From Nanobdellota archaeon (lineage in GTDB: Archaea; Nanobdellota; Nanobdellia; Woesearchaeales; GW2011-AR4), in contig JADFLA010000001.1 in the NCBI GenBank assembly GCA_022564635.1, forward strand, positions 7,041 to 71,040: a DNA stretch of 64,000 bases. The letters run 5' to 3'. The position numbers were made by a program, and so were the translations under genes. Below the pieces are notes generated by a model. It worked only from the letters and a program-made list of their open reading frames with translations. It was not told where the DNA came from and did not search any database. Numbering within the stretch: position 1 is the first letter of the stretch; every line of letters starts with the position of its first letter. This document shows, piece by piece, positions 1 through 64,000 of the stretch.

Positions 1-23
1 CTGAGAAAAGATTAAAAGAGCAT

Positions 24-560
24 ATGGATGATTTTGGATGGGACTGGAAAGAGCTGGAAAACAAAGGATTGCTTAAGATTATGCGTAAAGAGCCATTTAA
101 CTTTACAAACACTATAGAAGCAATGACAGAAAAAGCGAAAGGAGAGCTTTTGATAGACATTAATGAGGTGCTTGAGATAATACCGGAAGGGTTTATACCT
201 GACAGGATTGTTTTGGACTCTGTAACAGCAATTGCAGCTGCATTTAGCGGAAAAGAAGAGAGTTATAGAATTTTTATAGAGCAGCTGTTTAGGTATCTTG
301 AATCATTGCATGCAACAACATTCTTAATATCTGAAACGGAACAGATGCCTACTATTTATTCACGAACTGGTGTTGAAGAGTTTCTTGCTGATGGTGTAAT
401 TGTTCTTTATGCCATAAGAATCGGGAATATAAGAGAAAATGGCATAGAGGTTTTGAAACTTAGAGGAGCAAAGCATGAGAAGAAAATAGTTGCTATGCAG
501 ATTAAAAATAAAGGCATAGAGGTTTATCCGCAACAAGAGGTTCTTAGCGAGATGAAGTGA
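24..560 (+). CDS. KaiC/RecA-superfamily ATPase, C-terminal part (ORF open to window edge, probably 5'-truncated by window)
   Basis: C-terminal motif LKLRGAKHEKKIVAMQIKNKGIEVYP typical of archaeal KaiC-like ATPases; no in-frame stop upstream of pos 24. Confidence 0.55.
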   Translation: MDDFGWDWKELENKGLLKIMRKEPFNFTNTIEAMTEKAKGELLIDINEVLEIIPEGFIPDRIVLDSVTAIAAAFSGKEESYRIFIEQLFRYLESLHATTFLISETEQMPTIYSRTGVEEFLADGVIVLYAIRIGNIRENGIEVLKLRGAKHEKKIVAMQIKNKGIEVYPQQEVLSEMK

Positions 561-2354
561 TTATTTTTTCTGTTCATTTTTTCCTAATTTATTTTGTAGC
601 TTAAGTTTTTTCTCTTTTAGATCAGACATGCGTTCTCTGTATTTTAACATGAGCTTGTCATAATCATCTCTGCTTAAAGAATGATGCTTAAAATATTTCC
701 TTTGAGTATATTTTTGCATCTCGAAAGTCCTTTTTTCATCTTCAATTGATTTTTTTAAACTGGATTTCAAGTGGCTACGATGCCATACTGGTTGTGTGAC
801 GATGACAAGAACTATTGTTCCAATAATTATGGCATAACCATATCGCAACAACACGTTGTTGTAGAAAACTCTTGCTTTGAACTCAAAGTTACCAATAGCT
901 TCTACGCTTATAGCTTTCCTAGGTAATTTAACCGAATTTCCATAGATATCAGAAGCGTCAAGTTGCAAAGACTGAAGATCTACATCTTCTTGGGTAAACA
1001 AGTAAGAACTTGTGTAGATTCCTGGTTTGCGCTCTGTTAATTTAATTGTTTTTTCCCCTATTTTTAATAAGACATTTGCGTTTTCAACTACAGTGGCATC
1101 AGTATAGCCCAGACTAGCTTCAATATTTATTTTTTGTCCTGTAAAGAAATCTGTTGTTGTTGGCTTTGAAAGAGTTAGGATCATGGATGCTGGTCTGATT
1201 GTTACTGGAATTCTGCTTCCACCTGCTTTGGTAACATTATCTTTTGTTTTTATGGCTTGTACGCTAATGTACCATAAACCTAGAGGATCATTAGGACTTG
1301 TTTGGTATTCTGATGTGTATGTTCCCGGGCGTATTTCTTCAAGTGTTTTTATGTCTCCGAAAGGATTCTTGAAATCAACTATTGCACCTTCTAAAGGTTT
1401 TCCCTCATCCTTTACTTCTACTGTTATTGGTATTGAAGATCCTCTTTTATATTCTCCATCCTTTAATGGACTCAAAAATGTTACAGTATAGAAAGCAACT
1501 CCTTCTGGAGTTGAAACTGTTGTTGCAAGATTTGCAGTTCCCTCGTTACCATCTTCATCAGTTGCATGGATCTTAATATCCCACTTCCCATCAGGCTCAG
1601 CAAAACTTATTAGATGACTATCAATAAATTTTCCTTCATCGTCAGAAATTAGTGTTTTATTAAGAAGAAAATCTTCTGCAGAAACAGTTAGTTGTGCAGC
1701 AACATTTTTTATAGGTTCCTGATTAAAATAAGTCATATCCCCTGAAAATACAATCCGTTCTCCTTTGAAATACTCTTCTTTTCCCAAGGATGTACTGATA
1801 TAAATGGTAGGATCTACATTAATTAAAATTCTTTCTTCGTCATATGCTGCAGCTTGTCCTCTAAAAATAATAGCATATTCTCCTTTCTCAATCTCATTTC
1901 CAATAGTTACATTCGCTCCAAATATATTATAATCCATCCTGCCAAAATTGCTAACTAACTTAACAGTTCCAAAAAGTTCTGATTCTGCAGACATTTTTAC
2001 ATCAGAAACAAAACTATAGCCTCTAACCACTTTTGCAAGAATTGTAAGTATACCTCTTTTTATCGTGTCACCATCTTTAGGATTTTCTATAACTATTTTT
2101 ATTGGCCTAACACCTACACCTATAGTTGTTGTTTCTCCTCCAGTAGTTGTTGTTGTTCCATCAGTGCCTCCAGTGGTTGTAGAAGAAGTTGTAGTTCCAT
2201 CTGTGGTAGTTGTTCCAGGGACACCTTCATGGCCTTCTTTATGATGCAATCCTGTAGGACTATCCAGCGGTCTAAAGACAATAATAACAGCTGTTACTAT
2301 GATAATTAGAATTAGTACTGCACTTACATTCACCTCTTTTTTCATATTAAACAT
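561..2354 (-). CDS. cell-surface protein: N-terminal TM/signal anchor, Thr-rich stalk, large extracellular region, C-terminal TM plus charged coiled-coil tail
   Basis: hydrophobic N-terminus, TTTTDGTTTSSTTTGG low-complexity linker, C-terminal hydrophobic stretch followed by K/E-rich tail; no recognisable catalytic motif. Confidence 0.45.
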   Translation of the reverse strand: MFNMKKEVNVSAVLILIIIVTAVIIVFRPLDSPTGLHHKEGHEGVPGTTTTDGTTTSSTTTGGTDGTTTTTGGETTTIGVGVRPIKIVIENPKDGDTIKRGILTILAKVVRGYSFVSDVKMSAESELFGTVKLVSNFGRMDYNIFGANVTIGNEIEKGEYAIIFRGQAAAYDEERILINVDPTIYISTSLGKEEYFKGERIVFSGDMTYFNQEPIKNVAAQLTVSAEDFLLNKTLISDDEGKFIDSHLISFAEPDGKWDIKIHATDEDGNEGTANLATTVSTPEGVAFYTVTFLSPLKDGEYKRGSSIPITVEVKDEGKPLEGAIVDFKNPFGDIKTLEEIRPGTYTSEYQTSPNDPLGLWYISVQAIKTKDNVTKAGGSRIPVTIRPASMILTLSKPTTTDFFTGQKINIEASLGYTDATVVENANVLLKIGEKTIKLTERKPGIYTSSYLFTQEDVDLQSLQLDASDIYGNSVKLPRKAISVEAIGNFEFKARVFYNNVLLRYGYAIIIGTIVLVIVTQPVWHRSHLKSSLKKSIEDEKRTFEMQKYTQRKYFKHHSLSRDDYDKLMLKYRERMSDLKEKKLKLQNKLGKNEQKK

Positions 2355-2749
2355 CTAGCTATAAGAATTAGTATTTAAATAATTTGCCAAATAAACCGCC
2401 GTGAACGGAAACTACTCAAAAAGAAACCCAATATCCTTCTTAAAAAAGGAATAGACGAGATACAGTATGTTGTGGCATACAACCCTCGACAATATCTCAT
2501 TTATCTTATACTTATTTTGAATCCTGAGCCGTCTATAGCAAAGAACCTTTCTTTTTTAGATAATTGGAAATTGCAACAAAGAAAATTCAGAAAAATATAA
2601 ACAGGCTTTGCACATTAACTATGTTCTAGAAAGAGCTTTGGCTATAAAGTCCATAACAAGGAAAAAAATATCCAAGAAAAATTTAGCCAATAGTTTCAAA
2701 TATTAAATCAAACAAATACTAAAAATTATTTACTGAAGTTTACTAATAC

Positions 2750-3475
2750 TTAAAATATATTTTGTGCTGGATAAATAATAATACCATTATTATCTTTTAT
2801 TTGCATGGGGAATGTTTTAGTGGTATGTTTTGTCCCTCTCATCTTAAAAATTTCAAGACTTCTTGTCCTGATACCCTTAATTTTGGAATTATAAATCCAT
2901 AAAATGCTATCTACTTCAAAATCTAATGGGGTTACCTTATGTCCCTCAATATCATATTCCGAAGTAAGTAATGAACATAATTTCCAATTGCGTAACATTT
3001 TAAATAAATTTAAATAAGACGCTCTTAAAACTAATTCACTTTTAAATAATAAAGAGTATGATGTCATCGAGTCAATTACAATCCTTTTAGCTTTTAGTTT
3101 ATTAATTATTTGAGATTCCAACTTTTCAACCTGTTTATGAACTTCCAATTGAATATCTGTTGGTGATATTTCTATTATACTAACTTTAATTTCTTTATCT
3201 AATTTTTCTAAATCCCACCCAAAACTATTCATATTCTTCATAATATTATCTTTCCCTTCCTCAAGTGTTATATATACTCCAGGCTCATTATATTTTGTTG
3301 CACCATTAACTAGGTATTGCATTGCAAAAATACTTTTTCCGCTACCAGGACCACCAGCTATCATATTTATGCTGTTTCTTACTAAACCACCCATCATCCC
3401 ATCATCTAAATTCTTTATTCCAGTAGGAACCCTTTCCATAGTATCATCTTTTTTTATCAATTTATATTCCTCCAA
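2750..3475 (-). CDS. KaiC-like / RadB-like RecA-superfamily ATPase
   Basis: Walker A GGPGSGKS, FAMQYL...GVYITLEE, C-terminal KMRGTKH...IIYP motif. Confidence 0.75.
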   Translation of the reverse strand: MEEYKLIKKDDTMERVPTGIKNLDDGMMGGLVRNSINMIAGGPGSGKSIFAMQYLVNGATKYNEPGVYITLEEGKDNIMKNMNSFGWDLEKLDKEIKVSIIEISPTDIQLEVHKQVEKLESQIINKLKAKRIVIDSMTSYSLLFKSELVLRASYLNLFKMLRNWKLCSLLTSEYDIEGHKVTPLDFEVDSILWIYNSKIKGIRTRSLEIFKMRGTKHTTKTFPMQIKDNNGIIIYPAQNIF

Positions 3476-3772
3476 TCTGTATTTACAAAATCAGCATAAC
3501 TTATTAATAAACTTATTTATTTTTAGGGCTTTGTATTTTTAACCCTTGAAAAACCCTCCTCTTAAATTAGGGCTTTTTGGGCAAATTTTTTATAGAGTTC
3601 TTTTATGATGGGACTATAACCTTTAGTATACATCCCGATGGGAGCACCACTTCTTAATTTATCGATGAGAAAAAAGACTTTTTTTGAGATGTACTGGGGC
3701 ATTTAACCTTTTGTACCTATCCCTATAGGACTTGGTTTTTGGGCAAAGTTTTTATATCGTTCTATATGATAT

Positions 3773-4726
3773 GTGTTTATGGGTATAACACCAAGAGCTC
3801 GGATTCTTGTTTTATTCTTGTCAATAGTTGTAGTTTCCGGTATGTACTTCTTATTTTATGATGAAGATATTTCTAGCAAATATAATTCAAAAACCCCCTG
3901 CGAACTCAATGACCCAGATTTCATGGAAATAATAATGGTTGCGGTAAACGGTAGTGGAGATTATAAAATAATCTGCCGAGAAAAGACTGAGGAAGAAAAA
4001 CACAAACCTGAGAACTTAGAAGAACACATTATTCCAGAAAATATTCCTATTCGGAGGGAAATTATTGATTTTTGGCAAAATTTTAGGGGTCCTGGAAATT
4101 GTACAGCAAATGAATGTGATGCTTATTGCTCAGAACAAGAAAATTTAAATGAATGCATTTCTTGGTGTAAAAACAATTCAGATTTGTGTCCTGATTTTAA
4201 GTTAGAAGAATGGCAAAGTAAACTAAAACAAAATATAATCTTTGTACCTGTAGATGTCTATATAATAAAATATAATGACGATGATTTAAGTAGCATCAGA
4301 AACAAAGAAAATATCAACTCACTTTTTAGTAATGTTAACATAATATGGAATCAAGCAAATATTAGTGCAAATATAACTAAAATTGAATTCCTTATGATAA
4401 ATGATAACTCTATTTATTCAAGTACAGAAAGATTATATTCTTATGTTATTCAAACTGGAAATTATGATAAAAATAAAATAAATGCATATTTTGTAAAAAC
4501 ATTACATGGTTCTAATGGAATTGCACTTCCAGGTAATGTTATAATGATTGCAGACAGAACAACTGTATTTGATTATAGGGCAACATCTCATGAAATAGGA
4601 CATGTCCTAGGGCTTAAACATGTTGGACCTATTAATAGATTGATGGCTAGGGGTGTAAATGGATTTGATTTAACAGATGATGAGATAGAAATTGCGCAGA
4701 GTAATGCTTTAAGTAAATTTTACTAA
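3773..4726 (+). CDS. membrane-anchored metzincin-type zinc metalloprotease
   Basis: N-terminal TM; Cys-rich segment; HEIGHVLGLKH (HExxHxxGxxH) zinc-binding signature. Confidence 0.7.
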   Translation: MFMGITPRARILVLFLSIVVVSGMYFLFYDEDISSKYNSKTPCELNDPDFMEIIMVAVNGSGDYKIICREKTEEEKHKPENLEEHIIPENIPIRREIIDFWQNFRGPGNCTANECDAYCSEQENLNECISWCKNNSDLCPDFKLEEWQSKLKQNIIFVPVDVYIIKYNDDDLSSIRNKENINSLFSNVNIIWNQANISANITKIEFLMINDNSIYSSTERLYSYVIQTGNYDKNKINAYFVKTLHGSNGIALPGNVIMIADRTTVFDYRATSHEIGHVLGLKHVGPINRLMARGVNGFDLTDDEIEIAQSNALSKFY

Positions 4727-4853
4727 AGAGGTTATTATTAATAATTTAAAAAATATCTTATTAAATTATAGCTAAATAAAGTATCTACATACCATAATGT
4801 AAACACAATATTTATTAACCAGCATTGTATTTATATGTAAAGAGGGTGGTGAT

Positions 4854-5618
4854 ATGGCTTTACAATTCACTTTTCTATATGGAATTATAGTTTTAGTGGT
4901 TTTATATGTCTTATCTAGTTTAAAGATAGTCAACGAATACGAAAGGGGGGTGCTATTTTTCTTAGGAAAATATATTGGATTAATGAAACCAGGATTAAAG
5001 ATAGTATTGCCAGTTATAATGAGCTGGGAAAGAGTAGATTTAAGAGTTAAAGCAGTAGATGTTCCAGATCAAGATGCTATTACAAAAGACAATGTCTCTA
5101 TTAAAGTAAATGCTGTACTTTATTATAAGGTAGATGATGCAACAAAAGCTATACTTGCAGTTGAACATTATAGATTTGCAATATCTCAATTAGCACAAAC
5201 TACAATGAGGGATGTTGTTGGTGAGGTAAGCTTGGATGAGTTATTGAGCAAAAGAGATTCTGTTTCTAAACGAATAAGGGAAATTGTTGATGAATCAAGT
5301 GACCCTTGGGGTATCAAAGTAGAAGGTGTAGAACTTAAACACGTTGAGCTTCCTGAGTCATTAAAACGAATTATTGGAAAAGAAGCAGAAGCTGAGCGTG
5401 AAAAAAGAGCTGTTATCATTAAAGCTGCTGGAGAAGTAATTGCTTCAACTAATATGGCAAAAGCCGCTGATACCTTGGCAAAAGCCCCTGGAGCTCTACA
5501 TTTAAGAACATTACAAAGTATTAATAATATTTCCAGTGATGCCTCAAATACAGTAATCTTTGCAATCCCTCTTGAAGTCCTCAGAGCAATTGAAGGGTTT
5601 AAGGATAAGAAAACCTAA
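4854..5618 (+). CDS. SPFH/band-7 (stomatin/prohibitin-like) membrane protein
   Basis: N-terminal TM then conserved SPFH core (NEYERGVLFFLGKY...), coiled-coil tail; SD-like GAGGGTGGTGA upstream. Confidence 0.8.
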   Translation: MALQFTFLYGIIVLVVLYVLSSLKIVNEYERGVLFFLGKYIGLMKPGLKIVLPVIMSWERVDLRVKAVDVPDQDAITKDNVSIKVNAVLYYKVDDATKAILAVEHYRFAISQLAQTTMRDVVGEVSLDELLSKRDSVSKRIREIVDESSDPWGIKVEGVELKHVELPESLKRIIGKEAEAEREKRAVIIKAAGEVIASTNMAKAADTLAKAPGALHLRTLQSINNISSDASNTVIFAIPLEVLRAIEGFKDKKT

Positions 5619-5690
5619 GATTAAGTCTCTTTTCTTTTTTCCATGCACATTATCGTAATATTAAAATTTTACGTTTTTATTTAAATTAAG

Positions 5691-6722
5691 TTATAGCTTA
5701 TACCTCAGTGTAGCTACAACGCTTCCATGTTTGTGAAGCTTTTCTAGAACTTCATTATTAGTTATAAACTCAACTTCAACAGAAGTTTTCTCTGCAAGCT
5801 CAATCATATTAATAATTATACTATTCTCTTCTGGAGTTTTTGCATAATAATCAGATGCTATAAGCAATGTATCTACAGCTCCTGTGCGCAAAGCTGTATG
5901 TATAATGCTATTTTCCTTTTCTGCCAGACCTTTCTTAACCCTAGCTTCTACTTTTTGAAGCTGCTGTAGCTCAAGCTGTTTCCTTAAATGGTCAAGTGCG
6001 TTTATAACCTTAGTTGTTATATTATCATCTGGAGTGGAAAAGTAAATGCCATCAATGATTCTTGTCTTTTTTCTTACATTCTTGTTTATGTATGATTGCA
6101 TAAATTCTTTCTTTGCCAAACCTGGACCTGCAAGAAGAATAAGTTCTATCTGAGTAAGATTAATGTTCTTTAAACGTTCTTTAACTTTATTGAAGAAATG
6201 CTTGATCTGCAAATCTCTAAGCCTTTCAAATCTTCCCTGACTCCAACCTCCTTTACTATGTTTTCCTTTGAGATAGGTCTTAATCTTAGCATGTTGTAAT
6301 ATATCCTTGCCTTTGTAATGTCGAATCATTGCTTCCTTATGGTCCAATACAATTAACAACACATCGTAGTTTATCTCAAGTATATCATGTAAAGGTTCTG
6401 TATATGGCTTTTTTCCAACTATATAAACTGGTGGCAATGCCTTTGATACAACAAACTCCTTAATAACTATATCCTCTTTAGCATTCCAACCAAAAATACA
6501 AATACTGCCATTATAAATTTTTTTGGATGCTAACCTTTTCTCAATAATAGCTTCTATTTCCTCAATCTCTGGCAATCTTTCAGTTTCCCTAAGAGTATTT
6601 ATCATGTTAGAGGCTTCGCTTATTGGGACATAAACAGAAACTACAGGTGAGTAAGATTGATTAAGTTCTTTAAGAAAACGATTTATTGAATACCACTCCT
6701 TTGGTAATAAGATATCTCTCAT
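5691..6722 (-). CDS. eRF1/aRF1-family protein, divergent: NIKS region absent, GGQ replaced by GGW
   Basis: Collinear with eRF1 domains N-M-C (SVYVPIS ~ SLIIPP; KGKHSKGGWSQGRFERLRD ~ KKHGRGGQSALRFARLR; C-terminal ...ATLRYKL ~ ...GGILRYRV). Codon TGG verified at the Q position. Confidence 0.7.
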   Translation of the reverse strand: MRDILLPKEWYSINRFLKELNQSYSPVVSVYVPISEASNMINTLRETERLPEIEEIEAIIEKRLASKKIYNGSICIFGWNAKEDIVIKEFVVSKALPPVYIVGKKPYTEPLHDILEINYDVLLIVLDHKEAMIRHYKGKDILQHAKIKTYLKGKHSKGGWSQGRFERLRDLQIKHFFNKVKERLKNINLTQIELILLAGPGLAKKEFMQSYINKNVRKKTRIIDGIYFSTPDDNITTKVINALDHLRKQLELQQLQKVEARVKKGLAEKENSIIHTALRTGAVDTLLIASDYYAKTPEENSIIINMIELAEKTSVEVEFITNNEVLEKLHKHGSVVATLRYKL

Positions 6723-6773
6723 TATGAGTGCTTTAATATTAAACTATTAAATTCTTTCGAAACATGTATTTTT

Positions 6774-6917
6774 TTATTTTTTCTTTTTAAAAATAAAATA
6801 CAAGATAATTGCAAGTATTAAAATCCCAATTAAAATAAAAAACCAACCTGCAGGTGAAATTCCACTTCCCACTTCCGCAGTTGGCAGTGGTTGCCCTCCT
6901 ATAGGATGATGTCCCAT
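6774..6917 (-). CDS. small (47 aa) His/Gly-rich N-terminus plus C-terminal TM protein, probably cotranscribed with upstream cupredoxin-like gene
   Basis: ATG 1 nt after stop of 6919..7290; MGHHPIGGQPLP... then hydrophobic helix and KKKK tail; not in ORF track (<60 aa). Confidence 0.3.
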   Translation of the reverse strand: MGHHPIGGQPLPTAEVGSGISPAGWFFILIGILILAIILYFIFKKKK

Positions 6918-6918
6918 T

Positions 6919-7290
6919 TTAAATCACATTTATTAATAATTTCTCACCATGATCTGTGCTGCAAAACGTTTCTGGATTACCTTTCTGATTTGCTACAAAC
7001 TGGATTGTTGTTGTTTGTCCTGGCCTTACAAATTCTCTTACCCCGAAAACTGGCAAAGAAATTCCATGTGTAACGCCATCATTGTTTTTTATATTAATTC
7101 TTACAGTATCTCCAAAATTAACATTAATGCTTTGAGGATTATACTGAAAATTTTGAATAGCTGTGTTAAATTCTTTTACTTCTGCAGAAGATGCTGGAGC
7201 ATAACCACTTGTATTTGATGCTGCTTTGCATCCTGCTACAAAAATAATAAAAATTGACAGTAAAATCAATAAATAATATTTTCTATTCAT
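6919..7290 (-). CDS. cupredoxin-like domain lipoprotein
   Basis: signal peptide with lipobox VAGC; beta-rich domain with GDTV...THG...FCSTDHG pattern resembling cupredoxin-like copper-binding fold (non-canonical ligand spacing). Confidence 0.5.
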   Translation of the reverse strand: MNRKYYLLILLSIFIIFVAGCKAASNTSGYAPASSAEVKEFNTAIQNFQYNPQSINVNFGDTVRINIKNNDGVTHGISLPVFGVREFVRPGQTTTIQFVANQKGNPETFCSTDHGEKLLINVI

Positions 7291-7410
7291 AAAATACCCA
7301 ACCCTATAGTAACAAAATTAGTATTGTTTATAAATATTTTGATTGAAATTAAAAATGTTTATAAGTATGCTTATGTTAATAAGGATAATAAATTATGGGG
7401 GTGTCAAAAA

Positions 7411-7767
7411 ATGGAAAAAGTTTTAGTACATACGACATGGGGTCCTACAGACCCAACAAGAGCTGGGCTTGCCTTTGCTTATGCTATGGTGTCTAAAAAG
7501 CAAGGTGCAGAAGTAGAGATGTTTCTTTTCCACGATGCTGTGTTGCTTGCGAGGAAACAGATGTATCCATTAGCTGTACCGATAGGTCCACCACCAATAA
7601 AGGATTGTATGGAATATCTTTTAGAGCAGAAAGTAAAAATATACGTTTGTAAACCTTGTTACGAATTAAGAGGAATGGACGAAAAAGATTTAGTGGAAAT
7701 GGCAGAATTAAAGGGCATGGACTATTTTGTTGAGTTAGCAAAAACGAGTAAAGTTGTAAGTTTTTAA
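7411..7767 (+). CDS. DsrE/DsrF-like family protein
   Basis: ~118 aa from ATG 7411 (GGGGGTG SD-like 8 nt upstream); TTWGPTDPTRAGLAF...YVCKPCYELRG resembles DsrE-family fold; ORF-track start 7324 probably too far upstream. Confidence 0.55.
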   Translation: MEKVLVHTTWGPTDPTRAGLAFAYAMVSKKQGAEVEMFLFHDAVLLARKQMYPLAVPIGPPPIKDCMEYLLEQKVKIYVCKPCYELRGMDEKDLVEMAELKGMDYFVELAKTSKVVSF

Positions 7768-7817
7768 TAAAAAGATGTTTGTGATTTATTATATCACAAA
7801 AATAAGGAGATGAAAAT

Positions 7818-7943
7818 ATGGCTAAAAAGCATAAATACAAATGTCCGAAATGCGGATGTGAATTTGAAGGGACAAAAGAAGAATGTAAATGCACAAAGTG
7901 TGGATGTGATGCAAGCTCAGATAAGTGTGAGTGTTGTAAGTAA
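7818..7943 (+). CDS. 41-aa cysteine-rich metallothionein-like peptide (MAKKHKYKCPKCGCEFEGTKEECKCTKCGCDASSDKCECCK)
   Basis: AAGGAG SD 7 nt upstream of ATG; 12 Cys in CxxC/CxC/CC arrays; sits between DsrE-like gene and CDF metal exporter; absent from ORF track (<60 aa). Confidence 0.5.
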   Translation: MAKKHKYKCPKCGCEFEGTKEECKCTKCGCDASSDKCECCK

Positions 7944-8006
7944 TGGAGATGAAAAAGAAGGTTAAAAAACAAAAAAATAATAAACCAAAGATTTGTTAGT
8001 ATATAC

Positions 8007-8885
8007 ATGCAAGACAATAGTATTGAAAAATCTTTGAAAATTGCTATAATATTAACTTCTATATTCTTTGTTGTTGAGGTTGTAGGTTCCTTAATTTCAG
8101 GGTCCTTATCGTTGCTAGGAGATGCTGTGCATATGTTTAGGGATGTATTTGCTCTGTTAATATCATTAAGCGCAATTAATATTGCAAAAAAATTGCCTTC
8201 GATGACAAAAACATTTGGGTACCATAGAGTAGAAATTTTCGCATCCTTCCTTAACGGGATTTTACTTTTTGGGGTAAGTGGATGGATTTTCTGGGAAGCA
8301 TATCAAAGATTTTTTACACCAAAACCAATTGAAAGTGCAACTATGTTTGTTGTTGCGTTTATTGGCCTTTTAGTAAATTTGTATGTTGTTTCAAAGCTCC
8401 ATGGAAGCCATGACCTAAATGTTAAGAGTGCATTTGTGCATGTTCTTGCAGATACACTCTCTTCGATAGCAGTTATTTTTGCCTCAATCTGGATATTTTT
8501 CACAAATCAAACTATTATTGACCCAATATTAGGCGGTGTAATAGCCTTGTTTATTTTGTTTTCTGCATTTGTAATAATAAAAGACTCTGTACATGTACTT
8601 CTGGGGTTTGCCCCGAAAAATGTTGATTTTGATGATGTCATTAAAGATATTGAAAGAGTTAAAGGTGTAGATGGCGTTCATAATGTCCATTTATGGACTT
8701 TATGCTCAAATATAAATATCATAGATGCGCATGTATTTACAAATGAACCAAGTACGGCTAAAATAGAAGGGATAAAGGAAAAAATCAAGAAAAACCTGGA
8801 AAAATACAACATAAAACATGTTACTCTTGAATTTGAATGCAAAGAGTGTATTGAAAAAGATAAAATTAAGAAAGTAAAGCATTAA
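8007..8885 (+). CDS. czcD: cation diffusion facilitator (CzcD/ZitB-type) metal efflux transporter
   Basis: 6-TM core with CDF signature (GSLSLLGDAVHMFRD, HVLADTLSS) and C-terminal cytoplasmic domain. Confidence 0.85.
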   Translation: MQDNSIEKSLKIAIILTSIFFVVEVVGSLISGSLSLLGDAVHMFRDVFALLISLSAINIAKKLPSMTKTFGYHRVEIFASFLNGILLFGVSGWIFWEAYQRFFTPKPIESATMFVVAFIGLLVNLYVVSKLHGSHDLNVKSAFVHVLADTLSSIAVIFASIWIFFTNQTIIDPILGGVIALFILFSAFVIIKDSVHVLLGFAPKNVDFDDVIKDIERVKGVDGVHNVHLWTLCSNINIIDAHVFTNEPSTAKIEGIKEKIKKNLEKYNIKHVTLEFECKECIEKDKIKKVKH

Positions 8886-9125
8886 TTTAAGAAAAAGAAA
8901 ATTCGGAACAATAATTGAATGAAGGCTGTTTGTGGCTGCCGATAATAACAGTACCTCAAGTTTTGGTGCTTGGGTATTTGTTTAATGTGTTGCTTTAGGA
9001 AAAAAGTGGATATAACAATTTTTAAATGCACTTTTTCTGCACCTTATTTACTAATTCTCTTACGAGAGAGGTAGACTAACGGATAATGAAGTTTTATTAA
9101 AGGAATATTTAAAAGTAAGATCACA

Positions 9126-9584
9126 TTATTTTTTCCTTTGTTTTTTATTTTTTCTTTTCGTAATATTTCGTGATTTTAAAGAAGTTTCGCGTAATGCTTC
9201 ATAAAAATCCAAATAAGCTTCTGCATCAATTTTTGCAAATTCATTTTCCATTCTCTTAACAGCTTCTTTTAATTCTGGATCCTTTATATTTTTTGGATCG
9301 AAATAGTCTAGTACATTTACTCTAATTTTCTTTTTTCGTTTGTCAAAATTAATTAATGGAGGAGAACTATAGAGATATCTCCTTAATTTGTTTTTTAAAA
9401 GATCTGCTCTCAAATCTTTTATAGAATGATCAATATTTTCCATTTGTTCAAAATCTTTCCATAAAAGATTTAATAAAAGTTGATGCCTCATTGATTCACT
9501 GATTTGGTAAAAAATATATGCAATAGTTATCAAGGCTAAACCTATAAGGAAAAAATTATTCCATATATCCCTATCCAAATGCAA
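9126..9584 (-). CDS. hypothetical membrane-anchored protein (N-terminal TM, basic tail)
   Basis: ORF with hydrophobic N-terminus and K/R-rich C-terminus; no family recognised. Confidence 0.35.
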   Translation of the reverse strand: MHLDRDIWNNFFLIGLALITIAYIFYQISESMRHQLLLNLLWKDFEQMENIDHSIKDLRADLLKNKLRRYLYSSPPLINFDKRKKKIRVNVLDYFDPKNIKDPELKEAVKRMENEFAKIDAEAYLDFYEALRETSLKSRNITKRKNKKQRKK

Positions 9585-9591
9585 GTTGACC

Positions 9592-9861
9592 CTAAATATA
9601 GTAAGATTGGTGTCTACCCCCTACAACCAAAAAAGATAATGAGAAAATAATAATAATCACTCCTATCGATATAATTAATAAAGAATATATTTTATGTTTT
9701 TTCCAAAATTTACTATCCTTTATAAATGTTTGACTTTTTCTCCCTAGCAATAAATTAAGATTTTTTATCTCATCCTTAATACGTCTAATTTCTCTTTCAG
9801 AATAGCGCTTTTCTACTGTTTTTTTTAATTTATTAAAATAATTTTCAGATTCTTGTTCCAT
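9592..9861 (-). CDS. hypothetical tail-anchored small membrane protein
   Basis: charged N-terminal half, single C-terminal TM; 7 nt upstream of 9126..9584 (same strand). Confidence 0.35.
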   Translation of the reverse strand: MEQESENYFNKLKKTVEKRYSEREIRRIKDEIKNLNLLLGRKSQTFIKDSKFWKKHKIYSLLIISIGVIIIIFSLSFLVVGGRHQSYYI

Positions 9862-10051
9862 AAAATAGTTATTTTACGGTTCTAATATATAAAAAATTCT
9901 ATATTTTAATACGATATCTTAACAAAGATTTTGATATTTATTAAATATTATTTAAAAAAGTTCACATAATATCGCAAATTCTATTATCAAATCTCATTAG
10001 CTCTTTGAGCCTTCGCATAATCTATTGAAGACTATACGGCTTCGCTACGAC

Positions 10052-10747
10052 CTAACTTTTCCTAAATTTTCTTGATAAGTACTCAATCAATCTGAATGTA
10101 CGCTCTCCAAATATGGAAGCGGTACCTATAACAATTGCTATAAGCGTAATAATAAGATTCAAAATAGGCAAGTATCCTTTAACAATTAAGTATATGGTGA
10201 AGGATATAAATAAGATTACAAATATACCAATAAACGCTTTAATACGCCCAATTTTATTTAACCATGAAAGAATTATAAAGACCAAAGCGTATAATAAAAA
10301 TGTGTACATTACTCCCCACATAAATGAAGAGAGGAGTGCATCACTTAATGAAGGGGAATTTTGGAAGATTGCGGAATATTCTTCTGAATAGAATAAAACA
10401 ATAATACTAAAAAGCGCATATGTTACAAGAAAAGCTATTGCTATAACGGTCATTTCGCTAGACCAGTGAATAATTGAAATTCTCTCTTGAAATTTTTTTA
10501 ACTGAGATTTTCCTTTTTCATCTTTTGGGAGATATATATCAAATTTGGCGTTATGTTTAGATACCACATTTTGTCTTGTTAAATCATCTAATGCTGTTCT
10601 AAGAATCTTAGGTTTCAAGGATAATTTGTTTCTTATATATTTGAATGAGAATTCTTCTATATTCGAATCTTTTTTAGTTATAAGATCATATAAATGGTTT
10701 CTTACTTTTGCTCTTGTTTCTTCTCTCGTCAATAATTTTTTTGACAT
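10052..10747 (-). CDS. membrane-tethered winged-helix-like protein (N-terminal HTH-like domain fused to 4-5 TM helices)
   Basis: N-terminal 90 aa soluble, helix-rich (…LRTALDDLTRQNVVSKHNAKFDIYLP…), followed by multiple hydrophobic helices. Confidence 0.4.
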   Translation of the reverse strand: MSKKLLTREETRAKVRNHLYDLITKKDSNIEEFSFKYIRNKLSLKPKILRTALDDLTRQNVVSKHNAKFDIYLPKDEKGKSQLKKFQERISIIHWSSEMTVIAIAFLVTYALFSIIVLFYSEEYSAIFQNSPSLSDALLSSFMWGVMYTFLLYALVFIILSWLNKIGRIKAFIGIFVILFISFTIYLIVKGYLPILNLIITLIAIVIGTASIFGERTFRLIEYLSRKFRKS

Positions 10748-10873
10748 TACTTAAAAGGTTACATTGTTATGTTAATAAATATTTGGAAAAAGTCGCATCA
10801 AACATACTAAGCGCAGAAAAAGTGGTAATCCTTCACCCAACACACAAACCAATAATATTTTTTATTTAACATT

Positions 10874-11665
10874 TTAACCAAGCTGTTTTAATAAATCTTC
10901 CATTTCCTCTTGTTGTCTTAATATAGCGTCATTTACAGTAAATGATTTTGTTTTGCTGTCCAATTTATTGAAGTCAGAATCCAATAAATCTATTCTCATA
11001 GTATAATCATCATTCTCTTCAAATATACAACCCATTAGTATAATTTCATCTGTTTTCTTTTCTTTTGATGCAATACTCTCAAAGAGAAAAGCAAAAGTAG
11101 GACTCCCAGCACATATTTCCTTGTTCCCTTGATAGACATACATATCAAACTTGGGACTTATAGTAGTATCGCCGGTATTTGTAACAGTAACTCTGGTAGG
11201 ATAGAGATTTGCTAATTGTATTTGGATTCTATCAATATTCAAAGTAGCACTTTTAATCTTCTGCTTTTTAGGTTCTTCTTTAGGTTGAATCTCTTCCACT
11301 TTGGTTTCTGTTTTAACTTCTTCTATTGGAGTCTGTTCTACTTTTTGAACTTGTTCAGTCGGTTTAACAACAACATCTTTTCCACTAGTTTGAGTCAATG
11401 ATGCACCCACACTAATTAAAATGAGGAACACAATAAATCTTAACCATCCAGTTAAATGAACATTATATTTTTTCTTGATAAAATCTCCAAAGGGAGGTAG
11501 TATAATAATCCCACCAAGTATTATCAGTAATGCACCGATAATATTATCAAATAAACTAGCAGCCCCAGCAAGAATAAAAAGAATACCAACTATCCAAGAG
11601 AGTATAAATAGAACTCCAATTTTTCTTACCTCTTTTGTCATTGAACCACCCTCAATCATTGACAA
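10874..11665 (-). CDS. hypothetical membrane protein with extracellular C-terminal domain
   Basis: three N-terminal TM helices, K/E/P-rich linker, beta-rich C-terminal domain. Confidence 0.4.
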   Translation of the reverse strand: MSMIEGGSMTKEVRKIGVLFILSWIVGILFILAGAASLFDNIIGALLIILGGIIILPPFGDFIKKKYNVHLTGWLRFIVFLILISVGASLTQTSGKDVVVKPTEQVQKVEQTPIEEVKTETKVEEIQPKEEPKKQKIKSATLNIDRIQIQLANLYPTRVTVTNTGDTTISPKFDMYVYQGNKEICAGSPTFAFLFESIASKEKKTDEIILMGCIFEENDDYTMRIDLLDSDFNKLDSKTKSFTVNDAILRQQEEMEDLLKQLG

Positions 11666-11762
11666 AGTCTCTACTTTAATATATAAAGATTTCTTTTTAT
11701 ATTCGTTTGATACTGCCAGAAAGAATATATTTATAAGTCCTAGGTTTTTAATCTAACACCTA

Positions 11763-12101
11763 ATGAATACAACAAAAATAATAGAATCTGTTAGCATTCA
11801 AAGATTTAAGGATATATTGTCTAAATATAAATCGAAGATTAAAGTGGGTCCTCATGCTCTTGACCATTTAAGCGATTCTCAAAGAAAAGTATTTAAAGAA
11901 GAAGATTTGATAAATATATTATTAAGAGAAACTCCAAGAGGTATCGGATTGCAGCGAAATGGGAGATATGCTGTCTTTTTTCGCAGGAAAGAAGGCTTTT
12001 TAAGGATAATATTTGAAGTCAAAAAAGACAGATTGGTGATAATAACTTTTATAAATACAGACTATATGCCTAATCTAAAACTGTTAGGAGATAAAAAATG
12101 A
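11763..12101 (+). CDS. DUF4258-family protein (putative toxin of DUF4258/DUF2283 pair)
   Basis: VGPHALDHLSDSQRKVFKEEDLINIL matches the HAleRm..Rgis.eev core of DUF4258; 4-nt overlap (ATGA) with downstream partner. Confidence 0.55.
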   Translation: MNTTKIIESVSIQRFKDILSKYKSKIKVGPHALDHLSDSQRKVFKEEDLINILLRETPRGIGLQRNGRYAVFFRRKEGFLRIIFEVKKDRLVIITFINTDYMPNLKLLGDKK

Positions 12102-12484
12102 AAGGAAGACATCTTGAAGCAAAAGGAAAAGGAGAATATACTTATGATTATGCGAATGATATGCTTCTATTTAAGATTAAAAATAGAGATTATTTGAAAT
12201 CGTTAGATTTTGATAATCTTATTGTTGATATAGATAAGGAAGGTTTTATTACTGGATTACGTATTTTTGATGCTTCTAAGATATTTAACATACCTAAACT
12301 CGCACTAAAAAATATCAAATCGTGGAGATTTAATGCAAGCATTGAGGACAAAAAAGTCACAATACAATTAGAATTTATACCAATATTAAGAAATAAACCA
12401 TTAATTAAACAAGGACAAAATCTAGTTAGAGAAGCTATTGGCTCAAAAGTTAGTAATTCTGAAGTGCTTTGTACTGTCGCATAA
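12098..12484 (+). CDS. DUF2283-family protein (putative antitoxin partner)
   Basis: YTYDYANDMLLFKI...IVDIDKEGFITGLRIFDASK matches DUF2283 pattern (YDxExDxLyi.l....iD.D.dG.ivGiEil.AS). Confidence 0.6.
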   Translation: MKGRHLEAKGKGEYTYDYANDMLLFKIKNRDYLKSLDFDNLIVDIDKEGFITGLRIFDASKIFNIPKLALKNIKSWRFNASIEDKKVTIQLEFIPILRNKPLIKQGQNLVREAIGSKVSNSEVLCTVA

Positions 12485-12674
12485 CTTTTTGTTAATTGTT
12501 AATTTACTTCTATTAAAGAAAAAAGTACATCCCTCATAAAATAAAAACTGTGACGAGAAAAAAACTATTCTTCAGTTCGCAATCTTTTCCATATAGAAAA
12601 CAATTACCGCCTATTTGAAAAATACGTTCATAAAATCACAAATTATTTATAGGTAAAGCTCTATTATCTATGTT

Positions 12675-12827
12675 ATGGAAACAATAACATTGCCTAAAAC
12701 AGAATTTGAACAGATGCATAGAGAAATAGAAACATTAAGAAATTCAGACCTATACAAAAGACTCTTGGAATTTGAAAAAAATATCGCTGAAGGAAAAAGA
12801 TTTGCCAGAGCAGATTTAGGATTTTAA
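12675..12827 (+). CDS. small (50 aa) antitoxin-like ORF (ITLPKTEFEQMHREIETLRN...)
   Basis: leaderless-type context: TATA-like ttatttata ~26 nt upstream; sequence resembles Phd/RelB-type antitoxin N-termini; converges on and overlaps RelE pseudogene end. Confidence 0.3.
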   Translation: METITLPKTEFEQMHREIETLRNSDLYKRLLEFEKNIAEGKRFARADLGF

Positions 12828-13138
12828 ACCTTTGGCTTTTTGTTTTACTTTTTCTATGGTTGCTTTTTGCTTTTCTGGGCTTGTTTTCATCTCAAATTCA
12901 AATACATAGATTTCATTTGTTTGTTGATTGTGCTTAAAATATAACCTAATAGGTGGATGTTTGTTTTTCACTTCATAAATGAAAAGTTGAGAATCAAGAA
13001 GATTGCCAGCATCTGGCCCTAAAAATTCTAATTATCCGGCATTTTAGTTAGAATTATTTTAATATTTTGATTTTTGGCAGCTCTCTTTAGCTGTTTAATC
13101 ATAATATCATCAAAAACAAGATTATAGTGCTTCTCCAT
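12816..13138 (-). pseudogene. RelE/ParE-family toxin gene interrupted by a -1 frameshift
   Basis: N-terminal frame MEKHYNLVFDDIMIKQLKRAAKNQNIKIILTKM then stop; continues in another frame as LEFLGPDAGNLLDSQLFIYEVKNKHPPIRLYFKHNQQTNEIYVFEFEM (RelE fold); shift lies in a short A-run near 13028-13037. Confidence 0.55.
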
Positions 13139-13409
13139 ATGATAATAATTTGAAAGATTCTATTTAAAGATAACGATTTAAGCCTCCAACTCCCTAAACT
13201 GCTCCGCAGAAATCTATTACCGTGCCTCGGTCGTCTTGCTCTATAACGTTAGGCGTCCTTTTTCCTCATTAAAATTATCAATCATCCATTTCATTGTTAA
13301 ATCTTTTCTATATTGAAAATAAATAACAAAAACCACAAATTATTTATATAAACGCAACTTTTTTTGATAATGCAACTAACAAATATTTCTAATAAAGCTT
13401 TTTTAGAGG

Positions 13410-15137
13410 ATGGTATCTATGACTAAGTTTATTGTAGTAGCTGGAGGCGTTATGTCCGGAGTAGGAAAAGGTGTTACAACAGCTTCTATTGCAAGAATAT
13501 TAATGGAATATGGCTACAATGTAGCACCTATAAAAATAGACCCATACATTAATTATGATGCAGGAACCTTAAGGCCGACAGAGCATGGCGAGGTATGGGT
13601 TACCGATGACGGTGGAGAGATTGACCAGGATTTAGGTACATATGAAAGATTTCTTGATATTAACATACCAAAGAACAACAACATAACAACCGGACAGATA
13701 TACAAAACAATAATTGATAGGGAAAGAAAAGGTAAATATTTAGGACAAACAGTCCAGTTCATCCCGCATGTTCCTGATGAAATAAAGAGAAGAATAAGGG
13801 AAGCAGGAAAAGATAATGATATTGTTATTGTCGAAATTGGTGGAACAATAGGAGATTATGAAAACATACCCTACCTGTTTGCAATGAAAAGCTTAGAGAG
13901 AGAAATCGGTAAGGAAAATGTAGTTTATGTTTTAGTCACTTACTTGCCCATACCATCCCACATAGAAGAGATGAAAACCAAGCCAACACAACAAGCCATT
14001 AGATTATTAGGAGAGACCGGTATTTTCCCGGATTTCATTATTTGCAGGGCAAAGATAGCATTAGATAAGATCAGAAAGAAAAAAATAGAAACATACGCAA
14101 ACATTCCCTCTACACATGTAATTTCCGAACCAGATATAGACACTGTTTATTCTATTCCGCTAGATTTAGAAAAGGAGCAATTGGGATTAAAGATCTTGAA
14201 TGAGTTAAAGCTAAAGCCAAAAAAGCATTCAAACTGGAATGATTGGAAAAATCTTGTCAATAAAATAAAACATCCTAAGAAACATGTTAAGGTTGCTATT
14301 GTTGGAAAATATATTGATATTGGTGACTATAATTTAGCGGATAGCTATGTGAGCATCAACCAGTCATTGCTGCATGCAGGTGCTGCATTAAATGTTGGTG
14401 TTGACATTAACTGGTTAGATGCAAAAATATTTGAAAATAGCCCCAAAAAAATTAATGATTTAAAAAAATTCAACGGAATTATTGTTCCCGGAGGTTTCGG
14501 TTCCTCAGGTGTGGAGGGAAAAATAAAAGCAATTAATTTTTCAAGATTAAATAACAAACCTTATCTTGGATTGTGTTATGGTTTACAACTAGCTATTGTT
14601 GAATATGCAAGGAATGTCTGCAAAATGGGCAATGCCAATACAACCGAGAATAATGAAAAAACAAAATTTCCTGTAATTGATATATTGCCGACACAAAAGG
14701 AGATTATGGAGAAAAGCGATTATGGTGCTACTATGCGTTTAGGTGCTTACGCAGCTGTCTTAAAAGAAAATAGCAAGGTCTTGAAATTATATAAGGAAAC
14801 TAACAGATTAAAAGAAGATATGAAAATGATTGAAAAGTTAAAAAAAGACAAAAGCCAGAAATTTAGATTAGGTATCTTAAACAAAAGCAAAAATATTGTT
14901 TTAGAGCGGCATAGGCATAGATATGAAGTAAATCCAAAATTTGTTGATCAACTAGAAAAGAAGGGTTTAGTATTTTCAGGCTATCATCTAAGGGAAGATA
15001 ATACAAAATTGATGGAGTATATTGAGTTGCCTAACCACAAAAGCTTTATTTCAACCCAAGCGCACCCAGAATTTAAGAGTCGTCTAGGAAATCCTTCTCC
15101 ACTATTTTATGGTTTTGTTAAGGCTTGTGCGAAATAA
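13410..15137 (+). CDS. pyrG: CTP synthase
   Basis: GGVMSGVGKGV, YINYDAGTLRPTEHGEVWVTDDGGEIDQDLGTYERFL, glutaminase GLCYGLQ and HRHRYEVN motifs; true start may be ATG 13419; ~30-aa K/E-rich insertion before HRHRYE. Confidence 0.9.
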   Translation: MVSMTKFIVVAGGVMSGVGKGVTTASIARILMEYGYNVAPIKIDPYINYDAGTLRPTEHGEVWVTDDGGEIDQDLGTYERFLDINIPKNNNITTGQIYKTIIDRERKGKYLGQTVQFIPHVPDEIKRRIREAGKDNDIVIVEIGGTIGDYENIPYLFAMKSLEREIGKENVVYVLVTYLPIPSHIEEMKTKPTQQAIRLLGETGIFPDFIICRAKIALDKIRKKKIETYANIPSTHVISEPDIDTVYSIPLDLEKEQLGLKILNELKLKPKKHSNWNDWKNLVNKIKHPKKHVKVAIVGKYIDIGDYNLADSYVSINQSLLHAGAALNVGVDINWLDAKIFENSPKKINDLKKFNGIIVPGGFGSSGVEGKIKAINFSRLNNKPYLGLCYGLQLAIVEYARNVCKMGNANTTENNEKTKFPVIDILPTQKEIMEKSDYGATMRLGAYAAVLKENSKVLKLYKETNRLKEDMKMIEKLKKDKSQKFRLGILNKSKNIVLERHRHRYEVNPKFVDQLEKKGLVFSGYHLREDNTKLMEYIELPNHKSFISTQAHPEFKSRLGNPSPLFYGFVKACAK

Positions 15138-15467
15138 TCAAACAGTTACTTTAACTTTACGTTTTCCTGCTTTATTTCTTAGTTCTTCAAGAATTAGCAT
15201 GTCATCTATTTCCATTAATTTCTTAATTTTAGGATTTTCAATATTTAATTTATATAATTTTGATTTACCAATCGTTCTAGTGGGCATTATCATTTTATTT
15301 TTGATTAATTGGTCCCAAATTCTGTACAATGTTGCCCTCCCTATTCCCGCGTTCCTGGCCATGTCGGATATTGAGAAATCTAGTTCACGTTCTGTTAATA
15401 AGTAATCCAATACTTTTATTGATGGAGAGTCTCCAAGCAATTCAATGAATAAAGATTTTTTTGTCAT
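15138..15467 (-). CDS. winged-helix transcription regulator (paralogue of 57767..58099)
   Basis: LGDSPSIKVLDYLL...DFSISDMARNAGIGRATLYRIW...TRTIGKSKLYKLNIENP; ~35% identical and collinear with 57767..58099. Confidence 0.6.
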   Translation of the reverse strand: MTKKSLFIELLGDSPSIKVLDYLLTERELDFSISDMARNAGIGRATLYRIWDQLIKNKMIMPTRTIGKSKLYKLNIENPKIKKLMEIDDMLILEELRNKAGKRKVKVTV

Positions 15468-15602
15468 TTTTTACTATGTCATACTAGTTTATACTATTAT
15501 ATATCACTATATACCACGATATATATAAATCTTCCTATTTTGAGACAATGTTGTATCAAAAAGCAAAACATTTAAATAGGTCAATGACGCTAATTTTTAT
15601 TT

Positions 15603-15872
15603 ATGTTGTCAAAACTGGATATTAAAGCAAGAATAATAAGAAAACTTGTAAGATGGCAGAAATGGGGTGGAGCTCATACTGAAAATATTCTGAAAGGGCT
15701 GCCTTCTCATTTAATAGGAGATAAAAACACTAAGAAAGCTTTAAAGGAACTAGAAAAAGACAAATGGATTATTCCAGCAAAGAAAACAGGAGAAATTCAT
15801 TATTCATTAAATCCAGAAAAAGCTGATGAAATATTGCAATTTTATGAAAAATACTGTAAAACTGCAGATTAA
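15603..15872 (+). CDS. small wHTH-like protein, divergent partner of regulator (paralogue of 57432..57698)
   Basis: IKARIIRKLVRW...HTENILKGL...TKKALKELEKDKWIIPAKKTGEIHYSLNPEK collinear with 57432..57698 product. Confidence 0.45.
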   Translation: MLSKLDIKARIIRKLVRWQKWGGAHTENILKGLPSHLIGDKNTKKALKELEKDKWIIPAKKTGEIHYSLNPEKADEILQFYEKYCKTAD

Positions 15873-15935
15873 TACTTTCCATAGTATCTAAATCCATAAT
15901 CTTTATAAAAACCCTATTTTTCTTCTAAACTTGTT

Positions 15936-17012
15936 ATGGAAGACAATAAACCAGAAGAGCAATCATCAGAGAGTTCTGCTGAGGGCCAGGAAAGTACACA
16001 GGAAAGCAATACAACAGAAACTAATACTTCTGAAGAAAACAAAGACATTGAAGAAAATAAAAAAGAACCCTTTAAAATAAAATTTCCCAGTTTTAAATTA
16101 AATTTATCCAAAATTAAAAATATATATGAAACCCAATACAAAAAACTCTTGATACTGCCTATTTCTCTTTTATTGATAGCAATATTATTGATTGGATTTA
16201 GTGTAGCAACAACAGGAGATTTTATTCAAAGAGATGTAAGCCTTAAAGGTGGTGTTACAGTAACAATCCCTTCAACGCAACAAATAGATATTTCACAATT
16301 AAAAAATGCTATTTCTCAAAAATTTCCTCAAAATGATATATCAACAAAATCATTAAGCAAGTTTGGATCTCAAGTAGGTGTTATTGTAGAAGCGGATATT
16401 ACACAAGCAGAAGTAAACAATTTAATAGAAGAAATAGGCGAAGCCTTAAACCTAAAACTGACAACTATTGATTACTCTATTCAAATAGTGGGCTCTAGTT
16501 TGGGAGCTTCTTTTTTCAAAGAGATAGTTGTAGCATTGCTAATAGCATTCTTGTTAATGGCATTAGTTGTTTTTATTTATTTTAGAACAATAATCCCATC
16601 AGCAGCTGTTGTCCTAGCAGTTTTCTCTGATATCCTGATAACATTAGCAATAGTTAATCTGTTGGGATTAAGGATAAGCTCAGCAGGCATAGCTGCTTTC
16701 TTGATGTTGATAGGTTACTCTGTTGATACAAATATTTTGCTCTCTACTAGAGTTCTAAAAAGAAAAGAGGGAACAGAAAACGAGAGGTTTTACGGTGCTT
16801 TGAAGACTGGATTAATGATGTCTTCCACAACCTTAATTGCAGTAACTACTGCATTAATATTTACCCAGTCAGAAATAATTAAACAAATTATGATAATTTT
16901 GTTGATTGGATTATTAATTGATTTGATTAATACCTGGATACAGAATGTTGCAATTTTAAGGTTATATTTAGCAAGAAAAGCGAGAAAGGCAATGGGGGAT
17001 GTGCCAACTTAG
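15936..17012 (+). CDS. secF: protein-export membrane protein SecF (with unusual acidic low-complexity N-terminal extension)
   Basis: TM1, ~110-aa periplasmic loop, 5 C-terminal TMs with SecDF signature; archaeal secF-secD order. Confidence 0.8.
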   Translation: MEDNKPEEQSSESSAEGQESTQESNTTETNTSEENKDIEENKKEPFKIKFPSFKLNLSKIKNIYETQYKKLLILPISLLLIAILLIGFSVATTGDFIQRDVSLKGGVTVTIPSTQQIDISQLKNAISQKFPQNDISTKSLSKFGSQVGVIVEADITQAEVNNLIEEIGEALNLKLTTIDYSIQIVGSSLGASFFKEIVVALLIAFLLMALVVFIYFRTIIPSAAVVLAVFSDILITLAIVNLLGLRISSAGIAAFLMLIGYSVDTNILLSTRVLKRKEGTENERFYGALKTGLMMSSTTLIAVTTALIFTQSEIIKQIMIILLIGLLIDLINTWIQNVAILRLYLARKARKAMGDVPT

Positions 17013-17024
17013 GAGAATATTACA

Positions 17025-18770
17025 ATGAACTACAAATTCAAAAAAATAATTACAAATGTACGAGTAATAATTTTGCTGGTTTTCTTAGTTTTGGCTATAG
17101 TTGCCATAAGCCCAAGGCCCGGAATAGAAGGCGTTATAATAGGAAATATAATAACCAACAGCAGTGCATCTGAAGCCGGTATACAACAGCCAGCACCAAC
17201 CACAAGACCAGTAAACAGAGAAAGAATTTTAGAAATTGATAACAAACCTGTAAAAAATGTAGTGGATTATTATAAATATATAAGCCCATTAGATCCCAAT
17301 CAGTCTGTTCAGATAAAGACAAACAGAGCTCTGTACAGGCTAACAACAAGGGAAGATATAGAAATAATAGAATTAAATGAAACTATAACAAAAACAATAG
17401 AAGAAATCATAACTGTAAATGAAACAGTAAATGGAACTATAGTTGAGAAAAACAAGACAATAAAGAAAATAATTGAAGTTCCGAAAACAAAAAAAATAAG
17501 CAAAGGAACACAAGATATTGGAATTAAGGTTTTTAATGCTCCCAGGACAAACATAAAGAAAGGCCTTGACCTGCAGGGTGGTACCAGAGTTCTTTTACAG
17601 CCAGAAACACTATTGCTTCCACAAGATCTGCAAACTTTAATTGACACTATGAAGCAAAGGCTTAATGTTTATGGTTTATCCGATCTAATTATAAGGGATG
17701 CATCTGACTTATCAGGAAATCAATATATTTTAGTAGAGATAGCAGGGGCTAATGAAGAGGAAATAAGGAATTTATTAGCAAGGCAAGGAAAATTTGAAGC
17801 AAAAATAGCTAATCAAACTGTTTTTGTTGGTGGCAAAGACATACTTTTTGTTTGTAGAAGTGCAGATTGTGCTGGAATAGATCCTAATGTAGGTTGCTCT
17901 TCATCCCGCGGACAAACAACATGTGGTTTTAGATTTTCAATTACTTTATCACAAGAAGCAGCGCAGAAACATGCTGATGTGACAAGAGATTTACCAATAA
18001 TAGGAGGCGATGGAACAGGACGAGTAAGTTCAAGAAGCTCTGGTTATTTATCAGAGCCCTTAGAACTGTACCTTGATAATGTAAAGGTAGATGAGCTTAG
18101 TATAGGTGCAAGCTTAAAGGGCAGTGTAACAACACAAATACAGATATCAGGATCCGGTACAGGTTTCTCTCAACAAGAAGCAGTTCTTAATACATTAAAT
18201 AATATGAAAAGACTGCAAACAGTTCTAATCACAGGATCACTGCCTGTTAAATTGAATATAGTTAAGATAGATGCCATAAGCCCTTTCCTTGGAGAAGAAT
18301 TTTTAAAAAATGCATTGTTTGTAGGATTGCTTGCTTTAATTTCCGTTGGTATTGTTGTATTTATAAGATATAGAAAGCTGCAGGTAGCTATACCCATGGT
18401 TTTAATGTCCATATCAGAGGTTATACTTTTATTGGGAGTTGCAGCTGTGATAGGCTGGAATATTGACCTAGCGGCAGTTGCAGGAATTATAATAGCAGTA
18501 GGTATTGGTATAGACCACCAAATTATTATAGCGGATGAGACTTTAAGGGGCAAGGAAGTAATATACGATTGGAAGCAAAGAATAAAAAATGCTTTTTTCA
18601 TCATAATGGCATCCTACTTTACTGTTCTTGTAGCCTTAATACCCTTAATATTCGCAGGAGCCGGTTTGTTAAAGGGCTTTGCAATAACAACAATTTTAGG
18701 GGCATCCATAGGAGTTTTCATCTCCCGTCCAGTATTTGCAAAAGTTATCGAGATTTTAATAAGGGAATAA
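17025..18770 (+). CDS. secD: protein-export membrane protein SecD
   Basis: TM1, large periplasmic domain, 5 C-terminal TMs (…LISVGIVVFIRYRKL…GIDHQIII…); SD AGGAG upstream. Confidence 0.8.
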   Translation: MNYKFKKIITNVRVIILLVFLVLAIVAISPRPGIEGVIIGNIITNSSASEAGIQQPAPTTRPVNRERILEIDNKPVKNVVDYYKYISPLDPNQSVQIKTNRALYRLTTREDIEIIELNETITKTIEEIITVNETVNGTIVEKNKTIKKIIEVPKTKKISKGTQDIGIKVFNAPRTNIKKGLDLQGGTRVLLQPETLLLPQDLQTLIDTMKQRLNVYGLSDLIIRDASDLSGNQYILVEIAGANEEEIRNLLARQGKFEAKIANQTVFVGGKDILFVCRSADCAGIDPNVGCSSSRGQTTCGFRFSITLSQEAAQKHADVTRDLPIIGGDGTGRVSSRSSGYLSEPLELYLDNVKVDELSIGASLKGSVTTQIQISGSGTGFSQQEAVLNTLNNMKRLQTVLITGSLPVKLNIVKIDAISPFLGEEFLKNALFVGLLALISVGIVVFIRYRKLQVAIPMVLMSISEVILLLGVAAVIGWNIDLAAVAGIIIAVGIGIDHQIIIADETLRGKEVIYDWKQRIKNAFFIIMASYFTVLVALIPLIFAGAGLLKGFAITTILGASIGVFISRPVFAKVIEILIRE

Positions 18771-19117
18771 TTTAAAATAAAGCATAAATCTTAAAAAACA
18801 ATAAAGTTCAGAACTGCATTCATAATTAATTCATTAATATTTTAGTTAAATACTATAAAAAATCAAAAAGCAATAAAATAAGAAAATAATAATTCGGTGT
18901 TTTGCTAGTGAATTGCTGCGAACTTGTGAGCAGACGCTTGCAGTACAATAATGCAAAACACCACCTTAAGATTGGTTGTTAAAGATACGAAATAAGATGA
19001 AATTTTCCTTTAAGAAGTTATGAGAGAAAATTTTCGAATTATTAAAAATAAATTTCATTGTTAAAAAGATATAAAAGGTGAAATTAAAAAACATCTGAAC
19101 AAATAATTGTGAACACA

Positions 19118-19224
19118 CGCGAAAATTGAAAATTTTCGGTGAACTGGGAAATTTCAAAGAAATTTCCGGTTTCCCAAAAATTGCAAAGCAATTTTTTAGG
19201 ATCCTGAAAATTCAAAGAATTTTC
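19118..19224. repeat. tandem array of four related 21-bp inverted repeats (9-nt arms, 3-nt spacer) at 28-29-bp spacing, 20 bp upstream of 19245 start
   Basis: gcgaaaatt-gaa-aattttcgg (19118), ggaaatttc-aaa-gaaatttcc (19146), aaaaattgc-aaa-gcaattttt (19175), tgaaaattc-aaa-gaattttca (19204); arms verified as reverse complements. Confidence 0.8.
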
Positions 19225-19244
19225 ATGATAAGATAATAAAACTA

Positions 19245-19637
19245 TTGATAAAAATGGCAACTAAGCTTTGGGCAATGGGGATTGTTTTAGGATGTACCTT
19301 GCTTACTTCAACCGCTCAATTATTCTGGAAATTTGGAGCAGATAAATTAGAATTTAATTTATTAAGCATAATCACCAATATAGAAATACTTGCAGGAATA
19401 TTAATATACTCGATTGCTGGAATATTATTGATTATTAGCTTTAGAGGCGGAGAAGTTTCTGTCTTGTATCCTATATTCGCTACAAGCTATGTATGGGTTA
19501 GTTTCTTGTCTATATTTTTTCTGGGTGAGGTAATGAGTTTATTTAAATGGTTGGGTATCTTTACTATAATTGCCGGAATAGTTCTAATAGGTTTTAGCAG
19601 CAAAAAAACAAGTGCAGATGCAGCAGGAGCGTTTTAA
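19245..19637 (+). CDS. 4-TM EamA/DMT-like small transporter subunit (first of tandem pair)
   Basis: four hydrophobic helices, half-size DMT architecture; translationally coupled (TAATG) to next gene. Confidence 0.6.
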   Translation: MIKMATKLWAMGIVLGCTLLTSTAQLFWKFGADKLEFNLLSIITNIEILAGILIYSIAGILLIISFRGGEVSVLYPIFATSYVWVSFLSIFFLGEVMSLFKWLGIFTIIAGIVLIGFSSKKTSADAAGAF

Positions 19638-19987
19638 TGCCAGCAGAGCTATGGGCAATAGGACTTGTAATCTCAGCTACTTTAGTTGGTTCGTTTGGAC
19701 CTATTTTATTAAAAAAAGCTTCAGCAAAAAAATTATCTAAAATAAGTTCTTTAATGAAAAATTATCATTTATTTGGTGGTGTTGCTCTGTACGCCCTAGG
19801 AACAATACTTTTTATTCCTGCATTAAAAGGCGGTGATTTGTCTATTTTATATCCTTTTGTTGCTTTAACATACATCTGGGTAAGTTTGCTCTCTGTCAAA
19901 TTCCTAGGAGAAAAAATGAATTCAATCAAGTGGTTGGGAATATTGTTTATTATAATTGGTGTTAGTTTTATTGGGATTGGGAGTTGA
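19637..19987 (+). CDS. 4-TM EamA/DMT-like small transporter subunit (second of tandem pair)
   Basis: paralogous to upstream ORF (…GGDLSILYPFVALTYIWVSLLSVKFLGEKM…). Confidence 0.6.
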   Translation: MPAELWAIGLVISATLVGSFGPILLKKASAKKLSKISSLMKNYHLFGGVALYALGTILFIPALKGGDLSILYPFVALTYIWVSLLSVKFLGEKMNSIKWLGILFIIIGVSFIGIGS

Positions 19988-21593
19988 GTCCTTGTCTATT
20001 TCTAACTAATAAATCTGGAAAATGATTAAAGAAATGTTCTGTTCTAGTATCTCTGCCACCATATACTGGAATTTTTTCTCCTGCTCTTGAAAAAGAATCG
20101 TATAATAGAAATTCTCCTAATTTTCTGTCTTCAGTAGAACCAGAATAAATCATTTGAATTGGGTAAGCCGCATTTCCAAATGTTGGAATCATTCCTACTG
20201 CAAGAGCAATAAGACGGGATTGTTCCTTTCCCAGGTTAGGTTTAATCTTACTATACCCTATTTTACCTAAAGTATAAGTTGACCTCAAAATAGGACCTCC
20301 TAAAAGCGCTAGTAAACCTGATTCTATGGGACCTGTAATACCTTTAAAATATGTGGTTCCGCTAGCAAAGACTATTCCCCAGTCAACAAACTTAAGACCG
20401 GCATGGAAAAGAAGATCTGTTAAATAAGGACTTGTTGTTTCAGTTTCTAATTGAGAACGTAAATAATCAGATTCTTCGGGTTCCAACTGACTTCTTTCTT
20501 TCCAAAGATTTATTCTACTCCTTACATAGTTTGTAGCTACTTCTGACCTATACTTTCCAGAAGAAATAAATCTCCAAACGTTTGAAGCTGCCTTTTTGTA
20601 GTCGAATAATGTTAACCTAAGATCAATCTCATAGGGTATATCTGCTATTAACCCACTATAAGCCTTCCAAGACAGCCTTGCAATTTCCCTCCCATACCAC
20701 ACAGCATCATGCAATTTATCAGGATGTTCAAAATACCAGTTAGCGTGTTTTTGTGAAATCTTATCTTTTTTTAATCTATACGTTATGCTTCTATGAGCTC
20801 TTCTCAAAGATTTCCATTTTTTTTGATGAAATTCTAAAGAATCTATATTTCCCAAAAGAATGGAGTATCTTCCAGCATCAATCTTACTTTCTAAACCTTC
20901 TTTATTTTCATCAATATAAGCTCGTAATTTATCCATATCAACATCATCAAATAAAGGGTGTTTATGTTTTATTGATTTTAGCAGGTAAAATGAAAAAAAG
21001 CTGATTGGATTTAGTGGAGCTACTGCTGGCAATCCAGATTCAAGATCTATCCATGCCCATTCATTTTCATCTCCATTACTTTGCTCCAGCATAAAATTAG
21101 CTGAAGCTGCTGGAATCCCCTTACCTGCTTGCCATAATAAACCATCAAAACCAGATTCTATTAATCTGTCCTGAAGCGGTTCCATAATATTTTTTATCAA
21201 ATCACTTAATTCCTCTTCTTTTTGTTTAGAAAATGGATGGTGTAAACTAGCATGTCTTCCATCAATATATTCTGTTGTAATTTCGTACCCTTTAAATTCC
21301 TCATTCCATTTAGTATCCAATGATTTTGCGACTCTAAGCTTGGAACCGAACCAATAATCAACCAATTCAGCAAGAACTTGTCTTCTATAATATGCAGAAA
21401 GAATTGCATCTTCATTCCAGTTATAAGCATTTGGAGCTCCTAAAAAGAAATAATTAGCCGATATGGATAATAAACCACCTTCAGTAACGACTTTAATTGC
21501 AATATCATTTCCATCTTTATCTCTACTTTGAAAAACTTTTCCATTTCTCCCTTCGGCAATAAATTCTCTTTGTGTAGTCTCTTCTAAATCCAT
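19968..21593 (-). CDS. hypothetical 541-aa protein with protein-kinase-like N-terminal domain
   Basis: Gly-rich loop AEGRNGKVF, IAIKV lysine motif, WIDLESG (DFG-like); C-terminal 300 aa unrecognised; GC-richer than neighbours. Confidence 0.4.
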   Translation of the reverse strand: MDLEETTQREFIAEGRNGKVFQSRDKDGNDIAIKVVTEGGLLSISANYFFLGAPNAYNWNEDAILSAYYRRQVLAELVDYWFGSKLRVAKSLDTKWNEEFKGYEITTEYIDGRHASLHHPFSKQKEEELSDLIKNIMEPLQDRLIESGFDGLLWQAGKGIPAASANFMLEQSNGDENEWAWIDLESGLPAVAPLNPISFFSFYLLKSIKHKHPLFDDVDMDKLRAYIDENKEGLESKIDAGRYSILLGNIDSLEFHQKKWKSLRRAHRSITYRLKKDKISQKHANWYFEHPDKLHDAVWYGREIARLSWKAYSGLIADIPYEIDLRLTLFDYKKAASNVWRFISSGKYRSEVATNYVRSRINLWKERSQLEPEESDYLRSQLETETTSPYLTDLLFHAGLKFVDWGIVFASGTTYFKGITGPIESGLLALLGGPILRSTYTLGKIGYSKIKPNLGKEQSRLIALAVGMIPTFGNAAYPIQMIYSGSTEDRKLGEFLLYDSFSRAGEKIPVYGGRDTRTEHFFNHFPDLLVRNRQGLNSQSQ

Positions 21594-21686
21594 TTTTCAA
21601 TATTCTTATATCATAAATAACCATTCTAGCCTCTCTTTCAACATCTAAAAAGTGTATTTTTTTATAAAGATTATCTAATTCTGCTA

Positions 21687-22331
21687 TTAACAAAATTTCC
21701 TTGCCTCTTCCAAATAAAACCTAACCTCTTCATCCTCTAATTGCAAAAATTCCTGATAGAAAGATCCAACAGCTCCAAAGAATACTGGAACATGTAAACA
21801 AATAATTTCATCTACAACCTGTTTAACTTTTTCAAAGCTATCTTGGGCTGCAACTGGAACTGCGACAATAAGCCTTTGAGGGTTTTTGCTTTTTACGTAT
21901 TTAACAGCAGCAAGCATTGTAAAGCCAGTAGCCAAGCCATCATCAACAACAATTACAATTTTATCTTTAAGTTCTGGCATTTTCCCTTTTGTATATTTTT
22001 TATATCTCCTTTTTATTTCCCTGTTCATTTCTCTAACTGTTTTTTTTATATAATCCTCTCCAGCTTCCTTTCCATAATTTTCATCAACAATATAATTGCC
22101 TGGACTTACAGCCCCTATTGCAAACTCAGATTCAAAAGGATGGCCTATTTTTTTAGTCACAACGATGCTTAATGGTACTTTTAATATTTTGGCTACTTCA
22201 AAAGCAACTTCAACACCGCCTCTAGGAATTCCTAAAACAATGGCTTCTTTCTTGTCTTTGTATTTACTTAATTTCTTAGTTAATTTCTTACCAGCTTCAT
22301 GTCTGTCTTTGAATATCATTTTTATAACCAT
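21687..22331 (-). CDS. type I phosphoribosyltransferase-family protein (COG1926-like)
   Basis: PRPP-binding motif IVIVVDDGLATGFTM; LGIPRGGVEVAFEVA. Confidence 0.7.
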   Translation of the reverse strand: MVIKMIFKDRHEAGKKLTKKLSKYKDKKEAIVLGIPRGGVEVAFEVAKILKVPLSIVVTKKIGHPFESEFAIGAVSPGNYIVDENYGKEAGEDYIKKTVREMNREIKRRYKKYTKGKMPELKDKIVIVVDDGLATGFTMLAAVKYVKSKNPQRLIVAVPVAAQDSFEKVKQVVDEIICLHVPVFFGAVGSFYQEFLQLEDEEVRFYLEEARKFC

Positions 22332-22334
22332 GAT

Positions 22335-22598
22335 TTAATATAATTGAGACCTTGAATAAACCATTATTACCAATATAATAATCATTACTACAACTAAAAT
22401 TATTAATGGAATTGTTTCAACTTGATTTTTGGTATTGCTCTTTTCTATTGTAGGTAAATCAGGCTCAAATTTATGCAATGCAACATTATATTTCATTGGA
22501 GGTTCATGATATGCATAAAAATGCTTTTGCATTTTTGGCATCCTAGAAATCCGAGAGGATTTCTTTGATATTATTTTTTTCTTGCTTTTCTTCTTCAT
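22335..22598 (-). CDS. hypothetical small membrane protein
   Basis: basic N-terminus, single C-terminal TM. Confidence 0.3.
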   Translation of the reverse strand: MKKKSKKKIISKKSSRISRMPKMQKHFYAYHEPPMKYNVALHKFEPDLPTIEKSNTKNQVETIPLIILVVVMIIILVIMVYSRSQLY

Positions 22599-22645
22599 TT
22601 TCTCATTTAGAAAGGTTTATATAAACAGAATTTAAATTATTTTCC

Positions 22646-23338
22646 ATGCAAAAGACAATTATTATGTCATTGGGCGGTTCTGTTGTAGTTCCTGATAAAA
22701 TAGATGTAAAATTCTTAAGAAGCTTTAAAAAAATTATCAATAAATTCATTAAAAAAAATTATAGATTTGTAATATATTGTGGTGGTGGAAATGTAGCAAG
22801 AAATTATCAAAAAACCGCTTCTCAGATTGCTAAATTAAATAACAATGATTTAGATTGGTTGGGCATACATGCAACAAGGTTAAATGCAAATTTATTAAAA
22901 ATATTATTTGAAGATAATTCAGAAAACATTATTATAGAAAATCCAAATAAAAAAATAAAATTCAATAAAAAAATTTTAATTGCAGCTGGTTGGCTTCCTG
23001 GCTGGTCAACTGATTATGATGCTGTTTTATTGGCAAAGAACCTTAAAATCAAAACAATAATAAATATGAGCAACGTTAATTATGTTTATGACAAAGATCC
23101 CAAAAAAAATAAAAATGCAAAGAAAATAAAAAATATCTGTTGGAAACACTATAGAAAAATTATTGGAGTAAAATGGAAAGCTGGCTTAAACAAGCCTTTT
23201 GACCCAGTTGCCGCAAAAGAAGCTGAAAAATTAGGATCAAAAGTTATTATAATAGGAAAAAATTTAAAAAATTTTGAGAATTTGTTGAACAATAAAAGAT
23301 TTGATGGTACCATAATTAAAAAATCAATAAAATTTTAA
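22646..23338 (+). CDS. pyrH: uridylate (UMP) kinase, archaeal type
   Basis: amino-acid-kinase fold motifs SLGGSVVVP, CGGGNVAR, AAGWLPGWSTDYDAVLLA; collinear with archaeal UMPK. Confidence 0.7.
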   Translation: MQKTIIMSLGGSVVVPDKIDVKFLRSFKKIINKFIKKNYRFVIYCGGGNVARNYQKTASQIAKLNNNDLDWLGIHATRLNANLLKILFEDNSENIIIENPNKKIKFNKKILIAAGWLPGWSTDYDAVLLAKNLKIKTIINMSNVNYVYDKDPKKNKNAKKIKNICWKHYRKIIGVKWKAGLNKPFDPVAAKEAEKLGSKVIIIGKNLKNFENLLNNKRFDGTIIKKSIKF

Positions 23339-23375
23339 TTCAATAATTAAAAATAAAAATACTAAAAAATAATTA

Positions 23376-23630
23376 ATGGAAATGGAAAAAGAATATAATT
23401 GGAAAACAATTTTGCTTGGAGCAGTGCCTGTTTCAATAGTTATGTTTTTTGTCTTTAATTCAGGTATTCCAATAAACCTAAAGTGGTTTTATTTAGTTGT
23501 TGGAATGGCAGCTTCATCGGGAATAACTTACTATAAAGACAAGAAAAAACAAAATATCTTTACATCCGCATTTGTAGTTCTTATTGTGGCTTTAATAGTT
23601 CATGGTTTGAGGAATCTTGGTTTGTTATAG
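23376..23630 (+). CDS. hypothetical 2-TM small membrane protein
   Basis: two hydrophobic helices; no family. Confidence 0.3.
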   Translation: MEMEKEYNWKTILLGAVPVSIVMFFVFNSGIPINLKWFYLVVGMAASSGITYYKDKKKQNIFTSAFVVLIVALIVHGLRNLGLL

Positions 23631-23844
23631 GACACATCCAAAATAAAATTCTAGAAAGGAGGTATTTTAACTTTGTTAGCTTAAAGAGTAGCAACCATTA
23701 ATAGATACGAACGTAAGTGAGAATAAATAATCGTAAAAGACAAAGAGACACTTTTTTATTTCTTATGCAAACTAATTTATAAATCTCACGCGCAAAAGTC
23801 CAGTAGAAAAACTACAAATTAGGTTATTAAGTAAATACTTTATA

Positions 23845-24255
23845 TCAAATTGAACGGTAAAAGAGAAAAAACAGCCTCTTAAAGCCATGGTCCCGATAAA
23901 AAACGTATGAACTCTTTCTATGGGGTGCACAGAGCAAAAAGATGAAATTACATGAATTTTGTTTAGAGAAATAATATACTTTTTCAAGTAAATGCGTTCC
24001 AACGTGATGATGTTTTTTATGTACTATAAGCTCATCAAGGAAAGCAATCTTACCTAAAATAATCCTTGTAATTGCTACACCCAATACTCTCTTCCCACCT
24101 TTAGCGACAATTACTTCTTTATGTTTGATTTCATGTAAAAACTCAGATTTTTCTGCAGCCTTATTGAATTTCTTATTCGGCCATAATCCTTTAGTTAATT
24201 TAAATACATCTTCGAAATCACTCTCAATTGCGTTTTTAAGAGTTAACTTAGGCAT
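23845..24255 (-). CDS. GNAT-family N-acetyltransferase
   Basis: acetyl-CoA binding region VLGVAITRI...VGTHLLEKV, C-terminal FYRDHGFKR. Confidence 0.6.
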   Translation of the reverse strand: MPKLTLKNAIESDFEDVFKLTKGLWPNKKFNKAAEKSEFLHEIKHKEVIVAKGGKRVLGVAITRIILGKIAFLDELIVHKKHHHVGTHLLEKVYYFSKQNSCNFIFLLCAPHRKSSYVFYRDHGFKRLFFLFYRSI

Positions 24256-24502
24256 AGCTCCTAAATGAAAGAACTAGTTTAAAAAAGTTTTTAATATAAA
24301 GTAATTAGATTCAGATTCTGTTTAATATTGCTTTCTAGTGTTTCATCAAGCAAAGACAGATAGTACACGCCAGTATTGTAGGCGTGGTTCTACACTCGTC
24401 CAGTCCAATGTTGCGAGCTCGTTATGTAGCGAGCCCAAATTCCCGAGGAAACGAAGTTTCCGGGTTATTATTAAAAAAGTACCTCTTTGTCTTCTAAAAA
24501 TT

Positions 24503-25000
24503 CTAGATAAAATCACTTATCTTGTGCTTTATTTCTTCGTGCCATAGCCATAATAGCAATATTATTGCATCCATTCCAGCACTAGCCATACGACTAAAGT
24601 TAATTGCTATATTTAATCCAAATGTGAAATCAGATAAAGGGTAAAAAATTAATATACCTGCTCCAAAAATTAAATCAAGAAAAATATGAAATAATATACC
24701 AAAACAAACAACAAAAAAATACATTGCTGTTTTATGTTTCTTTTGATGCCATAAAATAAATGCAGGAATTAAAAAAATCAATCCAAATAATGGTGTATGT
24801 GTAATGGTTCCATGTGCTATACCTAATCCAAAAAAATTAAGAAGCCAGTTTAGGGGTATATCAATATCTGGTAATAAGCCAGCAACACCTGCAATAAAAA
24901 TAGTATGCAGGGTAAAGTATTTCTTGTACTTTGTAATGTAGTCTCTATAAAGATCAACCAAAATTATAGTCAATAAAACATGGGTTACTGCAAAAGGCAT
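24503..25000 (-). CDS. DUF457/YdjM-like membrane-bound metal-dependent hydrolase
   Basis: THVLLT...LLPDIDIP...HGTITHTPLF motif set typical of DUF457. Confidence 0.55.
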   Translation of the reverse strand: MPFAVTHVLLTIILVDLYRDYITKYKKYFTLHTIFIAGVAGLLPDIDIPLNWLLNFFGLGIAHGTITHTPLFGLIFLIPAFILWHQKKHKTAMYFFVVCFGILFHIFLDLIFGAGILIFYPLSDFTFGLNIAINFSRMASAGMDAIILLLWLWHEEIKHKISDFI

Positions 25001-25001
25001 C

Positions 25002-25343
25002 TTACTTTGAAAGTTCCTTCATTATTTTCTTTAAAGTCTGTTTCCCTCTGCTGCTTAATTCCTTGTCTATGGTTTTTAACCTTTTCTTAACTTTCCCAAT
25101 TTGGCTTTTAGATATAATACCCAGCTTTCCTCCTACTCTTTTTACTTCTATCTCTACAAGCTTTCTTACCCTATTGGTTTCATTAATGGCTTCTTTTTTT
25201 ACTCTCTTAATCAAATCTCTGCCTTCCTTTATCGATATTGCATTCTTCCTAACTAATTCTTTTACTATCTTTTGTGCCTGGTTTTTTGTCAAAGTTGCAG
25301 CTCCCAATCCAAGCAAAAAACTCTTTTTTATTATTTCTTTCAT
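25002..25343 (-). CDS. hypothetical small basic helical protein
   Basis: K/E-rich helical ORF immediately downstream (same strand) of UbiB-family kinase. Confidence 0.3.
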   Translation of the reverse strand: MKEIIKKSFLLGLGAATLTKNQAQKIVKELVRKNAISIKEGRDLIKRVKKEAINETNRVRKLVEIEVKRVGGKLGIISKSQIGKVKKRLKTIDKELSSRGKQTLKKIMKELSK

Positions 25344-25362
25344 TTAAATCACCTCAATTATT

Positions 25363-27030
25363 TTATAATATTTTTTCCTTTAATATTGAAAAAAACAAAA
25401 TTAATAATAAAACCAGTGCAACTAAAAAGCTCAAAAACGGAATTAATGGCATATTCAAAATAAATGGATTTCCATAATTAATTGTTAAGGCTGCAACAAT
25501 AAGCAGAGCAGCTATCAACATGCTATAAGCAACCCTGTTTCCAGACTTGTCTATCTCCATAGACAGCTTTTTTACGTCTGTATCTTCTATGTCTACTTTA
25601 ATTGTTCCTTTTTCTATCTTTTTTAATGCTTTTGATGTCTGGTCTGGAAGCTCTTCTGCAAATTTTTTAAATCTGAGCATATTCTTCATGAAATTATTAA
25701 ATACATATACTGGATTGTATCTTCTGGCTATTAATTTTTCTATAAAGGGCTTTGAATTTTCAACTAAATTAAATTTTGGATCGTATTCTATAGCAACTCC
25801 TTCCAGGGTTATAATAGTTTTTCCGAATAAAACAAATGCTGTGGGCATCTTTAAACCATGATTCAGTGCTATATCTAAAATATTCTCAAGAATATAACTT
25901 ACTTTTACCTTGTTGATATCACCAGTCTGCAACGGCTCCAATATGTCACCAATCTCATACTCCAGCTCTTCCCTGTTCTCAATTTCTGTATCACTTAATT
26001 CAATTAATGTCTCTACTATTTTTTCTGCATCATTTTCAATGACACCATAAAATAAATCTATTGATTTTGCCTTTAGATTTTCATCAAAATGTCCAACTAT
26101 TCCAAAATCAACAAAAGCAATCTTTTTGTCTTTAGTAATGAAAATATTTCCAGGATGCGGGTCTGCATGGAAGAATCCATGTACAAAAACTTGTGTCAAT
26201 ATTACTTCAAAACTCTTATCTATCAATGGTCTTAAGTTTATTCCTTTCTTTTTTATTTGTTTAATATTATGAAGCTCTATGCCATCTATGAATTCCATTA
26301 CTAGGATTTTGTTTGTAGTTAATTCATCATATATCTTAGGTATTTTTACATCCTTATCTGCAGAAAAATTCTTTGCAAATCTTTTTGCATTTAATGCTTC
26401 TCTTTTGAAATCAAGCTCTTTTTCAGTCCATTTTGCAAATTCCTCAATTATTTGTATAGGATTAAATTTTTTTATTTTTGGTATATGTTTTTCCAGCAAT
26501 TTTGCAATATAAAACATTATCTCAATATCAGATTCCATTATTTCTTTTGCATTAGGTCTTTGTATTTTGACTGCTACAATATTCCCATCTTTTAGTGTAG
26601 CTTTATGAACTTGGCTTATAGAAGCAGAAGCAATTTGTTTTTTCTCAAAGTTTAAGAATATTTCATTAATATCTTTTCCAAGCTCTTTTTTTATCTGTTC
26701 TTCAACAATGGAATAAGGAAATGCAGGCACTTCGTCTTGCAGTACTTCCAGTTCTTTGACATAACTTTTGGGTATTAAATCCGGCCTCACGCTCAAAATC
26801 TGCCCGAATTTTATGAATGTAGGACCTAACCTTTCCAAAGTAAGCCTTAACCTTTTTTCTATGGAAATTTTTTTTTTCTTTTCAATTCTTGCTCTTAAGC
26901 GTTTTGTTAATGGAATCTTATGCTTTAGCCTTATTTTTCCTATCAAGAAATCAAACCCTTCCTCAAATAGCACTGTAAGAATTTCCCTTAACCTATTGAT
27001 GTCCCTTACCTCTTTTATTATTTTAAACAT
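25363..27030 (-). CDS. ubiB: ABC1/UbiB/AarF atypical kinase family protein
   Basis: ABC1 motifs (…FGQILSVRPDLIPKSYVKELEVLQDEVPAFP…ASISQVHKATLKDGNIVAVKIQRP…HADPHPGNIFI…VDFGIV) and C-terminal TMs. Confidence 0.8.
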   Translation of the reverse strand: MFKIIKEVRDINRLREILTVLFEEGFDFLIGKIRLKHKIPLTKRLRARIEKKKKISIEKRLRLTLERLGPTFIKFGQILSVRPDLIPKSYVKELEVLQDEVPAFPYSIVEEQIKKELGKDINEIFLNFEKKQIASASISQVHKATLKDGNIVAVKIQRPNAKEIMESDIEIMFYIAKLLEKHIPKIKKFNPIQIIEEFAKWTEKELDFKREALNAKRFAKNFSADKDVKIPKIYDELTTNKILVMEFIDGIELHNIKQIKKKGINLRPLIDKSFEVILTQVFVHGFFHADPHPGNIFITKDKKIAFVDFGIVGHFDENLKAKSIDLFYGVIENDAEKIVETLIELSDTEIENREELEYEIGDILEPLQTGDINKVKVSYILENILDIALNHGLKMPTAFVLFGKTIITLEGVAIEYDPKFNLVENSKPFIEKLIARRYNPVYVFNNFMKNMLRFKKFAEELPDQTSKALKKIEKGTIKVDIEDTDVKKLSMEIDKSGNRVAYSMLIAALLIVAALTINYGNPFILNMPLIPFLSFLVALVLLLILFFSILKEKIL

Positions 27031-27117
27031 AAACTAACTAAGAAAAAGGTTGTTTATAAATTTTATTAATATGATTAATTTTATGGGTTTTTAATATTAT
27101 TTTTTAATTATGAATTA

Positions 27118-27612
27118 TTATTGATTTAAAATCAAAGCCTTATTCCCTAAACCTTCAACAACAAAACTTATTTTTCCTCCAACCGGTTTAAAGCATTTAA
27201 AATATGGTTCATTTATTTCAATATCTCCAATATAATATGATTCAAAAATTACTTCGTTAAATACAAAAGCATTGTTTTTTACATTACTCTCTATACTATC
27301 TTTAATTAAAGGATTGAAATTTGAAGGCAAATTACTTAATATTTCATTTTTTCTATCTAAATCAATTAAACATAGCTCAGTTTGACCTGGAATTGAATAA
27401 GAAACCCTTTTTGTAGAACCAAAATCAGAGCTTATAGCCCTTATATCAGAAGTAAGTCTGTTTTTTAACAATATTAAATCTGTTTTTACAATATTTTCTT
27501 TTGTACCAGAAATATATTTGTAGCCAAGAATTAAAATCAATGCAATAACAACTACTGCAAATATATAGATAAAGACATTACCGCTCAACTGACCTCTTTT
27601 TATTTTTGACAT
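27118..27612 (-). CDS. archaeal type IV pilin-like protein (class III signal peptide)
   Basis: N-terminus KRGQ then LSGNVFIYIFAVVVIALILILG hydrophobic stretch (prepilin-peptidase-type signal). Confidence 0.55.
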   Translation of the reverse strand: MSKIKRGQLSGNVFIYIFAVVVIALILILGYKYISGTKENIVKTDLILLKNRLTSDIRAISSDFGSTKRVSYSIPGQTELCLIDLDRKNEILSNLPSNFNPLIKDSIESNVKNNAFVFNEVIFESYYIGDIEINEPYFKCFKPVGGKISFVVEGLGNKALILNQ

Positions 27613-27649
27613 TTTTATTAACTTTTTTAAAATTTAATTATTATATTAT

Positions 27650-27952
27650 TCATTTAACCTCTTCATTAACCCATTTATTGTAACTTTCATTCGCTTCTGC
27701 ATCAATTTTAAGTATGCATGGAACATCATAGCTATGAATCTTTTTAACTTCCTCTTTTATTTTTCCATAGTTTTTTTCTTTTGTTTTTGCCATTAAGACA
27801 AATTCCTTTTCATCTTGTATCTTTCCTTGCCACCTATACATGCTTCTTATAGGATACATATTTGAGCATGCAATTAATCTTTTCTCTAGCAAATGCTTGG
27901 ATATTTTAACTGCTTCTTTCTCATCCTTGCATGTTATGTAAATTAAGGTCAT
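27650..27952 (-). CDS. cutA: divalent-cation tolerance protein CutA
   Basis: collinear with CutA1 (ITCKDEKEAVKISKHLLEKRLIACSNMYP.RSMYRWQGKI…). Confidence 0.8.
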   Translation of the reverse strand: MTLIYITCKDEKEAVKISKHLLEKRLIACSNMYPIRSMYRWQGKIQDEKEFVLMAKTKEKNYGKIKEEVKKIHSYDVPCILKIDAEANESYNKWVNEEVK

Positions 27953-28085
27953 TTTAAATTCTAATCATTAAATATATTACAATATCAGTCATTACCCCTA
28001 TATTTATATTTATTTCTATTTTCTTATTTTTAATAAATATTAGAAATGCTTAAATAAAGTTTTTACAATAATAACTAAAAAAGAG

Positions 28086-28700
28086 GTGTTTTTGATTAAA
28101 AATAAGGAAAGCCATAAATTTCTACGAAATTTAAATTCACAAGCAGCAATGGAATTCTTAATGACTTATGGCTGGGCTATCCTTGTAGTTTTAGTTGCTA
28201 TTGCTGCATTAGCTTATTTTGGGGTTTTGAGTCCTGATAAGTTTATATCCACAAAATGTTATTTACCAATAGGCATATCATGCCTTGATTATAATGTAGA
28301 AACTTCAAGAATTATTTTGGTCTTACAAAATAGTCTTGGGGAGAATATAATCATAAATAGAGTAGCTGTTGGGAAAGTAGAAGGTGATTCATGTTCTAAT
28401 GTAGATTCAATTTCTGTACTAAATAATCAGAAAGCAATAATTACAATTTTGGATTGTAATAATGGAAACATGGGAGGTAGGTTTAAAGGAGATTTAAATG
28501 TAACTTACACAAAAGAAAGCTTATTGACTCATATCACAAAGGGCAGCATTGTTGCAAGGATAACAGAGGGAACAGCTATTTCATCTTCCAGCATATGCCA
28601 AAATGCAGAAAATGATGATTTATGCGAAGGCTTAGATATAGTGTTTGGTGTAGGCTATAAGGCTGCATGCTGCAGTGAACAAGGCTTATGCTGCCCTTAA
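28086..28700 (+). CDS. archaeal type IV pilin-like protein (class III signal peptide; Cys-rich C-terminus)
   Basis: QAAMEFLMTYGWAILVVLVAIAALA canonical archaeal prepilin motif; C-terminal ACCSEQGLCCP. Confidence 0.6.
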   Translation: MFLIKNKESHKFLRNLNSQAAMEFLMTYGWAILVVLVAIAALAYFGVLSPDKFISTKCYLPIGISCLDYNVETSRIILVLQNSLGENIIINRVAVGKVEGDSCSNVDSISVLNNQKAIITILDCNNGNMGGRFKGDLNVTYTKESLLTHITKGSIVARITEGTAISSSSICQNAENDDLCEGLDIVFGVGYKAACCSEQGLCCP

Positions 28701-28759
28701 AACAAAAGTTTAATAAATAAATAAAAAGATGAGTAAGTAATTCAAAAGAGGTTTAATGT

Positions 28760-29017
28760 ATGAAAAAAATAATTTTAGTTCTTGTATTATTATTACTTGT
28801 AATTGGTTGCACAAAGATTCCTAAAGAAATTTCTGAAGAGGAACAAGAAGAAAGTGAAGTATCTAAAGAAACTCCTGAAGATGCATCTACTTTATCAGAG
28901 CTCCAAGTTGCAGCTTGTGATGCGGCTGATGAAGCGGGAACATGTACTACAAGATTAGCAGAATTAGGTATAGTTTTGAATGAAGAATGCTGTCAAATTT
29001 TGGGAAAATGCTGTTAA
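28760..29017 (+). CDS. small secreted lipoprotein with acidic linker and CCxxxGxCC tail
   Basis: signal peptide with lipobox IGC; tail EECCQILGKCC resembles tail of 28086..28700. Confidence 0.4.
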   Translation: MKKIILVLVLLLLVIGCTKIPKEISEEEQEESEVSKETPEDASTLSELQVAACDAADEAGTCTTRLAELGIVLNEECCQILGKCC

Positions 29018-29050
29018 AGAGGTGTTAAATATCAAGAAACTTTTGTTTTT

Positions 29051-30608
29051 GATGGTAATGTTTTTGTTTGTTTTTTCCAGTGTAACATATGCACAAACAT
29101 TTTGTGAGGTAAATGATGTCAAACAGGTATTAAAAAAAGTTCTTTTTCTTCGCTTTACAGATGCGTCATCCAGTCCTTTAATATTGGATGAGGTCAGAGA
29201 TTTGTTGGTTTTTTATCTAGGGATAGGGGAAGGCATATCCTCAGTAGATTGTTCAGCGACAGGCAGCAGATCAAATAAGAAGATTTCAGATATTATAATT
29301 TTAGGAGGAAATGCCACTAATCAAATTCCTAAATGCTCTGATGGAACTGAATATGGCGAATGCTCAACATTTAAGCCAAAGTACTGTTATGCAGGCTCTT
29401 TACTACATAGATGTAATTACTGCAGCTGTCCAAGCGATAGTAGCTGTACTACCAGCGGAAAATGTGAGACTATTGAAAATGGTAGTAGCTGGTCTTATAG
29501 AAAGCCAATAAATATTGCCAATCCAGGCTCTGCTTTAACTGATTATCAAGTTTTAGTTACTTTAGATACAGCTAGTCTAATTTCAGCTGGAAAAATGCAA
29601 GCCGATTGCGATGATATTAGGTCTACTAATTCTGATGGTACGACTTTAATAAACCACTGGCTTGATTCAGGCTGCAACTCAGCTAATACAAATATCTGGG
29701 TACAAGTTCCTTCAATTCCCACCGCTGGAGCAACTATTTTTATCCTCTACGGCAATACCGAGGCAGCTACGGGTTCAAGTTTCACCTCCACCTTTCCGAA
29801 ACGGTACATCCTTGCTAGTGGTACGGATACTTCCAGCGGCGCCCAAAATTATGACTGGTTTGAAGTCCAATCAGGAGCAACCTTCACCATTACAGACAAA
29901 ATTCCTCAAAGCATCACTGCTCGCAAGATTCTTATTGCCGGGACTGTTAATGGAGCCGGTCGTGGATTCGATGGTGCTGCCTCTGTAGGAAGTGGACAGG
30001 GACCAGGAGCAGGATCAAACAAAAGCGGTGGAGCATATGGAGGCGCAGGTGGTCAGGGTAAATTGAGTGCCTGGGGTGCTGGCGGTACGCCTGGCTCAAC
30101 CTATGGGAGTGCCTCATCTCAGGCAATCCAGATGGGATCAGGCGGAGGAGCTTCCGATAGCATACAAGCTCCGGGAGGAGATGGTGGCGGAGCCGTAACA
30201 TTCAATTCGAATGAAATTGTAATCTCCGGAACAGTCACGATGAACGGTGGGATGCATAGTACGGGGACTAATCAAAATGGTGGTGGTGGTGGTGGCGGCA
30301 TTCTCATCCTGTCAAACCGTGTCAACCTCGCGGGTACGCTCTCGGCTAGTGGCGGAAACGCAGACGACGGCACAGTTCGTGCGGGTGGTGCAGGAGGTGG
30401 TGGAGGCGGCCGTATCAAGATCTTCAGTGATGAATCCATCTCTGACACTTCCAGCAAGAGTGTCAGTGGCGGGACTGCGAGTACTGGAGGTACGAACGGC
30501 GGCACTTACGATCCTGGCGAACCTGGCGCAGCAGGAACCACACACACAGGGACCTTCACCTCCTCCGAGCCAACCACAAGCGTAGGAGCAGAAGAACAAA
30601 TACCTTAA
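29051..30608 (+). CDS. secreted surface protein with DUF2341-like domain and long Gly-rich (GGxGG) C-terminal region
   Basis: signal peptide; SWSYRKPINIANPGSALTDYQVLVTLDT...NIWVQVPSIP...IFILYGN matches DUF2341 pattern; 3' half GC-rich because of Gly codons; ORF-track start 28980 overlaps previous gene. Confidence 0.5.
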
Positions 30609-30792
30609 TCTCAGATAACAATATGACAACCAACGGTCAGGTTATCATCAAGTACTAATAAGAATGATTACAGTTAATTTAAGAATCTAAGGCATAAGGA
30701 ATGTTACGGCATAAACATCAAAGGAGACATTTACACTGCAACAATTCCCTAAAATCTAAATCTTTAAAAGTCAACACTTATTATCTTTCTTC

Positions 30793-31749
30793 ATGACCAA
30801 ATTCATTTTTTCAAATGTAATTGGAACCTTTGTTTTTGATGAAAATTACAAATTAGTAGATGGACTATTGTTTAAAGACATTAATCAATATAAAAATAAA
30901 AAAATATATGAAAAAAAATTAGTCAAAAAACATAATAATCTTGCAACACCAAAAGATAATGATTTATATAATATATTATTGTTTTTTAAAAATAAAAAAT
31001 ATTATTCTCAGTTTCACAATAAAAATATTGAATTTACAAAAAACTCAATAAAAGAATCTGTAAATAATGATGCTTTAATTATCCAAACTATAAATGGAAT
31101 TGAGGAGATTGATAAGACAATAAATTTATTGACAAAAAGGTTAAGAGAATGGTATTCTCTCTATAATCCAGAGATTTCATATAAAATTGAGGATCATGAA
31201 AAATTGGTTTCTTTAATAATAAAAAAACCAAAAAAACAATTATTGAAAGAATTAAATATTGATGAAAATGATTCAATGGGAGCTGATTTAAAAGAAAAAG
31301 ATATTTCTACAATATTACTCTTAGCTACCCAGATAAGTAATTTTTACAAGTTAAGGAGTCATTATGAACGCTACCTTAACGAATTAGAAAAGGAAACATG
31401 CCCTAATTTTTCCACTGTAGCTGGAAATACGATAGCTGCTAAATTAATAAGTCATGCCGGAAGCTTGAAAAGATTGGTGGAGATGCCTGCTTCTACAATA
31501 CAAATTCTTGGAGCTGAGAAAGCGTTGTTCAGGCACATGAGAAACAAAAGAAGGAATTTGCCTCCAAAATATGGAATTATAATTCAACACCAATTAATAC
31601 AAAAATCAAAGAGTAATATGCACGGTAAGGCTGCAAGAGCTTTGGCAGATAAATTAAGTATAGCAGTAAAAATAGATTACTTTAAAGGTAAATTTATTGG
31701 TGACAAGTTAAAGAAAGAGTTGGTTGATAAGTTTAAGATTCAATATTAA
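30793..31749 (+). CDS. nop5: C/D box sRNP protein Nop5 (Nop56/58 homologue)
   Basis: Nop domain (…AAKLISHAGSLKRLVEMPASTIQILGAEKALFRHMRN…PKYGIIIQHQLI). Confidence 0.8.
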   Translation: MTKFIFSNVIGTFVFDENYKLVDGLLFKDINQYKNKKIYEKKLVKKHNNLATPKDNDLYNILLFFKNKKYYSQFHNKNIEFTKNSIKESVNNDALIIQTINGIEEIDKTINLLTKRLREWYSLYNPEISYKIEDHEKLVSLIIKKPKKQLLKELNIDENDSMGADLKEKDISTILLLATQISNFYKLRSHYERYLNELEKETCPNFSTVAGNTIAAKLISHAGSLKRLVEMPASTIQILGAEKALFRHMRNKRRNLPPKYGIIIQHQLIQKSKSNMHGKAARALADKLSIAVKIDYFKGKFIGDKLKKELVDKFKIQY

Positions 31750-31750
31750 A

Positions 31751-32413
31751 ATGATAACAAAATCAAGAATATTTGAAGTTTATCAGGATGGGAATAAACT
31801 CTATACAGTAAATTTAACTCCGGGAAAAAAAGTTTATGACGAACAATTAATAAAACAAAACAATATTGAGTATAGAGAATGGGATGCATATGGAAGCAAA
31901 TTAGCATCTGCTATTTTGAATGGTTCCAAAAATATTTTTTTAAGAAAAGATGATGTTGTTTTATATCTCGGTTCTGCTTCTGGAACCACTGTAAGCCATG
32001 TTTCTGATATTGTAGGCAAAGACGGCTTTGTTTTTGCTGTTGATGTTGCTCCTAGAGTCATGAGAGATTTAATCTTCAATTTAGAATCTAGAAAAAATAT
32101 TGCTCCGATTTTAGAAGATGCTAATAAAACTAAAAATCTATTGGAAAAAATTAGTATTGTTGATGTTATTTACCAGGATATTGCCCAAAAAAACCAAGTA
32201 GAGATATTAATAAAAAATATAAACATGTTTTTGAAAAAGGACGGTTACGCAATTGTTGCAATAAAGGCTAGAAGCATAGACGTTACCAAGAACCCAAAGC
32301 AAATATTCAAAGAGGTAAGAGAAAAGCTGGAAAAAGAATTAATCATAGTGGATTATAGAACTTTAGAGCCATATCAACGTGATCATTGCTTCTTTATATG
32401 CAAGAATAAGTAA
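31751..32413 (+). CDS. flpA: fibrillarin (rRNA/tRNA 2'-O-methyltransferase)
   Basis: VLYLGSASGTTVSHVSDIVG…VFAVDVAPRVMRDL; immediately follows nop5 (classic operon); start ATG 31751 preferred over ORF-track 31724. Confidence 0.85.
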   Translation: MITKSRIFEVYQDGNKLYTVNLTPGKKVYDEQLIKQNNIEYREWDAYGSKLASAILNGSKNIFLRKDDVVLYLGSASGTTVSHVSDIVGKDGFVFAVDVAPRVMRDLIFNLESRKNIAPILEDANKTKNLLEKISIVDVIYQDIAQKNQVEILIKNINMFLKKDGYAIVAIKARSIDVTKNPKQIFKEVREKLEKELIIVDYRTLEPYQRDHCFFICKNK

Positions 32414-32494
32414 AAATAAAATTTCAATAAAAAAAATAAACTCATTAAAAAAACAATATAAAATAAAAATAATAATTAATAAAAATAAAAACCA

Positions 32495-32558
32495 TTGGAA
32501 ATTTCCAAAACCGGTGGAAAACAAAGTTTTCCTGGGCTTTGAAAATTAAAAATTTCCA
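32495..32558. repeat. cluster of three GAAA/TTTC-type palindromes related to the dispersed paired-palindrome family
   Basis: ttggaaatttccaa (32495, perfect 14-bp palindrome), ggaaaac-aaa-gttttcc (32516), tgaaaatt-aaa-aatttcca (32540, 1 mismatch). Confidence 0.6.
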
Positions 32559-32610
32559 AAACCATTAAAAATAATAAGAAAATTAAATTAAAAAAATAAT
32601 GTATTGACAA

Positions 32611-33021
32611 ATGGAAGACTGTATTTTCTGCAAAATAGCTGATGGAAAAATACCCGCTGCAAAAGTTTATGAAGATAATAACATAATAAGCTTTCTTGAT
32701 ATAATGCCGGCTAATAAAGGACATTGTTTAGTAGTTCCAAAAAAACATTATGAAACTCTGCTTGATATTTCTGATGATGATTTAAAAAATTTAATAATAA
32801 CAACAAAAAAAATTGCAAAAGCATTGTCATTATCAATAGGCAATGGAAGCTTTAATCTTGTGATGAATAATGGCAAGGTAGCAGGACAATTAGTAGATCA
32901 TGCACATATTCATATAATACCAAGATTTAAAGGTGATAGATTGCGACTAAAATGGTCCCATAAGAAATATGTTAACAAACAGATGAAAGAAATCCAAGAG
33001 AAGATTAAGAAGTTTGTTTGA
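32611..33021 (+). CDS. HIT-family (histidine triad) nucleotide hydrolase
   Basis: CIFCKI…HAHIHIIPR histidine triad. Confidence 0.8.
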   Translation: MEDCIFCKIADGKIPAAKVYEDNNIISFLDIMPANKGHCLVVPKKHYETLLDISDDDLKNLIITTKKIAKALSLSIGNGSFNLVMNNGKVAGQLVDHAHIHIIPRFKGDRLRLKWSHKKYVNKQMKEIQEKIKKFV

Positions 33022-33043
33022 TTATGTTAAGTCCAATTTCTGA

Positions 33044-33753
33044 CTATGGATATCTATATATTATTCTATCTCTAACTAAATCATGTACAATCTTTTCATC
33101 AGCTTCAACTAATTTATTCAATTCCATACCTTCACGTAATCTGAGTGAAGAAAAATGATCATGTCCTCCAATATGTGCTAAAACCGTTGTATTATTAAAT
33201 AAATAATTTATTGCATCACTAGTGAATTGATTTCTAGCTTCTAAATTAAAAAAATCAATAGAAAATCTTCCATTTGGAAGTCTTTCATATTCATGTAGAT
33301 AATTTTGATAGGTTGTTTTACCTTCTAAAGAAATTGGTTTTACTGTTCCATCTTCAAAAACAAAAATTCTATTGCCAAACTCATGTTGTCCTTTTTCAAC
33401 AAAATAGAATGGTACCTCATTCTTTAAAGCAAATTCTATGCCACTATTATATTCAGATGTTCTTCCATGACGAGAGTTTGGATCTCCATAAACATATAAA
33501 TCACCTACTCTTATTGTGGTTTTTTCCTTCCCCAATTTAATTACTTGAAATTCTATACCACCCTCACTTAAGAGTTCTTTTATACGTGCTTCCCCCTCGG
33601 ATCAATGTCTGGGTGTGCTTCACCAAAATTGTATGGATACATAGAAAGTTCTAATGTTACCCCATCAATGGGATATTCTCGAAGAATAGATTGGACTCTA
33701 TCAAAAACATCAGTTTCATGGTCTGAGTATAAGCCAATAAAAGTTTTTTCCAT
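33044..33753 (-). pseudogene. metallophosphoesterase (calcineurin-like) gene split by a frameshift in a C5 run
   Basis: N-terminal frame MEKTFIGLYSDHETDVFDRVQSILREYPIDG…GEAHPDIDPRGKHV stops at ~33602; continues in another frame as …GKEKTTIRVGDLYVYGDPNSRHG…IGGHDH (33044..33535 ORF); shift coincides with ccccc at 33592-33596. Confidence 0.5.
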
Positions 33754-33916
33754 AAGAAATAAGAAACCTCTTGTTTTTATAAATTTTTTTATTTGTCACT
33801 ACTTATTAGTCTATGTAACAATTTTGCATTTCGTACAACTCAAAAATTTTGTATACTATTTTTATCATTAAATTTTCAAAAACCATTAAATATATCTGCA
33901 TATTAGAGCCCTGAAG

Positions 33917-34531
33917 ATGGTAACAAAGATAAAGGAAAAAATCATAGTTGAGGGTGATGATAGCAAGGAACATCTTGGCCTTGTTCATGTTGTAACAGGT
34001 GATGGAAAAGGTAAAACTACCTCATCATTAGGTTTAGCTGTTCGTGCTTTAGGTAGCAACTTAAGGGTTTGCATGATACAATTCCTCAAGTCTGGAACTA
34101 CTGGAGAGCTTTATACAATAAAAAAACACCTTCCAGGAATGGAAATAGAGCAATTCGGTGTTGATGCAGTAAAGGAAAGGCAGCAGAAACTTGATGCTTT
34201 TAGAGATAAAGGAAGCAAGTTTGTTTTTAATCCCGATGAGCAGGAGAAAGAAGCTGCCATACTTGGATTCCAGCATGCAAAAAAAATAATTAATTCTAAA
34301 GAGTATGAATTGGTAATCTTGGATGAGATAAATGTTGTTTTGGATAAATCTTTAATACCAATAAAAGATGTTCTTGATTTAATGGAAAACCATGGAAAAG
34401 TTGAATTATATTTTACTGGCAGGGATGCACCTCAGGAATTAATGGATAAAGCAGATTATGTTAATATTATCAAGGGAGTAAAGCATCCATGGCAGAAAGG
34501 TATAAAAGCAAGAAAAGGGATTGAGTATTAA
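33917..34531 (+). CDS. cobA: cob(I)alamin adenosyltransferase (CobA/CobO/BtuR family)
   Basis: P-loop GDGKGKTTSSLGLAVRALG…RVCMIQFLK…GE family signature. Confidence 0.75.
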   Translation: MVTKIKEKIIVEGDDSKEHLGLVHVVTGDGKGKTTSSLGLAVRALGSNLRVCMIQFLKSGTTGELYTIKKHLPGMEIEQFGVDAVKERQQKLDAFRDKGSKFVFNPDEQEKEAAILGFQHAKKIINSKEYELVILDEINVVLDKSLIPIKDVLDLMENHGKVELYFTGRDAPQELMDKADYVNIIKGVKHPWQKGIKARKGIEY

Positions 34532-34585
34532 AACCATGAAAATTTTCAATTTTCAGGGTACAAAAAATCCGGAGGATTTTTAAGT

Positions 34586-36457
34586 ATGCCAAAACTAAAG
34601 TTGAGCAACAACGCAATAAAAATACTTGAAAAAAGGTATCTGATAAAAGATGATAATGGCAAAGTAATTGAAAAACCAGAAGATTTGTTCAAAAGAGTTG
34701 CAAATAACATAGCATTAGCAGATGCAAAATATCTATTAAAGGAAGAAATAGCAAATTTAGAGAGCAATGAAGAATACTTTGAATTAGTAAAAACAAAACT
34801 CTTCCAAAAATTATTAAATAAAAACAAAAAAGTTAAGAAAAAAATAGAAAAAACAGAAAAAGAATTCTATAATTTAATGATTAGTTTAGATTTTTTACCT
34901 AATTCTCCAACCTTATTTAATGCTGGCAGAGATTTACAACAGCTTGCTGCATGTTTTGTTCTGCCTGTTGAAGATAATCTTGACTCAATCTTCAAAGCAT
35001 TGCATTATGCTGCAAAAATATCAAAATCAGGCTCCGGAACCGGATTTAACTTCTCAAGATTAAGGCCAAAAAATGATGTGATAAAATCAGTTGCCGGTTT
35101 TTCTTCTGGACCTTTATCATTTATGAAGATTTTTGATGCAGTAACAGAGCAAATTAAATTAGGAGGTCTAAGAAGAGGAGCTCATATGGGTATATTAAGA
35201 GTCGACCATCCAGATATAGAAGAATTTGTCACAATTAAATCCCGCGAAAAGGTTCTGGAAAATTTCAATATTTCTGTCGCAGTTACAGATAAATTCATGA
35301 ATGCTGTTCTGAAAAATAAGGACTATAAACTCATAAACCCTAGGACTCAAAGTGAAGTTAAGGAGGAAAATGCAGAAAAAATTTTTGAGCTTATATGCGA
35401 AGAAGCCAACAAAACTGGAGATCCAGGCATAATTTTCCTTGATAGAATAAACAAAGACAATCCAATACCAGAGCTGGGTATTCTAGAGGCTACTGACTCA
35501 TGTGGTGAACAACCCTTATTACCCTATGAATCAGCTAATTTAGGTTCCATTAATCTTTCTAATATGGCTAAGAATGGTAATATTAATTTTAATAAATTAA
35601 AAACAACTATTCACAATGCAATCCATTTCCTGGATAATGTAATTGATATGTGCCACTACCCTAGTCCTGAAACAAAAGAAATTGTTCATGCAAACAGAAA
35701 AATAGGTTTGGGTGTAATGGGATTTGCTGATATGCTCATTAAATTAAAAATTCCTTACAACTCTGAAAAAGCAGTAAAAACAGCAGAAAAAATTATTGCC
35801 TTCATCAGGAAAGAGGCTGATAATGCTTCTGCAAACCTTGCAAGAGAAAGGATGACATTCCCAAACTGGGATAATAGCATTTACAATAGAAAAAGCAAGC
35901 ACTTTAAAGGAAAACATCTACCATTAAGAAATGCTACTAGATTAACTTTAGCCCCTACAGGAAGCATAAGCATCATAGCTAACACTTCTTTTGGCATCGA
36001 ACCATTATTTGCATTGTCTTTTGTTAGAGCTTTAGATGATGGTACAGAGCTTTTAATTGTTGATAAGAATTTTAAGGAAGCTATGGAGAAAAAAAAGCTT
36101 TACGATAAGGATTTTATGAAATATATAGCAAAAAAAGGCACTATTCAAAATATGGAATCAATACCAAAAGATATTAGAAATACATTTGTAGTTTCTTATG
36201 ACATAAGCCCGGAATATCATGTAAAAATACAGGCAGCTTTTCAAAAATATGTTGATAATGCTGTTTCAAAAACGGTAACATTGCCTGAAATAGCAACTGT
36301 AGAAGATGTGAAAAATACATTTTTACTTGCACACAAACTTGGATGCAAAGGCATTTCCATCTACCGTTTTGGTTCAAGAGATGACCAGGTATTGTTTTTA
36401 AGAGCAATGAAGGAAGAACAGATTAATTTGACTAATTGGCTAAGACATTTGAGATAA
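34586..36457 (+). CDS. nrdJ: adenosylcobalamin-dependent (class II) ribonucleotide reductase
   Basis: LPNSPTLFNAGR, ACFVLPVEDNLDSI, catalytic Cys/Glu region SCGEQPL; adjacent to cobA-family gene. Confidence 0.8.
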   Translation: MPKLKLSNNAIKILEKRYLIKDDNGKVIEKPEDLFKRVANNIALADAKYLLKEEIANLESNEEYFELVKTKLFQKLLNKNKKVKKKIEKTEKEFYNLMISLDFLPNSPTLFNAGRDLQQLAACFVLPVEDNLDSIFKALHYAAKISKSGSGTGFNFSRLRPKNDVIKSVAGFSSGPLSFMKIFDAVTEQIKLGGLRRGAHMGILRVDHPDIEEFVTIKSREKVLENFNISVAVTDKFMNAVLKNKDYKLINPRTQSEVKEENAEKIFELICEEANKTGDPGIIFLDRINKDNPIPELGILEATDSCGEQPLLPYESANLGSINLSNMAKNGNINFNKLKTTIHNAIHFLDNVIDMCHYPSPETKEIVHANRKIGLGVMGFADMLIKLKIPYNSEKAVKTAEKIIAFIRKEADNASANLARERMTFPNWDNSIYNRKSKHFKGKHLPLRNATRLTLAPTGSISIIANTSFGIEPLFALSFVRALDDGTELLIVDKNFKEAMEKKKLYDKDFMKYIAKKGTIQNMESIPKDIRNTFVVSYDISPEYHVKIQAAFQKYVDNAVSKTVTLPEIATVEDVKNTFLLAHKLGCKGISIYRFGSRDDQVLFLRAMKEEQINLTNWLRHLR

Positions 36458-36458
36458 A

Positions 36459-37019
36459 ATGAACCCTTCTATCCAAAAACTATTAAACGAACTAGAAGAG
36501 TTTGGCCAGAAAAATAGAGGTTACTTTAATATTCCAGCTTCAACAGGAAAATTTTTCTACAATCTTGTTTTGATTTCTAAAGCAAAAAATATTCTTGAAA
36601 TAGGAACCTCTAATGGCTACTCAACAATCTGGCTTTCAGAAGCAATTAAACAAAACAATGGAAAAATAACAACAATGGAAATATCAGATTTTAAAATAAA
36701 AATAGCAAAAGAAAACTTTAAAAGGGCAAATTTAAACAAAACAATAAAAATCATTCACGGAGACGCATTAAAAGAAATACCAAAATTAAAAGAAAAATTT
36801 GATTTCATGTTTATCGACGCAATAAAAAAAGATTATATTAATTATTTAAAATTAGCAGAAAAAAATCTAAAAAAAGGATCAATTATCGTTGCTGATAATG
36901 CAATTATGTTTAAGGATAAAATGCAAGACTATTTAAATTATGTAGAAAACAATAAAAACTATTCAAGTGTTTTAGTTCCTATCGGAAGTGGTGTTGAGTT
37001 TAGCATTAAGGTTAAATAG
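36459..37019 (+). CDS. class I SAM-dependent O-methyltransferase (family 3, YrrM-like)
   Basis: ILEIGTSNGYSTIWLSEA SAM-binding motif; MFIDA…KKDYINYL. Confidence 0.75.
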   Translation: MNPSIQKLLNELEEFGQKNRGYFNIPASTGKFFYNLVLISKAKNILEIGTSNGYSTIWLSEAIKQNNGKITTMEISDFKIKIAKENFKRANLNKTIKIIHGDALKEIPKLKEKFDFMFIDAIKKDYINYLKLAEKNLKKGSIIVADNAIMFKDKMQDYLNYVENNKNYSSVLVPIGSGVEFSIKVK

Positions 37020-37184
37020 TTGCAATTTATTTGGTTAAGAAAGCAACAACCTTTATTCCCGCCAAAATAATGCAGGCGGGTTTTACGAGTTGTATATACA
37101 AATAGATGGCGAGCGTATTGGCGAGCCCTAAAATTCGAAGGAATTATAAAATAATAAATAAGTTGGAAAATAAAATAATTAAAA

Positions 37185-37910
37185 ATGCAAACAATAAAAC
37201 TATCAGACAGCATGCATATAAGAAACCTGAAAAAAGAGTATCTCCTTAAAAAAGATAAAATAAACAATAGATTAAGAGATTTTGATAAATTCTATAATGA
37301 ACCTTATTCTTGGTTTTATGAAAACAATAAGATGGAACTAAGGGAAGTAAATAAGAACGATGATGAAAGATTATTTGAAGAACTATGCTTCTGCATTTTT
37401 ACTGCTAACACTAGTGCTGAAATGGGCCTTAAAGCCATTGATGCTGTTAGAGATTTATTGATGAATGGAAAAGCAGAAGAAATGACCAAAAAATTAGAAG
37501 GAATTTACCGCTTTAATATCTTAAGGCCTTCATACATAATACATACAAGGGAATATCTTAAAAACAATTTTGATTTTAAAATAAAGGATAAAATTGAATC
37601 TCTGAGAAATGACGTAGAAGAATTAAGAAATTTTTTTGCTTTCAATCCCGGAATAAAAGGTTTAAGCTACAAGGAAGCATCCCATTTCTTAAGAAATATA
37701 GGTTTTAATGGCTATGCAATCCTAGACAAGCATATTCTTAATTCCTTGATAGAATTTGATATTATTGATAATATTAAAACTCCTGTAACAGCTAAATTAT
37801 ATCCAGAAATAGAGAAAAAAATGAAGCTTTTTTCAAATGAAATAGAGATTCCTATGGATGAATTAGACTTATTGCTATGGAGCAGAAGGAATGGTAAGAT
37901 TTTGAAATAA
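37185..37910 (+). CDS. ogg: archaeal-type 8-oxoguanine DNA glycosylase / AP lyase (Ogg2 family, HhH-GPD)
   Basis: HhH motif GIKGLSYKEASHFLRNIGFNGYAILDKHIL as in archaeal Ogg. Confidence 0.65.
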   Translation: MQTIKLSDSMHIRNLKKEYLLKKDKINNRLRDFDKFYNEPYSWFYENNKMELREVNKNDDERLFEELCFCIFTANTSAEMGLKAIDAVRDLLMNGKAEEMTKKLEGIYRFNILRPSYIIHTREYLKNNFDFKIKDKIESLRNDVEELRNFFAFNPGIKGLSYKEASHFLRNIGFNGYAILDKHILNSLIEFDIIDNIKTPVTAKLYPEIEKKMKLFSNEIEIPMDELDLLLWSRRNGKILK

Positions 37911-37911
37911 T

Positions 37912-38376
37912 ATGATAACTCTGGAAGAAAAAGATAAGGCTCCCTATTTTGAACTTAGAGATACTAATGGAAAAAAGGTAAAGTTATCTGATTTTAGAGG
38001 AAAGAAAGTTGTTCTGTATTTTTATCCAAGAGACAACACTCCTGGATGTACATTACAAGCATGCCAATTTAGAGATAATCAGGAAAAATTAAAAAAATTA
38101 AATGCTGTTGTATTAGGAATAAGCAAAGATAATGAGCAATCACATCAAAAATTTACAGATAAATTTAATCTAAACTTTACCTTATTGTGCGATGAAGATA
38201 AAACAGTATCCAAAGCTTATGGAGTTTATGAGTTGAAAAGCTTCTTGGGAAAAAAATATCATGGAATTACAAGGTCAACATTTATTATTGATGAAAATGG
38301 AAAAATAGAAAAAATATTTTATAAAGTTAATCCTAAGAAGAGCATTGAAGAAGTGCATGAAGCATTAAAGAAATAA
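37912..38376 (+). CDS. bcp: peroxiredoxin Bcp (thiol peroxidase)
   Basis: FYPRDNTPGCTLQACQFRD peroxidatic Cys motif. Confidence 0.85.
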   Translation: MITLEEKDKAPYFELRDTNGKKVKLSDFRGKKVVLYFYPRDNTPGCTLQACQFRDNQEKLKKLNAVVLGISKDNEQSHQKFTDKFNLNFTLLCDEDKTVSKAYGVYELKSFLGKKYHGITRSTFIIDENGKIEKIFYKVNPKKSIEEVHEALKK

Positions 38377-38449
38377 ATTTTAGTTTACTAAATTGTAATA
38401 TGTTCTAAATTCCAAAATATTTATAAGTCAATAACTTATTAATTTCTTT

Positions 38450-38794
38450 ATGCCACACAGCGGTCTTGGATTGCATCACTTCCATAGAAGAATAAGGATT
38501 CATCAGAAACACGAACCCTACCCGCATCCAGATAAATGGATAAATTTTATGGATAAAGCGGTTTATGTCGTAGGAGCCATTGGCCCACTTATGACTTTAC
38601 CTCAAATAATTAAAATTTGGTTTGAAAAAAATGCATCTGGTGTTTCCATAGTAAGTTGGACTGGTTTTTTATTGTATGCAATTTTTTGGTTAATCTATGG
38701 AATAATGCACAGAGAAAAGCCAATTATATTTGCATATATTCTTTGGGTAACTCTTCAAGCTATTGTTGTAATTGGGATAATAATTTATGGTTAA
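38450..38794 (+). CDS. small PQ-loop-type (SemiSWEET-like) 3-TM membrane protein
   Basis: LMTLPQIIKIW PQ motif within TM1; ~100 aa 3-TM. Confidence 0.4.
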   Translation: MPHSGLGLHHFHRRIRIHQKHEPYPHPDKWINFMDKAVYVVGAIGPLMTLPQIIKIWFEKNASGVSIVSWTGFLLYAIFWLIYGIMHREKPIIFAYILWVTLQAIVVIGIIIYG

Positions 38795-38838
38795 AGAAAT
38801 TCAAAAAACTTTTATAATCTGTTGTAAATGATTAAATT

Positions 38839-40329
38839 ATGGCAGGATTAGAATTCCTTACAACATTTATTCCAGCAGATGGATCTGATTATCATCTTAC
38901 AAGATTTGTTTTCTTACGAGCCCTAGGCTTTGTTTACTTTTTTGCATTTCTTTCTCTCCTAAGACAAGTTATACCGCTATTAGGTGAAAAAGGACTAACT
39001 CCCGCTAAGGAGTACCTTAATGTAATAGGGCCTAATTTTAGAAACAAAGCAATAGCTTTTTGGAAGCTTCCTACCCTCTTTTGGTTCTATATTTCCGATA
39101 ATTTGCTTAAAATATTAGCATGGTTAGGTTTAATTTTATCTTTTTTATTAATGATAGGTTTTGGAAATGTAATTACATTATTTTTATTGTGGATTATTTA
39201 TCTTTCATTTGTCCATATTGGACAAGTATGGTATGGCTATGGCTGGGAGGGACAATTATTAGAAACAGGATTTGTAGCAATATTCATGGTTCCATTATTA
39301 AATCCAACACCATTTCCAAACTTTGCTCCTCCTATAGCTGTAATATGGCTTTTACTTTGGATTACATTTAGATTGCATCTAGGTTCTGGTTTAATTAAAT
39401 TTCGTGCAGACCCTTGTTGGAAAGACCTTACTTGCCTTAACTATCATTTTGAAACCCAACCAATTCCTAATCCATTAAGCCCATACTGGCATTTTCTTCC
39501 AAAACAAATCTTAAGATTAGGTGTTCTTTGGACTCATTTTGTACAGATAATAGTGCCATTTTTTCTTTTTATTCCAGGATTTCCAAGAGTTATTGCTGGT
39601 TTGCTCTTATTATCATTCCAAATTCAATTAATGCTTAGTGGGAATTTATCTTTTCTTAATGTAATCAGCATTGTTGGAATATTTGCAGCTTTCAATGACA
39701 ATTTTTTATCAAATTTATTACCTAATTTTATTGTTGAAAAGGCAGAACAAGCAGCTATTGCAACCTTACCCTCTATTAATTATGTTGCTTGGGCCTTGTT
39801 CCTTGTAGTTGCAATTTTAAGTATACCTGTTATAATAAATCTTTTTTCAAGATACCAATTCATGAATACCTCCTTTAATCAGTTTTATCTGGTAAATACC
39901 TATGGAGCTTTTGGAAGTGTTGGAAGGAAGCGGTATGAGCTTATTATTCAAGGTACAAATGATGGAATTATTAACACAAAAACAAAATGGAAAGAATATG
40001 AATTTAAAGCCAAACCCGGTAATATACATAGAAAACTTCCTATTATTGCACCTTACCAACCAAGAATAGACTGGCAAATTTGGTTTGCTGCAATGCAAAC
40101 ACCTGGACAAAATCCATGGATGTTAACCTTCATAAAAAAACTTTTAGATAATGATAAAAATACATTAAGTTTAATTGCACATAATCCATTTCTCGATAAA
40201 CCACCTAAATATATAAGGGTACAACATTACATATATAGTTTTGCTCCAATTCGCTTCAAAGCAGTATGGGAGCGTGAATATATTAGACCATGGCTTCCGC
40301 CGATGTCAAAAGAAGATATTCATAATTAA
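38839..40329 (+). CDS. lipase-maturation-factor (LMF)/HTTM-like polytopic membrane protein
   Basis: N-terminus YHLTRFVFLRALGFVYFFAFLSLLRQVIPLLGEKGLTPAKEYL collinear with LMF family; multiple TMs. Confidence 0.6.
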   Translation: MAGLEFLTTFIPADGSDYHLTRFVFLRALGFVYFFAFLSLLRQVIPLLGEKGLTPAKEYLNVIGPNFRNKAIAFWKLPTLFWFYISDNLLKILAWLGLILSFLLMIGFGNVITLFLLWIIYLSFVHIGQVWYGYGWEGQLLETGFVAIFMVPLLNPTPFPNFAPPIAVIWLLLWITFRLHLGSGLIKFRADPCWKDLTCLNYHFETQPIPNPLSPYWHFLPKQILRLGVLWTHFVQIIVPFFLFIPGFPRVIAGLLLLSFQIQLMLSGNLSFLNVISIVGIFAAFNDNFLSNLLPNFIVEKAEQAAIATLPSINYVAWALFLVVAILSIPVIINLFSRYQFMNTSFNQFYLVNTYGAFGSVGRKRYELIIQGTNDGIINTKTKWKEYEFKAKPGNIHRKLPIIAPYQPRIDWQIWFAAMQTPGQNPWMLTFIKKLLDNDKNTLSLIAHNPFLDKPPKYIRVQHYIYSFAPIRFKAVWEREYIRPWLPPMSKEDIHN

Positions 40330-40337
40330 TCATAAAA

Positions 40338-41003
40338 ATGCCAAAACCACCAAAAAATATAGGCAAAATAATCTCTTTACTAAAAAAAGAAATAAAACAA
40401 TTTGAAAATCCTGTTGCAACAGAAATAGGCGAAAGAACTAGAAGCCCATTTCAGGTATTGATTTCTTGCATATTAAGCTTAAGAACAAAAGACACAACAA
40501 CCGGTCCAGCAGCTAAAAGATTATTCAAACTAGCAGACAATCCAAAAGACATGCTTAAACTAACAAAAAAACAGATAGAGAAAGCAATCTTCCCAGTTGG
40601 CTTTTACCCAACAAAAGCAAAATATATCATAAAAACATGTAAAAAGTTAATTGATGATTACAAAGGAAAAGTTCCTAAAAGTGAAAAAGAGCTACTAAAA
40701 CTTCCAGGTATAGGAAGGAAATGCATGGGCATTGTAATGTGTTATGGATTTGGGAAAAATTCTCATATACCTGTAGACACTCACGTCCATAAGTTAACAA
40801 ATAGACTTGGTTGGGTTAAAACAAAGACACCGGAAAAAACAGAACAAGAATTAATGCAAATAATTCCAAAAAAATACTGGCACGACTTAAATAATTTATT
40901 AGTAGCTCACGGACAAAACATTTGTGTTCCTGTTTCTCCATATTGCTCCAAGTGCCCAATAAGAAAATATTGTCCTAGGATTGGAGTTAAGAGAAGTAGA
41001 TAA
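40338..41003 (+). CDS. nth: endonuclease III
   Basis: HhH LLKLPGIGRKCMGIVM and 4Fe-4S cluster C-x6-C-x2-C-x5-C (CVPVSPYCSKCPIRKYC). Confidence 0.85.
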   Translation: MPKPPKNIGKIISLLKKEIKQFENPVATEIGERTRSPFQVLISCILSLRTKDTTTGPAAKRLFKLADNPKDMLKLTKKQIEKAIFPVGFYPTKAKYIIKTCKKLIDDYKGKVPKSEKELLKLPGIGRKCMGIVMCYGFGKNSHIPVDTHVHKLTNRLGWVKTKTPEKTEQELMQIIPKKYWHDLNNLLVAHGQNICVPVSPYCSKCPIRKYCPRIGVKRSR

Positions 41004-41004
41004 C

Positions 41005-42207
41005 TTATCCCAAAACCAAAAACCCAGTTCCATACATTATCAATAGTCCTGCAAGAAATCCAAGAATATTTGTAACTGTAAATATCGAAAGCCAATTGCC
41101 TTTTGCCATGGACTTAGTTATGTCAAAAGAGACATCAAATATTGCACCTGCACCTATTGCTAGGAAAAGTACAGCTAATGCAGCAGAATAAGCAAAACCT
41201 CCAATTAAAGTTCCGATTATTGTAGGACCGCCCGCTATTAATCCCATAAGGACAAGATGAGGTATAAAGTGTTTGATCTGCCTAAAGGTCCTGGTTAGTG
41301 GAGAAACAATTGCAATGCCTTCTGTAACGTTATGGATCATAAATCCGATAACAAGTGTAGCGCCTAGAGCAATTTCTCCAATCGCATAAGCACTTCCAAT
41401 TGCAAGACCTTCTCCAAGATTATGCAAGCCAATCCCAAGAGCAATTAAATAACCCCAAACTAAAGCTTGATAATATTCTCCTCTCTCTTGTTTGTGATGT
41501 TGCGTTTTGTAGCTTACAGCGGATAATGTTAATACCGCTAACAAAAACCCAATTACCAAAATGCCTATTCCATTAAATGCTTGAGGTAAATTTCCTATTT
41601 GCTCAAAAGATTCTGATAGAGCATCAAATCCCAAAAATATAAGCAATCCAATAGTCAAAGAAAGCAAGAACTTATACCCCTTTCCTTTTAGTCTTTTAAG
41701 GAATGGAAACCACAACAATCCTAAAAGTACAGGAATGACACCAACATAAATTCCTAATAATACAAATGTCTTAAAGAAAAGAAAATTAAATTTTGGTGTC
41801 AAGGTTGCTACTCCTATCTCACCTTCAAAAGTTACTCCATCACTTGCAAAAAGGGTAATTCCATAAGGATCACCTTCTATCCATGGATAATTGAGCTTTA
41901 TCGTGCCTTTCTCAAGTGGCAGTAATGTTTTACTTGGTTCCATGGTATACTGCCAAAAAACCTCATTAACTGTTACTTGCGCTATTGTAACAGGCTCAGG
42001 ACCGTCATTAATTATCTCAATAAAAATTTGTTCTGGCTCTAAGATAAATCTTTGTATAAAAATTTCTTCAATAGGAGGCAGTTCTGCTTTAAAAACTCCT
42101 AAAGGACCAAATTTAAGAAAGACAAAAAGTAAGATAAATAACAAAATTATAGGTAATAAAGCACTTCCCCAAAATTTAATTCTATGATTCTTTTCTGGCT
42201 GTTCCAT
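41005..42207 (-). CDS. ZIP-family metal cation transporter with N-terminal extra domain
   Basis: C-terminal GLHNLGEGLAIG…HNVTEGIAI ZIP signature. Confidence 0.7.
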   Translation of the reverse strand: MEQPEKNHRIKFWGSALLPIILLFILLFVFLKFGPLGVFKAELPPIEEIFIQRFILEPEQIFIEIINDGPEPVTIAQVTVNEVFWQYTMEPSKTLLPLEKGTIKLNYPWIEGDPYGITLFASDGVTFEGEIGVATLTPKFNFLFFKTFVLLGIYVGVIPVLLGLLWFPFLKRLKGKGYKFLLSLTIGLLIFLGFDALSESFEQIGNLPQAFNGIGILVIGFLLAVLTLSAVSYKTQHHKQERGEYYQALVWGYLIALGIGLHNLGEGLAIGSAYAIGEIALGATLVIGFMIHNVTEGIAIVSPLTRTFRQIKHFIPHLVLMGLIAGGPTIIGTLIGGFAYSAALAVLFLAIGAGAIFDVSFDITKSMAKGNWLSIFTVTNILGFLAGLLIMYGTGFLVLG

Positions 42208-42209
42208 TT

Positions 42210-43274
42210 TTATTCCTCAACCTCGAAAAATCCCATCCATCCTAGTTCAGCAAACTCTGTTTTATGGGCATGGAACATATATTTTCCTGGAAATTTGAAT
42301 CTTATATCTAAAATAGACCTCTCTCCCTGACCCATAATTAATATGTCGGTGTAAAAATCAGGCTCGAGTTCTGTTCCAGTAGGATATTCATCAAAGAAGT
42401 TTGCATGCACATGGAATGAATTTATCTGGTCAAATTCCAAAATATTCGTTAAATAAATCCTTACTAATTCTCCCTGCTTTACTTTTATTGGGTTGTTTAT
42501 GAAATAGAAAGCAATTGTATTAACCGAGTAAATTTCATTTTCCCCGTCAAAGTTAACATCAAAACCATTCATCATCATTATTAGTTCCTTATCTGGTTTT
42601 GGCCTTGTATCCTCTTTAGGATCAACAATGTAAGTTCCATACAATCCCCTATGTATATGCTCGCTTACCGGCAAACTATGGCAATGATACAAATGAGTCC
42701 CAAATGGAACTGCTTCAAATTCATAAAAGAAAGTATCTCCAGGGTTAACAAACTGGTTTTTCATTGCACCATCCATTTCTGCAGTATGGAAGCCATGAAA
42801 GTGTATTGTATGTGGTTTTGTGCCTCTATTCTCAAAATGTATCCTTACTAAATCACCTTCTGTTACCCTTATTGTAGGTCCTGGAACCTGTCCATTATAA
42901 GCCCATGCTGGAAAGAAAATCCCAGGAGCAACCTCAATTTCCCTATCCTCAATATAGAACCAATATTCTCTAATCAAGCTTCCATCAGACCTTTTCGTTT
43001 CTTTGTAGAATTTTTTACGTTCCTCTTTTGGAAGATTATTGAAATTCCATGTTGTAAGATATTCCATTGGATCAATGCCAATTGCATCCTCTCCTACTTG
43101 TCCAACCATACCCATATTATGCTGAGCAATCTGCTGCAGTTTAGCAAAATCAACTTCATTATCTTGTGCAATAACCTCCGTAGGAGTTAATAACTTAAAA
43201 ATAAGAAATCCAAGTACTAAAAATACTATTAATAATGGAATTCTGATTTTATTCAATACAGCTTTTTCTAACAT
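42210..43274 (-). CDS. two-domain multicopper oxidase
   Basis: Cu-site motifs HTIHFHGFH, HCHSLPVSEHIHRGLYG, FHAH; signal/TM anchor. Confidence 0.7.
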   Translation of the reverse strand: MLEKAVLNKIRIPLLIVFLVLGFLIFKLLTPTEVIAQDNEVDFAKLQQIAQHNMGMVGQVGEDAIGIDPMEYLTTWNFNNLPKEERKKFYKETKRSDGSLIREYWFYIEDREIEVAPGIFFPAWAYNGQVPGPTIRVTEGDLVRIHFENRGTKPHTIHFHGFHTAEMDGAMKNQFVNPGDTFFYEFEAVPFGTHLYHCHSLPVSEHIHRGLYGTYIVDPKEDTRPKPDKELIMMMNGFDVNFDGENEIYSVNTIAFYFINNPIKVKQGELVRIYLTNILEFDQINSFHVHANFFDEYPTGTELEPDFYTDILIMGQGERSILDIRFKFPGKYMFHAHKTEFAELGWMGFFEVEE

Positions 43275-43369
43275 TTTATTTTTTATAATTTTAATTATTT
43301 TATAATTTTAATTGTTTTTATTATTATTAATTGTCGTTTTAGTTTTATTGTAATTATTAAATATTGTTT

Positions 43370-43774
43370 TTAAGAAAACTTCGGAATTGGTTTTCCGTGA
43401 GGGTCCTCTTGGGGATTTCCCAATAATCTCCTTAATTTTTCAATTGCTTCATCGCTAAAAGCATGCTCAAGCTTATGAGCTTCTTCATGTATACCCTCTG
43501 AATTTATACGCAATATATTTTTCAAAAAACTCTCAATTATTCTATGCTTGAATGTCAGTTTTTGTGCAATTTTTTTACCCTTAGATGTAAACTTCAGCTT
43601 TGAATATTTCTTATACTCCACCAATCCTTCCCTATTAAGCTGTTGAAGCATCTCAGAAACAGAAGGCTTTGTTATATTTAGATAATCAGCAAGATCAACT
43701 GATTTTACATAAGGATCATCTTCCATCAAATGATATATTCCCCTCAAATAATCTTCCTTATTAGCACTCTCCAT
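43370..43774 (-). CDS. DtxR/MntR-family metal-dependent transcriptional repressor
   Basis: EDYLRGIYHLMEDDPYVKSVDLADYLNITKPSVSEMLQQLNREGLV wHTH; metal-site region. Confidence 0.8.
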   Translation of the reverse strand: MESANKEDYLRGIYHLMEDDPYVKSVDLADYLNITKPSVSEMLQQLNREGLVEYKKYSKLKFTSKGKKIAQKLTFKHRIIESFLKNILRINSEGIHEEAHKLEHAFSDEAIEKLRRLLGNPQEDPHGKPIPKFS

Positions 43775-44047
43775 AAAAGTTAGGCTAACCTAACTTATAT
43801 ATAAAGGTTTCGGAAAAGTATAATTATTCAGCTTTACGAGGTCAATCATTTAATTTTATTGTTTATTTCTAATCTGTGCCTTCGGCACGAATTTTACTGC
43901 TCGGCAAAATTTGTCCTGCCATTAAATTTCGCCTCGCCTATTTATTCACTAAAAATAATTTTATTTTAAATTTTAAAAAAGTCAATAATGGTTATAATTT
44001 CTTAACAAAAAGATAAATTAATAAACGCCCTATATTTTACAATTTTA

Positions 44048-45547
44048 ATGCCACTAGAAACAGAAACAATAAGCAGTAAATTAGAAGAAATTAAAGACAA
44101 ATGTCTAGTAATAGCTTTCTTTGAAGACAAATTAAAATTAAACAACGAAATAAACAAACTTGACAACTCAATAAATAATGTTATTAATAATTCCATCAAA
44201 AACAAGGATTTTAAAGCAGAAAAAAATGAAATAAAATCATTTTACATCAATAATAAAAACCTCAAATATTTAACTTTGCTTGGCTTAGAGAAAGAAAAAG
44301 ATTTTAACCTCAACAAATTAATGGAAATAGTTAGCAATTTATCCAGAAAATTAAGATCCTCAGATATAAACTCCTTTACCATTGATCTAAATTCTTTCAA
44401 AAATAAAAAATTCAACAATGAAATATATCTAGAAAAGATAACACAAGCAATAATCCTTTCCTTGTACCAATTTAATAAATTCAAAACTAAAGATTTAGAT
44501 AAAATAAAGACAATAAAAAAAGTTTCAATAATTATAGATAATAAAAACTTAAAAAATTCTGAAAAAATAGTAAATGAAGCAATAATTTATTCAGAAGCAG
44601 TTAATAAGACAAGGGATTTAGTAAACACGCCCCCTAATATTGCAACCCCGGAGTATGTGGCAAATGATGCAATTGAAACTGCTAAAAGAAATAACCTAAA
44701 ATGTACAATTCTTGATGAAAAGCAAATTGAAAAATTAGGCATGGGATGCATGATGGCAGTTGCCCGCGGTAGTTCTAATAAACCAAGAATTTTTATTCTT
44801 GAGTATAAGGGCAATGGAAATGAAAAGCCAATTGTTTTGGTTGGAAAAGGAATAACATTTGATACTGGCGGCTTAAATATTAAACCATCTTCTTATTTAA
44901 CAACAATGAAGGATGATAAAGCAGGAGCTTGCGGCATAATAAATATTTTAGAAGCATGTTCAAAGTTAAAGTTAAAATTGAACATAGTTGGCATTGGAGC
45001 TTTAGCAGAAAACATGATAAGCAGCTCTTCTTACAGGCCTGACGATGTTTTAAAATCATATTCTGGATTAACAGTTGAAGTTACAAACACAGATGCAGAA
45101 GGTCGCTTAGTTGTAGCAGATGCCATATCTTATTCATTAAAATACAAGCCAAAAGCAATTATTGATGTCGCAACCTTAACAGGAGCTTCTATTGTAGCCT
45201 TAGGTTATTTTGCCAGCCCTGTTGTAGGTAACAATCAAAAACTTATAGATAAAATAAAAATAGCAAGCGAAAAAAGCCTTGAGAAAATATGGCAGTTCCC
45301 ATTATGGGAGGAATATAATGACCTCATAAAAAGCGATATTGCAGATATAAAACACTTAAATGAAGGCATTGATGCAGGCGTCATGGTAGGAGGAATTTTC
45401 CTAAAGAATTTTGTAGATGACATACCATGGGCACATATAGACATAGGTAACACCGTCTGGGCAAAGCAAGAAAAAAGCTACACAGTAAAAGGTGCAACTG
45501 GTTTTAGTGTTTTATTATTATTAAATTTGTTGAAGGATTGGAAATAA
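44048..45547 (+). CDS. pepA: leucyl aminopeptidase (M17)
   Basis: NTDAEGRLVVADA signature; VGKGITFDTGG. Confidence 0.85.
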   Translation: MPLETETISSKLEEIKDKCLVIAFFEDKLKLNNEINKLDNSINNVINNSIKNKDFKAEKNEIKSFYINNKNLKYLTLLGLEKEKDFNLNKLMEIVSNLSRKLRSSDINSFTIDLNSFKNKKFNNEIYLEKITQAIILSLYQFNKFKTKDLDKIKTIKKVSIIIDNKNLKNSEKIVNEAIIYSEAVNKTRDLVNTPPNIATPEYVANDAIETAKRNNLKCTILDEKQIEKLGMGCMMAVARGSSNKPRIFILEYKGNGNEKPIVLVGKGITFDTGGLNIKPSSYLTTMKDDKAGACGIINILEACSKLKLKLNIVGIGALAENMISSSSYRPDDVLKSYSGLTVEVTNTDAEGRLVVADAISYSLKYKPKAIIDVATLTGASIVALGYFASPVVGNNQKLIDKIKIASEKSLEKIWQFPLWEEYNDLIKSDIADIKHLNEGIDAGVMVGGIFLKNFVDDIPWAHIDIGNTVWAKQEKSYTVKGATGFSVLLLLNLLKDWK

Positions 45548-45556
45548 ATAAAGAAT

Positions 45557-45919
45557 TCAACCACAAATATCCATAAATTCTTTAGGAGAAACAATTTTTG
45601 TATTTCCAAACTTTTTAAGTTTCAGTAGATGTTTATTCCCAGAAACAATATAGTCTGCATTAATTCTTGCAGAACATCTTAATATCATATCATCATCAGG
45701 GTCTTCTTTAACGACATTTCCAATATATTTAGGAGCGACAATTTTAGCATAAGTTAAGATCAAGTTGATTTGCCTTTTAATCATTTCTTCTGGTTCATCA
45801 AAATCTCTTCTCATAACTTTCTCTACATCTTTAAGAATTTCTAAAGTGATAAAGACTTGAATTTTCTTGTCTATTGCTTTTTCTACAATCATATGTGGAT
45901 TTCCAAGTTCCCAGAACAC
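45557..45919 (-). CDS. PIN-domain (VapC-like, TIGR00305-type) toxin, N-terminally truncated (first catalytic Asp region missing; GTG/internal ATG start only)
   Basis: …IVAPKYIGNVVKEDPDDDMILRCSARINADYIVSGNKHLLKLKKFGNTKIVSPKEF collinear with PIN C-terminal two-thirds; upstream in-frame sequence is a palindromic element then a stop. Confidence 0.5.
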   Translation of the reverse strand: MFWELGNPHMIVEKAIDKKIQVFITLEILKDVEKVMRRDFDEPEEMIKRQINLILTYAKIVAPKYIGNVVKEDPDDDMILRCSARINADYIVSGNKHLLKLKKFGNTKIVSPKEFMDICG

Positions 45920-45920
45920 G

Positions 45921-45964
45921 CGAAAATCGAAGATTTTCGGTGTCCTGGAAATCTATGATTTCCA
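45921..45964. repeat. paired-palindrome element copy (minus orientation), ~89% identical to 52094..52137
   Basis: cgaaaatc-gaa-gattttcg + GGTGTCCTG + tggaaatc-tat-gatttcca; compensatory substitutions relative to copy D. Confidence 0.8.
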
Positions 45965-46004
45965 TGAGATAGAAGAAATGAATATGTTTGTGTCTAAAAC
46001 AACC

Positions 46005-46271
46005 TTAAGCACCTTTAATACCTCTACCTTTGTGTATGATTTTCATTACATCTTCTTCTTTTATTCCTTTCTTCTTAGCAAATTCTTGACCCCATTTTGT
46101 TAGTTTCTTAAATTCTTCCTTAGGATCAGGAATTTGTACTTTCTTAAGCAAGATCAAATCATCTGTTCTACTAACTACTAGAGTAGAACCTGTATCTAAG
46201 CCTAAATCTTTCCTCATATCATATGGAATTACAACTTGTCCTTTTGAAGACATTTTAGTTATTTCAGTCAT
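46005..46271 (-). CDS. AbrB/MazE/SpoVT-family antitoxin (VapB-like)
   Basis: SSKGQVVIPYDMRKDLGLDTGSTLVVSRTDD swapped-hairpin motif; upstream of PIN gene on same strand. Confidence 0.65.
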   Translation of the reverse strand: MTEITKMSSKGQVVIPYDMRKDLGLDTGSTLVVSRTDDLILLKKVQIPDPKEEFKKLTKWGQEFAKKKGIKEEDVMKIIHKGRGIKGA

Positions 46272-46470
46272 AGTATATCACCTAGTAAGATAGTAATACA
46301 TTCTTACTTATAAAGTTTATGGTTTTACTTTTTATATCGGGGCTAGTTAAGAATTTTTGGTGGGAAGGAGTTAGATGAGTTTTCTGAAAGAAAACCGAGC
46401 GGAACGGAGTTCTGTAAAGTATTGGGTTTCTGGCGATAAATTTATAAAATAATTGAAATAACTAGCATAC

Positions 46471-46665
46471 ATGCCATACCAAATGATAGGATCTGTTCCA
46501 AAATACGACCAGGATTTTAAAGCCATTAATATGGCAATGGATAAGGGTTCACGAAGATACGAAATTGGAGATCCTAATCGTGAAATAGGACAAATTGTTT
46601 CAGACAGAGAGTTATGGACTGGTAATAGACCAAGTCTTATTGGAAAAGTTCAATATTTGTTGTAA
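46471..46665 (+). CDS. hypothetical 64-aa protein; in-frame TAA followed by 38-codon His-rich extension (to 46790)
   Basis: ORF then TAA then VFGHSHGQWWEHIAHSHGSLGDYLHHNHGYGIYIPVNENK in same frame. Confidence 0.3.
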   Translation: MPYQMIGSVPKYDQDFKAINMAMDKGSRRYEIGDPNREIGQIVSDRELWTGNRPSLIGKVQYLL

Positions 46666-46928
46666 GTATTTGGACATAGTCACGGACAATGGTGGGAACA
46701 TATAGCCCATAGTCATGGTAGCTTGGGAGACTACTTACACCATAACCACGGTTATGGGATTTATATACCGGTCAATGAAAATAAATAGAATCCGAAACCC
46801 AATGTCATCTAACTCCTTCTCCATCTTTATTTATCAAAGATAAAGAAAAAGTTTAATAACAATTAAAAAATCTTATTAAAAAATTAATTAAAAATAATAA
46901 AATTGAAAATAAAAATATCAAAGAAATA

Positions 46929-47450
46929 TTGAAGGTGGTTTTAATTCCAAAAAAAATCCTAATTTTAGTAGAACATGATTTCCAGGATATGGAAGCAATG
47001 TACCCTTACTATAGACTAAAAGAAGCTGGCTTTGAAGTAAAAGTTGCTGGGACAGGAGAAAAAATTTACAAAGGAAAACATGGCTATCCTATTGAGACAG
47101 ACGGTAAGATTGATGACTTTAAAGCAGATGATTTTGATTGCATAGTAATTCCGGGAGGATGGGCACCTGATTATATGAGAAGAAATAAAGCAATGGTTGA
47201 TTTTGTTAAAGAAATGAATGAAAAAGGAAAAGTTGTAGCAGCAATATGCCATGCAGCATCCTTACTAGTTTCTGCGGATATATTAAAAAACAAAAAAATG
47301 ACATGCTTCATGGCTGTAAAAGACGATGCAGTAAACGCAGGAGCTAATTTTGTTGATCAAGAAGTTGTTGTTGACAAAAACCTAATAACCTCAAGAAAAC
47401 CAGATGATTTACCTGCTTTCTGTAAGGAAATAATAAAAGCGTTAAGTTAA
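46929..47450 (+). CDS. pfpI: DJ-1/PfpI-family intracellular protease/glyoxalase
   Basis: AICHAASLL nucleophile elbow; IVIPGGWAPDY. Confidence 0.8.
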   Translation: MKVVLIPKKILILVEHDFQDMEAMYPYYRLKEAGFEVKVAGTGEKIYKGKHGYPIETDGKIDDFKADDFDCIVIPGGWAPDYMRRNKAMVDFVKEMNEKGKVVAAICHAASLLVSADILKNKKMTCFMAVKDDAVNAGANFVDQEVVVDKNLITSRKPDDLPAFCKEIIKALS

Positions 47451-47505
47451 ACATATTCTTTAAAATAATTAATTTAAATAAACAAAAAATAGTTAAAAAT
47501 AGATT

Positions 47506-48921
47506 TCATTTAACCAACTTCTTAATAATCTCATTAACCTCTTTAGGACTAGCCTTTCCTTTAGACTTTCGCATCACAACTCCAACAATAAAATTCAAAG
47601 CCTTTTCCTCTCCTTTCTTATAATCCTCAACAGCCTGTAGATTCTCATTTATCGCTTCTTTGCAATATTTCTCTATTTCCTTAGTATCAGAAACAGCCTC
47701 TAAGTCCCCTTTCTTAACATATTCATCAACATCAAATGGCTTCTCAATTAATTTTTCTAAAATCTTTGAAGCAACATTGTCTGTTATTTTCTTACTCTCA
47801 ACCAACCTTAATAATTTAATCATATGCTTCTCATCCATCTCTATTTCATGCAATTCTTTCTTATTGTAATTCAAAACCCTAACCAACTCGCGTCTTAACC
47901 ATTTCGCAGCCAGAATAGGATCAATTTCCTCAGAAACTTTCTCAAACATCTCCGCTAACTGTTTCTCTGCAGCTATTATTTCAGCATCTTCTTGCTTTAT
48001 TTTGTGTTTAGAAACAAATTTCTTAATCTTATCATGAGCCAACTCTGGCATTTCTTTTTTGATTTTATCTAATATTTTTGTTGTAATCTCTGTTTTAACC
48101 AAATCAGAATCAAGAATATAGCCATAATCTTCTTCTGTCTCCTTTTTCCTCAACAAAAATGTAATTCCTTTTTCAGAGTCCCATGCCCTAGTTTCTTGAT
48201 CTAACTTTTTGCCAGCACTTATCTCAGTTTTCTGCCTTAATATTTCATACTGCAAAGCCCTTTCAATTTCCTTAAACCCAGTTATATTTTTAACTTCTTG
48301 CTTCACAAACCCACTTTCCTTAACAGAAACATTAGCATCCGCTTTTATTATATTTTGATTAATGTCAAATATTCCCAAATAGCCTAAAATTGTAATTAAT
48401 TGTTTCATAAATTCTCTTGCTTCCGCAGCACTTTCCAGTTCTGGCTCTGTAACTATCTCTAACAACGGATTTCCGCTCCTATTGTAATCTACCAAAACAT
48501 AAGCACTTTCCTGCATTCCAGCTGGATGCACTAAAGCAGCTGGATCCTCTTCCATATGCACCCTTGTAATGCCAATTTCTTTACCGGACCTTAATTTTAA
48601 ACTTCCTTTGCTACCAAGAGGGATATCATACTGAGAAATCTGGTAGTTCTTGGCCATATCAGGGTAAAAATAAGATTTCCTGGAAAAAATCAACTCTTTG
48701 CTTATTTTACAATTCAAAGCCAAGCATAATTTTAAAGCAAATTCAACTGCTTTTTTATTTAAAATTGGTTTGCTTCCCGGATGTCCCAAACAACATTCGC
48801 AGGTCCTAGTATTTGGTTCTTCAGAACCCTTAGTTGAACAACCACAGAATAATTTAGTATTAGTATTTAGTTCAATATGACTTTCAAGTCCTATTATGAC
48901 ACCACTTTTAGAGTTTTTCAT
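47506..48921 (-). CDS. gatB: Asp-tRNA(Asn)/Glu-tRNA(Gln) amidotransferase subunit B
   Basis: N-terminal GVIIGLESHIELNTNTKLFCGCS; 471 aa with YqeY-like tail. Confidence 0.85.
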   Translation of the reverse strand: MKNSKSGVIIGLESHIELNTNTKLFCGCSTKGSEEPNTRTCECCLGHPGSKPILNKKAVEFALKLCLALNCKISKELIFSRKSYFYPDMAKNYQISQYDIPLGSKGSLKLRSGKEIGITRVHMEEDPAALVHPAGMQESAYVLVDYNRSGNPLLEIVTEPELESAAEAREFMKQLITILGYLGIFDINQNIIKADANVSVKESGFVKQEVKNITGFKEIERALQYEILRQKTEISAGKKLDQETRAWDSEKGITFLLRKKETEEDYGYILDSDLVKTEITTKILDKIKKEMPELAHDKIKKFVSKHKIKQEDAEIIAAEKQLAEMFEKVSEEIDPILAAKWLRRELVRVLNYNKKELHEIEMDEKHMIKLLRLVESKKITDNVASKILEKLIEKPFDVDEYVKKGDLEAVSDTKEIEKYCKEAINENLQAVEDYKKGEEKALNFIVGVVMRKSKGKASPKEVNEIIKKLVK

Positions 48922-48956
48922 ATTATTTTATTAAATTCGAAGTTTTATTTAAATAT

Positions 48957-49460
48957 TTACTTCCCAAACACCCCAACAAAAACCTCTTTAGGAATCTCAA
49001 TACCAGCCTCCACAAAACATTTTGCCAAATAATAACTATCATTAGAATTAATATTAAATAATCTTCCTAAGGTAAAACTATTCAAAAAACCCTCATTCAT
49101 TCTCAAACTAATCTCTTTCTTTCCCTTCATAATTTTTTTATTAGTGAAATCAATGATAAATTCTTTATTGTTAATATTGTGCCTAAACAACTCCCATTCC
49201 ACCAAATCCCTAAATATCTTATTTTTATTATTATTTTTTAAGTATTGCTCTAAATTGTTAATATTTTTAAATGAAAAAAAATCAATGTCTTTTTCCTTAT
49301 TGAACCTATACACCCTGCCTAAATACTTAGAAACTTTCTGCCTAGGACCCTTATTTTTGCCTTTATGCCTTCTTTTATACCATTTGTTCTCAACAAGATA
49401 AGCATACTCCTTGCCAGCAATTTTCTTGACCCTAATAAAGCTCATATATGATTTAGGCAC
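48957..49460 (-). CDS. hypothetical basic protein
   Basis: ORF only; K/N-rich. Confidence 0.3.
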   Translation of the reverse strand: MPKSYMSFIRVKKIAGKEYAYLVENKWYKRRHKGKNKGPRQKVSKYLGRVYRFNKEKDIDFFSFKNINNLEQYLKNNNKNKIFRDLVEWELFRHNINNKEFIIDFTNKKIMKGKKEISLRMNEGFLNSFTLGRLFNINSNDSYYLAKCFVEAGIEIPKEVFVGVFGK

Positions 49461-49525
49461 TATACTACTTTATATTATTTTCTGAAAGATTTAAAAATTG
49501 ATAGTAATTCTTTGAAGTTATTAAG

Positions 49526-50569
49526 ATGATTCAGCTACAACCATTAATGCATGTTGAACGTACCATAATAGATAAAGGTACATTTACAGTTCAATTAGAT
49601 ATTCCTTATGGATCAACATTAACACAACCAGAAATAGAAAGAATAATGGCAATGAGTTCTTGGCAAATCGATCCTAATAAAAATATTGATGATTACGAAG
49701 GTGGACGTGGAGTTAAATTTCAAAGAGATAATCCAATTGACAAGAGAGGTTTGGAACTTGCAGCTTTGTATATTTCTGGGATAGGTTATAGGCCCATGAC
49801 CATTGAAGAGAAACTAGGATATGTTGAGAAAGATGCCTTACTTCTTCCACCATGTAAGGAAAATTTCATGGACCATGTAGTATATGATGGGGCGATGATG
49901 TCAGCACATTATGAAAATGGAGTAATAATTGAGTCTAAACCAGAATTTAGAGCCTTAGGAACTTACACAGCTAGCGAGTTGGAAACAAAAGTGGCCAATA
50001 CTGCACTGGTTTCAGGATTACCCCTATCTAATGCGAGAGTTCCACACATCGAGGCTTATGGAAGATACCTAGATACAAGCCTTTCTGATGAAAACGGAAA
50101 TTATGGTTTTATAGTTTTTCCCATACCGCAAGTAAGAATAAAAAGAGCTGACGAAGTTATTCAACATTCTCTGTTGCAACATATTTCGACTAGTAATCAA
50201 ATTAGTTCAATCGATTTTATGAATATAACACATCCATTCATGAGTAGCGCAATTAGAGGTCTATTGGATGTGCATAAAAATGGAGTCGTCCACTTACAAC
50301 CCCATTTAGGGAACTTTTATGTTGTAGGTATTCCAGAACAAAAAATGAATATGCCTTACTTTTTGGATTGGCATACAATGAGAACTCTAGGGAATGATTT
50401 TATGGATAATATACTAAATGTGGGAGTTGATTTGGATGCACTCATACATTCATTTCATATACTTTTTGCAAAATTTTTCACAGAGGTTACACAAGAGGAG
50501 AGAAGGAAATTTGAAGAAGTCACTAAAACATCTTTTATTGGATTATACACTAAGCTTCTTAAAGCATAA
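49526..50569 (+). CDS. hypothetical protein (GC-richer than flanks)
   Basis: 347-aa ORF without recognisable motifs; composition differs from neighbours. Confidence 0.35.
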   Translation: MIQLQPLMHVERTIIDKGTFTVQLDIPYGSTLTQPEIERIMAMSSWQIDPNKNIDDYEGGRGVKFQRDNPIDKRGLELAALYISGIGYRPMTIEEKLGYVEKDALLLPPCKENFMDHVVYDGAMMSAHYENGVIIESKPEFRALGTYTASELETKVANTALVSGLPLSNARVPHIEAYGRYLDTSLSDENGNYGFIVFPIPQVRIKRADEVIQHSLLQHISTSNQISSIDFMNITHPFMSSAIRGLLDVHKNGVVHLQPHLGNFYVVGIPEQKMNMPYFLDWHTMRTLGNDFMDNILNVGVDLDALIHSFHILFAKFFTEVTQEERRKFEEVTKTSFIGLYTKLLKA

Positions 50570-50659
50570 AGTATACCTATATTTCAACTTAGGCACTATA
50601 GAATATTTAATACTTTCCTTTTGTAGAAGCCTTAAAAACCAAGAATTTAGCCTTTTTAG

Positions 50660-50947
50660 CTATCTAATAGCAGACATTTCTTTCTTGAATCTCTCGGTAA
50701 GCTTCTTTAGCCTTCCCACAGCACTACCTAAGGCAGCTCTTGGACTTGCATCACCATCAGTTTCCAATATAAATTTAGGTTTGCTAACCTGGGGATGTTT
50801 AATAGCATAAGTAGCAACCTTAACATGGCTATCATTCCATAACTCATTCTTCAAAATATTGAGATAAGTATGACCCATACCTTCTATTTCAAAAACAAAC
50901 CTATTTTTCTTATCATCAACAACATCGATTTCCATAAAAACCAGCAA
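50660..50947 (-). CDS. rpoL: DNA-directed RNA polymerase subunit L (Rpo11)
   Basis: EIEGMGHTYLNILKNEL…VATYAIKHP…AALGSAV collinear with Rpo11/RpoL. Confidence 0.75.
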   Translation of the reverse strand: MLVFMEIDVVDDKKNRFVFEIEGMGHTYLNILKNELWNDSHVKVATYAIKHPQVSKPKFILETDGDASPRAALGSAVGRLKKLTERFKKEMSAIR

Positions 50948-51168
50948 CTTTGTTTTATTTAAATATGTTTTGCTTTCAAAATCATTATTTTAATTATTTT
51001 TAACAATTTAATAATTATTTTTTATTAATCTCCATCGTTTAATTTTTATTTTTAAAATTTTTATTATTAAATTCTTCTTTATTGTATTTTATTGAAATAT
51101 TGTTTGATTCCTATTGTTTTTTTCATTATTGAACTCTTTTTTTTTCGACGACAAAATCAAAAAACAAT

Positions 51169-51819
51169 TTATCGCTTCTCCATCCTAAAACAGCTGACAT
51201 CTATACGCTTAATTTTCCTTGTATGGTGCTTCATAGTAGCTTTCAAAGACCATTTAAAGTCAAAAATATCAGTAATTTCGAACCCATTATCCTTAGAAAA
51301 GCTCTCTACAAATTTTTTTGTTCCAGATTTATGAAAACTATAAACAATTTTACCAATTTCAAAGGCTTTTTTTAAAAAAATCTTGTCAATATGCCTCACT
51401 TTAGTTCCGAACGGAGGGTTCTGCACTACTAGATCTACCGGCTCATTAAAATCACCAATATCTTGACAGATAAATACTGCTTCTCCATCAATATTATACT
51501 CACTATTCAATTTTGCTAGGTTTTCCCTAGCTATACCTATCACTTTCTGATCTGAATCAACAAAATACACTTTATCAGCCCCCAAGACCAATAACCCAAT
51601 ACCTAGGATCCCAGTACCACACCCCAGATCAACACTCACTTTTACCATATCTCCCTTCATATACACATTCCATAACACTTCAGCAGCTATTTCAGGGTCT
51701 GTAGAGTACTGCTCAACCCTCACTTTTGGCCCTTTGAAGCCTTCTAAGCCTGACAATAGTACTGCCAAGGCCTTCTGTGACCCTATTTTGCCCTTATATG
51801 AACTCTCACTTTTTGCCAT
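51169..51819 (-). CDS. NPPF-motif class I methyltransferase (COG2263-like putative RNA/protein methylase)
   Basis: SAM motif VDLGCGTGILGI, catalytic VVQNPPFG. Confidence 0.7.
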   Translation of the reverse strand: MAKSESSYKGKIGSQKALAVLLSGLEGFKGPKVRVEQYSTDPEIAAEVLWNVYMKGDMVKVSVDLGCGTGILGIGLLVLGADKVYFVDSDQKVIGIARENLAKLNSEYNIDGEAVFICQDIGDFNEPVDLVVQNPPFGTKVRHIDKIFLKKAFEIGKIVYSFHKSGTKKFVESFSKDNGFEITDIFDFKWSLKATMKHHTRKIKRIDVSCFRMEKR

Positions 51820-52093
51820 TTTTACCCTATTTTAGCCATTATTTGACGCTCTAAAGCCCCTTCTGAACCCTTCACATTTGATACATTTTTGACCTTTTCC
51901 AGGCCTTCAAAAGCCTTTATGAGCAACTTACTTTCAGGGCTCTTAAAACCACTAATTCCATTGAATTTAAAAACCTTCATTTTTGATCCAAATTTTTGGA
52001 TTACTGATCCATAATTTTTTCTAAAATTTTTTATAATTAATTTTTAATTTACCATTAATTTATTTTTTATTATCAAATTTTTTAATGAATTCA

Positions 52094-52137
52094 TGAAAAT
52101 CGTAGATTTTCAGGACACCAAAAATCTTTGATTTTTG
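52094..52137. repeat. paired-palindrome element copy (plus orientation)
   Basis: tgaaaatc-gta-gattttca + GGACACC + caaaaatc-ttt-gatttttg, followed by GCGTGTT; near-identical to reverse complement of 45921..45964. Confidence 0.8.
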
Positions 52138-52196
52138 CGTGTTTTATTATTGTTTTTATTATTGAATTATCCTTTTTTTAATCTCTTTCCAGTCTC

Positions 52197-52317
52197 ATTC
52201 CCACTTAATTCCCATCATATTCCCAATATAATCCCATTTTATTCCCAAATATTTAAACTTTTCGTCTTATATCATTCCCAAATATGTCCCATTATATTCC
52301 CAATATAGTCCCAGAAA
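52197..52317 (+). repeat. 11-bp iteron array: nine ATTCCCAaTAT-like units in two clusters (5 + 4) on a strict 11-bp phase, 45 bp upstream of 52358
   Basis: CCCA cores at 52200, 52211, 52222, 52233, 52244, then 52277, 52288, 52299, 52310 (gap = 3 x 11); two pairs of units identical. Confidence 0.8.
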
Positions 52318-52357
52318 AACGAAATATTTAAATAAAATCTAATATAATAATACAATT

Positions 52358-53002
52358 ATGTTCGGAATTAAGATACAATCAAGCACTGATAAAAAACTAT
52401 CTCAAATGCAAAACCTTTTGATGAGATCCTTTTCTAATGTAAAAAATGACACCCAAAAACTCTTCCAATGGCTTAACCACATACATCAAAAAAATCTAGA
52501 CCAAGATAACCAGATAAAGCAGCTACAGCTAGAGCTGTCCTACATCCCAAAAAAACCAGAGGACATCAGAAAGATAATAGACAGCTATTATTCTTTTGAC
52601 AATCTTACAGAGAGGATAAAGATGCTAAATGAGAGGATAGACAGCATATCTGGAGGAAGAAGTGAGACTTACACACAAGCAATGCATCCAGAAATCAGCG
52701 AAATAGAATCCCGACTAACACAGCTAGAAGAGCAAAAAAAAGCAACAATAAGGGAAAAAGTAGTAAAAAGAGTCACAAGAAACTCAAAAGAATACGTAAA
52801 GCAACTAATGCTCTCCTACATTAGAAAATACACCCAAATAGGAGCCTTACAGCTAAAGGACATGATAGTTTATGACCAGGGTTTGTGCTCAAAAAGCTCA
52901 TTTTACAGGCTTTTAGACGAGATTGAAGCCCTAGATGATATAGGGATAGTAAAGAAAGGCAAGCAAAAGTACTATCTTTATAAACAAATAAAAGAGCAAT
53001 AA
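52358..53002 (+). CDS. hypothetical coiled-coil protein with C-terminal winged-helix-like domain
   Basis: heptad-rich N-terminus; C-terminal …LCSKSSFYRLLDEIEALDDIGIVKKGKQKYY wHTH-like. Confidence 0.4.
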   Translation: MFGIKIQSSTDKKLSQMQNLLMRSFSNVKNDTQKLFQWLNHIHQKNLDQDNQIKQLQLELSYIPKKPEDIRKIIDSYYSFDNLTERIKMLNERIDSISGGRSETYTQAMHPEISEIESRLTQLEEQKKATIREKVVKRVTRNSKEYVKQLMLSYIRKYTQIGALQLKDMIVYDQGLCSKSSFYRLLDEIEALDDIGIVKKGKQKYYLYKQIKEQ

Positions 53003-53070
53003 GTATGTTTAAACTAATATTTTACAAAATATAAATCTATTTAAACAAACTCTTTTAACAAAATTCTGGG

Positions 53071-53637
53071 GTGGTAATGATTTTTGACGAGTTTTTCAAG
53101 CAAAGAAAGCGCTATTTCTCAAAAAAGCCAAAAAACAACGATCTTGAGCTAAAAGAAAAATTAAAAGGCATTAAAAAGGAATTAAACGGGCATTTAGACG
53201 CTATTAACGAAAACACAAGCGAGATACAAACAAGCTATGAGTGCATGAATGAGATCAATGACAAGTTAGAAAAATTGACAGAAAGGGTAGAGGCAATAGA
53301 AATTTACCTCCAACAATACTCAAATTTCAACGCTGTAGAAAAAAGCTTTGACATAAAACCATTAACAAAAACAGAACAACATGTTTTCCTAGTTATTTAT
53401 GCCTTAGAGGACGAAAAAGGCCTTGTTTCTTATCCAGATATAATCAAAAAAACTGGTTTGCCCAGCTATGTTGTAAGTGAGTATATCGCAAGATTAGTAG
53501 AAAAAGGAATTCCATTATTAAAGAAATATGTAAATAACTTATCATATATAAAACTGAACCCCGAGTTTAAACGCTTGCAAGCAAAAGAAAATATCCTGAT
53601 GATAGACACAGCACAAAAAGAATTGGTTAATTTTTAA
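53071..53637 (+). CDS. hypothetical coiled-coil protein with C-terminal winged-helix-like domain (similar architecture to upstream gene)
   Basis: coiled-coil N-terminus; …LTKTEQHVFLVIYALEDEKGLVSYPDIIKKTGLPSYVVSEYIARLVEKG wHTH-like. Confidence 0.4.
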   Translation: MVMIFDEFFKQRKRYFSKKPKNNDLELKEKLKGIKKELNGHLDAINENTSEIQTSYECMNEINDKLEKLTERVEAIEIYLQQYSNFNAVEKSFDIKPLTKTEQHVFLVIYALEDEKGLVSYPDIIKKTGLPSYVVSEYIARLVEKGIPLLKKYVNNLSYIKLNPEFKRLQAKENILMIDTAQKELVNF

Positions 53638-53827
53638 CTTAAAATTTTTAATCAGTTCTTAAAACTTTTAATTCACACAATTCTTATATATTTTAGTTAT
53701 TGATTAAATATTTTAATTATTCTTAATACATTAATTTCTATATTGAAAAATAAAATTTAGACTATTGGAACTGAACTATTACTAGATCAGTAAAAACATA
53801 GAAACTTATTTTTGAGTATATATTGTG

Positions 53828-54574
53828 TTAATACAAATCCCTAAAGCTGAAAGAACCGTACAGATTAGTCCGTCTAAATTGAGAAACTAATGCCCTTAAC
53901 TCTTCTACACCAGGGGTTTCGTCAGAAGCTGACTCTAATGCTTCTTCCGCAAATCCTATTTGTCTAGAGAAATCAGTAGGATCTGTAAGGACTTTTGGTT
54001 CATATATACCAGACCCTGGTTTTATGTAAGATCTTACTAAATCCATAAATTCCCTTACAATATGTGAAAAATCACCATTATCCCTTACTTCATCTGTAAT
54101 ATCTGCCCAACTCCCCCTTATTTGCTCACTACCTTCTCTTTCTAATAATTTTTCTGGTTGATAAATCTGCGGATCAAACTTACTTCCCTTTTCCGTCATA
54201 GTATAAAATTTTTCCGCCATTTCTTCAATTGTTGGTGTAACAAAAACAGAAAAACCAAAAAAAGGACCTCTCACATCATCTTTAGATTCTGCCCCATAAG
54301 ACATAGGCCTTTGTAAGCCCCACAGTACATTAAAAAGTCCTCTATGAGATTCTTGATGATCAGAAAATTCAGTTCCAAATGCATTTTCAGCTCTCAAGTC
54401 ACAAAGTTCCTGATAAAAAGTAGCCATTCCACGAGCATCTTGGATCGTTCCTAATTTTTGAGCCAAATCAGGCATACCCTTTTCTTTTAAATAGTCCATT
54501 GGCTTATTTAATATAGTTCCTTGATCTTGAGTCATTGTATTTTCACCCCAATACGAACCATTAAAGTATAGCAA
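53828..54574 (-). CDS. hypothetical protein (GC-rich, probably acquired)
   Basis: ORF only; composition ~40% GC vs ~28% flanks. Confidence 0.35.
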   Translation of the reverse strand: MLYFNGSYWGENTMTQDQGTILNKPMDYLKEKGMPDLAQKLGTIQDARGMATFYQELCDLRAENAFGTEFSDHQESHRGLFNVLWGLQRPMSYGAESKDDVRGPFFGFSVFVTPTIEEMAEKFYTMTEKGSKFDPQIYQPEKLLEREGSEQIRGSWADITDEVRDNGDFSHIVREFMDLVRSYIKPGSGIYEPKVLTDPTDFSRQIGFAEEALESASDETPGVEELRALVSQFRRTNLYGSFSFRDLY

Positions 54575-54953
54575 CTATTTAAATCTTTCGTTTTTGTAGC
54601 CACAGTAAAGTGGTGAATAAAGTATCAAAATTAAAGGGTGGGCGGAGGCTTGAGTCATTCACTCAGTTCTGAGCACGGTGGTGGGTAACATTATTATTTT
54701 TATTGAATTTTAATTATTGTAAGCATTATCAACTTTACACTCAAATGCAACATTTTAGATAAAAAATCCAACTTTCACTTCAAAATCAACATCAGCAATG
54801 GAAAAATTTTATTGTAGCCTTGCTTAATCCTCAAAAACTAAAAATCTAATGCAAAAATATTTATACTCATTCCAATAAGGCTGTTAACACGTTCCAATAA
54901 GGGAACCCATACTGGAATGGTTAAAGGTCAAAAATTCGTAGGTTTTAAGGGCT

Positions 54954-55688
54954 ATGACTGAAAAAGTAGGCATTTATGTGCGTGTTTCAACTGAGGAGCA
55001 AGCAAAAGAAGGAATAAGTGTAGATGCGCAGATAGATAGGTGTAAGGCTTTTTGTAAAGCAAGGGCTTGGAAAGTATTTAGAATTTATACTGATGCTGGT
55101 TATTCAGCTGGATCAATGGATAGGCCTGCATTGAAGAATTTGTTTGATGATATTACCAATAAAAAAATTAATATTTTGCTGGTTTACAAAATTGACAGAT
55201 TTTCAAGAAAACTAAAGGATTTGATATCTATATTGGAGGACCTACAATCAAAAGGTGTTAACTTCACATCTGTTACTGAGCAGATCGATACAACAACAGC
55301 AATGGGGGAAGCCTTTTTCCAGATAATTGGTGTTTTTGCGCAACTTGAAAGAGGTATGGTAAAAGAAAGAGTTGAAATGGCTTTTGATAAAAAGATTAGT
55401 TCTGGTGAAATTCTTAATAGGGCTCCAATGGGTTATGTTTATAGAAATGGCAAGCTTTTCGTAAATGAGGAAGAGGCAGAGAAAGTTAGAGAAATCTTCA
55501 ATATGTGGGCAACTGGGATCAATTACAAAGAAATAGCTAAAAAATTCAATATTCCGGTTTCAACATTGTATGAAATTGTTAAGAATCCTACTTATATCGG
55601 AAAAGTAAAATATAGGAATAAATTATATGGTGGGGTTCATAAAGGCATTATTGATGAAGAATTATTCCAAAAAGTAAATGGTAAGTAA
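54954..55688 (+). CDS. serine recombinase (resolvase catalytic domain + partial recombinase domain; probably 3'-truncated large serine recombinase)
   Basis: GIYVRVSTEEQ (catalytic Ser), DRFSR, then recombinase-domain start APMGYVYRNGKLFVNEEEAEKVREIFNMW…; lacks zinc-ribbon/coiled-coil C-terminus. Confidence 0.75.
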   Translation: MTEKVGIYVRVSTEEQAKEGISVDAQIDRCKAFCKARAWKVFRIYTDAGYSAGSMDRPALKNLFDDITNKKINILLVYKIDRFSRKLKDLISILEDLQSKGVNFTSVTEQIDTTTAMGEAFFQIIGVFAQLERGMVKERVEMAFDKKISSGEILNRAPMGYVYRNGKLFVNEEEAEKVREIFNMWATGINYKEIAKKFNIPVSTLYEIVKNPTYIGKVKYRNKLYGGVHKGIIDEELFQKVNGK

Positions 55689-56035
55689 CCGTATCCAAGC
55701 GATTTTCATGATAGTCTATTAAATCTGATAAGATTTTTCCTTATAAGTCCAGGCAAAGCAAAAGTTCACATAATATACATTAGATGACGTTTTGCCCTGC
55801 CACGATTAATAGAACATTCTTTTCAGAACGAATAGACTGATAGATTATGAGGTTTGATATATTGATTACAATACGAAAATTACAATAATTCATTAAATTT
55901 TGATTCAATAAAAAAATTACAATGATCCTATCATGTCGTCATTCCACCACCCCCACCTTTTTATTTACTACTAAATAATGATTAAAAATAGAAAGATTTA
56001 TATACTAGTAGATCCTATTTCTTACAGTCAACAAA

Positions 56036-56959
56036 ATGTCAGAAACTGAAGATCTAAAACGTAGAGTAATGGAAGAGTATGTACAAATTATTAGCCCCGT
56101 TGTTGGGGAAAATACGGCATTAGCTAATAGATTAACTTCCGACTTAGATGGAATTCTTGATAGAGAATTAGGAAAATTACCCGATAATGAAGCTATTAAA
56201 GAACCAGCTGAAGTGTCGCAGTTAGATTATTCAAGATTAGGCCCTGTTACAAATGATGGCAATAGATATACTCTTGCTCAAATTTTGGAAATGCGTATCG
56301 ACATATTTGCTGAAAGACATACTGGGATTGATGGTACAGATAAAAGTATTTTGCATAATTATTTTAATCAAGTAGCGAAAGGTCATATTAAGGGTACCTC
56401 GTGGGATAGGGCAATGTATGGTTCTCGAGCAGATCATGAGAGAATAAAAAATCCAATTAGTAAAACTAAGGAACAAGCATTAGACTTTATTGGAGTTACA
56501 GAAGAAATGTTTGATACAGCTAATGAATTCTTGCAAAAGCATTATGGCATTAGCCTAGGGACAAAGATTGATGAAGTAGAATTAGCTCGAAATAAAGAAC
56601 TTACAGATGCACGAGAACTGTACACGACACAAGGCCCGTGTATGGAAGACGGACAGAGATATACAACTGCTCAAATCTTGGGTATGGACCTAAATTATTT
56701 TTTACGAACACATAGGGATTCTTTGAAACAAGAGGGTGTACAATCATTAATGACCAAATACTTTCACCAAGTAGATAGTCACAGCCAGCTAGAATGGGGA
56801 GACCTAACAAAAGTTATAGATGCAATTCAAATCTCGCCATTTGATAGCGGAAACCTGCCGGGCATAGGTAATACAACAATTGAAAAAGTTAACCAATATT
56901 TCCAAAACAATTACGACATCACATTAGGAACAAAATTTAGGTTGAGTTCACATAATTAA
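56036..56959 (+). CDS. hypothetical protein with two-fold internal repeat, GC-rich, bracketed by 15-bp inverted repeats
   Basis: repeat units NDGNRYTLAQILEMRIDIF…NYFNQV / EDGQRYTTAQILGMDLNYF…KYFHQV; no catalytic motif recognised. Confidence 0.4.
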   Translation: MSETEDLKRRVMEEYVQIISPVVGENTALANRLTSDLDGILDRELGKLPDNEAIKEPAEVSQLDYSRLGPVTNDGNRYTLAQILEMRIDIFAERHTGIDGTDKSILHNYFNQVAKGHIKGTSWDRAMYGSRADHERIKNPISKTKEQALDFIGVTEEMFDTANEFLQKHYGISLGTKIDEVELARNKELTDARELYTTQGPCMEDGQRYTTAQILGMDLNYFLRTHRDSLKQEGVQSLMTKYFHQVDSHSQLEWGDLTKVIDAIQISPFDSGNLPGIGNTTIEKVNQYFQNNYDITLGTKFRLSSHN

Positions 56960-57431
56960 TCTTAATTCTACTATCAAACCTCATAATCACTTCTCAGCTT
57001 CGCAAAAAGTATTGAACTTTTTACGCAGAGCTCTTCGAGACCTTTTTGTTCCAAAAAGTCGCTGAGAACAAGATACGGCAGGGCAAAACGTGTAACCCCT
57101 TCGGGCATCTAATGCACGCTTTATGGTTCGCTCCTTGTTCGCTCTGAGCTCACAATCTCGTTCAACCTACGTTTTTCTCAACTCTAAAAAAATTCCCACT
57201 CTACAACTTGTGGAATGCCTCAAGTTGTGAGGGCAATTTTATTGAGGAGAAAAACATCATAAAGCTTCCCATTAGGCGAACATTTTGAACTCCACTTTGT
57301 GTTTAATCTACTGATTTAAACCGTAATTTTAGCTTTACCGGTTTCGCAAAAAATTAAGATTTTTTACGTAAACCTTACAGGACGTTTTTCTTTTAACGGT
57401 TCTTTGAGATTACGGAATGTGTGTAAGATAT

Positions 57432-57698
57432 TTAATCCATCTTCAAAAATTCATCAATATATTCCATTATTTTCTCTTTCTTATCCAAATTGATAGACAC
57501 CTGTTTTCCATAACCTGTTTTCTTCAAATGTAATATTCCTTCTTTGATTAATTCTTGTGACATATCTTTGGTTCTTCCTCTCACTTCTGGTGAAAAACCT
57601 TTTGATAAATTATCTAACGCTGTATGACTATGTTCAAACTTTCCCTTACGAGTTAATTTATGCAATATCTTTCCTTTAATTTGATTATCAGTCCACAT
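57432..57698 (-). CDS. small wHTH-like protein (paralogue of 15603..15872), divergent partner of regulator
   Basis: IKGKILHKLTRKG…HTALDNLSKG…TKDMSQELIKEGILHLKKTGYGKQVSINLDKKEK collinear with 15603 product. Confidence 0.45.
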   Translation of the reverse strand: MWTDNQIKGKILHKLTRKGKFEHSHTALDNLSKGFSPEVRGRTKDMSQELIKEGILHLKKTGYGKQVSINLDKKEKIMEYIDEFLKMD

Positions 57699-57727
57699 TA
57701 AAAGTCCACCAAAATAGACTTTGAAAG

Positions 57728-57747
57728 GTAAAGTTTATATACTTTAC
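57728..57747. promoter_or_regulatory. divergent promoter/operator: GTAAAGT-ttatat-ACTTTAC dyad with TATA-like centre, 26 nt upstream of 57767 start
   Basis: 7-bp perfect inverted arms flanking tttatata in the 68-bp intergenic gap between the divergent pair. Confidence 0.5.
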
Positions 57748-57766
57748 TAATAACATTGTTAGTAAG

Positions 57767-58099
57767 ATGGAAGAAAGATCTTTATTACTAAACTTAACAG
57801 GAGATATGCCTTTGTTCAAGATAATTGATTTTCTATTAGAAAATAAGGGAAGTGATTTTAGCAAATTAGACATATCAAAAGGTGCAGAAATTTCCAGAGC
57901 TACTTTATTCAACTACTGGAATGAAATTGAAAAACACGGAATTGTTAAAGTAACCAGAAGTTTTGGAAAAACAAAACTTTACATATTAAATGTTAAAAAT
58001 CCAGTTACACAGAAAATAATGGAATTAGAAAAAACACTTATTGCTGAAGCTATGAATAAAGCTTACAATAAAAAGAAAGAAATAATTGTAGAGAACTAA
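57767..58099 (+). CDS. winged-helix transcription regulator (paralogue of 15138..15467)
   Basis: LTGDMPLFKIIDFLL…DFSKLDISKGAEISRATLFNYW…TRSFGKTKLYILNVKNP. Confidence 0.6.
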   Translation: MEERSLLLNLTGDMPLFKIIDFLLENKGSDFSKLDISKGAEISRATLFNYWNEIEKHGIVKVTRSFGKTKLYILNVKNPVTQKIMELEKTLIAEAMNKAYNKKKEIIVEN

Positions 58100-58217
58100 T
58101 GCTACACACATTCTTAATTTTACTTTTGCTTTCAGCTCAAATTTTATTATTTCTCAAAGAACCTAAGAAACATACGGGGCTCATCTTGCCTACTGACTCT
58201 AAAATTATTCCAAAAAC

Positions 58218-58535
58218 TTATTCTGCTATACAAACACCCATCTCATCCGCTATTTTTCCAGATAAACGGCATTTAAAGCCTTCTGGACAGCCAAATCCAG
58301 CTATTCCATTACATTCACATTGCACTTGGCAAACTTGTATACAAAAATCTGCATCAGTACCAGCACATGGACTTCCACATTCATTCCAATAACCATTAGC
58401 TTGCTCACATTGCTGCTTTGTAATGCCCGCAAAACCCACTTCACCAATTTCTTTATCTTCTTCAAGTACTATTGTTTCACAACTAACTAAAAAAACAAGA
58501 ATTACTGTAAATAAAAGTAAAATTATTTTAATCAT
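58218..58535 (-). CDS. small secreted Cys-rich lipoprotein
   Basis: signal peptide with lipobox VSC; 12 Cys (CEQANGYWNECGSPCAG…CIQVCQVQCECNG…GCPEGFKC). Confidence 0.4.
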   Translation of the reverse strand: MIKIILLLFTVILVFLVSCETIVLEEDKEIGEVGFAGITKQQCEQANGYWNECGSPCAGTDADFCIQVCQVQCECNGIAGFGCPEGFKCRLSGKIADEMGVCIAE

Positions 58536-58586
58536 TTTTTTAATTAATTCATTATTGTTTTTAATATTTTTTTAATAATTATCGAT

Positions 58587-59012
58587 TTATATCACAATTT
58601 TATTGCCTATTTTAACATCATTTTTAATTGTAAAATTGCCATTAACCTCTAAAACATATTTTGCTGGCTTTATCGGCTTGTAACTTTTACAAGAATCTTC
58701 TCTGCATGGCTCCGCATAAATAATATCCACTATCTCAAGATTTTCAGAAATAAAAATTATATCTAATGGTATTAAAGTATTTTTCATCCAAAAACTATAG
58801 TAATCTTCATCATCAAAAACAAAAAGCATTCCGGAATTCTCGTCTAAAAACTCCCTGAACATTAAACCACTAGATCTTTCCTCCAAGCTGTCTGCAATTT
58901 CCACATTAACTATTATATTTCCAACGCCGTTATCAACCAACACAACACTTTGCTTAGAACAAGAGGTAAGAATTATTAGAAATAAAAGCATTAACATTAC
59001 ATTTTTGCTGTT
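58587..59012 (-). CDS. DUF192-family secreted lipoprotein
   Basis: probable start MNSKNV… with lipobox LTSC; DUF192-like core (GLMFR…LPLDIIFI…). Confidence 0.45.
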   Translation of the reverse strand, partial: NSKNVMLMLLFLIILTSCSKQSVVLVDNGVGNIIVNVEIADSLEERSSGLMFREFLDENSGMLFVFDDEDYYSFWMKNTLIPLDIIFISENLEIVDIIYAEPCREDSCKSYKPIKPAKYVLEVNGNFTIKNDVKIGNKIVI

Positions 59013-59422
59013 CATGAATAACACCCACATATAATCACTTTTAATAGTTTCTAAAACGAAAAAGATTAGCATATTTTGTACTAATTTTCATAGTGCCTAA
59101 AACAACAGGTTCTATATTATTAAAAATAGTTTATACTAAATAATTATTCTGAACTATATTTTCCACACTAGATGTTATTTTTTATATTCTTTCTATATTG
59201 AAAATAATAAAATCCAAAATCCAAAAGTGAGAGTTAAAAAATAATCAAAAACAATAAAACCGTTAGAAATTAATGGAAATAAAGCAATATCAGAACTTTA
59301 GGCACTATAAAACTTAACAGTATTTTTATTACTAAAAGCCTTAAAAAAGCAAAATTTTGGCATTTCAGCACTTTAAATTAAACATAGATAATTATTAATA
59401 GTAATGAGTTTTCAATAAATTT

Positions 59423-60211
59423 ATGTACACAAACCGGCCTTATAGTATTGACGATATAGTAAGATATAATCCCAACAATCAATATAATAATAACCTAAAC
59501 TACCTCGTTTCTAAAAGTGAGAACTATAGTAATCCACTAGAAAACTCTCAACAAGTAGAACTGGAATACAAAGGAAATCATCAAAAACCAACAATTTATT
59601 CTGAAAATAATTATTTACCACAAGAACCAACAAAAACATACTATTTTACTCCTGAAATTTTCTTAAAACCCTTTAGACCATTAACTCAATTCATAAACAC
59701 AACGGAGCAAATACAAACTCTAATAGAAGAAACATTTGAATTAATGTTAAGTAAAAAATTACCAAATATCAACATTCAAGTTTGTAATAAAGAGGAATTA
59801 AAACAAATACACTCTAGATTTGGTTCTTGGAACGATAACATACAAGGTTTTGCCTTGAATAATAAACATTTAAAACAAATTTTTGTTAAAAACAATAACT
59901 TAGATGAACTAATGTTAACAATAGGCCACGAAATTGGCCATGTTTACACAAAATCTTTATCTAATAACCATGACGAGGAAGCAAAAGCATTCTCATTTGC
60001 AATAGAATGGACAAAAACAATTAAAAAGCATAATATTGGAAATTTAAACGAAAACATAAAAGATAATTTAGATTTTAATCCAGCTAGAAATGGTTTGCAT
60101 GATCTTGCATTCTTTTTTGTAAAAAACCTCGTCGATAAAGGCCTAAAGCCAATGCAGGTACATTGGGATTTAGTTAAGGGTTATGTTTCTTTGTTTGGGT
60201 TTTATAATTAA
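59423..60211 (+). CDS. HExxH zinc-metallopeptidase-like protein (ImmA/IrrE-M78-like)
   Basis: LTIGHEIGHVY…EEAKAFSFAIEW resembles M78 HEXXH…E…FA pattern. Confidence 0.4.
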   Translation: MYTNRPYSIDDIVRYNPNNQYNNNLNYLVSKSENYSNPLENSQQVELEYKGNHQKPTIYSENNYLPQEPTKTYYFTPEIFLKPFRPLTQFINTTEQIQTLIEETFELMLSKKLPNINIQVCNKEELKQIHSRFGSWNDNIQGFALNNKHLKQIFVKNNNLDELMLTIGHEIGHVYTKSLSNNHDEEAKAFSFAIEWTKTIKKHNIGNLNENIKDNLDFNPARNGLHDLAFFFVKNLVDKGLKPMQVHWDLVKGYVSLFGFYN

Positions 60212-60356
60212 GATTTTATTAAAAAAATAGGACTTTCGGTTTAATAGTGTTTTTGAGGGTAGAGTAAATAGGGTCGGCGAGGAATTAATTTTGTTACTTT
60301 TATTAAGTGGTTAAAAATAGATAAATATATAAAGCCGATTAATTTCTCCGTGCTAT

Positions 60357-61628
60357 ATGGTACAATCCTTGACAGAGAAATTAGTAGATGAATTGCGAGA
60401 GTTTTTAAGCGCTGCCAATTACTTGCGGTATCAGGAAGCTGTGCTGAAGCGGAACATTACAGGGGACATATTATCTGAAAAGGATAGGATACACTATGCG
60501 GAAAATATTATTCCTGAGATAGAACAAAAAATTGCTGCGATATCTATTCCAGAATCACTACGAGATACGCTAGATCAAATCGCTGGAGAGTTTCCAGAAA
60601 TGGATGATCTTGCCTTATCTGTAGATACTTTAGCTCGAACAGATTGGAATTCCGAAGAAACTGCTTTTATGAAACTCCACTTTCAATTGGATGAGTGGGG
60701 ATATTTCCTCAGTCCGATACTTGGAGAACAAGCCAAAGTCGAAATTCAGCCAATCGTTGAGCGGCAGGACATTCCCGGAACAGGAGTTCAATTACGTACT
60801 GTTTCCAAGCCATACCATTTGAACATATTTGAACCTACACTACATGGCTTTTTAAGTTTTGTCGGTGAGAGGCCTCTTGAACCAATTATATACCGATTCA
60901 GTGATAATTCGTATCATAATTTTGTGGAAGAATGTGCTAAAGGTGCGGCATATGATTGTAAAGAGGCGTGGTTTCCAACAAGAGAAGATTTTCAATTTGA
61001 TATGAATTATTATATGGATCCACAGGTAAATCAGCGATTGCGAATGGTATTTAAACCAGCTGGGCAACTTGATATTACAATGCTTAATGCAATGGCAGAG
61101 GTTTCTGGAAGTCCAGAATCCATGCGAAGTCATATTGTATCGATGAATCAAGGATATCGATGGGCCAGGATGGCAAAATCAGATCCGCGTAAAGTAGATC
61201 GAGATAAATTACAGTACCTACAAGAACGGTTAGTTGGAAATCATGAAGCACATCATTATCAAGCTTTTGAACGAGAACTTGATTATGGCAAGACTGAATG
61301 GGAAGAACATGGCGCCACTGCGGTAACCCTGGCTTATGATGAAGCTAATTTTGATCCTTTACTTTCATTAATTTCTAGGTATTTTGTGGGTGAACCTATG
61401 TTTGAGGGTGATATCTGCGATGAGAAGTTGTTTAAGCTTATGGATGATGTTCTAAGTAGTGCTCAAAGTAGATTCCGAGTCACTCAACATGATGATAAAA
61501 ACATAGCGGTTTTAAGCTTGTTACAGTTAAATCAAGCAGAAATATCTTTGATAGGGAAAGACATTTTAAAGCAAACTTATGGAAAACCCTACGAAGACGT
61601 CTTTGGGCAATATCAATCTGTTATGTGA
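60357..61628 (+). CDS. hypothetical protein (GC-richer, probably acquired)
   Basis: 423-aa ORF, no recognisable motif. Confidence 0.35.
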   Translation: MVQSLTEKLVDELREFLSAANYLRYQEAVLKRNITGDILSEKDRIHYAENIIPEIEQKIAAISIPESLRDTLDQIAGEFPEMDDLALSVDTLARTDWNSEETAFMKLHFQLDEWGYFLSPILGEQAKVEIQPIVERQDIPGTGVQLRTVSKPYHLNIFEPTLHGFLSFVGERPLEPIIYRFSDNSYHNFVEECAKGAAYDCKEAWFPTREDFQFDMNYYMDPQVNQRLRMVFKPAGQLDITMLNAMAEVSGSPESMRSHIVSMNQGYRWARMAKSDPRKVDRDKLQYLQERLVGNHEAHHYQAFERELDYGKTEWEEHGATAVTLAYDEANFDPLLSLISRYFVGEPMFEGDICDEKLFKLMDDVLSSAQSRFRVTQHDDKNIAVLSLLQLNQAEISLIGKDILKQTYGKPYEDVFGQYQSVM

Positions 61629-61720
61629 TATACACGAGCCGACCCTTAAATAGATTTCTCAAAAAACATGTAATTAAATCAATTGTTATTGAAATTTTTA
61701 TTTTAGTCATTGTATTTAAT

Positions 61721-63574
61721 TCATTTAATGCCTAATTTCTTTGAATATAATGGATTATCAGGTTCCAACTTAAAAGCAGTCTCAAACTCTTTATCAGCTA
61801 AATCATCCTGCTTCAAAAACTCCAATAAAATACCTAGATTATAATGTGCATCTGCATAATCCTTATCAATCCTTATAGCATCATTAAACTCAAGTAATGC
61901 CAAATCAATCTCTCCTATTCTACCATAAACTGTAGCCAAATCATTACGAGCTTTTGCATATCTTGGACTAATTCTAATTGCTTCCTTAAAACTATCAATA
62001 GCTTTTTCTTCCATCTTTATTTCCACATACACTAAACCTAATTTATCAAAGGTTTTATGATATTTATTTATTTTAATTGATTTTTCCAATGTTTTGATAG
62101 ATTTATTGTACAATCCTAATTTTGCATATGCAACTCCTAAATTTGCTAGCGCTCTAAAATTATCTGGTTGTAATTTAACTGATTTTTCAAATTCCACCAA
62201 AGCCTTTTCCGTATCTCCAGCCCTTTCATATGTAAAACCCAAATTATCATGGGCCCTGCTATTATTTGGATTGCTTGCAACAGTTTTGCTCCATAGCGTT
62301 AAATTATCCCTCCATTCATTATTTCTTTTTACCGTTGAGAAAACATAAAAACTTAGCAATAAAATAATAAAAACTACAACACTATACTTTATAATATTCT
62401 TACTTTTAAATTTATAATTAAATAATGTAATTAATAAATAAGATAATAATAATGAAAAAGCAATTGACGGAACATACAAATACCTTTCAGCCATAAAAAC
62501 TTGTAAAGGTAATATGTTAGAGAATGGAATCAATGCAATAAAAAACCAAAAAACAGAAAAAAACAAAATTCTATTCTTATTATATCTTAATGTAAAAAAG
62601 AAAATTGTAATCAAAATTAATACAGAAAAAAGAACTTTAAAATCAAATAAAGAAACTGCTGGAGAAATTTCATGAAATAATGTCAGATTTATTGGAACTA
62701 TCAATAAATAAATATAGTAAACATAAACTTTTAGCATTGTAAGCATTGTTAAAAAGAAGTTTCCTGCAAGATATTCTTCAATACGACCTCTGAATCCAAC
62801 AATAATGAATCTTACAATAATAAAAAATAAAGCAACAACAAAAAAAGGGATATATTTTTTAATATTGTTTTTAATTAATTTTTTATTGAAACTTTCTCTA
62901 TTGAAACAAAACTCATACAAAATAATAATTAATGGCAATACAATAGCTTCTTCTGACGAGAAAACCGCAAGTAAATAAATTAACAATGACGACAATAAAT
63001 ATTTATTTTTTAAAACATTAATTTTATTTGATGAATCTTTAATATTGTTTGAAAATTTGATATAAAAATAAAATGATAATAACATAAAAAATATACCCAA
63101 TAAGTCAAAGCCAGCTGTTATGTTTGTAACCCTACCAGTATGTATTGGATGAACAGCAAATATCAAAGCAGAAATTAAAGCAATATTTCTTCTATTAACA
63201 ATTTCATAAATAATTAAAAAAACTAATATTGAGATAATTGTGTGCAAAAAAATACTGTTAAAATGATACAGAAACTCATTCTTTCCAGCCATTGCATAGA
63301 TAAAAGTGTAATGCAAACTCCTTAAAGGCCTGTATAATCCATCAGTATCCTGTTTAAAAAACAAAGGCAAATTAGAAAAAGACCTTATATCTTGATTATC
63401 TAAAATGAAAACATGATCATCCCATACAAACTCATTCTTAAAAACATTAAAATAAGAAACTAAAGATAAAAGAATAATTAATATTATTGGAATTATAGTT
63501 TTATTCTTGTTCATAAAATTGTTGTTTAGATTATAAATATTAAAATCTTTGTAATAATTAGTTACTCTCATCAT
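61721..63574 (-). CDS. polytopic membrane protein with C-terminal TPR repeats (TMTC/DUF1736-type putative glycosyltransferase)
   Basis: ~10 N-terminal TMs followed by 6-7 TPR units (…AHDNLGFTYERAGD…ALANLGVAYAKLGLY…). Confidence 0.6.
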   Translation of the reverse strand: MMRVTNYYKDFNIYNLNNNFMNKNKTIIPIILIILLSLVSYFNVFKNEFVWDDHVFILDNQDIRSFSNLPLFFKQDTDGLYRPLRSLHYTFIYAMAGKNEFLYHFNSIFLHTIISILVFLIIYEIVNRRNIALISALIFAVHPIHTGRVTNITAGFDLLGIFFMLLSFYFYIKFSNNIKDSSNKINVLKNKYLLSSLLIYLLAVFSSEEAIVLPLIIILYEFCFNRESFNKKLIKNNIKKYIPFFVVALFFIIVRFIIVGFRGRIEEYLAGNFFLTMLTMLKVYVYYIYLLIVPINLTLFHEISPAVSLFDFKVLFSVLILITIFFFTLRYNKNRILFFSVFWFFIALIPFSNILPLQVFMAERYLYVPSIAFSLLLSYLLITLFNYKFKSKNIIKYSVVVFIILLLSFYVFSTVKRNNEWRDNLTLWSKTVASNPNNSRAHDNLGFTYERAGDTEKALVEFEKSVKLQPDNFRALANLGVAYAKLGLYNKSIKTLEKSIKINKYHKTFDKLGLVYVEIKMEEKAIDSFKEAIRISPRYAKARNDLATVYGRIGEIDLALLEFNDAIRIDKDYADAHYNLGILLEFLKQDDLADKEFETAFKLEPDNPLYSKKLGIK

Positions 63575-63635
63575 TCAAAAATATTAAATACTAGTAATTA
63601 AATAAGTTTAATAAAACTATAAGAGGTGCAACTAA

Positions 63636-63791
63636 ATGTTCAACAAAAAAGCCCAGCTCGGAATTATAGAATTTAAGTTTGCTATTATCGGTTTAATCTT
63701 GGGAATAATATTGACACTAGCAGTAGTCTACATGGCAAACAACGGCATATTAATCCCATTTAAATTGGGTTTTGTTTGTTCAAATGTATGA
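63636..63791 (+). CDS. small (51 aa) 2-TM membrane protein
   Basis: GAGGTG SD-like 8 nt upstream; hydrophobic helices; absent from ORF track. Confidence 0.3.
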   Translation: MFNKKAQLGIIEFKFAIIGLILGIILTLAVVYMANNGILIPFKLGFVCSNV

Positions 63792-64000
63792 GTTCACCCA
63801 AATTATGGTCAATAAATTAAAATCAGCCTTCTACGAGTTTTTTTGTTTCTCTATCAATGTACGTTAATGCCCTTAGAAAATGAATTATTTCAGCTGTTAT
63901 TTTTTTTACTTCCACCCAATTTTCCCTTCTTAGTTCGTCCTTTAAACGATTTGCAGTAGCTATTAAAATCCGACCCTCAAGTCTCCCCATATTCTGAACA

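What the first reader, a model, noticed from the sequence alone, without database searches (positions are those of the whole stretch)
5691..6722. aRF1-family protein with the catalytic GGQ replaced by GGW and no NIKS-type decoding motif
The ORF aligns end to end with eRF1/aRF1, including the GGQ-loop context KGKHSKGG-W-SQGRFERLR versus KKHGRGG-Q-SALRFARLR, and the codon at the Q position is TGG. The N-domain is about 40 aa shorter and has no NIKS-like motif. This resembles the Pelota/Dom34 loss pattern, but the N-terminal domain here is eRF1-like and not the Sm-like Pelota domain. It is either a degenerate release-factor paralogue (a rescue or recycling factor) or, if it is the only aRF1, a striking anomaly for translation termination.
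Basis: partly seen in the sequence, partly recalled or inferred. Interest (0 to 1): 0.6.

Follow-up and report, generated by a model that had tools for sequence, protein, structure and literature searches.

The report
Archaeal release-factor paralogue with GGWSQ loop
This gene encodes a conserved third relative of the archaeal translation-termination factor that has lost the parts that read stop codons, while its peptide-release loop stays strictly conserved in a known variant form (Gly-Gly-Trp-Ser-Gln); it is probably a specialised ribosome-rescue or release factor, not a sequencing error or a broken gene.

Summary
ORF 5691-6722 (minus strand, 343 aa) aligns end to end with aRF1. It has TGG (Trp160) at the classical GGQ glutamine position and no NIKS loop.

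It is not an error or a decaying gene. About 130 homologues form a distinct family in Nanoarchaeota, Hadarchaeota, Bathyarchaeota-labelled bins and Nitrososphaerota. The loop reads GGWSQ in 51 members and GGQSQ in 77 (Nitrosopumilaceae). The segment HxKGGxSQxRF is the most conserved stretch of the protein and has no indels. Only position 160 varies; Gln162 is nearly invariant. dN/dS against an orthologue is 0.15.

[quoted passage not shown] I also found it in proteins matching Pfam baeRF_family10. Across 111 representatives, when the classical Gln is absent, Gln at +2 is present in 51 of 52.

The GTS-type and NIKS loops are deleted and YxCxxxF is reduced to one Tyr. The C-terminal domain and its LRY motif are kept.

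Best reading (inferred, untested): a stop-codon-independent peptidyl-tRNA hydrolase delivered by aEF1α. The main rival is a non-catalytic A-site blocker.

In passing, I found bona fide aRF1s with intact NIKS that also carry GGWSQ.

The parts
5691..6722 (-). Complete ORF of 343 aa plus stop: a NIKS-less aRF1-family paralogue. It is identical to NCBI MCH8003003.1, which is annotated 'peptide chain release factor 1 [Nanoarchaeota archaeon]'.
   Evidence: dN/dS of 0.15 against orthologue L001
6408..6722 (-). N domain (residues 1-105) with aRF1-type alpha-beta-alpha-alpha-beta-beta-beta topology. It has family-specific invariant residues E9, W10, N14, Y31, P33, F77, G78, W79 and P97. The GTS-type and NIKS loops are deleted, and only Y100 of YxCxxxF is kept.
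   Evidence: the N domain alone has no significant PDB match (best is the Balon N domain, E 0.04, TMq 0.54)
6573..6584 (-). Tip of the helical hairpin (residues 47-50, ETER), where canonical aRF1 carries the NIKS loop. There is a 7-residue deletion relative to aRF1.
6018..6407 (-). M domain (residues 106-235), the RNase-H-like eRF1 domain 2. Pfam scores: eRF1_2 70 bits, acVLRF1 54 bits, baeRF_family10 39 bits, all above their gathering cutoffs.
6228..6260 (-). Release loop H155-x-K-G-G-W-S-Q-x-R-F165. It is the lowest-entropy 11-residue window of the family and has no indels in 131 members.
6243..6245 (-). Codon 160, TGG (Trp), at the classical GGQ glutamine position. This is the only variable position of the loop: W, Q, S, Y or M across the family.
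6237..6239 (-). Codon 162, CAG (Gln), the Gln of the GGxSQ motif. It is conserved in 97% of non-redundant family members.
5913..6017 (-). Long linker helix (residues 236-270) between the M and C domains, as in aRF1.
5694..5912 (-). C domain (residues 271-343), a minimal Pelota/eRF1_3-type domain without the insert seen in canonical aRF1. It aligns to the human Pelota C domain with TM-score 0.80-0.82. Pfam eRF1_3 scores 23.8 bits, just below the 25.8 cutoff.
5700..5708 (-). C-terminal L339-R340-Y341, equivalent to the [AG]ILRY motif of aRF1, eRF1 and Pelota. That motif is implicated in binding the carrier GTPase.
   Evidence: role of the motif from PMC2613156

Best explanation
The gene encodes a member of a conserved archaeal third paralogue of the aRF1/Pelota superfamily.

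Shown:
- It has the full three-domain tRNA-mimic architecture of aRF1.
- Its stop-codon-reading elements are removed: the GTS-type and NIKS loops are deleted and YxCxxxF is reduced to one Tyr.
- Its C domain keeps the LRY carrier-binding motif.
- Its peptidyl-transferase-centre loop is kept at exactly the aRF1 length, with every aRF1-invariant residue except the classical Gln (both Gly, Ser, Arg, Phe, Arg). A near-invariant Gln sits two residues later, giving GGxSQ, here GGWSQ.

Inferred:
- aEF1α·GTP delivers it to the A site, as it does aRF1 and aPelota.
- Its altered N domain docks in the decoding centre without reading a stop codon.
[quoted passage not shown] The backbone NH and the two glycines would supply the catalytic geometry. 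Gln162, Trp160 or both would do the packing and water-selection job of the classical Gln.

Its role would be an alternative or rescue release factor for ribosomes stalled without a readable stop codon. That makes it a hydrolytic complement to the non-hydrolytic Pelota/ABCE1 route.
For: - Fold and alignment.
- Separate family: 131 members of 336-378 aa, monophyletic against canonical aRF1 in an NJ tree. No curated model reaches its cutoff.
- Loop conservation: HxKGGxSQxRF is the lowest-entropy window (0.45 bits) with zero indels. Burroughs & Aravind use a constrained loop length plus a conserved Gln as the signature of catalytically active aeRF-1 families. They report GGxSQ for aVLRF-1 and acVLRF-1 and a conserved Gln for baeRF family 10 (PMC6514570).
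- Covariation: among 111 full-length representatives, x≠Q goes with Gln at +2 in 51 of 52, while x=Q goes with Gln at +2 in only 23 of 59 (Fisher p = 2e-12). The one window-family member that lacks Gln162 has Gln back at position 160 (RGQSA, P0050).
- GGWSQ occurs in bona fide aRF1s. These pass TIGR03676 with 356-464 bits and have intact NIKS and YxCxxxF, in housekeeping synteny. This argues that the loop is release-competent.
- Literature: the Gln side chain has a packing role and the Gln backbone amide is the catalytic group, whereas any Gly mutation abolishes activity (PMC5799190; PMC6742477; PMC3467058).
- Purifying selection: dN/dS 0.15.
- LRY motif kept. aEF1α is the carrier of both aRF1 and aPelota (PMC3467058).
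Against: - There is no experimental datum for any member.
- No conserved gene neighbourhood points to a pathway.
- The key aRF1 residues that contact aEF1α are only partly conserved. The K290 equivalent is mostly Lys, but the Y257 equivalent is variable.
- Trp is bulky, and no test of Trp at the Gln position was found in the held literature.
- One divergent member (P0154) has GGASA, with no Gln at all.
- The covariation test is not corrected for phylogeny.
- A canonical aRF1 and a Pelota in this same genome were not demonstrated.
Confidence: 0.45

Rival explanations
1. It is a non-catalytic A-site occupant. Like bacterial Balon, a baeRF-1 relative, it would bind the A site, possibly with aEF1α, to silence or protect ribosomes during stress. 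Trp160 would stack on a peptidyl-transferase-centre nucleotide to plug the site rather than catalyse hydrolysis.
For: - The classical Gln is replaced and the NIKS loop is lost, as in Balon (PMC10901736).
- Balon structures are strong full-length structural matches (8v9k at E 2e-16).
- The only PDB match of the N domain alone is a Balon N domain (E 0.04, TMq 0.54).
- There are weak NCBIfam hits to Balon-type hibernation-factor models.
- The NJ tree places the family next to the baeRF_family10-like group.
Against: - Balon-type families have unconstrained, poorly conserved loops without the Gln (PMC6514570). Here the loop is the most conserved segment, keeps the aRF1 length and keeps a Gln.
- Scores against the Balon models are far below cutoff (36 against 320).
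- The Nitrosopumilaceae members keep a full GGQSQ.
- The same GGWSQ occurs in NIKS-bearing aRF1s.
Confidence: 0.25
2. It is a Vms1/ANKZF1-like factor acting on split large subunits. After Pelota/ABCE1 splitting, it would release, or cut the CCA end from, peptidyl-tRNA stuck on 50S subunits. This would be an archaeal counterpart of ribosome-associated quality control.
For: - NCBI names family members 'Vms1/Ankzf1 family peptidyl-tRNA hydrolase'.
- Pfam acVLRF1 scores above cutoff.
- The GGxSQ and GxuQ motif logic belongs to the VLRF-1 clade.
Against: - The protein keeps an N domain and a C domain with the LRY motif, which fit delivery by a GTPase to a whole ribosome.
- The VLRF-1 families are described as lacking one or both of these domains and as having a longer loop. 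Here the loop has exactly the aRF1 length.
- The NCBIfam acVLRF1 model scores 26 against a cutoff of 125.
Confidence: 0.12
3. It is the organism's main or only termination factor and uses a novel way of reading stop codons.
For: - No canonical aRF1 lies in the 64 kb window.
- GenBank calls it 'peptide chain release factor 1'.
Against: - All three decoding elements are gone.
- The family is a separate lineage from aRF1. It is found in phyla with canonical aRF1, for example Hadarchaeum aRF-1 P0395. aRF1 and Pelota are reported as universal in archaea (PMC2613156; PMC6514570).
- The window covers only a small part of the genome.
Confidence: 0.05
4. It is an artefact: an assembly or sequencing error at the Gln codon, or a decaying pseudogene.
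For: None found.
Against: - TGG is present at the same codon in 11 independent loci and 51 protein clusters.
- CAG to TGG needs two substitutions.
- The ORF is intact and dN/dS is 0.15.
- Trp is also used at invariant positions 10 and 79.
Confidence: 0.01

Closest known systems
Canonical archaeal class-1 release factor aRF1 (TIGR03676; PDB 4af1, 3agk)
   Same: It has the same three-domain fold and an end-to-end alignment. The release loop has the same length and the same invariant Gly-Gly, Ser, Arg, Phe and Arg. It has the same linker helix and the C-terminal LRY motif.
   Different: The GTS-type and NIKS loops are deleted and YxCxxxF is reduced to one Tyr. Trp sits at the Gln position. The C-domain insert is missing. 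The score is 102 bits against a cutoff of 235.
[quoted passage not shown]
   Same: It shares the GGxSQ loop motif. The Pfam acVLRF1 hit is above cutoff. These families are predicted alternative peptidyl-tRNA hydrolases, and aVLRF-1 has an archaeal distribution.
   Different: [quoted passage not shown] This protein has both flanking domains and no coiled-coil extension. Whether the authors' aVLRF-1 set includes this family could not be checked, because the supplement is not held.
baeRF_family10 (Pfam PF18854), the bacterial aeRF-1 family that keeps a conserved Gln
   Same: It has three domains and no NIKS loop. The loop is KKGG[W/M/C/F/L]SQ.RF.R.R, with Trp the commonest x. It is the nearest group in the NJ tree, and the Pfam hit is above cutoff.
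   Different: The window family has a different N domain, with the EWY..N and FGW motifs specific to it. The group is about 360-375 aa long. The one genomic context I looked at appears bacterial. HMM scores between the two groups are only about 130 bits, against more than 420 within the window family.
Balon / Rv2629 ribosome hibernation factors (PDB 8rd8, 8v9k)
   Same: Both are aRF1-derived three-domain A-site binders without NIKS. Balon uses the elongation-factor carrier. It is a good full-length structural match.
   Different: Balon has no GGQ-type loop; it has a lasso loop, a bL27 trap and an HP motif. Here the aRF1-type loop is strictly conserved. Scores against the curated Balon models are far below cutoff.
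Pelota / Dom34
   Same: Both are stop-codon-independent aRF1 paralogues, share the C-domain fold and the LRY motif, and are archaeal.
   Different: Pelota has an Sm-like N domain and lacks the GGQ tip. Here the N domain is aRF1-like and the tip is the best-conserved part.

Membership tests
Canonical aRF1/eRF1 (class-1 release factor) | Three-domain N-M-C tRNA-mimic fold | tested here: met
   AF2 model with pLDDT 89. Foldseek match to 4af1 at E 1e-21 over 408 columns. hhalign probability 99.9 over 338 columns.
Canonical aRF1/eRF1 (class-1 release factor) | NIKS loop and YxCxxxF decoding motifs in the N domain | tested here: not met
   The NIKS loop is deleted (7 residues) and the GTS-type loop is deleted (3 residues). 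Only Tyr100 of YxCxxxF remains.
Canonical aRF1/eRF1 (class-1 release factor) | GGQ tripeptide | tested here: not met
   The window protein has GGW (TGG at 6243-6245). The family has W in 51 members, Q in 77, S in 3, Y in 1 and M in 1.
Canonical aRF1/eRF1 (class-1 release factor) | Score at or above the curated equivalog cutoff (TIGR03676, 234.7 bits) | tested here: not met
   It scores 101.8 bits, and other family members score 65-81 bits. The control aRF1 P0078 scores 605.6.
Pelota / Dom34 | Sm-like beta-barrel N domain | tested here: not met
   The N domain is alpha-beta-alpha-alpha-beta-beta-beta and aligns with the aRF1 N domain. TIGR00111 scores 32 bits against a cutoff of 178 and matches only the M and C domains.
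Pelota / Dom34 | GGQ tip absent or poorly conserved | tested here: not met
   The loop at 155-165 is the lowest-entropy window and has no indels.
aVLRF-1 (Burroughs & Aravind 2019) | GGxSQ catalytic-loop motif | tested here: met
   The loop is KGGWSQ. Gln162 is 97% conserved.
aVLRF-1 (Burroughs & Aravind 2019) | No C-terminal Pelota domain, and a long coiled coil N-terminal to the codon-binding domain | tested here: not met
   A C-terminal Pelota-type domain is present (TM-score 0.8 to 5eo3, LRY motif). The N terminus starts directly with helix 7-20.
acVLRF-1 (PF18859 / NF041024) | Pfam gathering score | tested here: met
   It scores 54.4 bits against a cutoff of 27.1.
acVLRF-1 (PF18859 / NF041024) | Loss of the codon-binding N domain, a short distinctive N-terminal extension, and the NCBIfam cutoff of 125 bits | tested here: not met
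   An N domain of about 105 aa with aRF1 topology is present. NF041024 scores 26.3 bits.
baeRF_family10 (PF18854) | Pfam gathering score, three-domain architecture and a conserved loop Gln | tested here: met
   It scores 39.4 bits against a cutoff of 27.1, has three domains, and Gln162 is conserved.
baeRF_family10 (PF18854) | Membership of the bacterial clade (bacterial distribution, clustering inside the family) | tested here: inconclusive
   The window family is archaeal. It forms a separate sister cluster in a midpoint-rooted NJ tree. Cross-family HMM scores are about 130 bits, against more than 420 within the family. No maximum-likelihood phylogeny was run.
Balon / Rv2629-type hibernation factors | Curated model cutoffs (320-480 bits) | tested here: not met
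   It scores 36, 28 and 12 bits.
Balon / Rv2629-type hibernation factors | Lasso loop in place of the GGQ loop, HP motif and bL27 trap | tested here: not met
   The loop has aRF1 length and aRF1 residues. bL27 is absent from archaea (PMC10901736). No HP motif was looked for structurally.

The most novel reading that the evidence does not exclude
GGxSQ, usually GGWSQ, is a second functional solution for the 'universal' GGQ release loop. The window family would then be the missing hydrolytic, stop-codon-independent ribosome-rescue factor of archaea: delivered by aEF1α, functionally analogous to bacterial ArfB or mitochondrial ICT1, but built on the aRF1 scaffold. It may also be the archaeal sister or source lineage of the bacterial baeRF-1 clade that later gave rise to Balon-type hibernation factors.
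Probability: 0.3. Interest if true: 0.7.

Novelty: new member of a known kind. Interest (0 to 1): 0.5.

Why it matters
Archaea are thought to rescue stalled ribosomes only through the non-hydrolytic Pelota/ABCE1 route. A conserved aRF1-shaped factor without stop-codon readers but with a strictly conserved release loop would add a hydrolytic route. It is also common in the ecologically important ammonia-oxidising Nitrosopumilaceae.

The data also bear on the catalytic mechanism. Trp is tolerated, and even selected, at the Gln position, provided that a Gln sits two residues later. This includes proteins that otherwise look like ordinary aRF1. The GGQ tripeptide may therefore not be as universal as textbooks state.

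Current database names for this family are inconsistent. 'Peptide chain release factor 1' and 'Vms1/Ankzf1 family peptidyl-tRNA hydrolase' are both used, and neither is tested.

Tried and rejected
- Gene neighbourhood. I clustered all ORFs from 80 loci plus the window and found only Nitrosopumilus-internal synteny, with nothing shared across phyla. The Hadesarchaea, N. ureiphilus and window contexts are unrelated to each other.
- aRF1 or Pelota in the window. tblastn found only this gene. A weak hit at 61769-61918 lies in a TPR protein. ORFs of Pelota size are SecD/F and a multicopper oxidase.
- Co-occurrence of a canonical aRF1 in the same genome. The exact protein is not in the contig index. 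Canonical N-domain probes hit none of the paralogue loci I hold.
- My own guess that 'CIFGW' is the YxCxxxF equivalent. hhalign rejected it: the true equivalent is PPVY100.
- Divergent peptidyl-transferase-centre rRNA as an explanation. The known divergent clades are hyperthermophiles such as Pyrobaculum, which is not relevant here.
- Literature on Trp at the GGQ Gln. No held paper combines GGW, GGQ and release factor, and none names Q-to-W mutants. A guessed PMC id for the paper I wanted was not held.
- The promoter and terminator scan uses bacterial consensus sequences and was not informative.
- The supplement of Burroughs & Aravind is not held, so identity with their aVLRF-1 set stays open.
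Full report
**1. What is in the sequence**

The ORF at 5691..6722 lies on the minus strand and encodes 343 aa. Codon 160 is TGG (plus-strand 'cca' at 6243-6245) and codon 162 is CAG (6237-6239). phmmer against PDB sequences finds A. pernix aRF1 (3agk) as the best match at E 1e-14. The loops align without gaps, KGKHSKGGWSQGRFERLR against PGKHKMGGQSQRRYERI, so Trp160 occupies the classical Gln position. Pfam finds eRF1_2 (70 bits), acVLRF1 (54 bits) and baeRF_family10 (39 bits), all above cutoff, and eRF1_3 just below cutoff (23.8 against 25.8). The curated aRF1 equivalog TIGR03676 scores 102 bits against a cutoff of 235. A control canonical aRF1 scores 606 bits. The protein is therefore aRF1-related but not an aRF1 orthologue.

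**2. It belongs to a conserved family and is not an error**

The protein is identical to GenBank MCH8003003.1, annotated 'peptide chain release factor 1 [Nanoarchaeota archaeon]'. Two database searches gave about 130 full-length relatives of 336-378 aa. Canonical aRF1s follow only at E 1e-19 or worse. A scan of one genome per GTDB species found relatives in 375 stretches of species-representative genomes. The best 80 are from Nanoarchaeota, Hadarchaeota, a Methanocellales-labelled bin and, mostly, Nitrososphaerota (Nitrosopumilus, Nitrosarchaeum, Nitrosopelagicus).

The loop reads as follows across the family:

| Loop | Members |
|---|---|
| GGQSQ | 77 |
| GGWSQ | 51 |
| GGSSQ | 3 |
| GGYSQ | 1 |
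| GGMSQ | 1 |
| RGQSA | 1 |

GGQSQ is confined to the Nitrosopumilaceae clade. GGWSQ occurs in Nanoarchaeota, Hadarchaeota, other Nitrososphaerota and Bathyarchaeota-labelled bins. All 11 Trp codons I could read are TGG. The two Ser variants whose DNA I hold use TCG and TCA, and TCG is one step from TGG. dN/dS between the window gene and its 78%-identical orthologue in L001 is 0.15. An assembly error or a pseudogene is excluded.

**3. Anatomy**

The AlphaFold model (pLDDT 89.3, pTM 0.78) has three domains. Foldseek against PDB ranks aRF1 4af1 first (E 1e-21, TMq 0.72, 408 columns). Next come eRF1s, then Balon (2e-16), then Pelota (about 1e-12). The C domain superposes on the human Pelota C domain with TM-score 0.80-0.82.

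A profile-profile alignment of the family (A1) against canonical aRF1s (A2) is end to end, with probability 99.9 and E 3e-36. It shows:
- a 3-residue deletion where aRF1 has its GTS-type loop;
- a 7-residue deletion that removes the NIKS loop;
- only Tyr100 left of YxCxxxF;
- the insert of about 40 aa (the Zn-ribbon region) absent from the C domain;
- the C-terminal xLRY motif kept.

Its secondary-structure order is alpha-beta-alpha-alpha-beta-beta-beta. Modelled alone, it has no significant PDB match; the best is a Balon N domain at E 0.04 and TMq 0.54. It carries family-specific invariant residues: E9, W10, N14, Y31, P33, F77, G78, W79 and P97.

**4. The loop is the most constrained part of the protein**

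I analysed 34 members that are non-redundant at 75% identity. The lowest-entropy 11-residue window of the whole protein is H155-x-K-G-G-x-S-Q-x-R-F165 (mean 0.45 bits). No member of the 131 has an indel between residues 150 and 170. K157, G159, S161, R164, F165 and R169 are invariant. H155, G158 and Q162 are 97% conserved. Position 160 is the one variable site. These positions match the invariant loop residues of canonical aRF1 (G179, G180, S182, R185, F186, R188 in A2), with the single exception of the Gln.

This is the opposite of the Pelota pattern, where the tip is deleted or poorly conserved (PMC2613156). It is also unlike most baeRF-1 families, where loop length and sequence are unconstrained (PMC6514570).

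**5. GGxSQ is a known motif, and the Gln two residues downstream covaries with loss of the classical Gln**

[quoted passage not shown] They describe the VLRF-1 clade as having a GxuQ logic. They also note that baeRF family 10 keeps a conserved Gln and may be catalytic.

An exhaustive HMM search of 1.84 billion cluster representatives with the family profile gave 2825 hits at E ≤ 1e-3. I extracted the loop from the best 150. A large group of proteins of about 360-375 aa carries KKGG[W/M/C/F/L]SQ.RF; those I checked are best matched by Pfam baeRF_family10.

Among 111 full-length representatives:

| Residue at the classical Gln position | Gln at +2 |
|---|---|
| not Gln | 51 of 52 |
| Gln | 23 of 59 |

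Fisher's exact test gives p = 2e-12. This is not corrected for phylogeny. However, the non-Gln state appears at eight or more scattered places inside the canonical aRF1 part of the tree. The one window-family member without Gln162 has Gln back at position 160 (RGQSA, P0050). So the loop appears to need one Gln, at either position.

**6. Bona fide aRF1s with GGWSQ exist (found in passing)**

Five representatives with intact NIKS and YxCxxxF pass TIGR03676 (356-464 bits) but read GGW. Two read GGF, one GGA and one GGE, always followed by SQ. One lineage consists of eight clusters at 60-66% identity. All read PSKHTKGGWSQ[KR]RF, EAANIKSKS and Y[NR]CxxxF. One member carries a source name: 'peptide chain release factor aRF-1 [archaeon]'. 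Its gene lies in a housekeeping context, with a diphthamide-synthase gene upstream and a TruD gene downstream in two genomes, and with other genes in between in one of them. This suggests that GGWSQ can serve in real termination. That supports a catalytic reading for the window protein.

**7. Mechanism**

Published structural and kinetic work assigns catalysis to the glycine-dependent backbone conformation and the backbone NH of the Gln. The Gln side chain is assigned a packing role (PMC5799190; PMC6742477; PMC3467058). aEF1α·GTP carries both aRF1 and aPelota. The [AG]ILRY motif is implicated in binding the carrier.

I therefore infer the following sequence of events. aEF1α delivers the protein to the A site. 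The N domain docks without reading a codon. [quoted passage not shown] This would be a hydrolytic rescue or alternative-release activity.

The fold, the loss of the decoding motifs, the loop constraint, the covariation and the purifying selection are shown. Carrier use, the ribosomal state recognised and catalysis itself are inferred. I put this reading at 0.45.

**8. Rivals**

A Balon-like non-catalytic blocker is the main alternative, at 0.25. It fits the loss of NIKS and of the classical Gln, the structural similarity to Balon and the tree position next to baeRF-1. It does not explain the aRF1-grade constraint on the loop, the retained Gln, or GGWSQ in NIKS-bearing aRF1s.

A Vms1-like role on split 50S subunits (0.12) fits the NCBI name. 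It fits poorly with the retained N and C domains and the aRF1-length loop.

'Sole termination factor' (0.05) and 'artefact' (0.01) are unlikely for the reasons given above.

**9. Context and limits**

The gene stands alone. Its neighbours are an SPFH/Band 7 protein gene (4854-5618, plus strand), a cupredoxin gene (6919-7290, minus strand), and DsrE-like and cation-efflux genes. No neighbour is conserved across phyla. The window holds no aRF1, Pelota or tRNA gene. I could not test co-occurrence with a canonical aRF1 in this genome. For other phyla it rests on the reported universality of aRF1 and Pelota and on a Hadarchaeum aRF-1 (P0395).

**10. Comparison with known families and novelty**

The protein fails the tested defining features of canonical aRF1, Pelota, acVLRF-1, Balon and, as described in the paper, aVLRF-1. 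It meets the Pfam criteria of baeRF_family10, but it is archaeal and clusters separately. The best description is an archaeal, three-domain, NIKS-less member of the GGxSQ branch of the aeRF-1 superfamily.

The kind is known only computationally, through PMC6514570, the Pfam models and the NCBI product names. No held paper discusses Trp at the Gln position or this family. I rate it as a new member of a known kind, with an interest score of 0.5. The score rests mainly on the conserved Trp, the Gln covariation and the GGWSQ-bearing true aRF1s.

Noticed in passing
L087:10001-11197 (GCA_003558235.1, PWMI01000075.1); L088:10001-11200; proteins P0193, P0317-P0323, P0180, P0264, P0273, P0293: Bona fide aRF1s pass the curated TIGR03676 cutoff with intact NIKS and YxCxxxF, yet carry GGWSQ instead of GGQ. 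Others carry GGF (P0186, P0249), GGA (P0289) or GGE (P0227). One lineage of 8 clusters is uniformly GGWSQ, and its gene has a diphthamide-synthase gene upstream and a TruD gene downstream in two genomes. Whether it is the only aRF1 in those genomes is unknown.
   Followed up: partly
Proteins P0162-P0165, P0181, P0182, P0191, P0197, P0201, P0221 and others; L090:6001-7101: A large group of NIKS-less three-domain proteins of about 360-375 aa carries KKGG[W/M/C/F/L]SQ.RF. Those I checked are best matched by Pfam baeRF_family10. Trp is the commonest residue at the classical Gln position. The one genomic context I looked at appears bacterial.
   Followed up: partly
111 full-length representatives (analysis): Covariation inside the release loop: when the classical Gln is replaced, the residue two positions later is Gln in 51 of 52. 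When the classical Gln is present, it is Gln in only 23 of 59 (Fisher p = 2e-12, not phylogeny-corrected).
   Followed up: partly
P0154 (343 aa; NCBI and Logan; 12.5 kb contig): A divergent relative of the window family (250 bits) has GGASA in the loop, with no Gln at either position. It may be a catalytically dead offshoot.
   Followed up: no
P0006, P0027, L009, L042: Members of this archaeal family sit in bins labelled Bacteroidetes, Atribacteria, Spirochaetales and Halieaceae. L042 lies on a 1.28 Mb contig. These are probably mis-binned or mislabelled archaeal contigs.
   Followed up: no
L044:2259-3278 and L068:8001-9026 (Nitrosopumilus sp. b1): One Nitrosopumilus genome carries two diverged copies of the paralogue. 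Both are GGQSQ.
   Followed up: no
L081:9076-10205, L082:9076-9957, L083:1522-2651: In Hadesarchaea the paralogue is followed on the opposite strand by a HEPN plus nucleotidyltransferase gene pair, a toxin-antitoxin-type module. A PIN/MazE-like pair lies nearby. This arrangement was not seen in the other loci I examined.
   Followed up: no
window 6744-6751 (minus strand, 22-29 nt upstream of the ATG at 6720-6722): An A/T-rich TATA-like element, TTTAATAG, lies 22-29 nt upstream of the start codon. This would fit a leaderless or very short-leader archaeal transcript. It rests on the sequence reading only.
   Followed up: no
window 1-64000: No tRNA gene was found in 64 kb. Copper- and sulfur-related genes are scattered in the window: a cupredoxin (6919-7290), a DsrE-like gene (7324-7767), a multicopper oxidase (42210-43274) and a cation-efflux transporter (8007-8885). 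There is also a KaiC-like ATPase (2750-3475).
   Followed up: no

What the first reader, a model, noticed from the sequence alone, without database searches (positions are those of the whole stretch)
15138..15872. Duplicated divergent two-gene module: wHTH regulator plus ~88-aa partner (15138-15872 and 57432-58099)
The 109/110-aa regulators are clear paralogues (L.D.P..K(V/I)(L/I)D(Y/F)LL…DFS…(G/E)I(G/S)RATL(Y/F)..W…TR..GK(S/T)KLY.LN(I/V).NP). Their divergently transcribed small partners are also paralogous. Both copies keep the head-to-head arrangement. The second copy has a GTAAAGT-ttatat-ACTTTAC dyad over the shared promoter. A conserved, duplicated divergent pair of two small DNA-binding-like proteins is reminiscent of a toxin-antitoxin-like or anti-repressor/repressor switch, but matches no named family.
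Basis: seen in the sequence. Interest (0 to 1): 0.55.

Follow-up and report, generated by a model that had tools for sequence, protein, structure and literature searches.

The report
Duplicated pair of small DNA-binding regulators
Two ancient copies of a head-to-head gene pair, each encoding two different small winged-helix DNA-binding proteins around a conserved control region, are core genes of Woesearchaeota-type DPANN archaea and most likely form a self-regulating transcription circuit, not a toxin-antitoxin or mobile-element module.

Summary
R1 (15138-15467, -) and R2 (57767-58099, +) are 41% identical. S1 (15603-15872, +) and S2 (57432-57698, -) are 35% identical in global alignment (z=11.6), though local BLASTP misses this. 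Both pairs are head-to-head.

The pair is not a curiosity of this genome. In 106 unique full-length pairs from other DPANN contigs, R1-type always sits with S1-type (58/58) and R2-type with S2-type (32/32). Flanking housekeeping genes differ between lineages. R and S are about as conserved as CTP synthase.

Both proteins model as winged helices and match no Pfam or NCBIfam family. R is MarR/ArsR/Sso10a-like with a long C-terminal helix. S is a minimal PadR/AspA-like fold.

It stays with R when S is absent, and it co-varies with residue 45 of R's recognition helix.

The copy-2 dyad is perfect only in this window (3-5 of 7 pairs elsewhere). It is better read as a shared BRE-TATA-BRE bidirectional promoter.

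Best reading: an autoregulated pair of regulators. S's role and the targets are unknown. Toxin-antitoxin and mobile-element readings are not supported.

The parts
15138..15467 (-). R1: 109-aa winged-helix regulator, type 1
   Evidence: ORF. 41% identical to R2. AlphaFold pLDDT 89.5: helices 6-11, 15-25, 33-40, 44-56 (recognition helix), wing 60-74, long C-terminal helix 79-104. Foldseek best matches are MarR-family proteins, Sso10a-2, ArsR-family proteins and the TFE-alpha winged helix, E 2e-4 to 2e-3. 771 homologues were found (E<=1e-3); the 120 best listed are 70-100% identical.
15603..15872 (+). S1: 89-aa small winged-helix partner, type 1
   Evidence: ORF. AlphaFold pLDDT 91.2: H4-17, H41-52, beta-hairpin 56-69, C-terminal helix 71-84. 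Foldseek best matches are Pex (PadR-like), ArsR/SqrR/BigR, AspA, TubR, F-93 and Sso10a, all with E>=0.011. No Pfam or NCBIfam family. 498 homologues were found (E<=0.01); the 120 best listed are 73-93% identical.
15542..15557 (.). Type-1 palindromic operator GAGACAAT|GTTGTATC (family consensus GAKACAAT|ATTGTMTC)
   Evidence: The only zero-mismatch match in 64 kb. The core ACAAT|ATTGT matches at 9-10 of 10 positions in 47 of 58 orthologous intergenic regions. R's TATA starts exactly +20 from the centre in 50 of 58. The element is retained upstream of R in loci that lack S. It co-varies with R residue 45.
15522..15529 (-). TATA box directed towards R1 (TTTATATA on the - strand), preceded by the conserved BRE-like block CAAAATAGnAAn
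   Evidence: Read. Position-specific conservation is shown. The TATA assignment is an inference from the archaeal consensus.
15571..15578 (+). TATA box directed towards S1 (TTTAAATA), 24 nt before the S1 ATG, implying a leaderless or near-leaderless mRNA
   Evidence: Read. A TATATAA-type box on the S side is conserved in the family profile. The TSS is inferred, not measured.
57432..57698 (-). S2: 88-aa small winged-helix partner, type 2
   Evidence: ORF. 35% global identity to S1, z=11.6. 353 homologues were found (E<=0.01); the 120 best listed are 77-100% identical.
57767..58099 (+). R2: 110-aa winged-helix regulator, type 2
   Evidence: ORF. 41% identical to R1. In the metagenome scan 93 stretches encode a relative; the 80 kept are 42-89% identical.
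57728..57747 (.). Shared core promoter: BRE(R) GTAAAG, TATA TTTATATA (57734-57741) and inverted BRE(S) CTTTAC.
   Evidence: TTTATATA is invariant in 33 of 33 type-2 loci. The arms are conserved as G[TC]AAnAT and ACTTTTC but are only 3-5 of 7 complementary outside this window. TATA end to R2 ATG is 22-24 nt in 20 of 33 loci, and S2 start to TATA is 34-36 nt in 23 of 33. Precedent: the BRE-TATA-BRE bidirectional promoters of P. furiosus (PMC6640164).
57700..57727 (.). Conserved S2-proximal block AAAAGTCCACCAAAATAGACTTTGAAAG. It holds the inverted repeat AGTC-N10-GACT (57703-57720) and CCACC (57706-57710), which reads GGTGG, Shine-Dalgarno-like, on the S2 strand. It is a candidate type-2 operator overlapping the predicted S2 start site.
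   Evidence: Near-invariant non-coding block in 33 loci. AGTC-N10-GACT is present in 22 of 33 loci, and 3 variants carry the better palindrome GTCTAT-N4-ATAGAC. The block is unique in the window. The function is inferred.

Best explanation
The finding is a lineage-specific core regulatory cassette of Woesearchaeota/Nanoarchaeia (DPANN) archaea. It consists of two unrelated small winged-helix DNA-binding proteins, R (~109 aa) and S (~88 aa), transcribed away from each other from a compact, strongly conserved control region.

The whole cassette, genes plus control region, was duplicated long ago. Both copies (type 1 = 15138-15872, type 2 = 57432-58099) have been inherited vertically since, and partners have never been swapped.

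Proposed mechanism. R dimerises through its long C-terminal helix and binds a palindromic operator just upstream of the BRE/TATA of its own promoter. In doing so it controls its own gene and the divergent S gene.

In type 1 the 16-bp palindrome lies between two back-to-back core promoters, about 20 bp from each TATA box in this window. In type 2 the two promoters have merged into a single symmetric BRE-TATA-BRE element. The operator-equivalent block then lies between the TATA box and the S2 start codon, so occupancy would affect S2 and R2 differently.

S is the co-regulated partner. It is probably a second dimeric DNA binder or a modulator of R.

What is shown: paralogy, conservation of the pair, the predicted folds, the conserved cis elements and their fixed spacing, and co-variation between the operator and R's recognition helix. 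What is inferred: DNA binding by R, the sign of regulation, transcription start sites, and S's role and targets.
For: The pair is a unit. There are 136 divergent against 3 co-directional R/S pairs. R1-type occurs only with S1-type (58/58) and R2-type only with S2-type (32/32), and further divergent types are also paired. Three of four distant S relatives tested have a divergent R neighbour 52-53 bp away.

The genes are core genes. Flanks differ in every lineage: ribosomal proteins, ArgRS, HisRS, FtsZ, aCPSF1, pyrG/secDF. In syntenic genomes R is 70-83% and S 63-77% identical, against PyrG 71-75%, SecF 50-56% and SecD 57-64%.

The folds are confident winged helices, pLDDT 91 for S and 89.5 for R, with DNA-binding structural neighbours. 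Both proteins are basic, pI 9.1-9.8.

The operator is conserved. The core matches at 9-10 of 10 positions in 47 of 58 type-1 loci, with the TATA box at exactly +20 in 50 of 58. It is unique in the window. It stays with R in R-only loci L024, L075, L077 and L085. In a distant type (L070) it is replaced by a different palindrome at the same position.

Residue 45, the second residue of R's recognition helix, tracks the outer operator bases: A45 with GTCTC, S45 with GTACC/GTATC, T45 with GTTCC. This is the strongest association of any R or S column.

The type-2 region has an invariant TTTATATA and spacings that fit one TATA box serving both genes. Bidirectional BRE-TATA-BRE promoters are documented in P. 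furiosus (PMC6640164).
Against: No binding or expression data exist, so every functional step is inferred from sequence.

The residue-45/operator co-variation is confounded by phylogeny, because the three states may simply mark three clades.

Conservation as high as a central metabolic enzyme is unusual for an ordinary specific regulator. It may point to a chromatin or basal-machinery role instead.

No second operator copy was found in 64 kb, so no regulon is visible.

About 10 of 80 type-1 R loci have no S within 3 kb, and five of those also lack the palindrome.

S could equally be the palindrome binder. The type-2 operator assignment is weaker: it rests on an imperfect inverted repeat that overlaps a likely ribosome-binding site.
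Confidence: 0.6

Rival explanations
1. R and/or S are nucleoid-associated (chromatin) proteins comparable to Sso10a/Sul10a or Lrs14. They would be abundant, small, basic winged-helix dimers that coat or bridge DNA, and the palindrome would only provide feedback on their own synthesis.
For: Sso10a-2 is among the best structural matches of R (E=3.9e-4, 19-23% identity, same wHTH plus C-terminal helix layout), and Sso10a-2 also appears among the matches of S. Both proteins are basic and about 10-13 kDa. Their conservation equals that of PyrG. Their promoters are close to the archaeal consensus. No additional operator sites occur in the window.
Against: A precisely positioned operator that co-varies with the recognition helix indicates sequence-specific binding. 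The structural matches are generic for winged helices, since MarR and ArsR proteins score the same. Strict pairing of two different proteins is not a known feature of archaeal chromatin proteins. No abundance data are available.
Confidence: 0.15
2. R and S form a two-regulator switch of the CI/Cro or repressor/anti-repressor kind. In one version S and R compete at the shared control region; in the other S binds R directly. Either would give two alternative expression states, with two independent switches per genome.
For: The two DNA-binding-like genes are head-to-head with operator-like elements between or over their promoters. R and S types never cross-pair, which suggests cognate specificity. 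The type-2 block lies over the predicted S2 start but upstream of BRE(R), so the two genes could be affected in opposite ways.
Against: Only one clear palindrome is present in type 1, not the multiple graded operators typical of CI/Cro switches. A second half-site next to the S TATA box occurs in only 18 of 51 loci. Strict cis-linkage alone explains the absence of crossing.
Confidence: 0.17
3. The pair is a toxin-antitoxin-like, defence or mobile-element module.
For: The genes form small two-gene cassettes present in two copies. A serine recombinase gene lies at 54954-55688, about 1.7 kb from copy 2. R1 gives a weak hit to the candidate defence protein PDC-M05A (E=9.5e-6), covering its winged-helix part only.
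Against: Both proteins are winged helices with no toxin or enzyme fold. The genes are divergent rather than co-transcribed. No phage hits were found. In 2.9 million viral contigs there is one weak R hit and no S hit. Flanks are housekeeping genes that differ by lineage. Identity of 70-90% across an order and retention of both ancient copies indicate vertical inheritance. None of the type-2 loci inspected in other genomes has a recombinase next to the pair.
Confidence: 0.02
4. The proteins are centromere-binding or segregation adaptors like AspA (pNOB8) or TubR, with the conserved intergenic block serving as a centromere-like site.
For: AspA and TubR appear among the structural matches of S (E 0.014-0.04). 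AspA appears for R as well.
Against: No ParA, ParB or TubZ gene is adjacent in any locus inspected. There is a single palindrome rather than an iterated centromere array. The structural matches are no better than those to ordinary regulators.
Confidence: 0.03

Closest known systems
MarR / ArsR-SmtB winged-helix regulators (structures NadR 5aip, ZitR 5yhx, HpaR 7el3, AntR 6uvu, CzrA 1r1u)
   Same: R has the same winged-helix core (alpha1-alpha2-alpha3-wing). A palindromic operator lies next to its own promoter, as is usual for autoregulated dimeric regulators of these families.
   Different: R reaches no family threshold at sequence level. At 109 aa it has a single long C-terminal helix instead of the N- plus C-terminal helical dimerisation domain of MarR proteins. 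No ligand or metal site is evident. It is strictly paired with a second, unrelated winged-helix gene.
Sso10a/Sul10a (Sso10a-2, PDB 4hw0), crenarchaeal chromatin protein
   Same: It has about the same size and layout as R (winged helix followed by a long C-terminal helix), is basic and is archaeal. Foldseek gives E=3.9e-4 with 19-23% identity.
   Different: The lineage differs (Sulfolobales against DPANN), and there is no sequence-level relationship. R has a dedicated, precisely placed operator, whereas Sso10a proteins are regarded as architectural proteins (my own knowledge).
PadR-like minimal winged helices: Pex (2dql), AspA of pNOB8 (4rs8, 5k5q), LmrR (4zzd)
   Same: S shares the minimal layout of a winged helix plus one C-terminal helix that mediates dimerisation in those proteins. 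TM-score (query-normalised) is 0.55-0.67.
   Different: Foldseek E-values are 0.011 or higher, identity is 15-19%, and there is no Pfam PadR hit. S has its own invariant motif, K-W-G-x-x-H-T, in the alpha1-alpha2 connection.
Bidirectional BRE-TATA-BRE promoters of Pyrococcus furiosus (PMC6640164)
   Same: The type-2 intergenic region has one invariant, near-palindromic TATA box flanked on both sides by purine-rich BRE-like hexamers. Its spacing is compatible with two start sites about 50 bp apart.
   Different: In P. furiosus these promoters were described mainly as a source of non-functional antisense RNA. Here the single TATA box would serve two conserved protein-coding genes and has been maintained across the type-2 loci recovered here. 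No TSS data exist for this case.
Divergent regulator pairs with a shared control region: lambda CI/Cro, and the haloarchaeal gvpD-gvpA PD/PA promoters with a central GvpE-responsive element (my own knowledge, not checked here)
   Same: The genes are back-to-back and their promoters share or flank a central regulatory element. In type 1 the palindrome lies upstream of both BREs, as the activator site does in the gvp case.
   Different: The proteins are unrelated to CI, Cro or GvpE. The arrangement is chromosomal, vertically inherited and duplicated. The direction of regulation is unknown.

Membership tests
MarR family (Pfam PF01047/PF12802) | Sequence match above the Pfam gathering score | tested here: not met
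   No MarR model appears among the hits. The best hits are generic HTH motifs below cut-off, such as HTH_26 at 20.7 bits against a cut-off of 22.
MarR family (Pfam PF01047/PF12802) | Winged helix embedded between N- and C-terminal helices that form the dimer interface (about 140-150 aa) | tested here: not met
   The R model has one short N-terminal helix and a single 26-residue C-terminal helix, 109 aa in total. MarR structures align only over the winged-helix core, with target-normalised TM-scores of 0.43-0.50.
ArsR/SmtB family | Sequence match above the curated cut-off | tested here: not met
   NCBIfam ArsR_Rv2640c gives E=0.0082 and 16.5 bits against a cut-off of 155. No HTH_5 or HTH_20 hit was found.
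PadR family (for S) | Sequence match to Pfam PadR | tested here: not met
   S1, S2 and 10 homologues give no PadR hit.
PadR family (for S) | Winged helix plus C-terminal dimerisation helix | tested here: inconclusive
   The predicted layout agrees and Pex is the top structural match, but only at E=0.011 with query-normalised TM-score 0.67.
Sso10a/Sul10a chromatin proteins | Winged helix plus C-terminal antiparallel coiled-coil dimer | tested here: inconclusive
   The monomer layout matches 4hw0 (E=3.9e-4). The dimer geometry could not be predicted.
Sso10a/Sul10a chromatin proteins | High cellular abundance and architectural DNA binding | not testable with these tools
   No expression or binding data are available.
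Type II toxin-antitoxin system | One partner has a toxin fold or family (for example PIN, RelE, MazF, HEPN) | tested here: not met
   Both partners are winged helices. Pfam, NCBIfam and PADLOC give no toxin family hit.
Type II toxin-antitoxin system | Co-transcribed bicistronic operon with a patchy, mobile distribution | tested here: not met
   136 of 139 pairs are divergent. Flanks are housekeeping genes. No phage matches were found and there is essentially no viral-contig match.
CI/Cro-type bistable switch | Two divergently transcribed DNA-binding proteins with operators in the shared control region | tested here: met
   The genes are head-to-head, with a palindrome or conserved block between or over the promoters.
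CI/Cro-type bistable switch | Both proteins bind the same operators with opposite outcomes (mutual repression) | not testable with these tools
   This needs EMSA or footprinting and reporter assays.
Archaeal bidirectional BRE-TATA-BRE promoter | A single TATA box with BRE-like elements on both sides, in opposite orientation | tested here: met
   TTTATATA is invariant in 33 of 33 loci, flanked by G[TC]AAnAT and ACTTTTC (reverse complement GAAAAGT).
Archaeal bidirectional BRE-TATA-BRE promoter | Two transcription start sites about 50 bp apart, centred on the TATA box | not testable with these tools
   Only the spacing to the start codons could be measured: 22-24 nt to R2 and 34-36 nt to S2. These values are compatible.
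AspA/TubR-type partition adaptor | Linked ParA/ParB or TubZ NTPase gene and an iterated centromere | tested here: not met
   No such neighbour occurs in any inspected locus. The palindrome is single.

The most novel reading that the evidence does not exclude
R and S would not be ordinary specific regulators. They would be a lineage-defining pair of master or basal DNA-binding factors of Woesearchaeales, held as tightly as central enzymes and present as two ancient cognate pairs. One version is a pair of bistable switches governing a major life-style decision of these episymbionts, such as attached versus free or the cell cycle. Another is a new two-component chromatin or basal-transcription accessory system specific to DPANN.
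Probability: 0.2. Interest if true: 0.7.

Novelty: new variant of a known kind. Interest (0 to 1): 0.45.

Why it matters
DPANN archaea have very small genomes and few recognisable transcription factors, and almost nothing is known about how they regulate genes. This work identifies two unannotated protein families, both listed only as 'hypothetical protein' and absent from Pfam. They form one of the most conserved gene pairs in Woesearchaeota-type genomes.

The pair comes with a defined operator, a predicted contact between a recognition-helix residue and specific operator bases, and what appears to be a single TATA box used for two protein-coding genes. Together these give a concrete, testable entry point into DPANN transcription control, using recombinant proteins and a 135-bp DNA fragment. 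They also offer a natural example of functional bidirectional BRE-TATA-BRE promoter use.

If the proteins prove to be global or architectural factors, they would be lineage markers of functional importance.

Tried and rejected
1. Local BLASTP of S1 against S2 gave E=0.24 in the wrong register. A global alignment with a shuffle test replaced it.
2. Pfam, NCBIfam, PADLOC and PHROGs scans returned only sub-threshold HTH-motif hits for R and nothing meaningful for S. The PDC-M05A hit (E=9.5e-6) covers only the winged-helix part and was not taken as evidence of defence.
3. The PDB sequence-profile search for S returned only sigma-70 region 1.1 (2k6x, E=0.0056). This was rejected as a lead because the predicted S fold is a winged helix with a beta-hairpin, and the match is a short helical similarity.
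4. hhalign of R against S gave probability 8.6%, so the two are not treated as paralogues.
5. A search for further copies of the type-1 palindrome or the type-2 block in the window found none beyond chance, so no regulon could be defined.
6. Rfam and tRNA scans of the window were empty, so no ncRNA explains the conserved intergenic blocks.
7. The phage database and IMG/VR scans were negative, apart from one R relative at 33% identity.
9. The repeat finder with its default-style thresholds did not report the short operators. They were verified by direct reading and pattern search instead.
10. The serine recombinase near copy 2 was considered as a link to mobility and rejected, because the type-2 pairs inspected in other genomes lack it.
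Full report
**1. Observation**

The four ORFs are present as described. R1 is at 15138-15467 (-, 109 aa) and S1 at 15603-15872 (+, 89 aa), separated by 135 bp. S2 is at 57432-57698 (-, 88 aa) and R2 at 57767-58099 (+, 110 aa), separated by 68 bp.

R1 and R2 are clear paralogues: 41% identity, E=1e-29. S1 and S2 are not recovered by local BLASTP (E=0.24, wrong register). They align end to end at 35% identity, with a global score of 88 against 15.3 +/- 6.3 for 2000 shuffles, z=11.6.

R and S are not detectably related to each other (hhalign probability 8.6%). No third copy exists in the window. The dyad GTAAAGT-TTATAT-ACTTTAC is real, at 57728-57747.

**2. Distribution and linkage**

The window matches an NCBI metagenome-assembled genome named 'Nanoarchaeota archaeon' (locus tags IH934_, 100% identity). 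Every source name attached to the listed relatives is 'hypothetical protein' or, for R, a generic regulator label.

- R1, S1 and S2 each have hundreds of relatives. The 120 best listed for each are 70-100% identical.
- Nearly all named sources are Woesearchaeota, Nanoarchaeota or Nanoarchaeia MAGs. A few MAGs carry other names, such as 'Methanosarcinales', 'Dojkabacteria' or 'Aminicenantes'.
- A profile search of 1.84 billion cluster representatives finds 406 S-family clusters, nearly all stand-alone proteins of about 85-95 aa. S is therefore not a fragment of a larger regulator.

I then collected 80 loci around R1-type genes from species-representative genomes, 80 around R2-type genes from metagenomes, and the contigs carrying ten S homologues.

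- There are 136 divergent R/S pairs and only 3 co-directional ones.
- Among 106 unique full-length pairs, R1-type is always with S1-type (58/58) and R2-type always with S2-type (32/32). They never cross.
- The remaining 16 pairs include at least one partner more divergent than these two types; in 11 of them both partners are (25-50% identity).
- Three of four distant S relatives tested (P0510, P0506, P0390) have a divergent R neighbour 52-53 bp away.
- About 10 of 80 type-1 R loci have no S within 3 kb. A few others carry S interrupted by frameshifts.
- One other genome (CAZRPY01) carries both types, as the window does (L007 and L090).

**3. Core genes, not mobile genes**

Flanking genes differ from lineage to lineage and are housekeeping genes:

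- ribosomal protein and RNA polymerase subunit genes
- ArgRS and HisRS
- FtsZ and exosome subunits
- aCPSF1 and proteasome
- pyrG and secF/secD in this window

.

In genomes that share the pyrG-R-S-secFD synteny, PyrG is 71-75% identical to the window protein, SecF 50-56% and SecD 57-64%. R is 70-83% and S 63-77%. In more distant genomes, other shared proteins drop to 33-53% while R and S stay at 53-78%.

The phage database returned no match. In 2.9 million viral contigs there is one weak R relative and no S relative. A serine recombinase gene at 54954-55688 lies near copy 2 in this window, but no recombinase lies next to the type-2 pairs inspected elsewhere.

**4. The proteins**

Neither protein reaches any Pfam or NCBIfam threshold. 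R collects sub-threshold helix-turn-helix motif hits, and S essentially nothing.

R model (AlphaFold pLDDT 89.5):

- a short N-terminal helix
- a canonical winged helix, with the recognition helix at 44-56 and the wing at 60-74
- a 26-residue C-terminal helix (79-104)

Its structural neighbours are MarR-family proteins, Sso10a-2, ArsR-family proteins, the TFE-alpha winged helix and AspA, at E 2e-4 to 2e-3.

S model (pLDDT 91.2) is a minimal winged helix with one C-terminal helix: H4-17, H41-52, hairpin 56-69, H71-84. Its neighbours are Pex (PadR-like), ArsR/SqrR/BigR, AspA, TubR, viral F-93 and Sso10a, all at E>=0.011. S carries its own invariant signature, K..K...K-W-G-x-x-H-T, together with K44, K60 and N70.

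All four proteins are basic, pI 9.1-9.8. Invariant basic or polar residues lie at the start of the recognition helix and in the wing of both families (R44, T63, R64 and K68 in R). This is what DNA-binding winged helices show (established knowledge).

**5. Control region of type 1 (copy 1)**

Aligning 58 distinct type-1 intergenic regions (93-299 bp, median 114) reveals about 37 nearly invariant bases: TGatACAAtATTGTctCAAAATAGnAAnATTTAaATA.

This block is a 16-bp palindrome followed by a BRE-like stretch and the TATA box that faces R. The palindrome consensus is GAKACAAT|ATTGTMTC; in the window it reads GAGACAATGTTGTATC at 15542-15557.

- The 10-bp core matches at 9-10 positions in 47 of 58 loci.
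- The TATA box begins exactly 20 nt from the palindrome centre in 50 of 58 loci.
- A second TATA-type box faces S on the other side.

In this window the palindrome centre (15549.5) is 20-21 nt from both TATA boxes: 15522-15529 on the minus strand for R1, and 15571-15578 for S1. The S1 ATG follows its TATA box by 24 nt, which implies a leaderless or near-leaderless mRNA. That step is inferred from the usual archaeal TATA-to-start distance.

Four observations tie the palindrome to R:

- It is unique in the 64-kb window.
- It is kept upstream of R in four loci that have lost or relocated S (L024, L075, L077, L085).
- A distant pair type (L070) has a different palindrome, GTCCCTTAAGGGTC, at the same place relative to the same BRE/TATA block.
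- Among all variable columns of R and S, R residue 45 has the strongest association with the outer operator bases. Residue 45 is the second residue of the recognition helix. A45 goes mostly with GTCTC, S45 with GTACC/GTATC and T45 with GTTCC. The rest of the helix (R44, T46, L47, Y48, R49) and the operator core are nearly invariant.

The residue-45 association is suggestive only, because shared ancestry was not corrected for.

**6. Control region of type 2 (copy 2)**

The 33 distinct type-2 intergenic regions are short (54-105 bp, median 66) and contain one invariant TTTATATA.

Orthologues have 3-5 of 7 complementary positions. Each arm is nevertheless conserved in its own right: G[TC]AAnAT on the S side and ACTTTTC (reverse complement GAAAAGT) on the R side. 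Both read as purine-rich BRE-like elements upstream of the TATA box on their respective strands.

The TATA end lies 22-24 nt from the R2 ATG in 20 of 33 loci, and the S2 start lies 34-36 nt from the TATA box in 23 of 33. This fits one TATA box serving both genes, with a leaderless R2 mRNA and a leader of roughly 11-15 nt on S2 that contains GGTGG (57706-57710, reverse strand).

Such BRE-TATA-BRE promoters, with two start sites 49-50 bp apart, were shown by RNA-seq and in vitro transcription in Pyrococcus furiosus (PMC6640164).

Between the TATA box and S2 lies a near-invariant block, AAAGTCCAccAAAATAgACTTTGAAagG (57700-57727), with these features:

- It carries the inverted repeat AGTC-N10-GACT in 22 of 33 loci.
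- Three variants carry the better palindrome GTCTAT-N4-ATAGAC.
- Its centre is about 22 nt from the TATA start, close to the type-1 operator position.

I therefore regard it as the positional equivalent of the type-1 operator, now overlapping the S2 start region. This is an inference.

**7. Mechanism proposed**

R most likely acts as a dimeric, sequence-specific winged-helix regulator. It would bind just upstream of its own BRE/TATA and so control itself and the divergent S gene. The cassette, genes plus control region, was duplicated as a block, and both copies were kept.

In archaea, sites upstream of the BRE are typically activating, while sites over the BRE/TATA or the start site are repressing (established knowledge from regulators such as Ptr2, SurR and TrmB-family proteins). 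On that basis:

- In type 1, R could co-activate or co-limit both promoters.
- In type 2, occupancy would more probably hinder S2 while sparing or stimulating R2.

The sign of regulation, the role of S and the downstream targets are not established. S could be a second DNA binder, a modulator of R, or the output of the circuit.

The very high conservation is the main unexplained feature. It keeps a chromatin-like or basal role in play.

**8. Comparison with known systems, and novelty**

The proteins work like MarR/ArsR/PadR-type winged-helix dimers but fail the sequence tests for those families. R also lacks the MarR dimerisation domain. Sso10a-2 is the closest in size and layout to R, but only as a monomer fold.

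The gene arrangement resembles CI/Cro-type or gvpD/gvpA-type divergent control regions, with unrelated proteins. The toxin-antitoxin, defence, partition and mobile-element readings each fail at least one defining feature.

I found no paper describing this pair in two full-text searches. That is a weak negative.

I class the finding as a new variant of a known kind. It comprises two new winged-helix families locked into a duplicated, ultra-conserved, self-contained cassette with an identifiable operator, and what appears to be functional use of a single bidirectional TATA box.

**9. Verdict**

- Observation: confirmed.
A conserved pair of DNA-binding-like proteins with no named family is correct. 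The toxin-antitoxin or mobile reading and the conserved operator dyad are not.
- Interest: moderate (0.45). The finding gives a well-defined experimental handle on DPANN gene regulation rather than a new principle.

Noticed in passing
window 54954-55688 (+) and 56036-56959 (+): A serine recombinase gene (Resolvase plus Recombinase domains, E=1.4e-41) lies 1.7 kb from copy 2. It is followed by a 307-aa ORF with no family hit, whose two halves look like an internal duplication (…GPVTNDGNRYTLAQILEMRIDIF… / …GPCMEDGQRYTTAQILGMDLNYF…). This may be a small inserted element beside the type-2 pair.
   Followed up: partly
L036 2983-3653; L043 2263-3312; L070 2224-3330: In some genomes a further, much more divergent R (and S) paralogue sits directly next to the type-1 R gene, giving tandem R-R or R<- ->S-R arrangements. 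The family therefore has more than two ancient types, and they tend to cluster.
   Followed up: partly
protein P0484 (119 aa): One metagenomic ORF fuses the first ~33 residues of an S1-type protein to residues ~21-109 of an R1-type protein. Because the two genes are divergent, this looks like an assembly chimera or an inversion across the control region rather than a real fusion.
   Followed up: no
type-1 loci, 14 nt to the S side of the palindrome (e.g. L004, L034, L040, L061): An extra ATTGT-type half-site lies directly next to the S-facing TATA box in 18 of 51 loci, against 7% in shuffles, with 13 at exactly -14. This may be a clade-specific third half-site over the BRE of S. The window copy does not have it.
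   Followed up: partly
both control regions: window 15527-15541 (- strand reading) and 57710-57717: The octamer CAAAATAG is shared by the type-1 and type-2 conserved blocks. In type 1 it lies immediately before the BRE/TATA of R; in type 2 it lies 16 nt further away. It could be a remnant of common ancestry of the two control regions or a shared recognition element.
   Followed up: no
record titles (e.g. L014, L018, L026, L075): Several MAGs carrying 66-83% identical R1 genes are deposited as 'uncultured Methanosarcinales archaeon', 'Candidatus Dojkabacteria bacterium' or 'Candidatus Aminicenantes bacterium'. The contigs look like Woesearchaeota-type DPANN sequence, so these are probably mislabelled bins or bin contaminants.
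   Followed up: no
L173/L174 1-1801: The aCPSF1 (KH/beta-CASP) gene next to a distant R/S pair contains an intein with a LAGLIDADG endonuclease domain.
   Followed up: no
window 58218-58535 (-): A 105-aa ORF has an N-terminal hydrophobic segment and eight cysteines (…CEQANGYWNECGSPCAGTDADFCIQVCQVQCEC…) and no family hit. It may be a small secreted cysteine-rich protein next to copy 2.
   Followed up: no
whole window: ARAGORN finds no tRNA gene and Rfam finds no family at gathering threshold in the 64 kb. GC content is 26-36% throughout.
   Followed up: yes

What the first reader, a model, noticed from the sequence alone, without database searches (positions are those of the whole stretch)
19118..19224. 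Array of four different but related 21-bp perfect or near-perfect palindromes at 28-29-bp spacing immediately upstream of the EamA-like transporter pair
Each unit has 9-nt arms with a 3-nt (AAA/GAA) spacer: GCGAAAATT-gaa-AATTTTCGG, GGAAATTTC-aaa-GAAATTTCC, AAAAATTGC-aaa-GCAATTTTT, TGAAAATTC-aaa-GAATTTTCA. All share a GAAA..TTTC core but differ at arm positions. Each palindrome is therefore internally self-consistent while the array is heterogeneous, which is neither CRISPR-like nor a simple tandem duplication. The first unit plus CAGTTCACC resembles the dispersed paired-palindrome element. The array ends 20 bp before the ATG at 19245. It could be a multi-operator region, an origin-like unwinding region, or a string of short RNA hairpins.
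Basis: seen in the sequence. Interest (0 to 1): 0.6.

Follow-up and report, generated by a model that had tools for sequence, protein, structure and literature searches.

The report
Dispersed four-hairpin repeat element, archaeal
The four palindromes upstream of the transporter genes are not a control region for those genes but one copy of a small, modular hairpin repeat that is scattered through the genomes of Woesearchaeota (DPANN archaea) and can even sit in frame inside an essential gene, much like bacterial REP/BIME or Rickettsia palindromic elements.

Summary
Four perfect palindromes (arms 8-9 nt, 3-nt centre) lie at 19120-19225, and no shuffle reproduced such a cluster. They form one discrete 114-nt element, 19115-19228. 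Its outer hairpins are hpA (ACACG-CGAAAAT..ATTTTCG-GTG) and hpB (TCC-TGAAAAT..ATTTTCA-TGA), and a 60-nt two-hairpin inner module sits at the GGTG|TCC junction. The same four-hairpin form, with the same linkers, occurs at 12 or more other loci in metagenomes. The window holds five more copies. Stems covary almost only through Watson-Crick changes. Orientation relative to genes is random. No target-site duplication was found.

Related MAGs carry the element in frame in pyrG at two different sites. Most relatives lack the array at the SecF-EamA junction, including a strain whose EamA1 is 96% identical.

The element is best read as a REP/BIME-, BOX- or RPE-like non-autonomous repeat of a marine Woesearchaeon. 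It is not an operator array, riboswitch, terminator or origin. The mobilising enzyme is unknown: an IS200-type Y1 transposase found beside one copy showed no link to the family.

The parts
19115..19228 (+). Complete four-hairpin repeat element (ACACG...CATGA), 114 nt
   Evidence: Pattern and alignment with 10 other four-hairpin copies that share the linkers GGTG-AACTG-G, CC-GGTTTCCC and T-TAGGATCC-TG. Two cmsearch hits at 19112-19174 (48.5 bits) and 19176-19231 (30.2 bits). Absent from the homologous spacer in L010 and L012.
19116..19141 (+). hpA (unit 1): lower stem CAC/GTG, bulged G19119, upper stem CGAAAATT/AATTTTCG, loop GAA
   Evidence: (helix 1, 100% paired, 2 covarying pairs).
19142..19201 (+). 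60-nt inner module (units 2 and 3) at the GGTG|TCC junction of the canonical two-hairpin element
   Evidence: The canonical form reads GGTG|TCCTGAAAAT (88 of 124 copies have hpB adjacent). Paralogous composite copies L089 and L104 differ by exactly this 60-nt block, with no duplication at the junction. In the sequences held, the module is seen only inside hpA...hpB.
19147..19167 (+). Unit 2 upper stem GGAAATTTC-AAA-GAAATTTCC
   Evidence: helix 2.
19176..19196 (+). Unit 3 upper stem AAAAATTGC-AAA-GCAATTTTT (lower stem TCC/GGA at 19172-19174 and 19199-19201)
   Evidence: helix 3, 5 pairs with changes on both sides.
19202..19228 (+). hpB (unit 4): lower stem TC/GA with a conserved C.T mismatch, upper stem TGAAAATTC/GAATTTTCA
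   Evidence: The lower pair T31-A58 covaries to C-G in L129, L167 and L199.
45913..45970 (+). Canonical two-hairpin copy
   Evidence: cmsearch 81.3 bits; 86% identical to unit 1 and the 5' arm of unit 2 over 36 nt.
52088..52145 (-). Canonical two-hairpin copy in a divergent intergenic region
   Evidence: cmsearch 81.4 bits.
34531..34590 (-). Two-hairpin copy that fills the whole 54-nt gap between the CobA/BtuR-like gene and the ribonucleotide reductase gene
   Evidence: cmsearch 47.7 bits. It lies 5 nt after the stop codon and 4 nt before the ATG.
22508..22571 (+). Two-hairpin copy overlapping the predicted start of a 65-aa gene (22335-22532, minus strand)
   Evidence: cmsearch 40.3 bits.
32507..32564 (+). 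Divergent three-hairpin copy
   Evidence: cmsearch 29.4 bits; sequence.
18783..19240 (.). Spacer of about 458 nt between SecF and EamA that is missing from the sister strain (L003, L004); the element lies at its 3' end
   Evidence: The part at 18880-19118 is weakly homologous to the spacers of L010 and L012.
19254..19987 (+). Downstream EamA/ArnE-like half-transporter pair (19254-19637 and 19637-19987); context only, not part of the element
   Evidence: Pfam EamA; homologues named ArnE/EamA by their sources.

Best explanation
The array is one copy of a lineage-wide, modular, non-autonomous palindromic repeat of Woesearchaeota (DPANN archaea). The basic unit is about 54 nt: hpA, a 3-nt linker, then hpB. 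Each hairpin has a short conserved lower stem, a conserved bulge or mismatch, a conserved GAAAAT/ATTTTC middle, and a free apical 1-3 bp plus loop. Extra hairpin modules sit at the GGTG|TCC junction or in hairpin loops. The window copy is the recurrent four-hairpin form, which carries a 60-nt two-hairpin inner module. Shown here: the family is dispersed and present or absent at orthologous sites. It lies mostly in intergenic DNA in either orientation. It is maintained as strictly Watson-Crick palindromes. It shows no target-site duplication. It can lie in frame inside pyrG. Inferred (about 0.35): the element spreads as DNA, with the folded single-stranded hairpins recognised by a structure-specific recombinase supplied in trans. 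An HUH/Y1 enzyme of the IS200/IS605 or RAYT type is the obvious candidate. Insertions would go into single-stranded loops and junctions. Inferred (weak): at this locus the element probably lies between the spacer's TATA-like box (about 19066-19075) and the EamA start. If so, it adds four hairpins to the 5' leader as a side effect rather than a designed control.
For: It gave about 80-100 distinct loci under different de-duplication criteria. The four-hairpin form with identical linkers is found at 12 other loci with unrelated flanks. The window has 6 loci, or 7 two-hairpin units, in 64 kb. About 20 elements were found in 1.1 Mb drawn from 80 Woesearchaeota/Nanoarchaeota species loci. In those loci 74% of family hairpins lie in the 11% that is non-coding. 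Intergenic types are hit in proportion to their length: 26 tandem, 13 divergent, 7 convergent. Orientation relative to co-directional neighbours is 16 to 14. For covariation, hpB has 608 Watson-Crick pairs, 2 G.T and 12 other mismatches. The hpA R-Y pair is GC 52, AT 21, GT 2, AC 0. There are 73 cells changed on both sides against 4 changed on one side, and 97.2% of cells are paired against at most 56% for slid controls. The four-hairpin alignment gives 95% paired with 11 covarying pairs. For mobility, pyrG carries the element in frame at site 1 in L056 and L079. It carries it at site 2 in L009 and L010. The window's pyrG has it at neither site. These copies score 34-63 bits with the model. 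L089 and L104 differ by a precise 60-nt block at GGTG|TCC. The orthologous loci L113 and L122 carry different inner modules. Nested copies occur in hairpin loops. The array is absent from L003 and L004 and from the homologous spacers of L010 and L012. No target-site duplication was detected: 2.05 against 1.73 +/- 0.17. A census paper reports 105 MITEs per Mb in a Woesearchaeal genome, among the highest densities in archaea (PMC11602168).
Against: No transposase has been tied to the family. A motif screen of 1.8 Mb found a single Y1_Tnp gene (L128, Pfam E = 4.8e-22). It lies beside a copy, but it belongs to an ordinary IS200 with its own, unrelated end hairpins and a TCATTG target. Ten other loci encoding its relatives carry no family hairpins. 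No clean filled-versus-empty pair of otherwise identical orthologous sites was obtained for the 114-nt element itself. The L003/L004 difference covers the whole 458-nt spacer. Watson-Crick-only covariation would also arise if an RNA had to fold in both orientations. About one fifth of copies have mutually complementary flanks, and this is not explained with certainty.
Confidence: 0.85

Rival explanations
1. The element is a selfish repeat in origin but has been co-opted as RNA. Transcribed in the 5' leader of the EamA operon or between cistrons, the hairpins would act as mRNA stabilisers, processing sites or translation modulators, as some bacterial REPs do.
For: The region folds well as RNA (-35.5 kcal/mol, z = -4.55). 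Several copies occupy the whole gap between co-directional genes and must be co-transcribed (34531-34590 in the window; L005, L020, L037). In the 34563-34581 hairpin the loop and 3' arm carry GGAGGA 9 nt before the ATG. The spacer has a conserved TATA-like box about 40 nt upstream of the element (inference).
Against: There is no orientation bias relative to transcription (16 to 14). G.U pairs are nearly absent (2 of 622). Copies lie in divergent promoter regions and inside a coding sequence. Rfam gives no match at any threshold. Close relatives do without the element at this locus.
Confidence: 0.15
2. The array is an operator array. The four palindromes would be binding sites for a dimeric (winged-helix) regulator that controls the EamA-like transporter pair.
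For: The units are perfect dyads with a shared A-tract/T-tract core, spaced at 27-29 bp, just upstream of the gene start.
Against: The half-sites differ among the four units, while pairing within each unit is kept. This is the signature of a structure, not of one recognition sequence. The identical four-hairpin unit occurs at 12 or more unrelated loci and in frame in pyrG. Orthologous junctions lack it.
Confidence: 0.03
3. The array is a terminator or insulator that uncouples secDF from the EamA genes through bidirectional hairpins with T-runs.
For: The 3' arms carry T4-T6 runs on both strands. The element lies between co-directional genes that are contiguous, and probably co-transcribed, in relatives.
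Against: The family is not enriched in convergent or tandem spacers beyond their share of length. It is tolerated inside pyrG and between tightly coupled cistrons, where termination would be harmful. From general knowledge, archaeal termination relies on oligo-T tracts rather than hairpins.
Confidence: 0.06
4. The array is a riboswitch-like tandem-hairpin sensor, comparable to guanidine-II (mini-ykkC) upstream of small multidrug-type transporters, or else an origin or unwinding element.
For: Tandem small hairpins lie upstream of a pair of small EamA/EmrE-like membrane proteins. The sequence is AT-rich.
Against: The loops are AAA or GAA and vary, and are not ACGR. Rfam gives no hit. The element is dispersed without regard to neighbouring genes and in both orientations. 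No Orc1/Cdc6 gene or origin-recognition repeats were noted beside it.
Confidence: 0.01

Closest known systems
Bacterial REP / BIME elements and REPINs (mobilised by RAYT Y1 transposases)
   Same: Both are short imperfect palindromes with a conserved irregularity. Both are high-copy and mostly extragenic. Both are arranged in pairs and mosaic clusters with conserved linkers, lack a target-site duplication, and keep structure rather than sequence at the hairpin tip.
   Different: The host is archaeal (DPANN). There is no GTAG or CGTC head: the head is A-W-ACACG. The hairpins in a unit are tandem and distinct (hpA and hpB) rather than inverted copies of one REP. No RAYT gene was found.
Streptococcus pneumoniae BOX elements (boxA-(boxB)n-boxC)
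   Same: Both have a modular build, with fixed terminal modules and a variable number or type of internal modules.
   Different: The sequences are unrelated. The modules here are single hairpins with Watson-Crick covariation. The comparison rests on general knowledge and was not tested.
Rickettsia palindromic elements (RPE)
   Same: Both are palindromic repeats that insert in frame into essential protein-coding genes and are translated. Here this is seen in pyrG at two sites, adding 14-18 aa.
   Different: RPEs are 100-150 bp, bacterial and unrelated in sequence. This element is about 54-114 nt and mostly intergenic.
IS200/IS605-derived miniature elements (PATEs)
   Same: Both have two different subterminal hairpins at the two ends, no terminal inverted repeats in the classical sense, and no target-site duplication. 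A Y1 transposase family is present in the phylum (L223, a Nanoarchaeota MAG).
   Different: No conserved target tetra- or pentanucleotide lies next to the left end. The hairpins are unrelated to those of the IS200 found here.
Integron attC sites
   Same: Both are recognised, or presumably recognised, as folded single strands. Both have a conserved base, extrahelical bases and a free central part.
   Different: The R''/R' consensus (RYYYAAC/GTTRRRY) is absent. The hairpins are 26-30 nt rather than 57-141 nt. There are no cassettes and no integrase.

Membership tests
REP/BIME-RAYT (REPIN) system | Short (20-40 nt) imperfect palindromes, high-copy, mainly extragenic | tested here: met
   Hairpins are 26-30 nt. 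The metagenome scan returned more than 120 loci. 74% of family hairpins lie in the 11% that is non-coding.
REP/BIME-RAYT (REPIN) system | Conserved GTAG or CGTC tetranucleotide at the head of the palindrome (PMC3733652) | tested here: not met
   The consensus head is A-W-ACACGCG and the tail is CATGA-n-A-T. Neither GTAG nor CGTC is present.
REP/BIME-RAYT (REPIN) system | A single-copy Y1 (RAYT) gene flanked by inverted REPs | tested here: inconclusive
   An HUH...Y motif screen of 1.8 Mb found only an ordinary IS200 tnpA (L128) with unrelated hairpins. No whole genome of the lineage could be scanned.
Classical MITE | Terminal inverted repeats plus a target-site duplication | tested here: not met
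   The ends share only the GAAAAT core. Junction direct repeats are 2.05 against 1.73 +/- 0.17 in the control. The 60-nt module is flanked by no duplication.
Rickettsia palindromic elements | In-frame insertion into coding genes with retention of the reading frame | tested here: met
   pyrG in L056, L079, L009 and L010 carries inserts of 42-54 nt, all multiples of 3 and free of stop codons.
Rickettsia palindromic elements | Sequence homology to RPE families and a Rickettsiales host | not tested
   The host is an archaeon. No comparison with RPE sequences was run.
Transcription-factor operator array | Conserved half-site sequence, and conservation at orthologous promoters | tested here: not met
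   Half-sites differ between units. The array is absent at orthologous junctions.
Guanidine-II (mini-ykkC) or other riboswitch | Conserved loop (ACGR), fixed orientation upstream of the regulated gene, and a match to the Rfam model | tested here: not met
   The loops are AAA, GAA or variable. Orientation is random. Rfam gives no hit.
CRISPR array | Identical direct repeats separated by unique spacers of similar length | tested here: not met
   The units are 79-89% alike and there is no unique spacer. The linkers are the conserved part.
IS200/IS605-derived PATE | Insertion 3' of a fixed tetra- or pentanucleotide, with end hairpins matching a cognate TnpA element | tested here: not met
   There is no fixed target beyond an A at position -2. 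The IS200 in L128 and L213-L223 has a TCATTG target and different hairpins.

The most novel reading that the evidence does not exclude
The hairpin modules would be the substrates of a dedicated, still unidentified structure-specific recombinase in DPANN archaea. That would make this the first archaeal counterpart of a REPIN-RAYT system. It would insert without duplication into single-stranded loops and junctions, build nested mosaics, and add translated peptides to essential enzymes such as CTP synthase.
Probability: 0.3. Interest if true: 0.7.

Novelty: new variant of a known kind. Interest (0 to 1): 0.5.

Why it matters
DPANN archaea have tiny, gene-dense genomes, yet this lineage tolerates a prolific family of hairpin repeats. 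The window has about one unit per 9 kb. These repeats reshape intergenic regions, split operon junctions and insert in frame into essential genes.

The family offers a clean natural data set: hundreds of copies, strict Watson-Crick covariation and conserved bulges. That makes it useful for finding the enzyme that recognises folded DNA in these uncultured organisms. The copies are also practical strain markers, and they probably break metagenome assemblies.

For the finding as posed, the main value is negative. The array should not be annotated as a regulatory site, riboswitch or origin.

Tried and rejected
- **Rfam and tRNA scans.** Rfam at gathering threshold on the window returned nothing. 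Rfam at E-value threshold on ten element loci and on 18700-19300 gave only sub-threshold chance hits. No tRNA or tmRNA gene was found.
- **Three-way-junction RNA (ribozyme-like) idea.** This came from copies whose flanks pair with each other. Only about one fifth of copies show it, and the flanks match another hairpin family (CCACCAGT-type). It is therefore better read as nesting inside another hairpin.
- **BHB-intron idea for the pyrG inserts.** Rejected, because all inserts are multiples of 3 and free of stop codons.
- **Link to a Y1 transposase.** A motif screen found one gene, confirmed as Y1_Tnp. Its ends show no similarity to the element. Its relatives' loci lack the element.
- **Autonomous version.** No long hpA...ORF...hpB element was found.
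- **Target-site duplication.** None detected.
- **Viral contigs.** No match.
- **Presence/absence polymorphism of the other window copies.** Exact-protein look-ups were uninformative. The strains were identical, or the contigs ended about 50 nt short of the copy.
- **Literature.** Nothing was found on such elements in DPANN beyond a bulk MITE census.

Full report
**1. The observation**

The region 19120-19225 contains four perfect palindromes with 8-9-nt arms and a 3-nt centre, spaced 27/29/29 nt start to start. The window is AT-rich (about 31% G+C), but chance does not explain the cluster. The window has 12 such palindromes against 3.4 +/- 1.8 in 200 dinucleotide-preserving shuffles. None of those shuffles gave a cluster of more than two. 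Shuffling the 474-nt spacer alone gives 0.06 palindromes per shuffle against 4 observed. As single strands the 124 nt fold into four hairpins, at -28.6 kcal/mol as DNA (z = -6.0) and -35.5 kcal/mol as RNA (z = -4.6).

The start of the downstream gene is the ATG at 19254, because homologues are 127 aa. The TTG at 19245 is not the start.

**2. Host and gene context**

The neighbouring genes are SecD (15936-17012) and SecF (17025-18770), followed by a pair of small EamA/ArnE-like membrane proteins at 19254-19637 and 19637-19987. Sources name the homologues as coming from 'Candidatus Woesearchaeota archaeon', many of them from marine samples. The window is therefore from a DPANN archaeon.

**3. 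The array is not conserved at this locus**

In about 13 of the 20 closest relatives fetched from genome collections, the SecF stop codon lies only a few to about 50 nt from the EamA start codon, with no array. Two contigs of a sister strain (L003, L004) have an EamA1 that is 96% identical and an identical EamA2. They have about 34 nt where the window has 483 nt.

Two more distant relatives (L010, L012) share a weakly homologous spacer of about 240 nt. It includes a stem-loop with compensatory changes and a TATA-like box. In the alignment the four-hairpin block is a clean gap in both.

**4. The array is one copy of a dispersed family**

The window holds further paired palindromes with the same flanks. 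These were found first by eye and regex. A covariance model built from 55 copies then confirmed them at 52088-52145(-), 45913-45970(+), 34531-34590(-), 22508-22571(+) and 32507-32564(+), plus the two halves of the array.

These collapse to about 80-100 distinct loci under the different de-duplication criteria used.

The canonical element is A-W-ACACG-CGAAAATC-NNN-GATTTTCG-GTG|TCC|TGAAAATnn-NNN-nnATTTTCA-TGA. The window's four-hairpin arrangement recurs at 12 other loci with unrelated flanks. Those loci are L089, L090, L103, L110, L112, L143, L150, L164, L171, L176, L195 and L203. The linkers are the same throughout: GGTG-AACTG-G, CC-GGTTTCCC and T-TAGGATCC-TG.

The 'array' is therefore a discrete 114-nt unit, 19115-19228. 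It consists of the canonical hpA and hpB with a 60-nt two-hairpin module (19142-19201) at the GGTG|TCC junction.

Other inner modules occupy the same junction in other copies. In one case the inserted module is a nested hpA. Some copies carry insertions in the hpB loop (L161, L163). About a fifth of copies lie inside the loop of another hairpin family (CCACCAGT-type). Larger composites of about 185 and 220 nt that embed the core also occur at several loci.

**5. Distribution**

Across 1.17 Mb from 80 Woesearchaeota/Nanoarchaeota species loci, 74 of 100 perfect-stem family hairpins lie in the 11% that is non-coding. The model finds about 20 elements in roughly 15 species.

Intergenic types are hit in proportion to their total length: 26 tandem, 13 divergent and 7 convergent, against 62%, 28% and 10% of intergenic length. 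Element orientation relative to co-directional neighbours is 16 to 14.

Several copies fill the entire gap between two cistrons (window 34531-34590). These patterns fit neither terminators, nor promoter elements, nor a sense-strand RNA motif.

**6. Structure is what is conserved, and only through Watson-Crick pairs**

In 55 two-hairpin copies, 97.2% of cells pair, against 91.7% in shuffles and at most 56% in slid controls. There are 73 cells with changes on both sides against 4 with changes on one side. A separate count on hpB gives 608 Watson-Crick pairs, 2 G.T and 12 other mismatches. The degenerate R/Y pair allowed by the search pattern came out as GC 52, AT 21, GT 2 and AC 0. The four-hairpin alignment gives 95% paired and 11 covarying pairs.

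A bulged G in hpA and a C.T mismatch in hpB are conserved. The near absence of wobble pairs points to a constraint on DNA, either as folded single strands or through arm-to-arm correction. The alternative is a structure that must form on both strands. A one-strand RNA would not give this pattern.

**7. Evidence for turnover and mobility**

- CTP synthase (pyrG) carries the element in frame at two different positions. Site 1 is in L056 and L079 (18 aa, TQENQRFSGHKKSHRFFS). Site 2 is in L009 (17 aa) and L010 (14 aa). The window's pyrG has neither insert. These segments score 34-63 bits with the model. All inserts are multiples of three without stop codons, so they are translated rather than spliced.
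- Paralogous composite copies L089 and L104 differ by exactly the 60-nt inner module, with no duplication at the junction.
- Orthologous loci L113 and L122 carry different inner modules.
- The array is absent from close and distant orthologous spacers.
- No target-site duplication is detectable.

**8. Mechanism**

Shown here: this is a dispersed, modular, structure-constrained DNA repeat with turnover.

Inferred: it propagates as a non-autonomous element whose folded single-stranded hairpins are recognised by an enzyme supplied in trans. Four features resemble substrates of HUH/Y1 transposases (IS200/IS605, RAYT):
- the lack of a target-site duplication;
- two different end hairpins;
- conserved extrahelical bases;
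- insertion into loops and junctions.

I could not link any such enzyme to the family. The only Y1_Tnp gene in 1.8 Mb (L128, E = 4.8e-22) lies 150 nt from a copy. It belongs to an ordinary IS200 with its own hairpins (CTTGGGAC-TAAA-GTCCCAAG) and a TCATTG target. Ten further loci encoding relatives of that transposase, including a Nanoarchaeota MAG, lack the element.

At the EamA locus the element probably lies in the 5' leader, downstream of a conserved TATA-like box at about 19066-19075. This is an inference. Any effect on expression would be incidental.

**9. Comparison with known systems**

In behaviour the family resembles bacterial REP/BIME or REPIN elements, the modular BOX elements, and Rickettsia palindromic elements (in-frame coding insertions). 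It fails the sequence-level membership tests for each class:
- REPs: no GTAG or CGTC head (PMC3733652), and no RAYT found.
- Classical MITEs: no terminal inverted repeats or target-site duplication.
- IS200/IS605-derived PATEs: no fixed target and no cognate ends.
- attC sites, CRISPR and Rfam families: no match.

A census paper notes that a Woesearchaeal genome has one of the highest MITE densities among archaea, at 105 per Mb (PMC11602168). Abundance of small repeats in the lineage has therefore been seen in bulk. I found no description of this family or its architecture. A general survey reports 'REPs' in a few cultured archaea using a loose hairpin definition, and it does not cover DPANN (PMC12306157).

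**10. Verdict**

The regulatory and origin interpretations are not supported. The feature is a copy of a new variant of a known kind of element, namely small palindromic dispersed repeats. Interest is moderate.

Noticed in passing
window 52197-52313: A heptamer of the type ATTCCCA (core TCCCA) recurs at exactly 11-bp phasing in two blocks. The first block is at 52197, 52208, 52219, 52230 and 52241. The second is at 52274, 52285, 52296 and 52307. The blocks flank an AT-rich 27-mer, upstream of the 214-aa gene 52358-53002 (no Pfam match). The arrangement looks like a phased protein-binding or iteron-like array.
   Followed up: partly
window 18885-18973 (and L010 ~9750-9800, L012 ~9815-9860): A 10-bp stem GGTGTTTTGC/GCAAAACACC encloses a variable loop. 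The stem is conserved with compensatory changes in the SecF-EamA spacers of L010 (CGTTTTTGC/GCAAAAACG) and L012 (GGCGTTTTTGCC/GGCAAAAACGCC). It may be a small RNA or a leader element. Rfam gives no match.
   Followed up: partly
L056 6192-6237, L079 4129-4174, L009 3587-3632, L010 5260-5278: The hairpin repeat is inserted in frame in CTP synthase (pyrG) at two different sites in different MAGs. L079 also has an unrelated 31-aa hairpin-rich insert at site 2.
   Followed up: yes
L128 278-709 (-), L213-L223: An IS200-type element encodes a 143-aa Y1 transposase. It is very abundant in metagenomes (394 cluster representatives, many on short contigs) and is present in a Nanoarchaeota MAG. It inserts 3' of TCATTG and ends in GGAGGTCATT.
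   Followed up: partly
L087, L106, L128, L135, L185; L089, L104: Larger composite repeats of about 185 nt (TATAGCGGAGGACATAAA...core...GGTCACTTACTATA) and about 220 nt embed the two- or four-hairpin core. They occur at several different loci.
   Followed up: partly
window 22517-22564: A two-hairpin copy overlaps the predicted ATG (22532) of a 65-aa gene on the minus strand. The hairpin sequence AAAAATGC supplies the start codon, so the true start of this gene is uncertain.
   Followed up: no
window 34563-34581: In the hairpin just upstream of the ribonucleotide reductase gene, the loop and 3' arm carry GGAGGA 9 nt before the ATG at 34586. A Shine-Dalgarno-like sequence is thus embedded in a repeat hairpin.
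   Followed up: no
window 34586-36457 vs L210 2170-3615: The ribonucleotide reductase gene is intact (623 aa) in the window and in L211. One assembly of the same strain (L210) calls it as two pieces of 95 aa and 526 aa. This is a frameshift or an assembly error.
   Followed up: no
L207, L208, L209 (contig starts) vs window ~52186: Three independent assemblies of the sister strain all begin at the same base, about 50 nt downstream of the hairpin copy at 52094-52137. This suggests that the repeat or its flank breaks assemblies there.
   Followed up: no
window 57004-57058: Another pair of palindromes, AAAAAGT-ATTGA-ACTTTTT and CTTTTTG-TTC-CAAAAAG, lies 38 nt apart start to start. The stems differ from those of the main family.
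   Followed up: no
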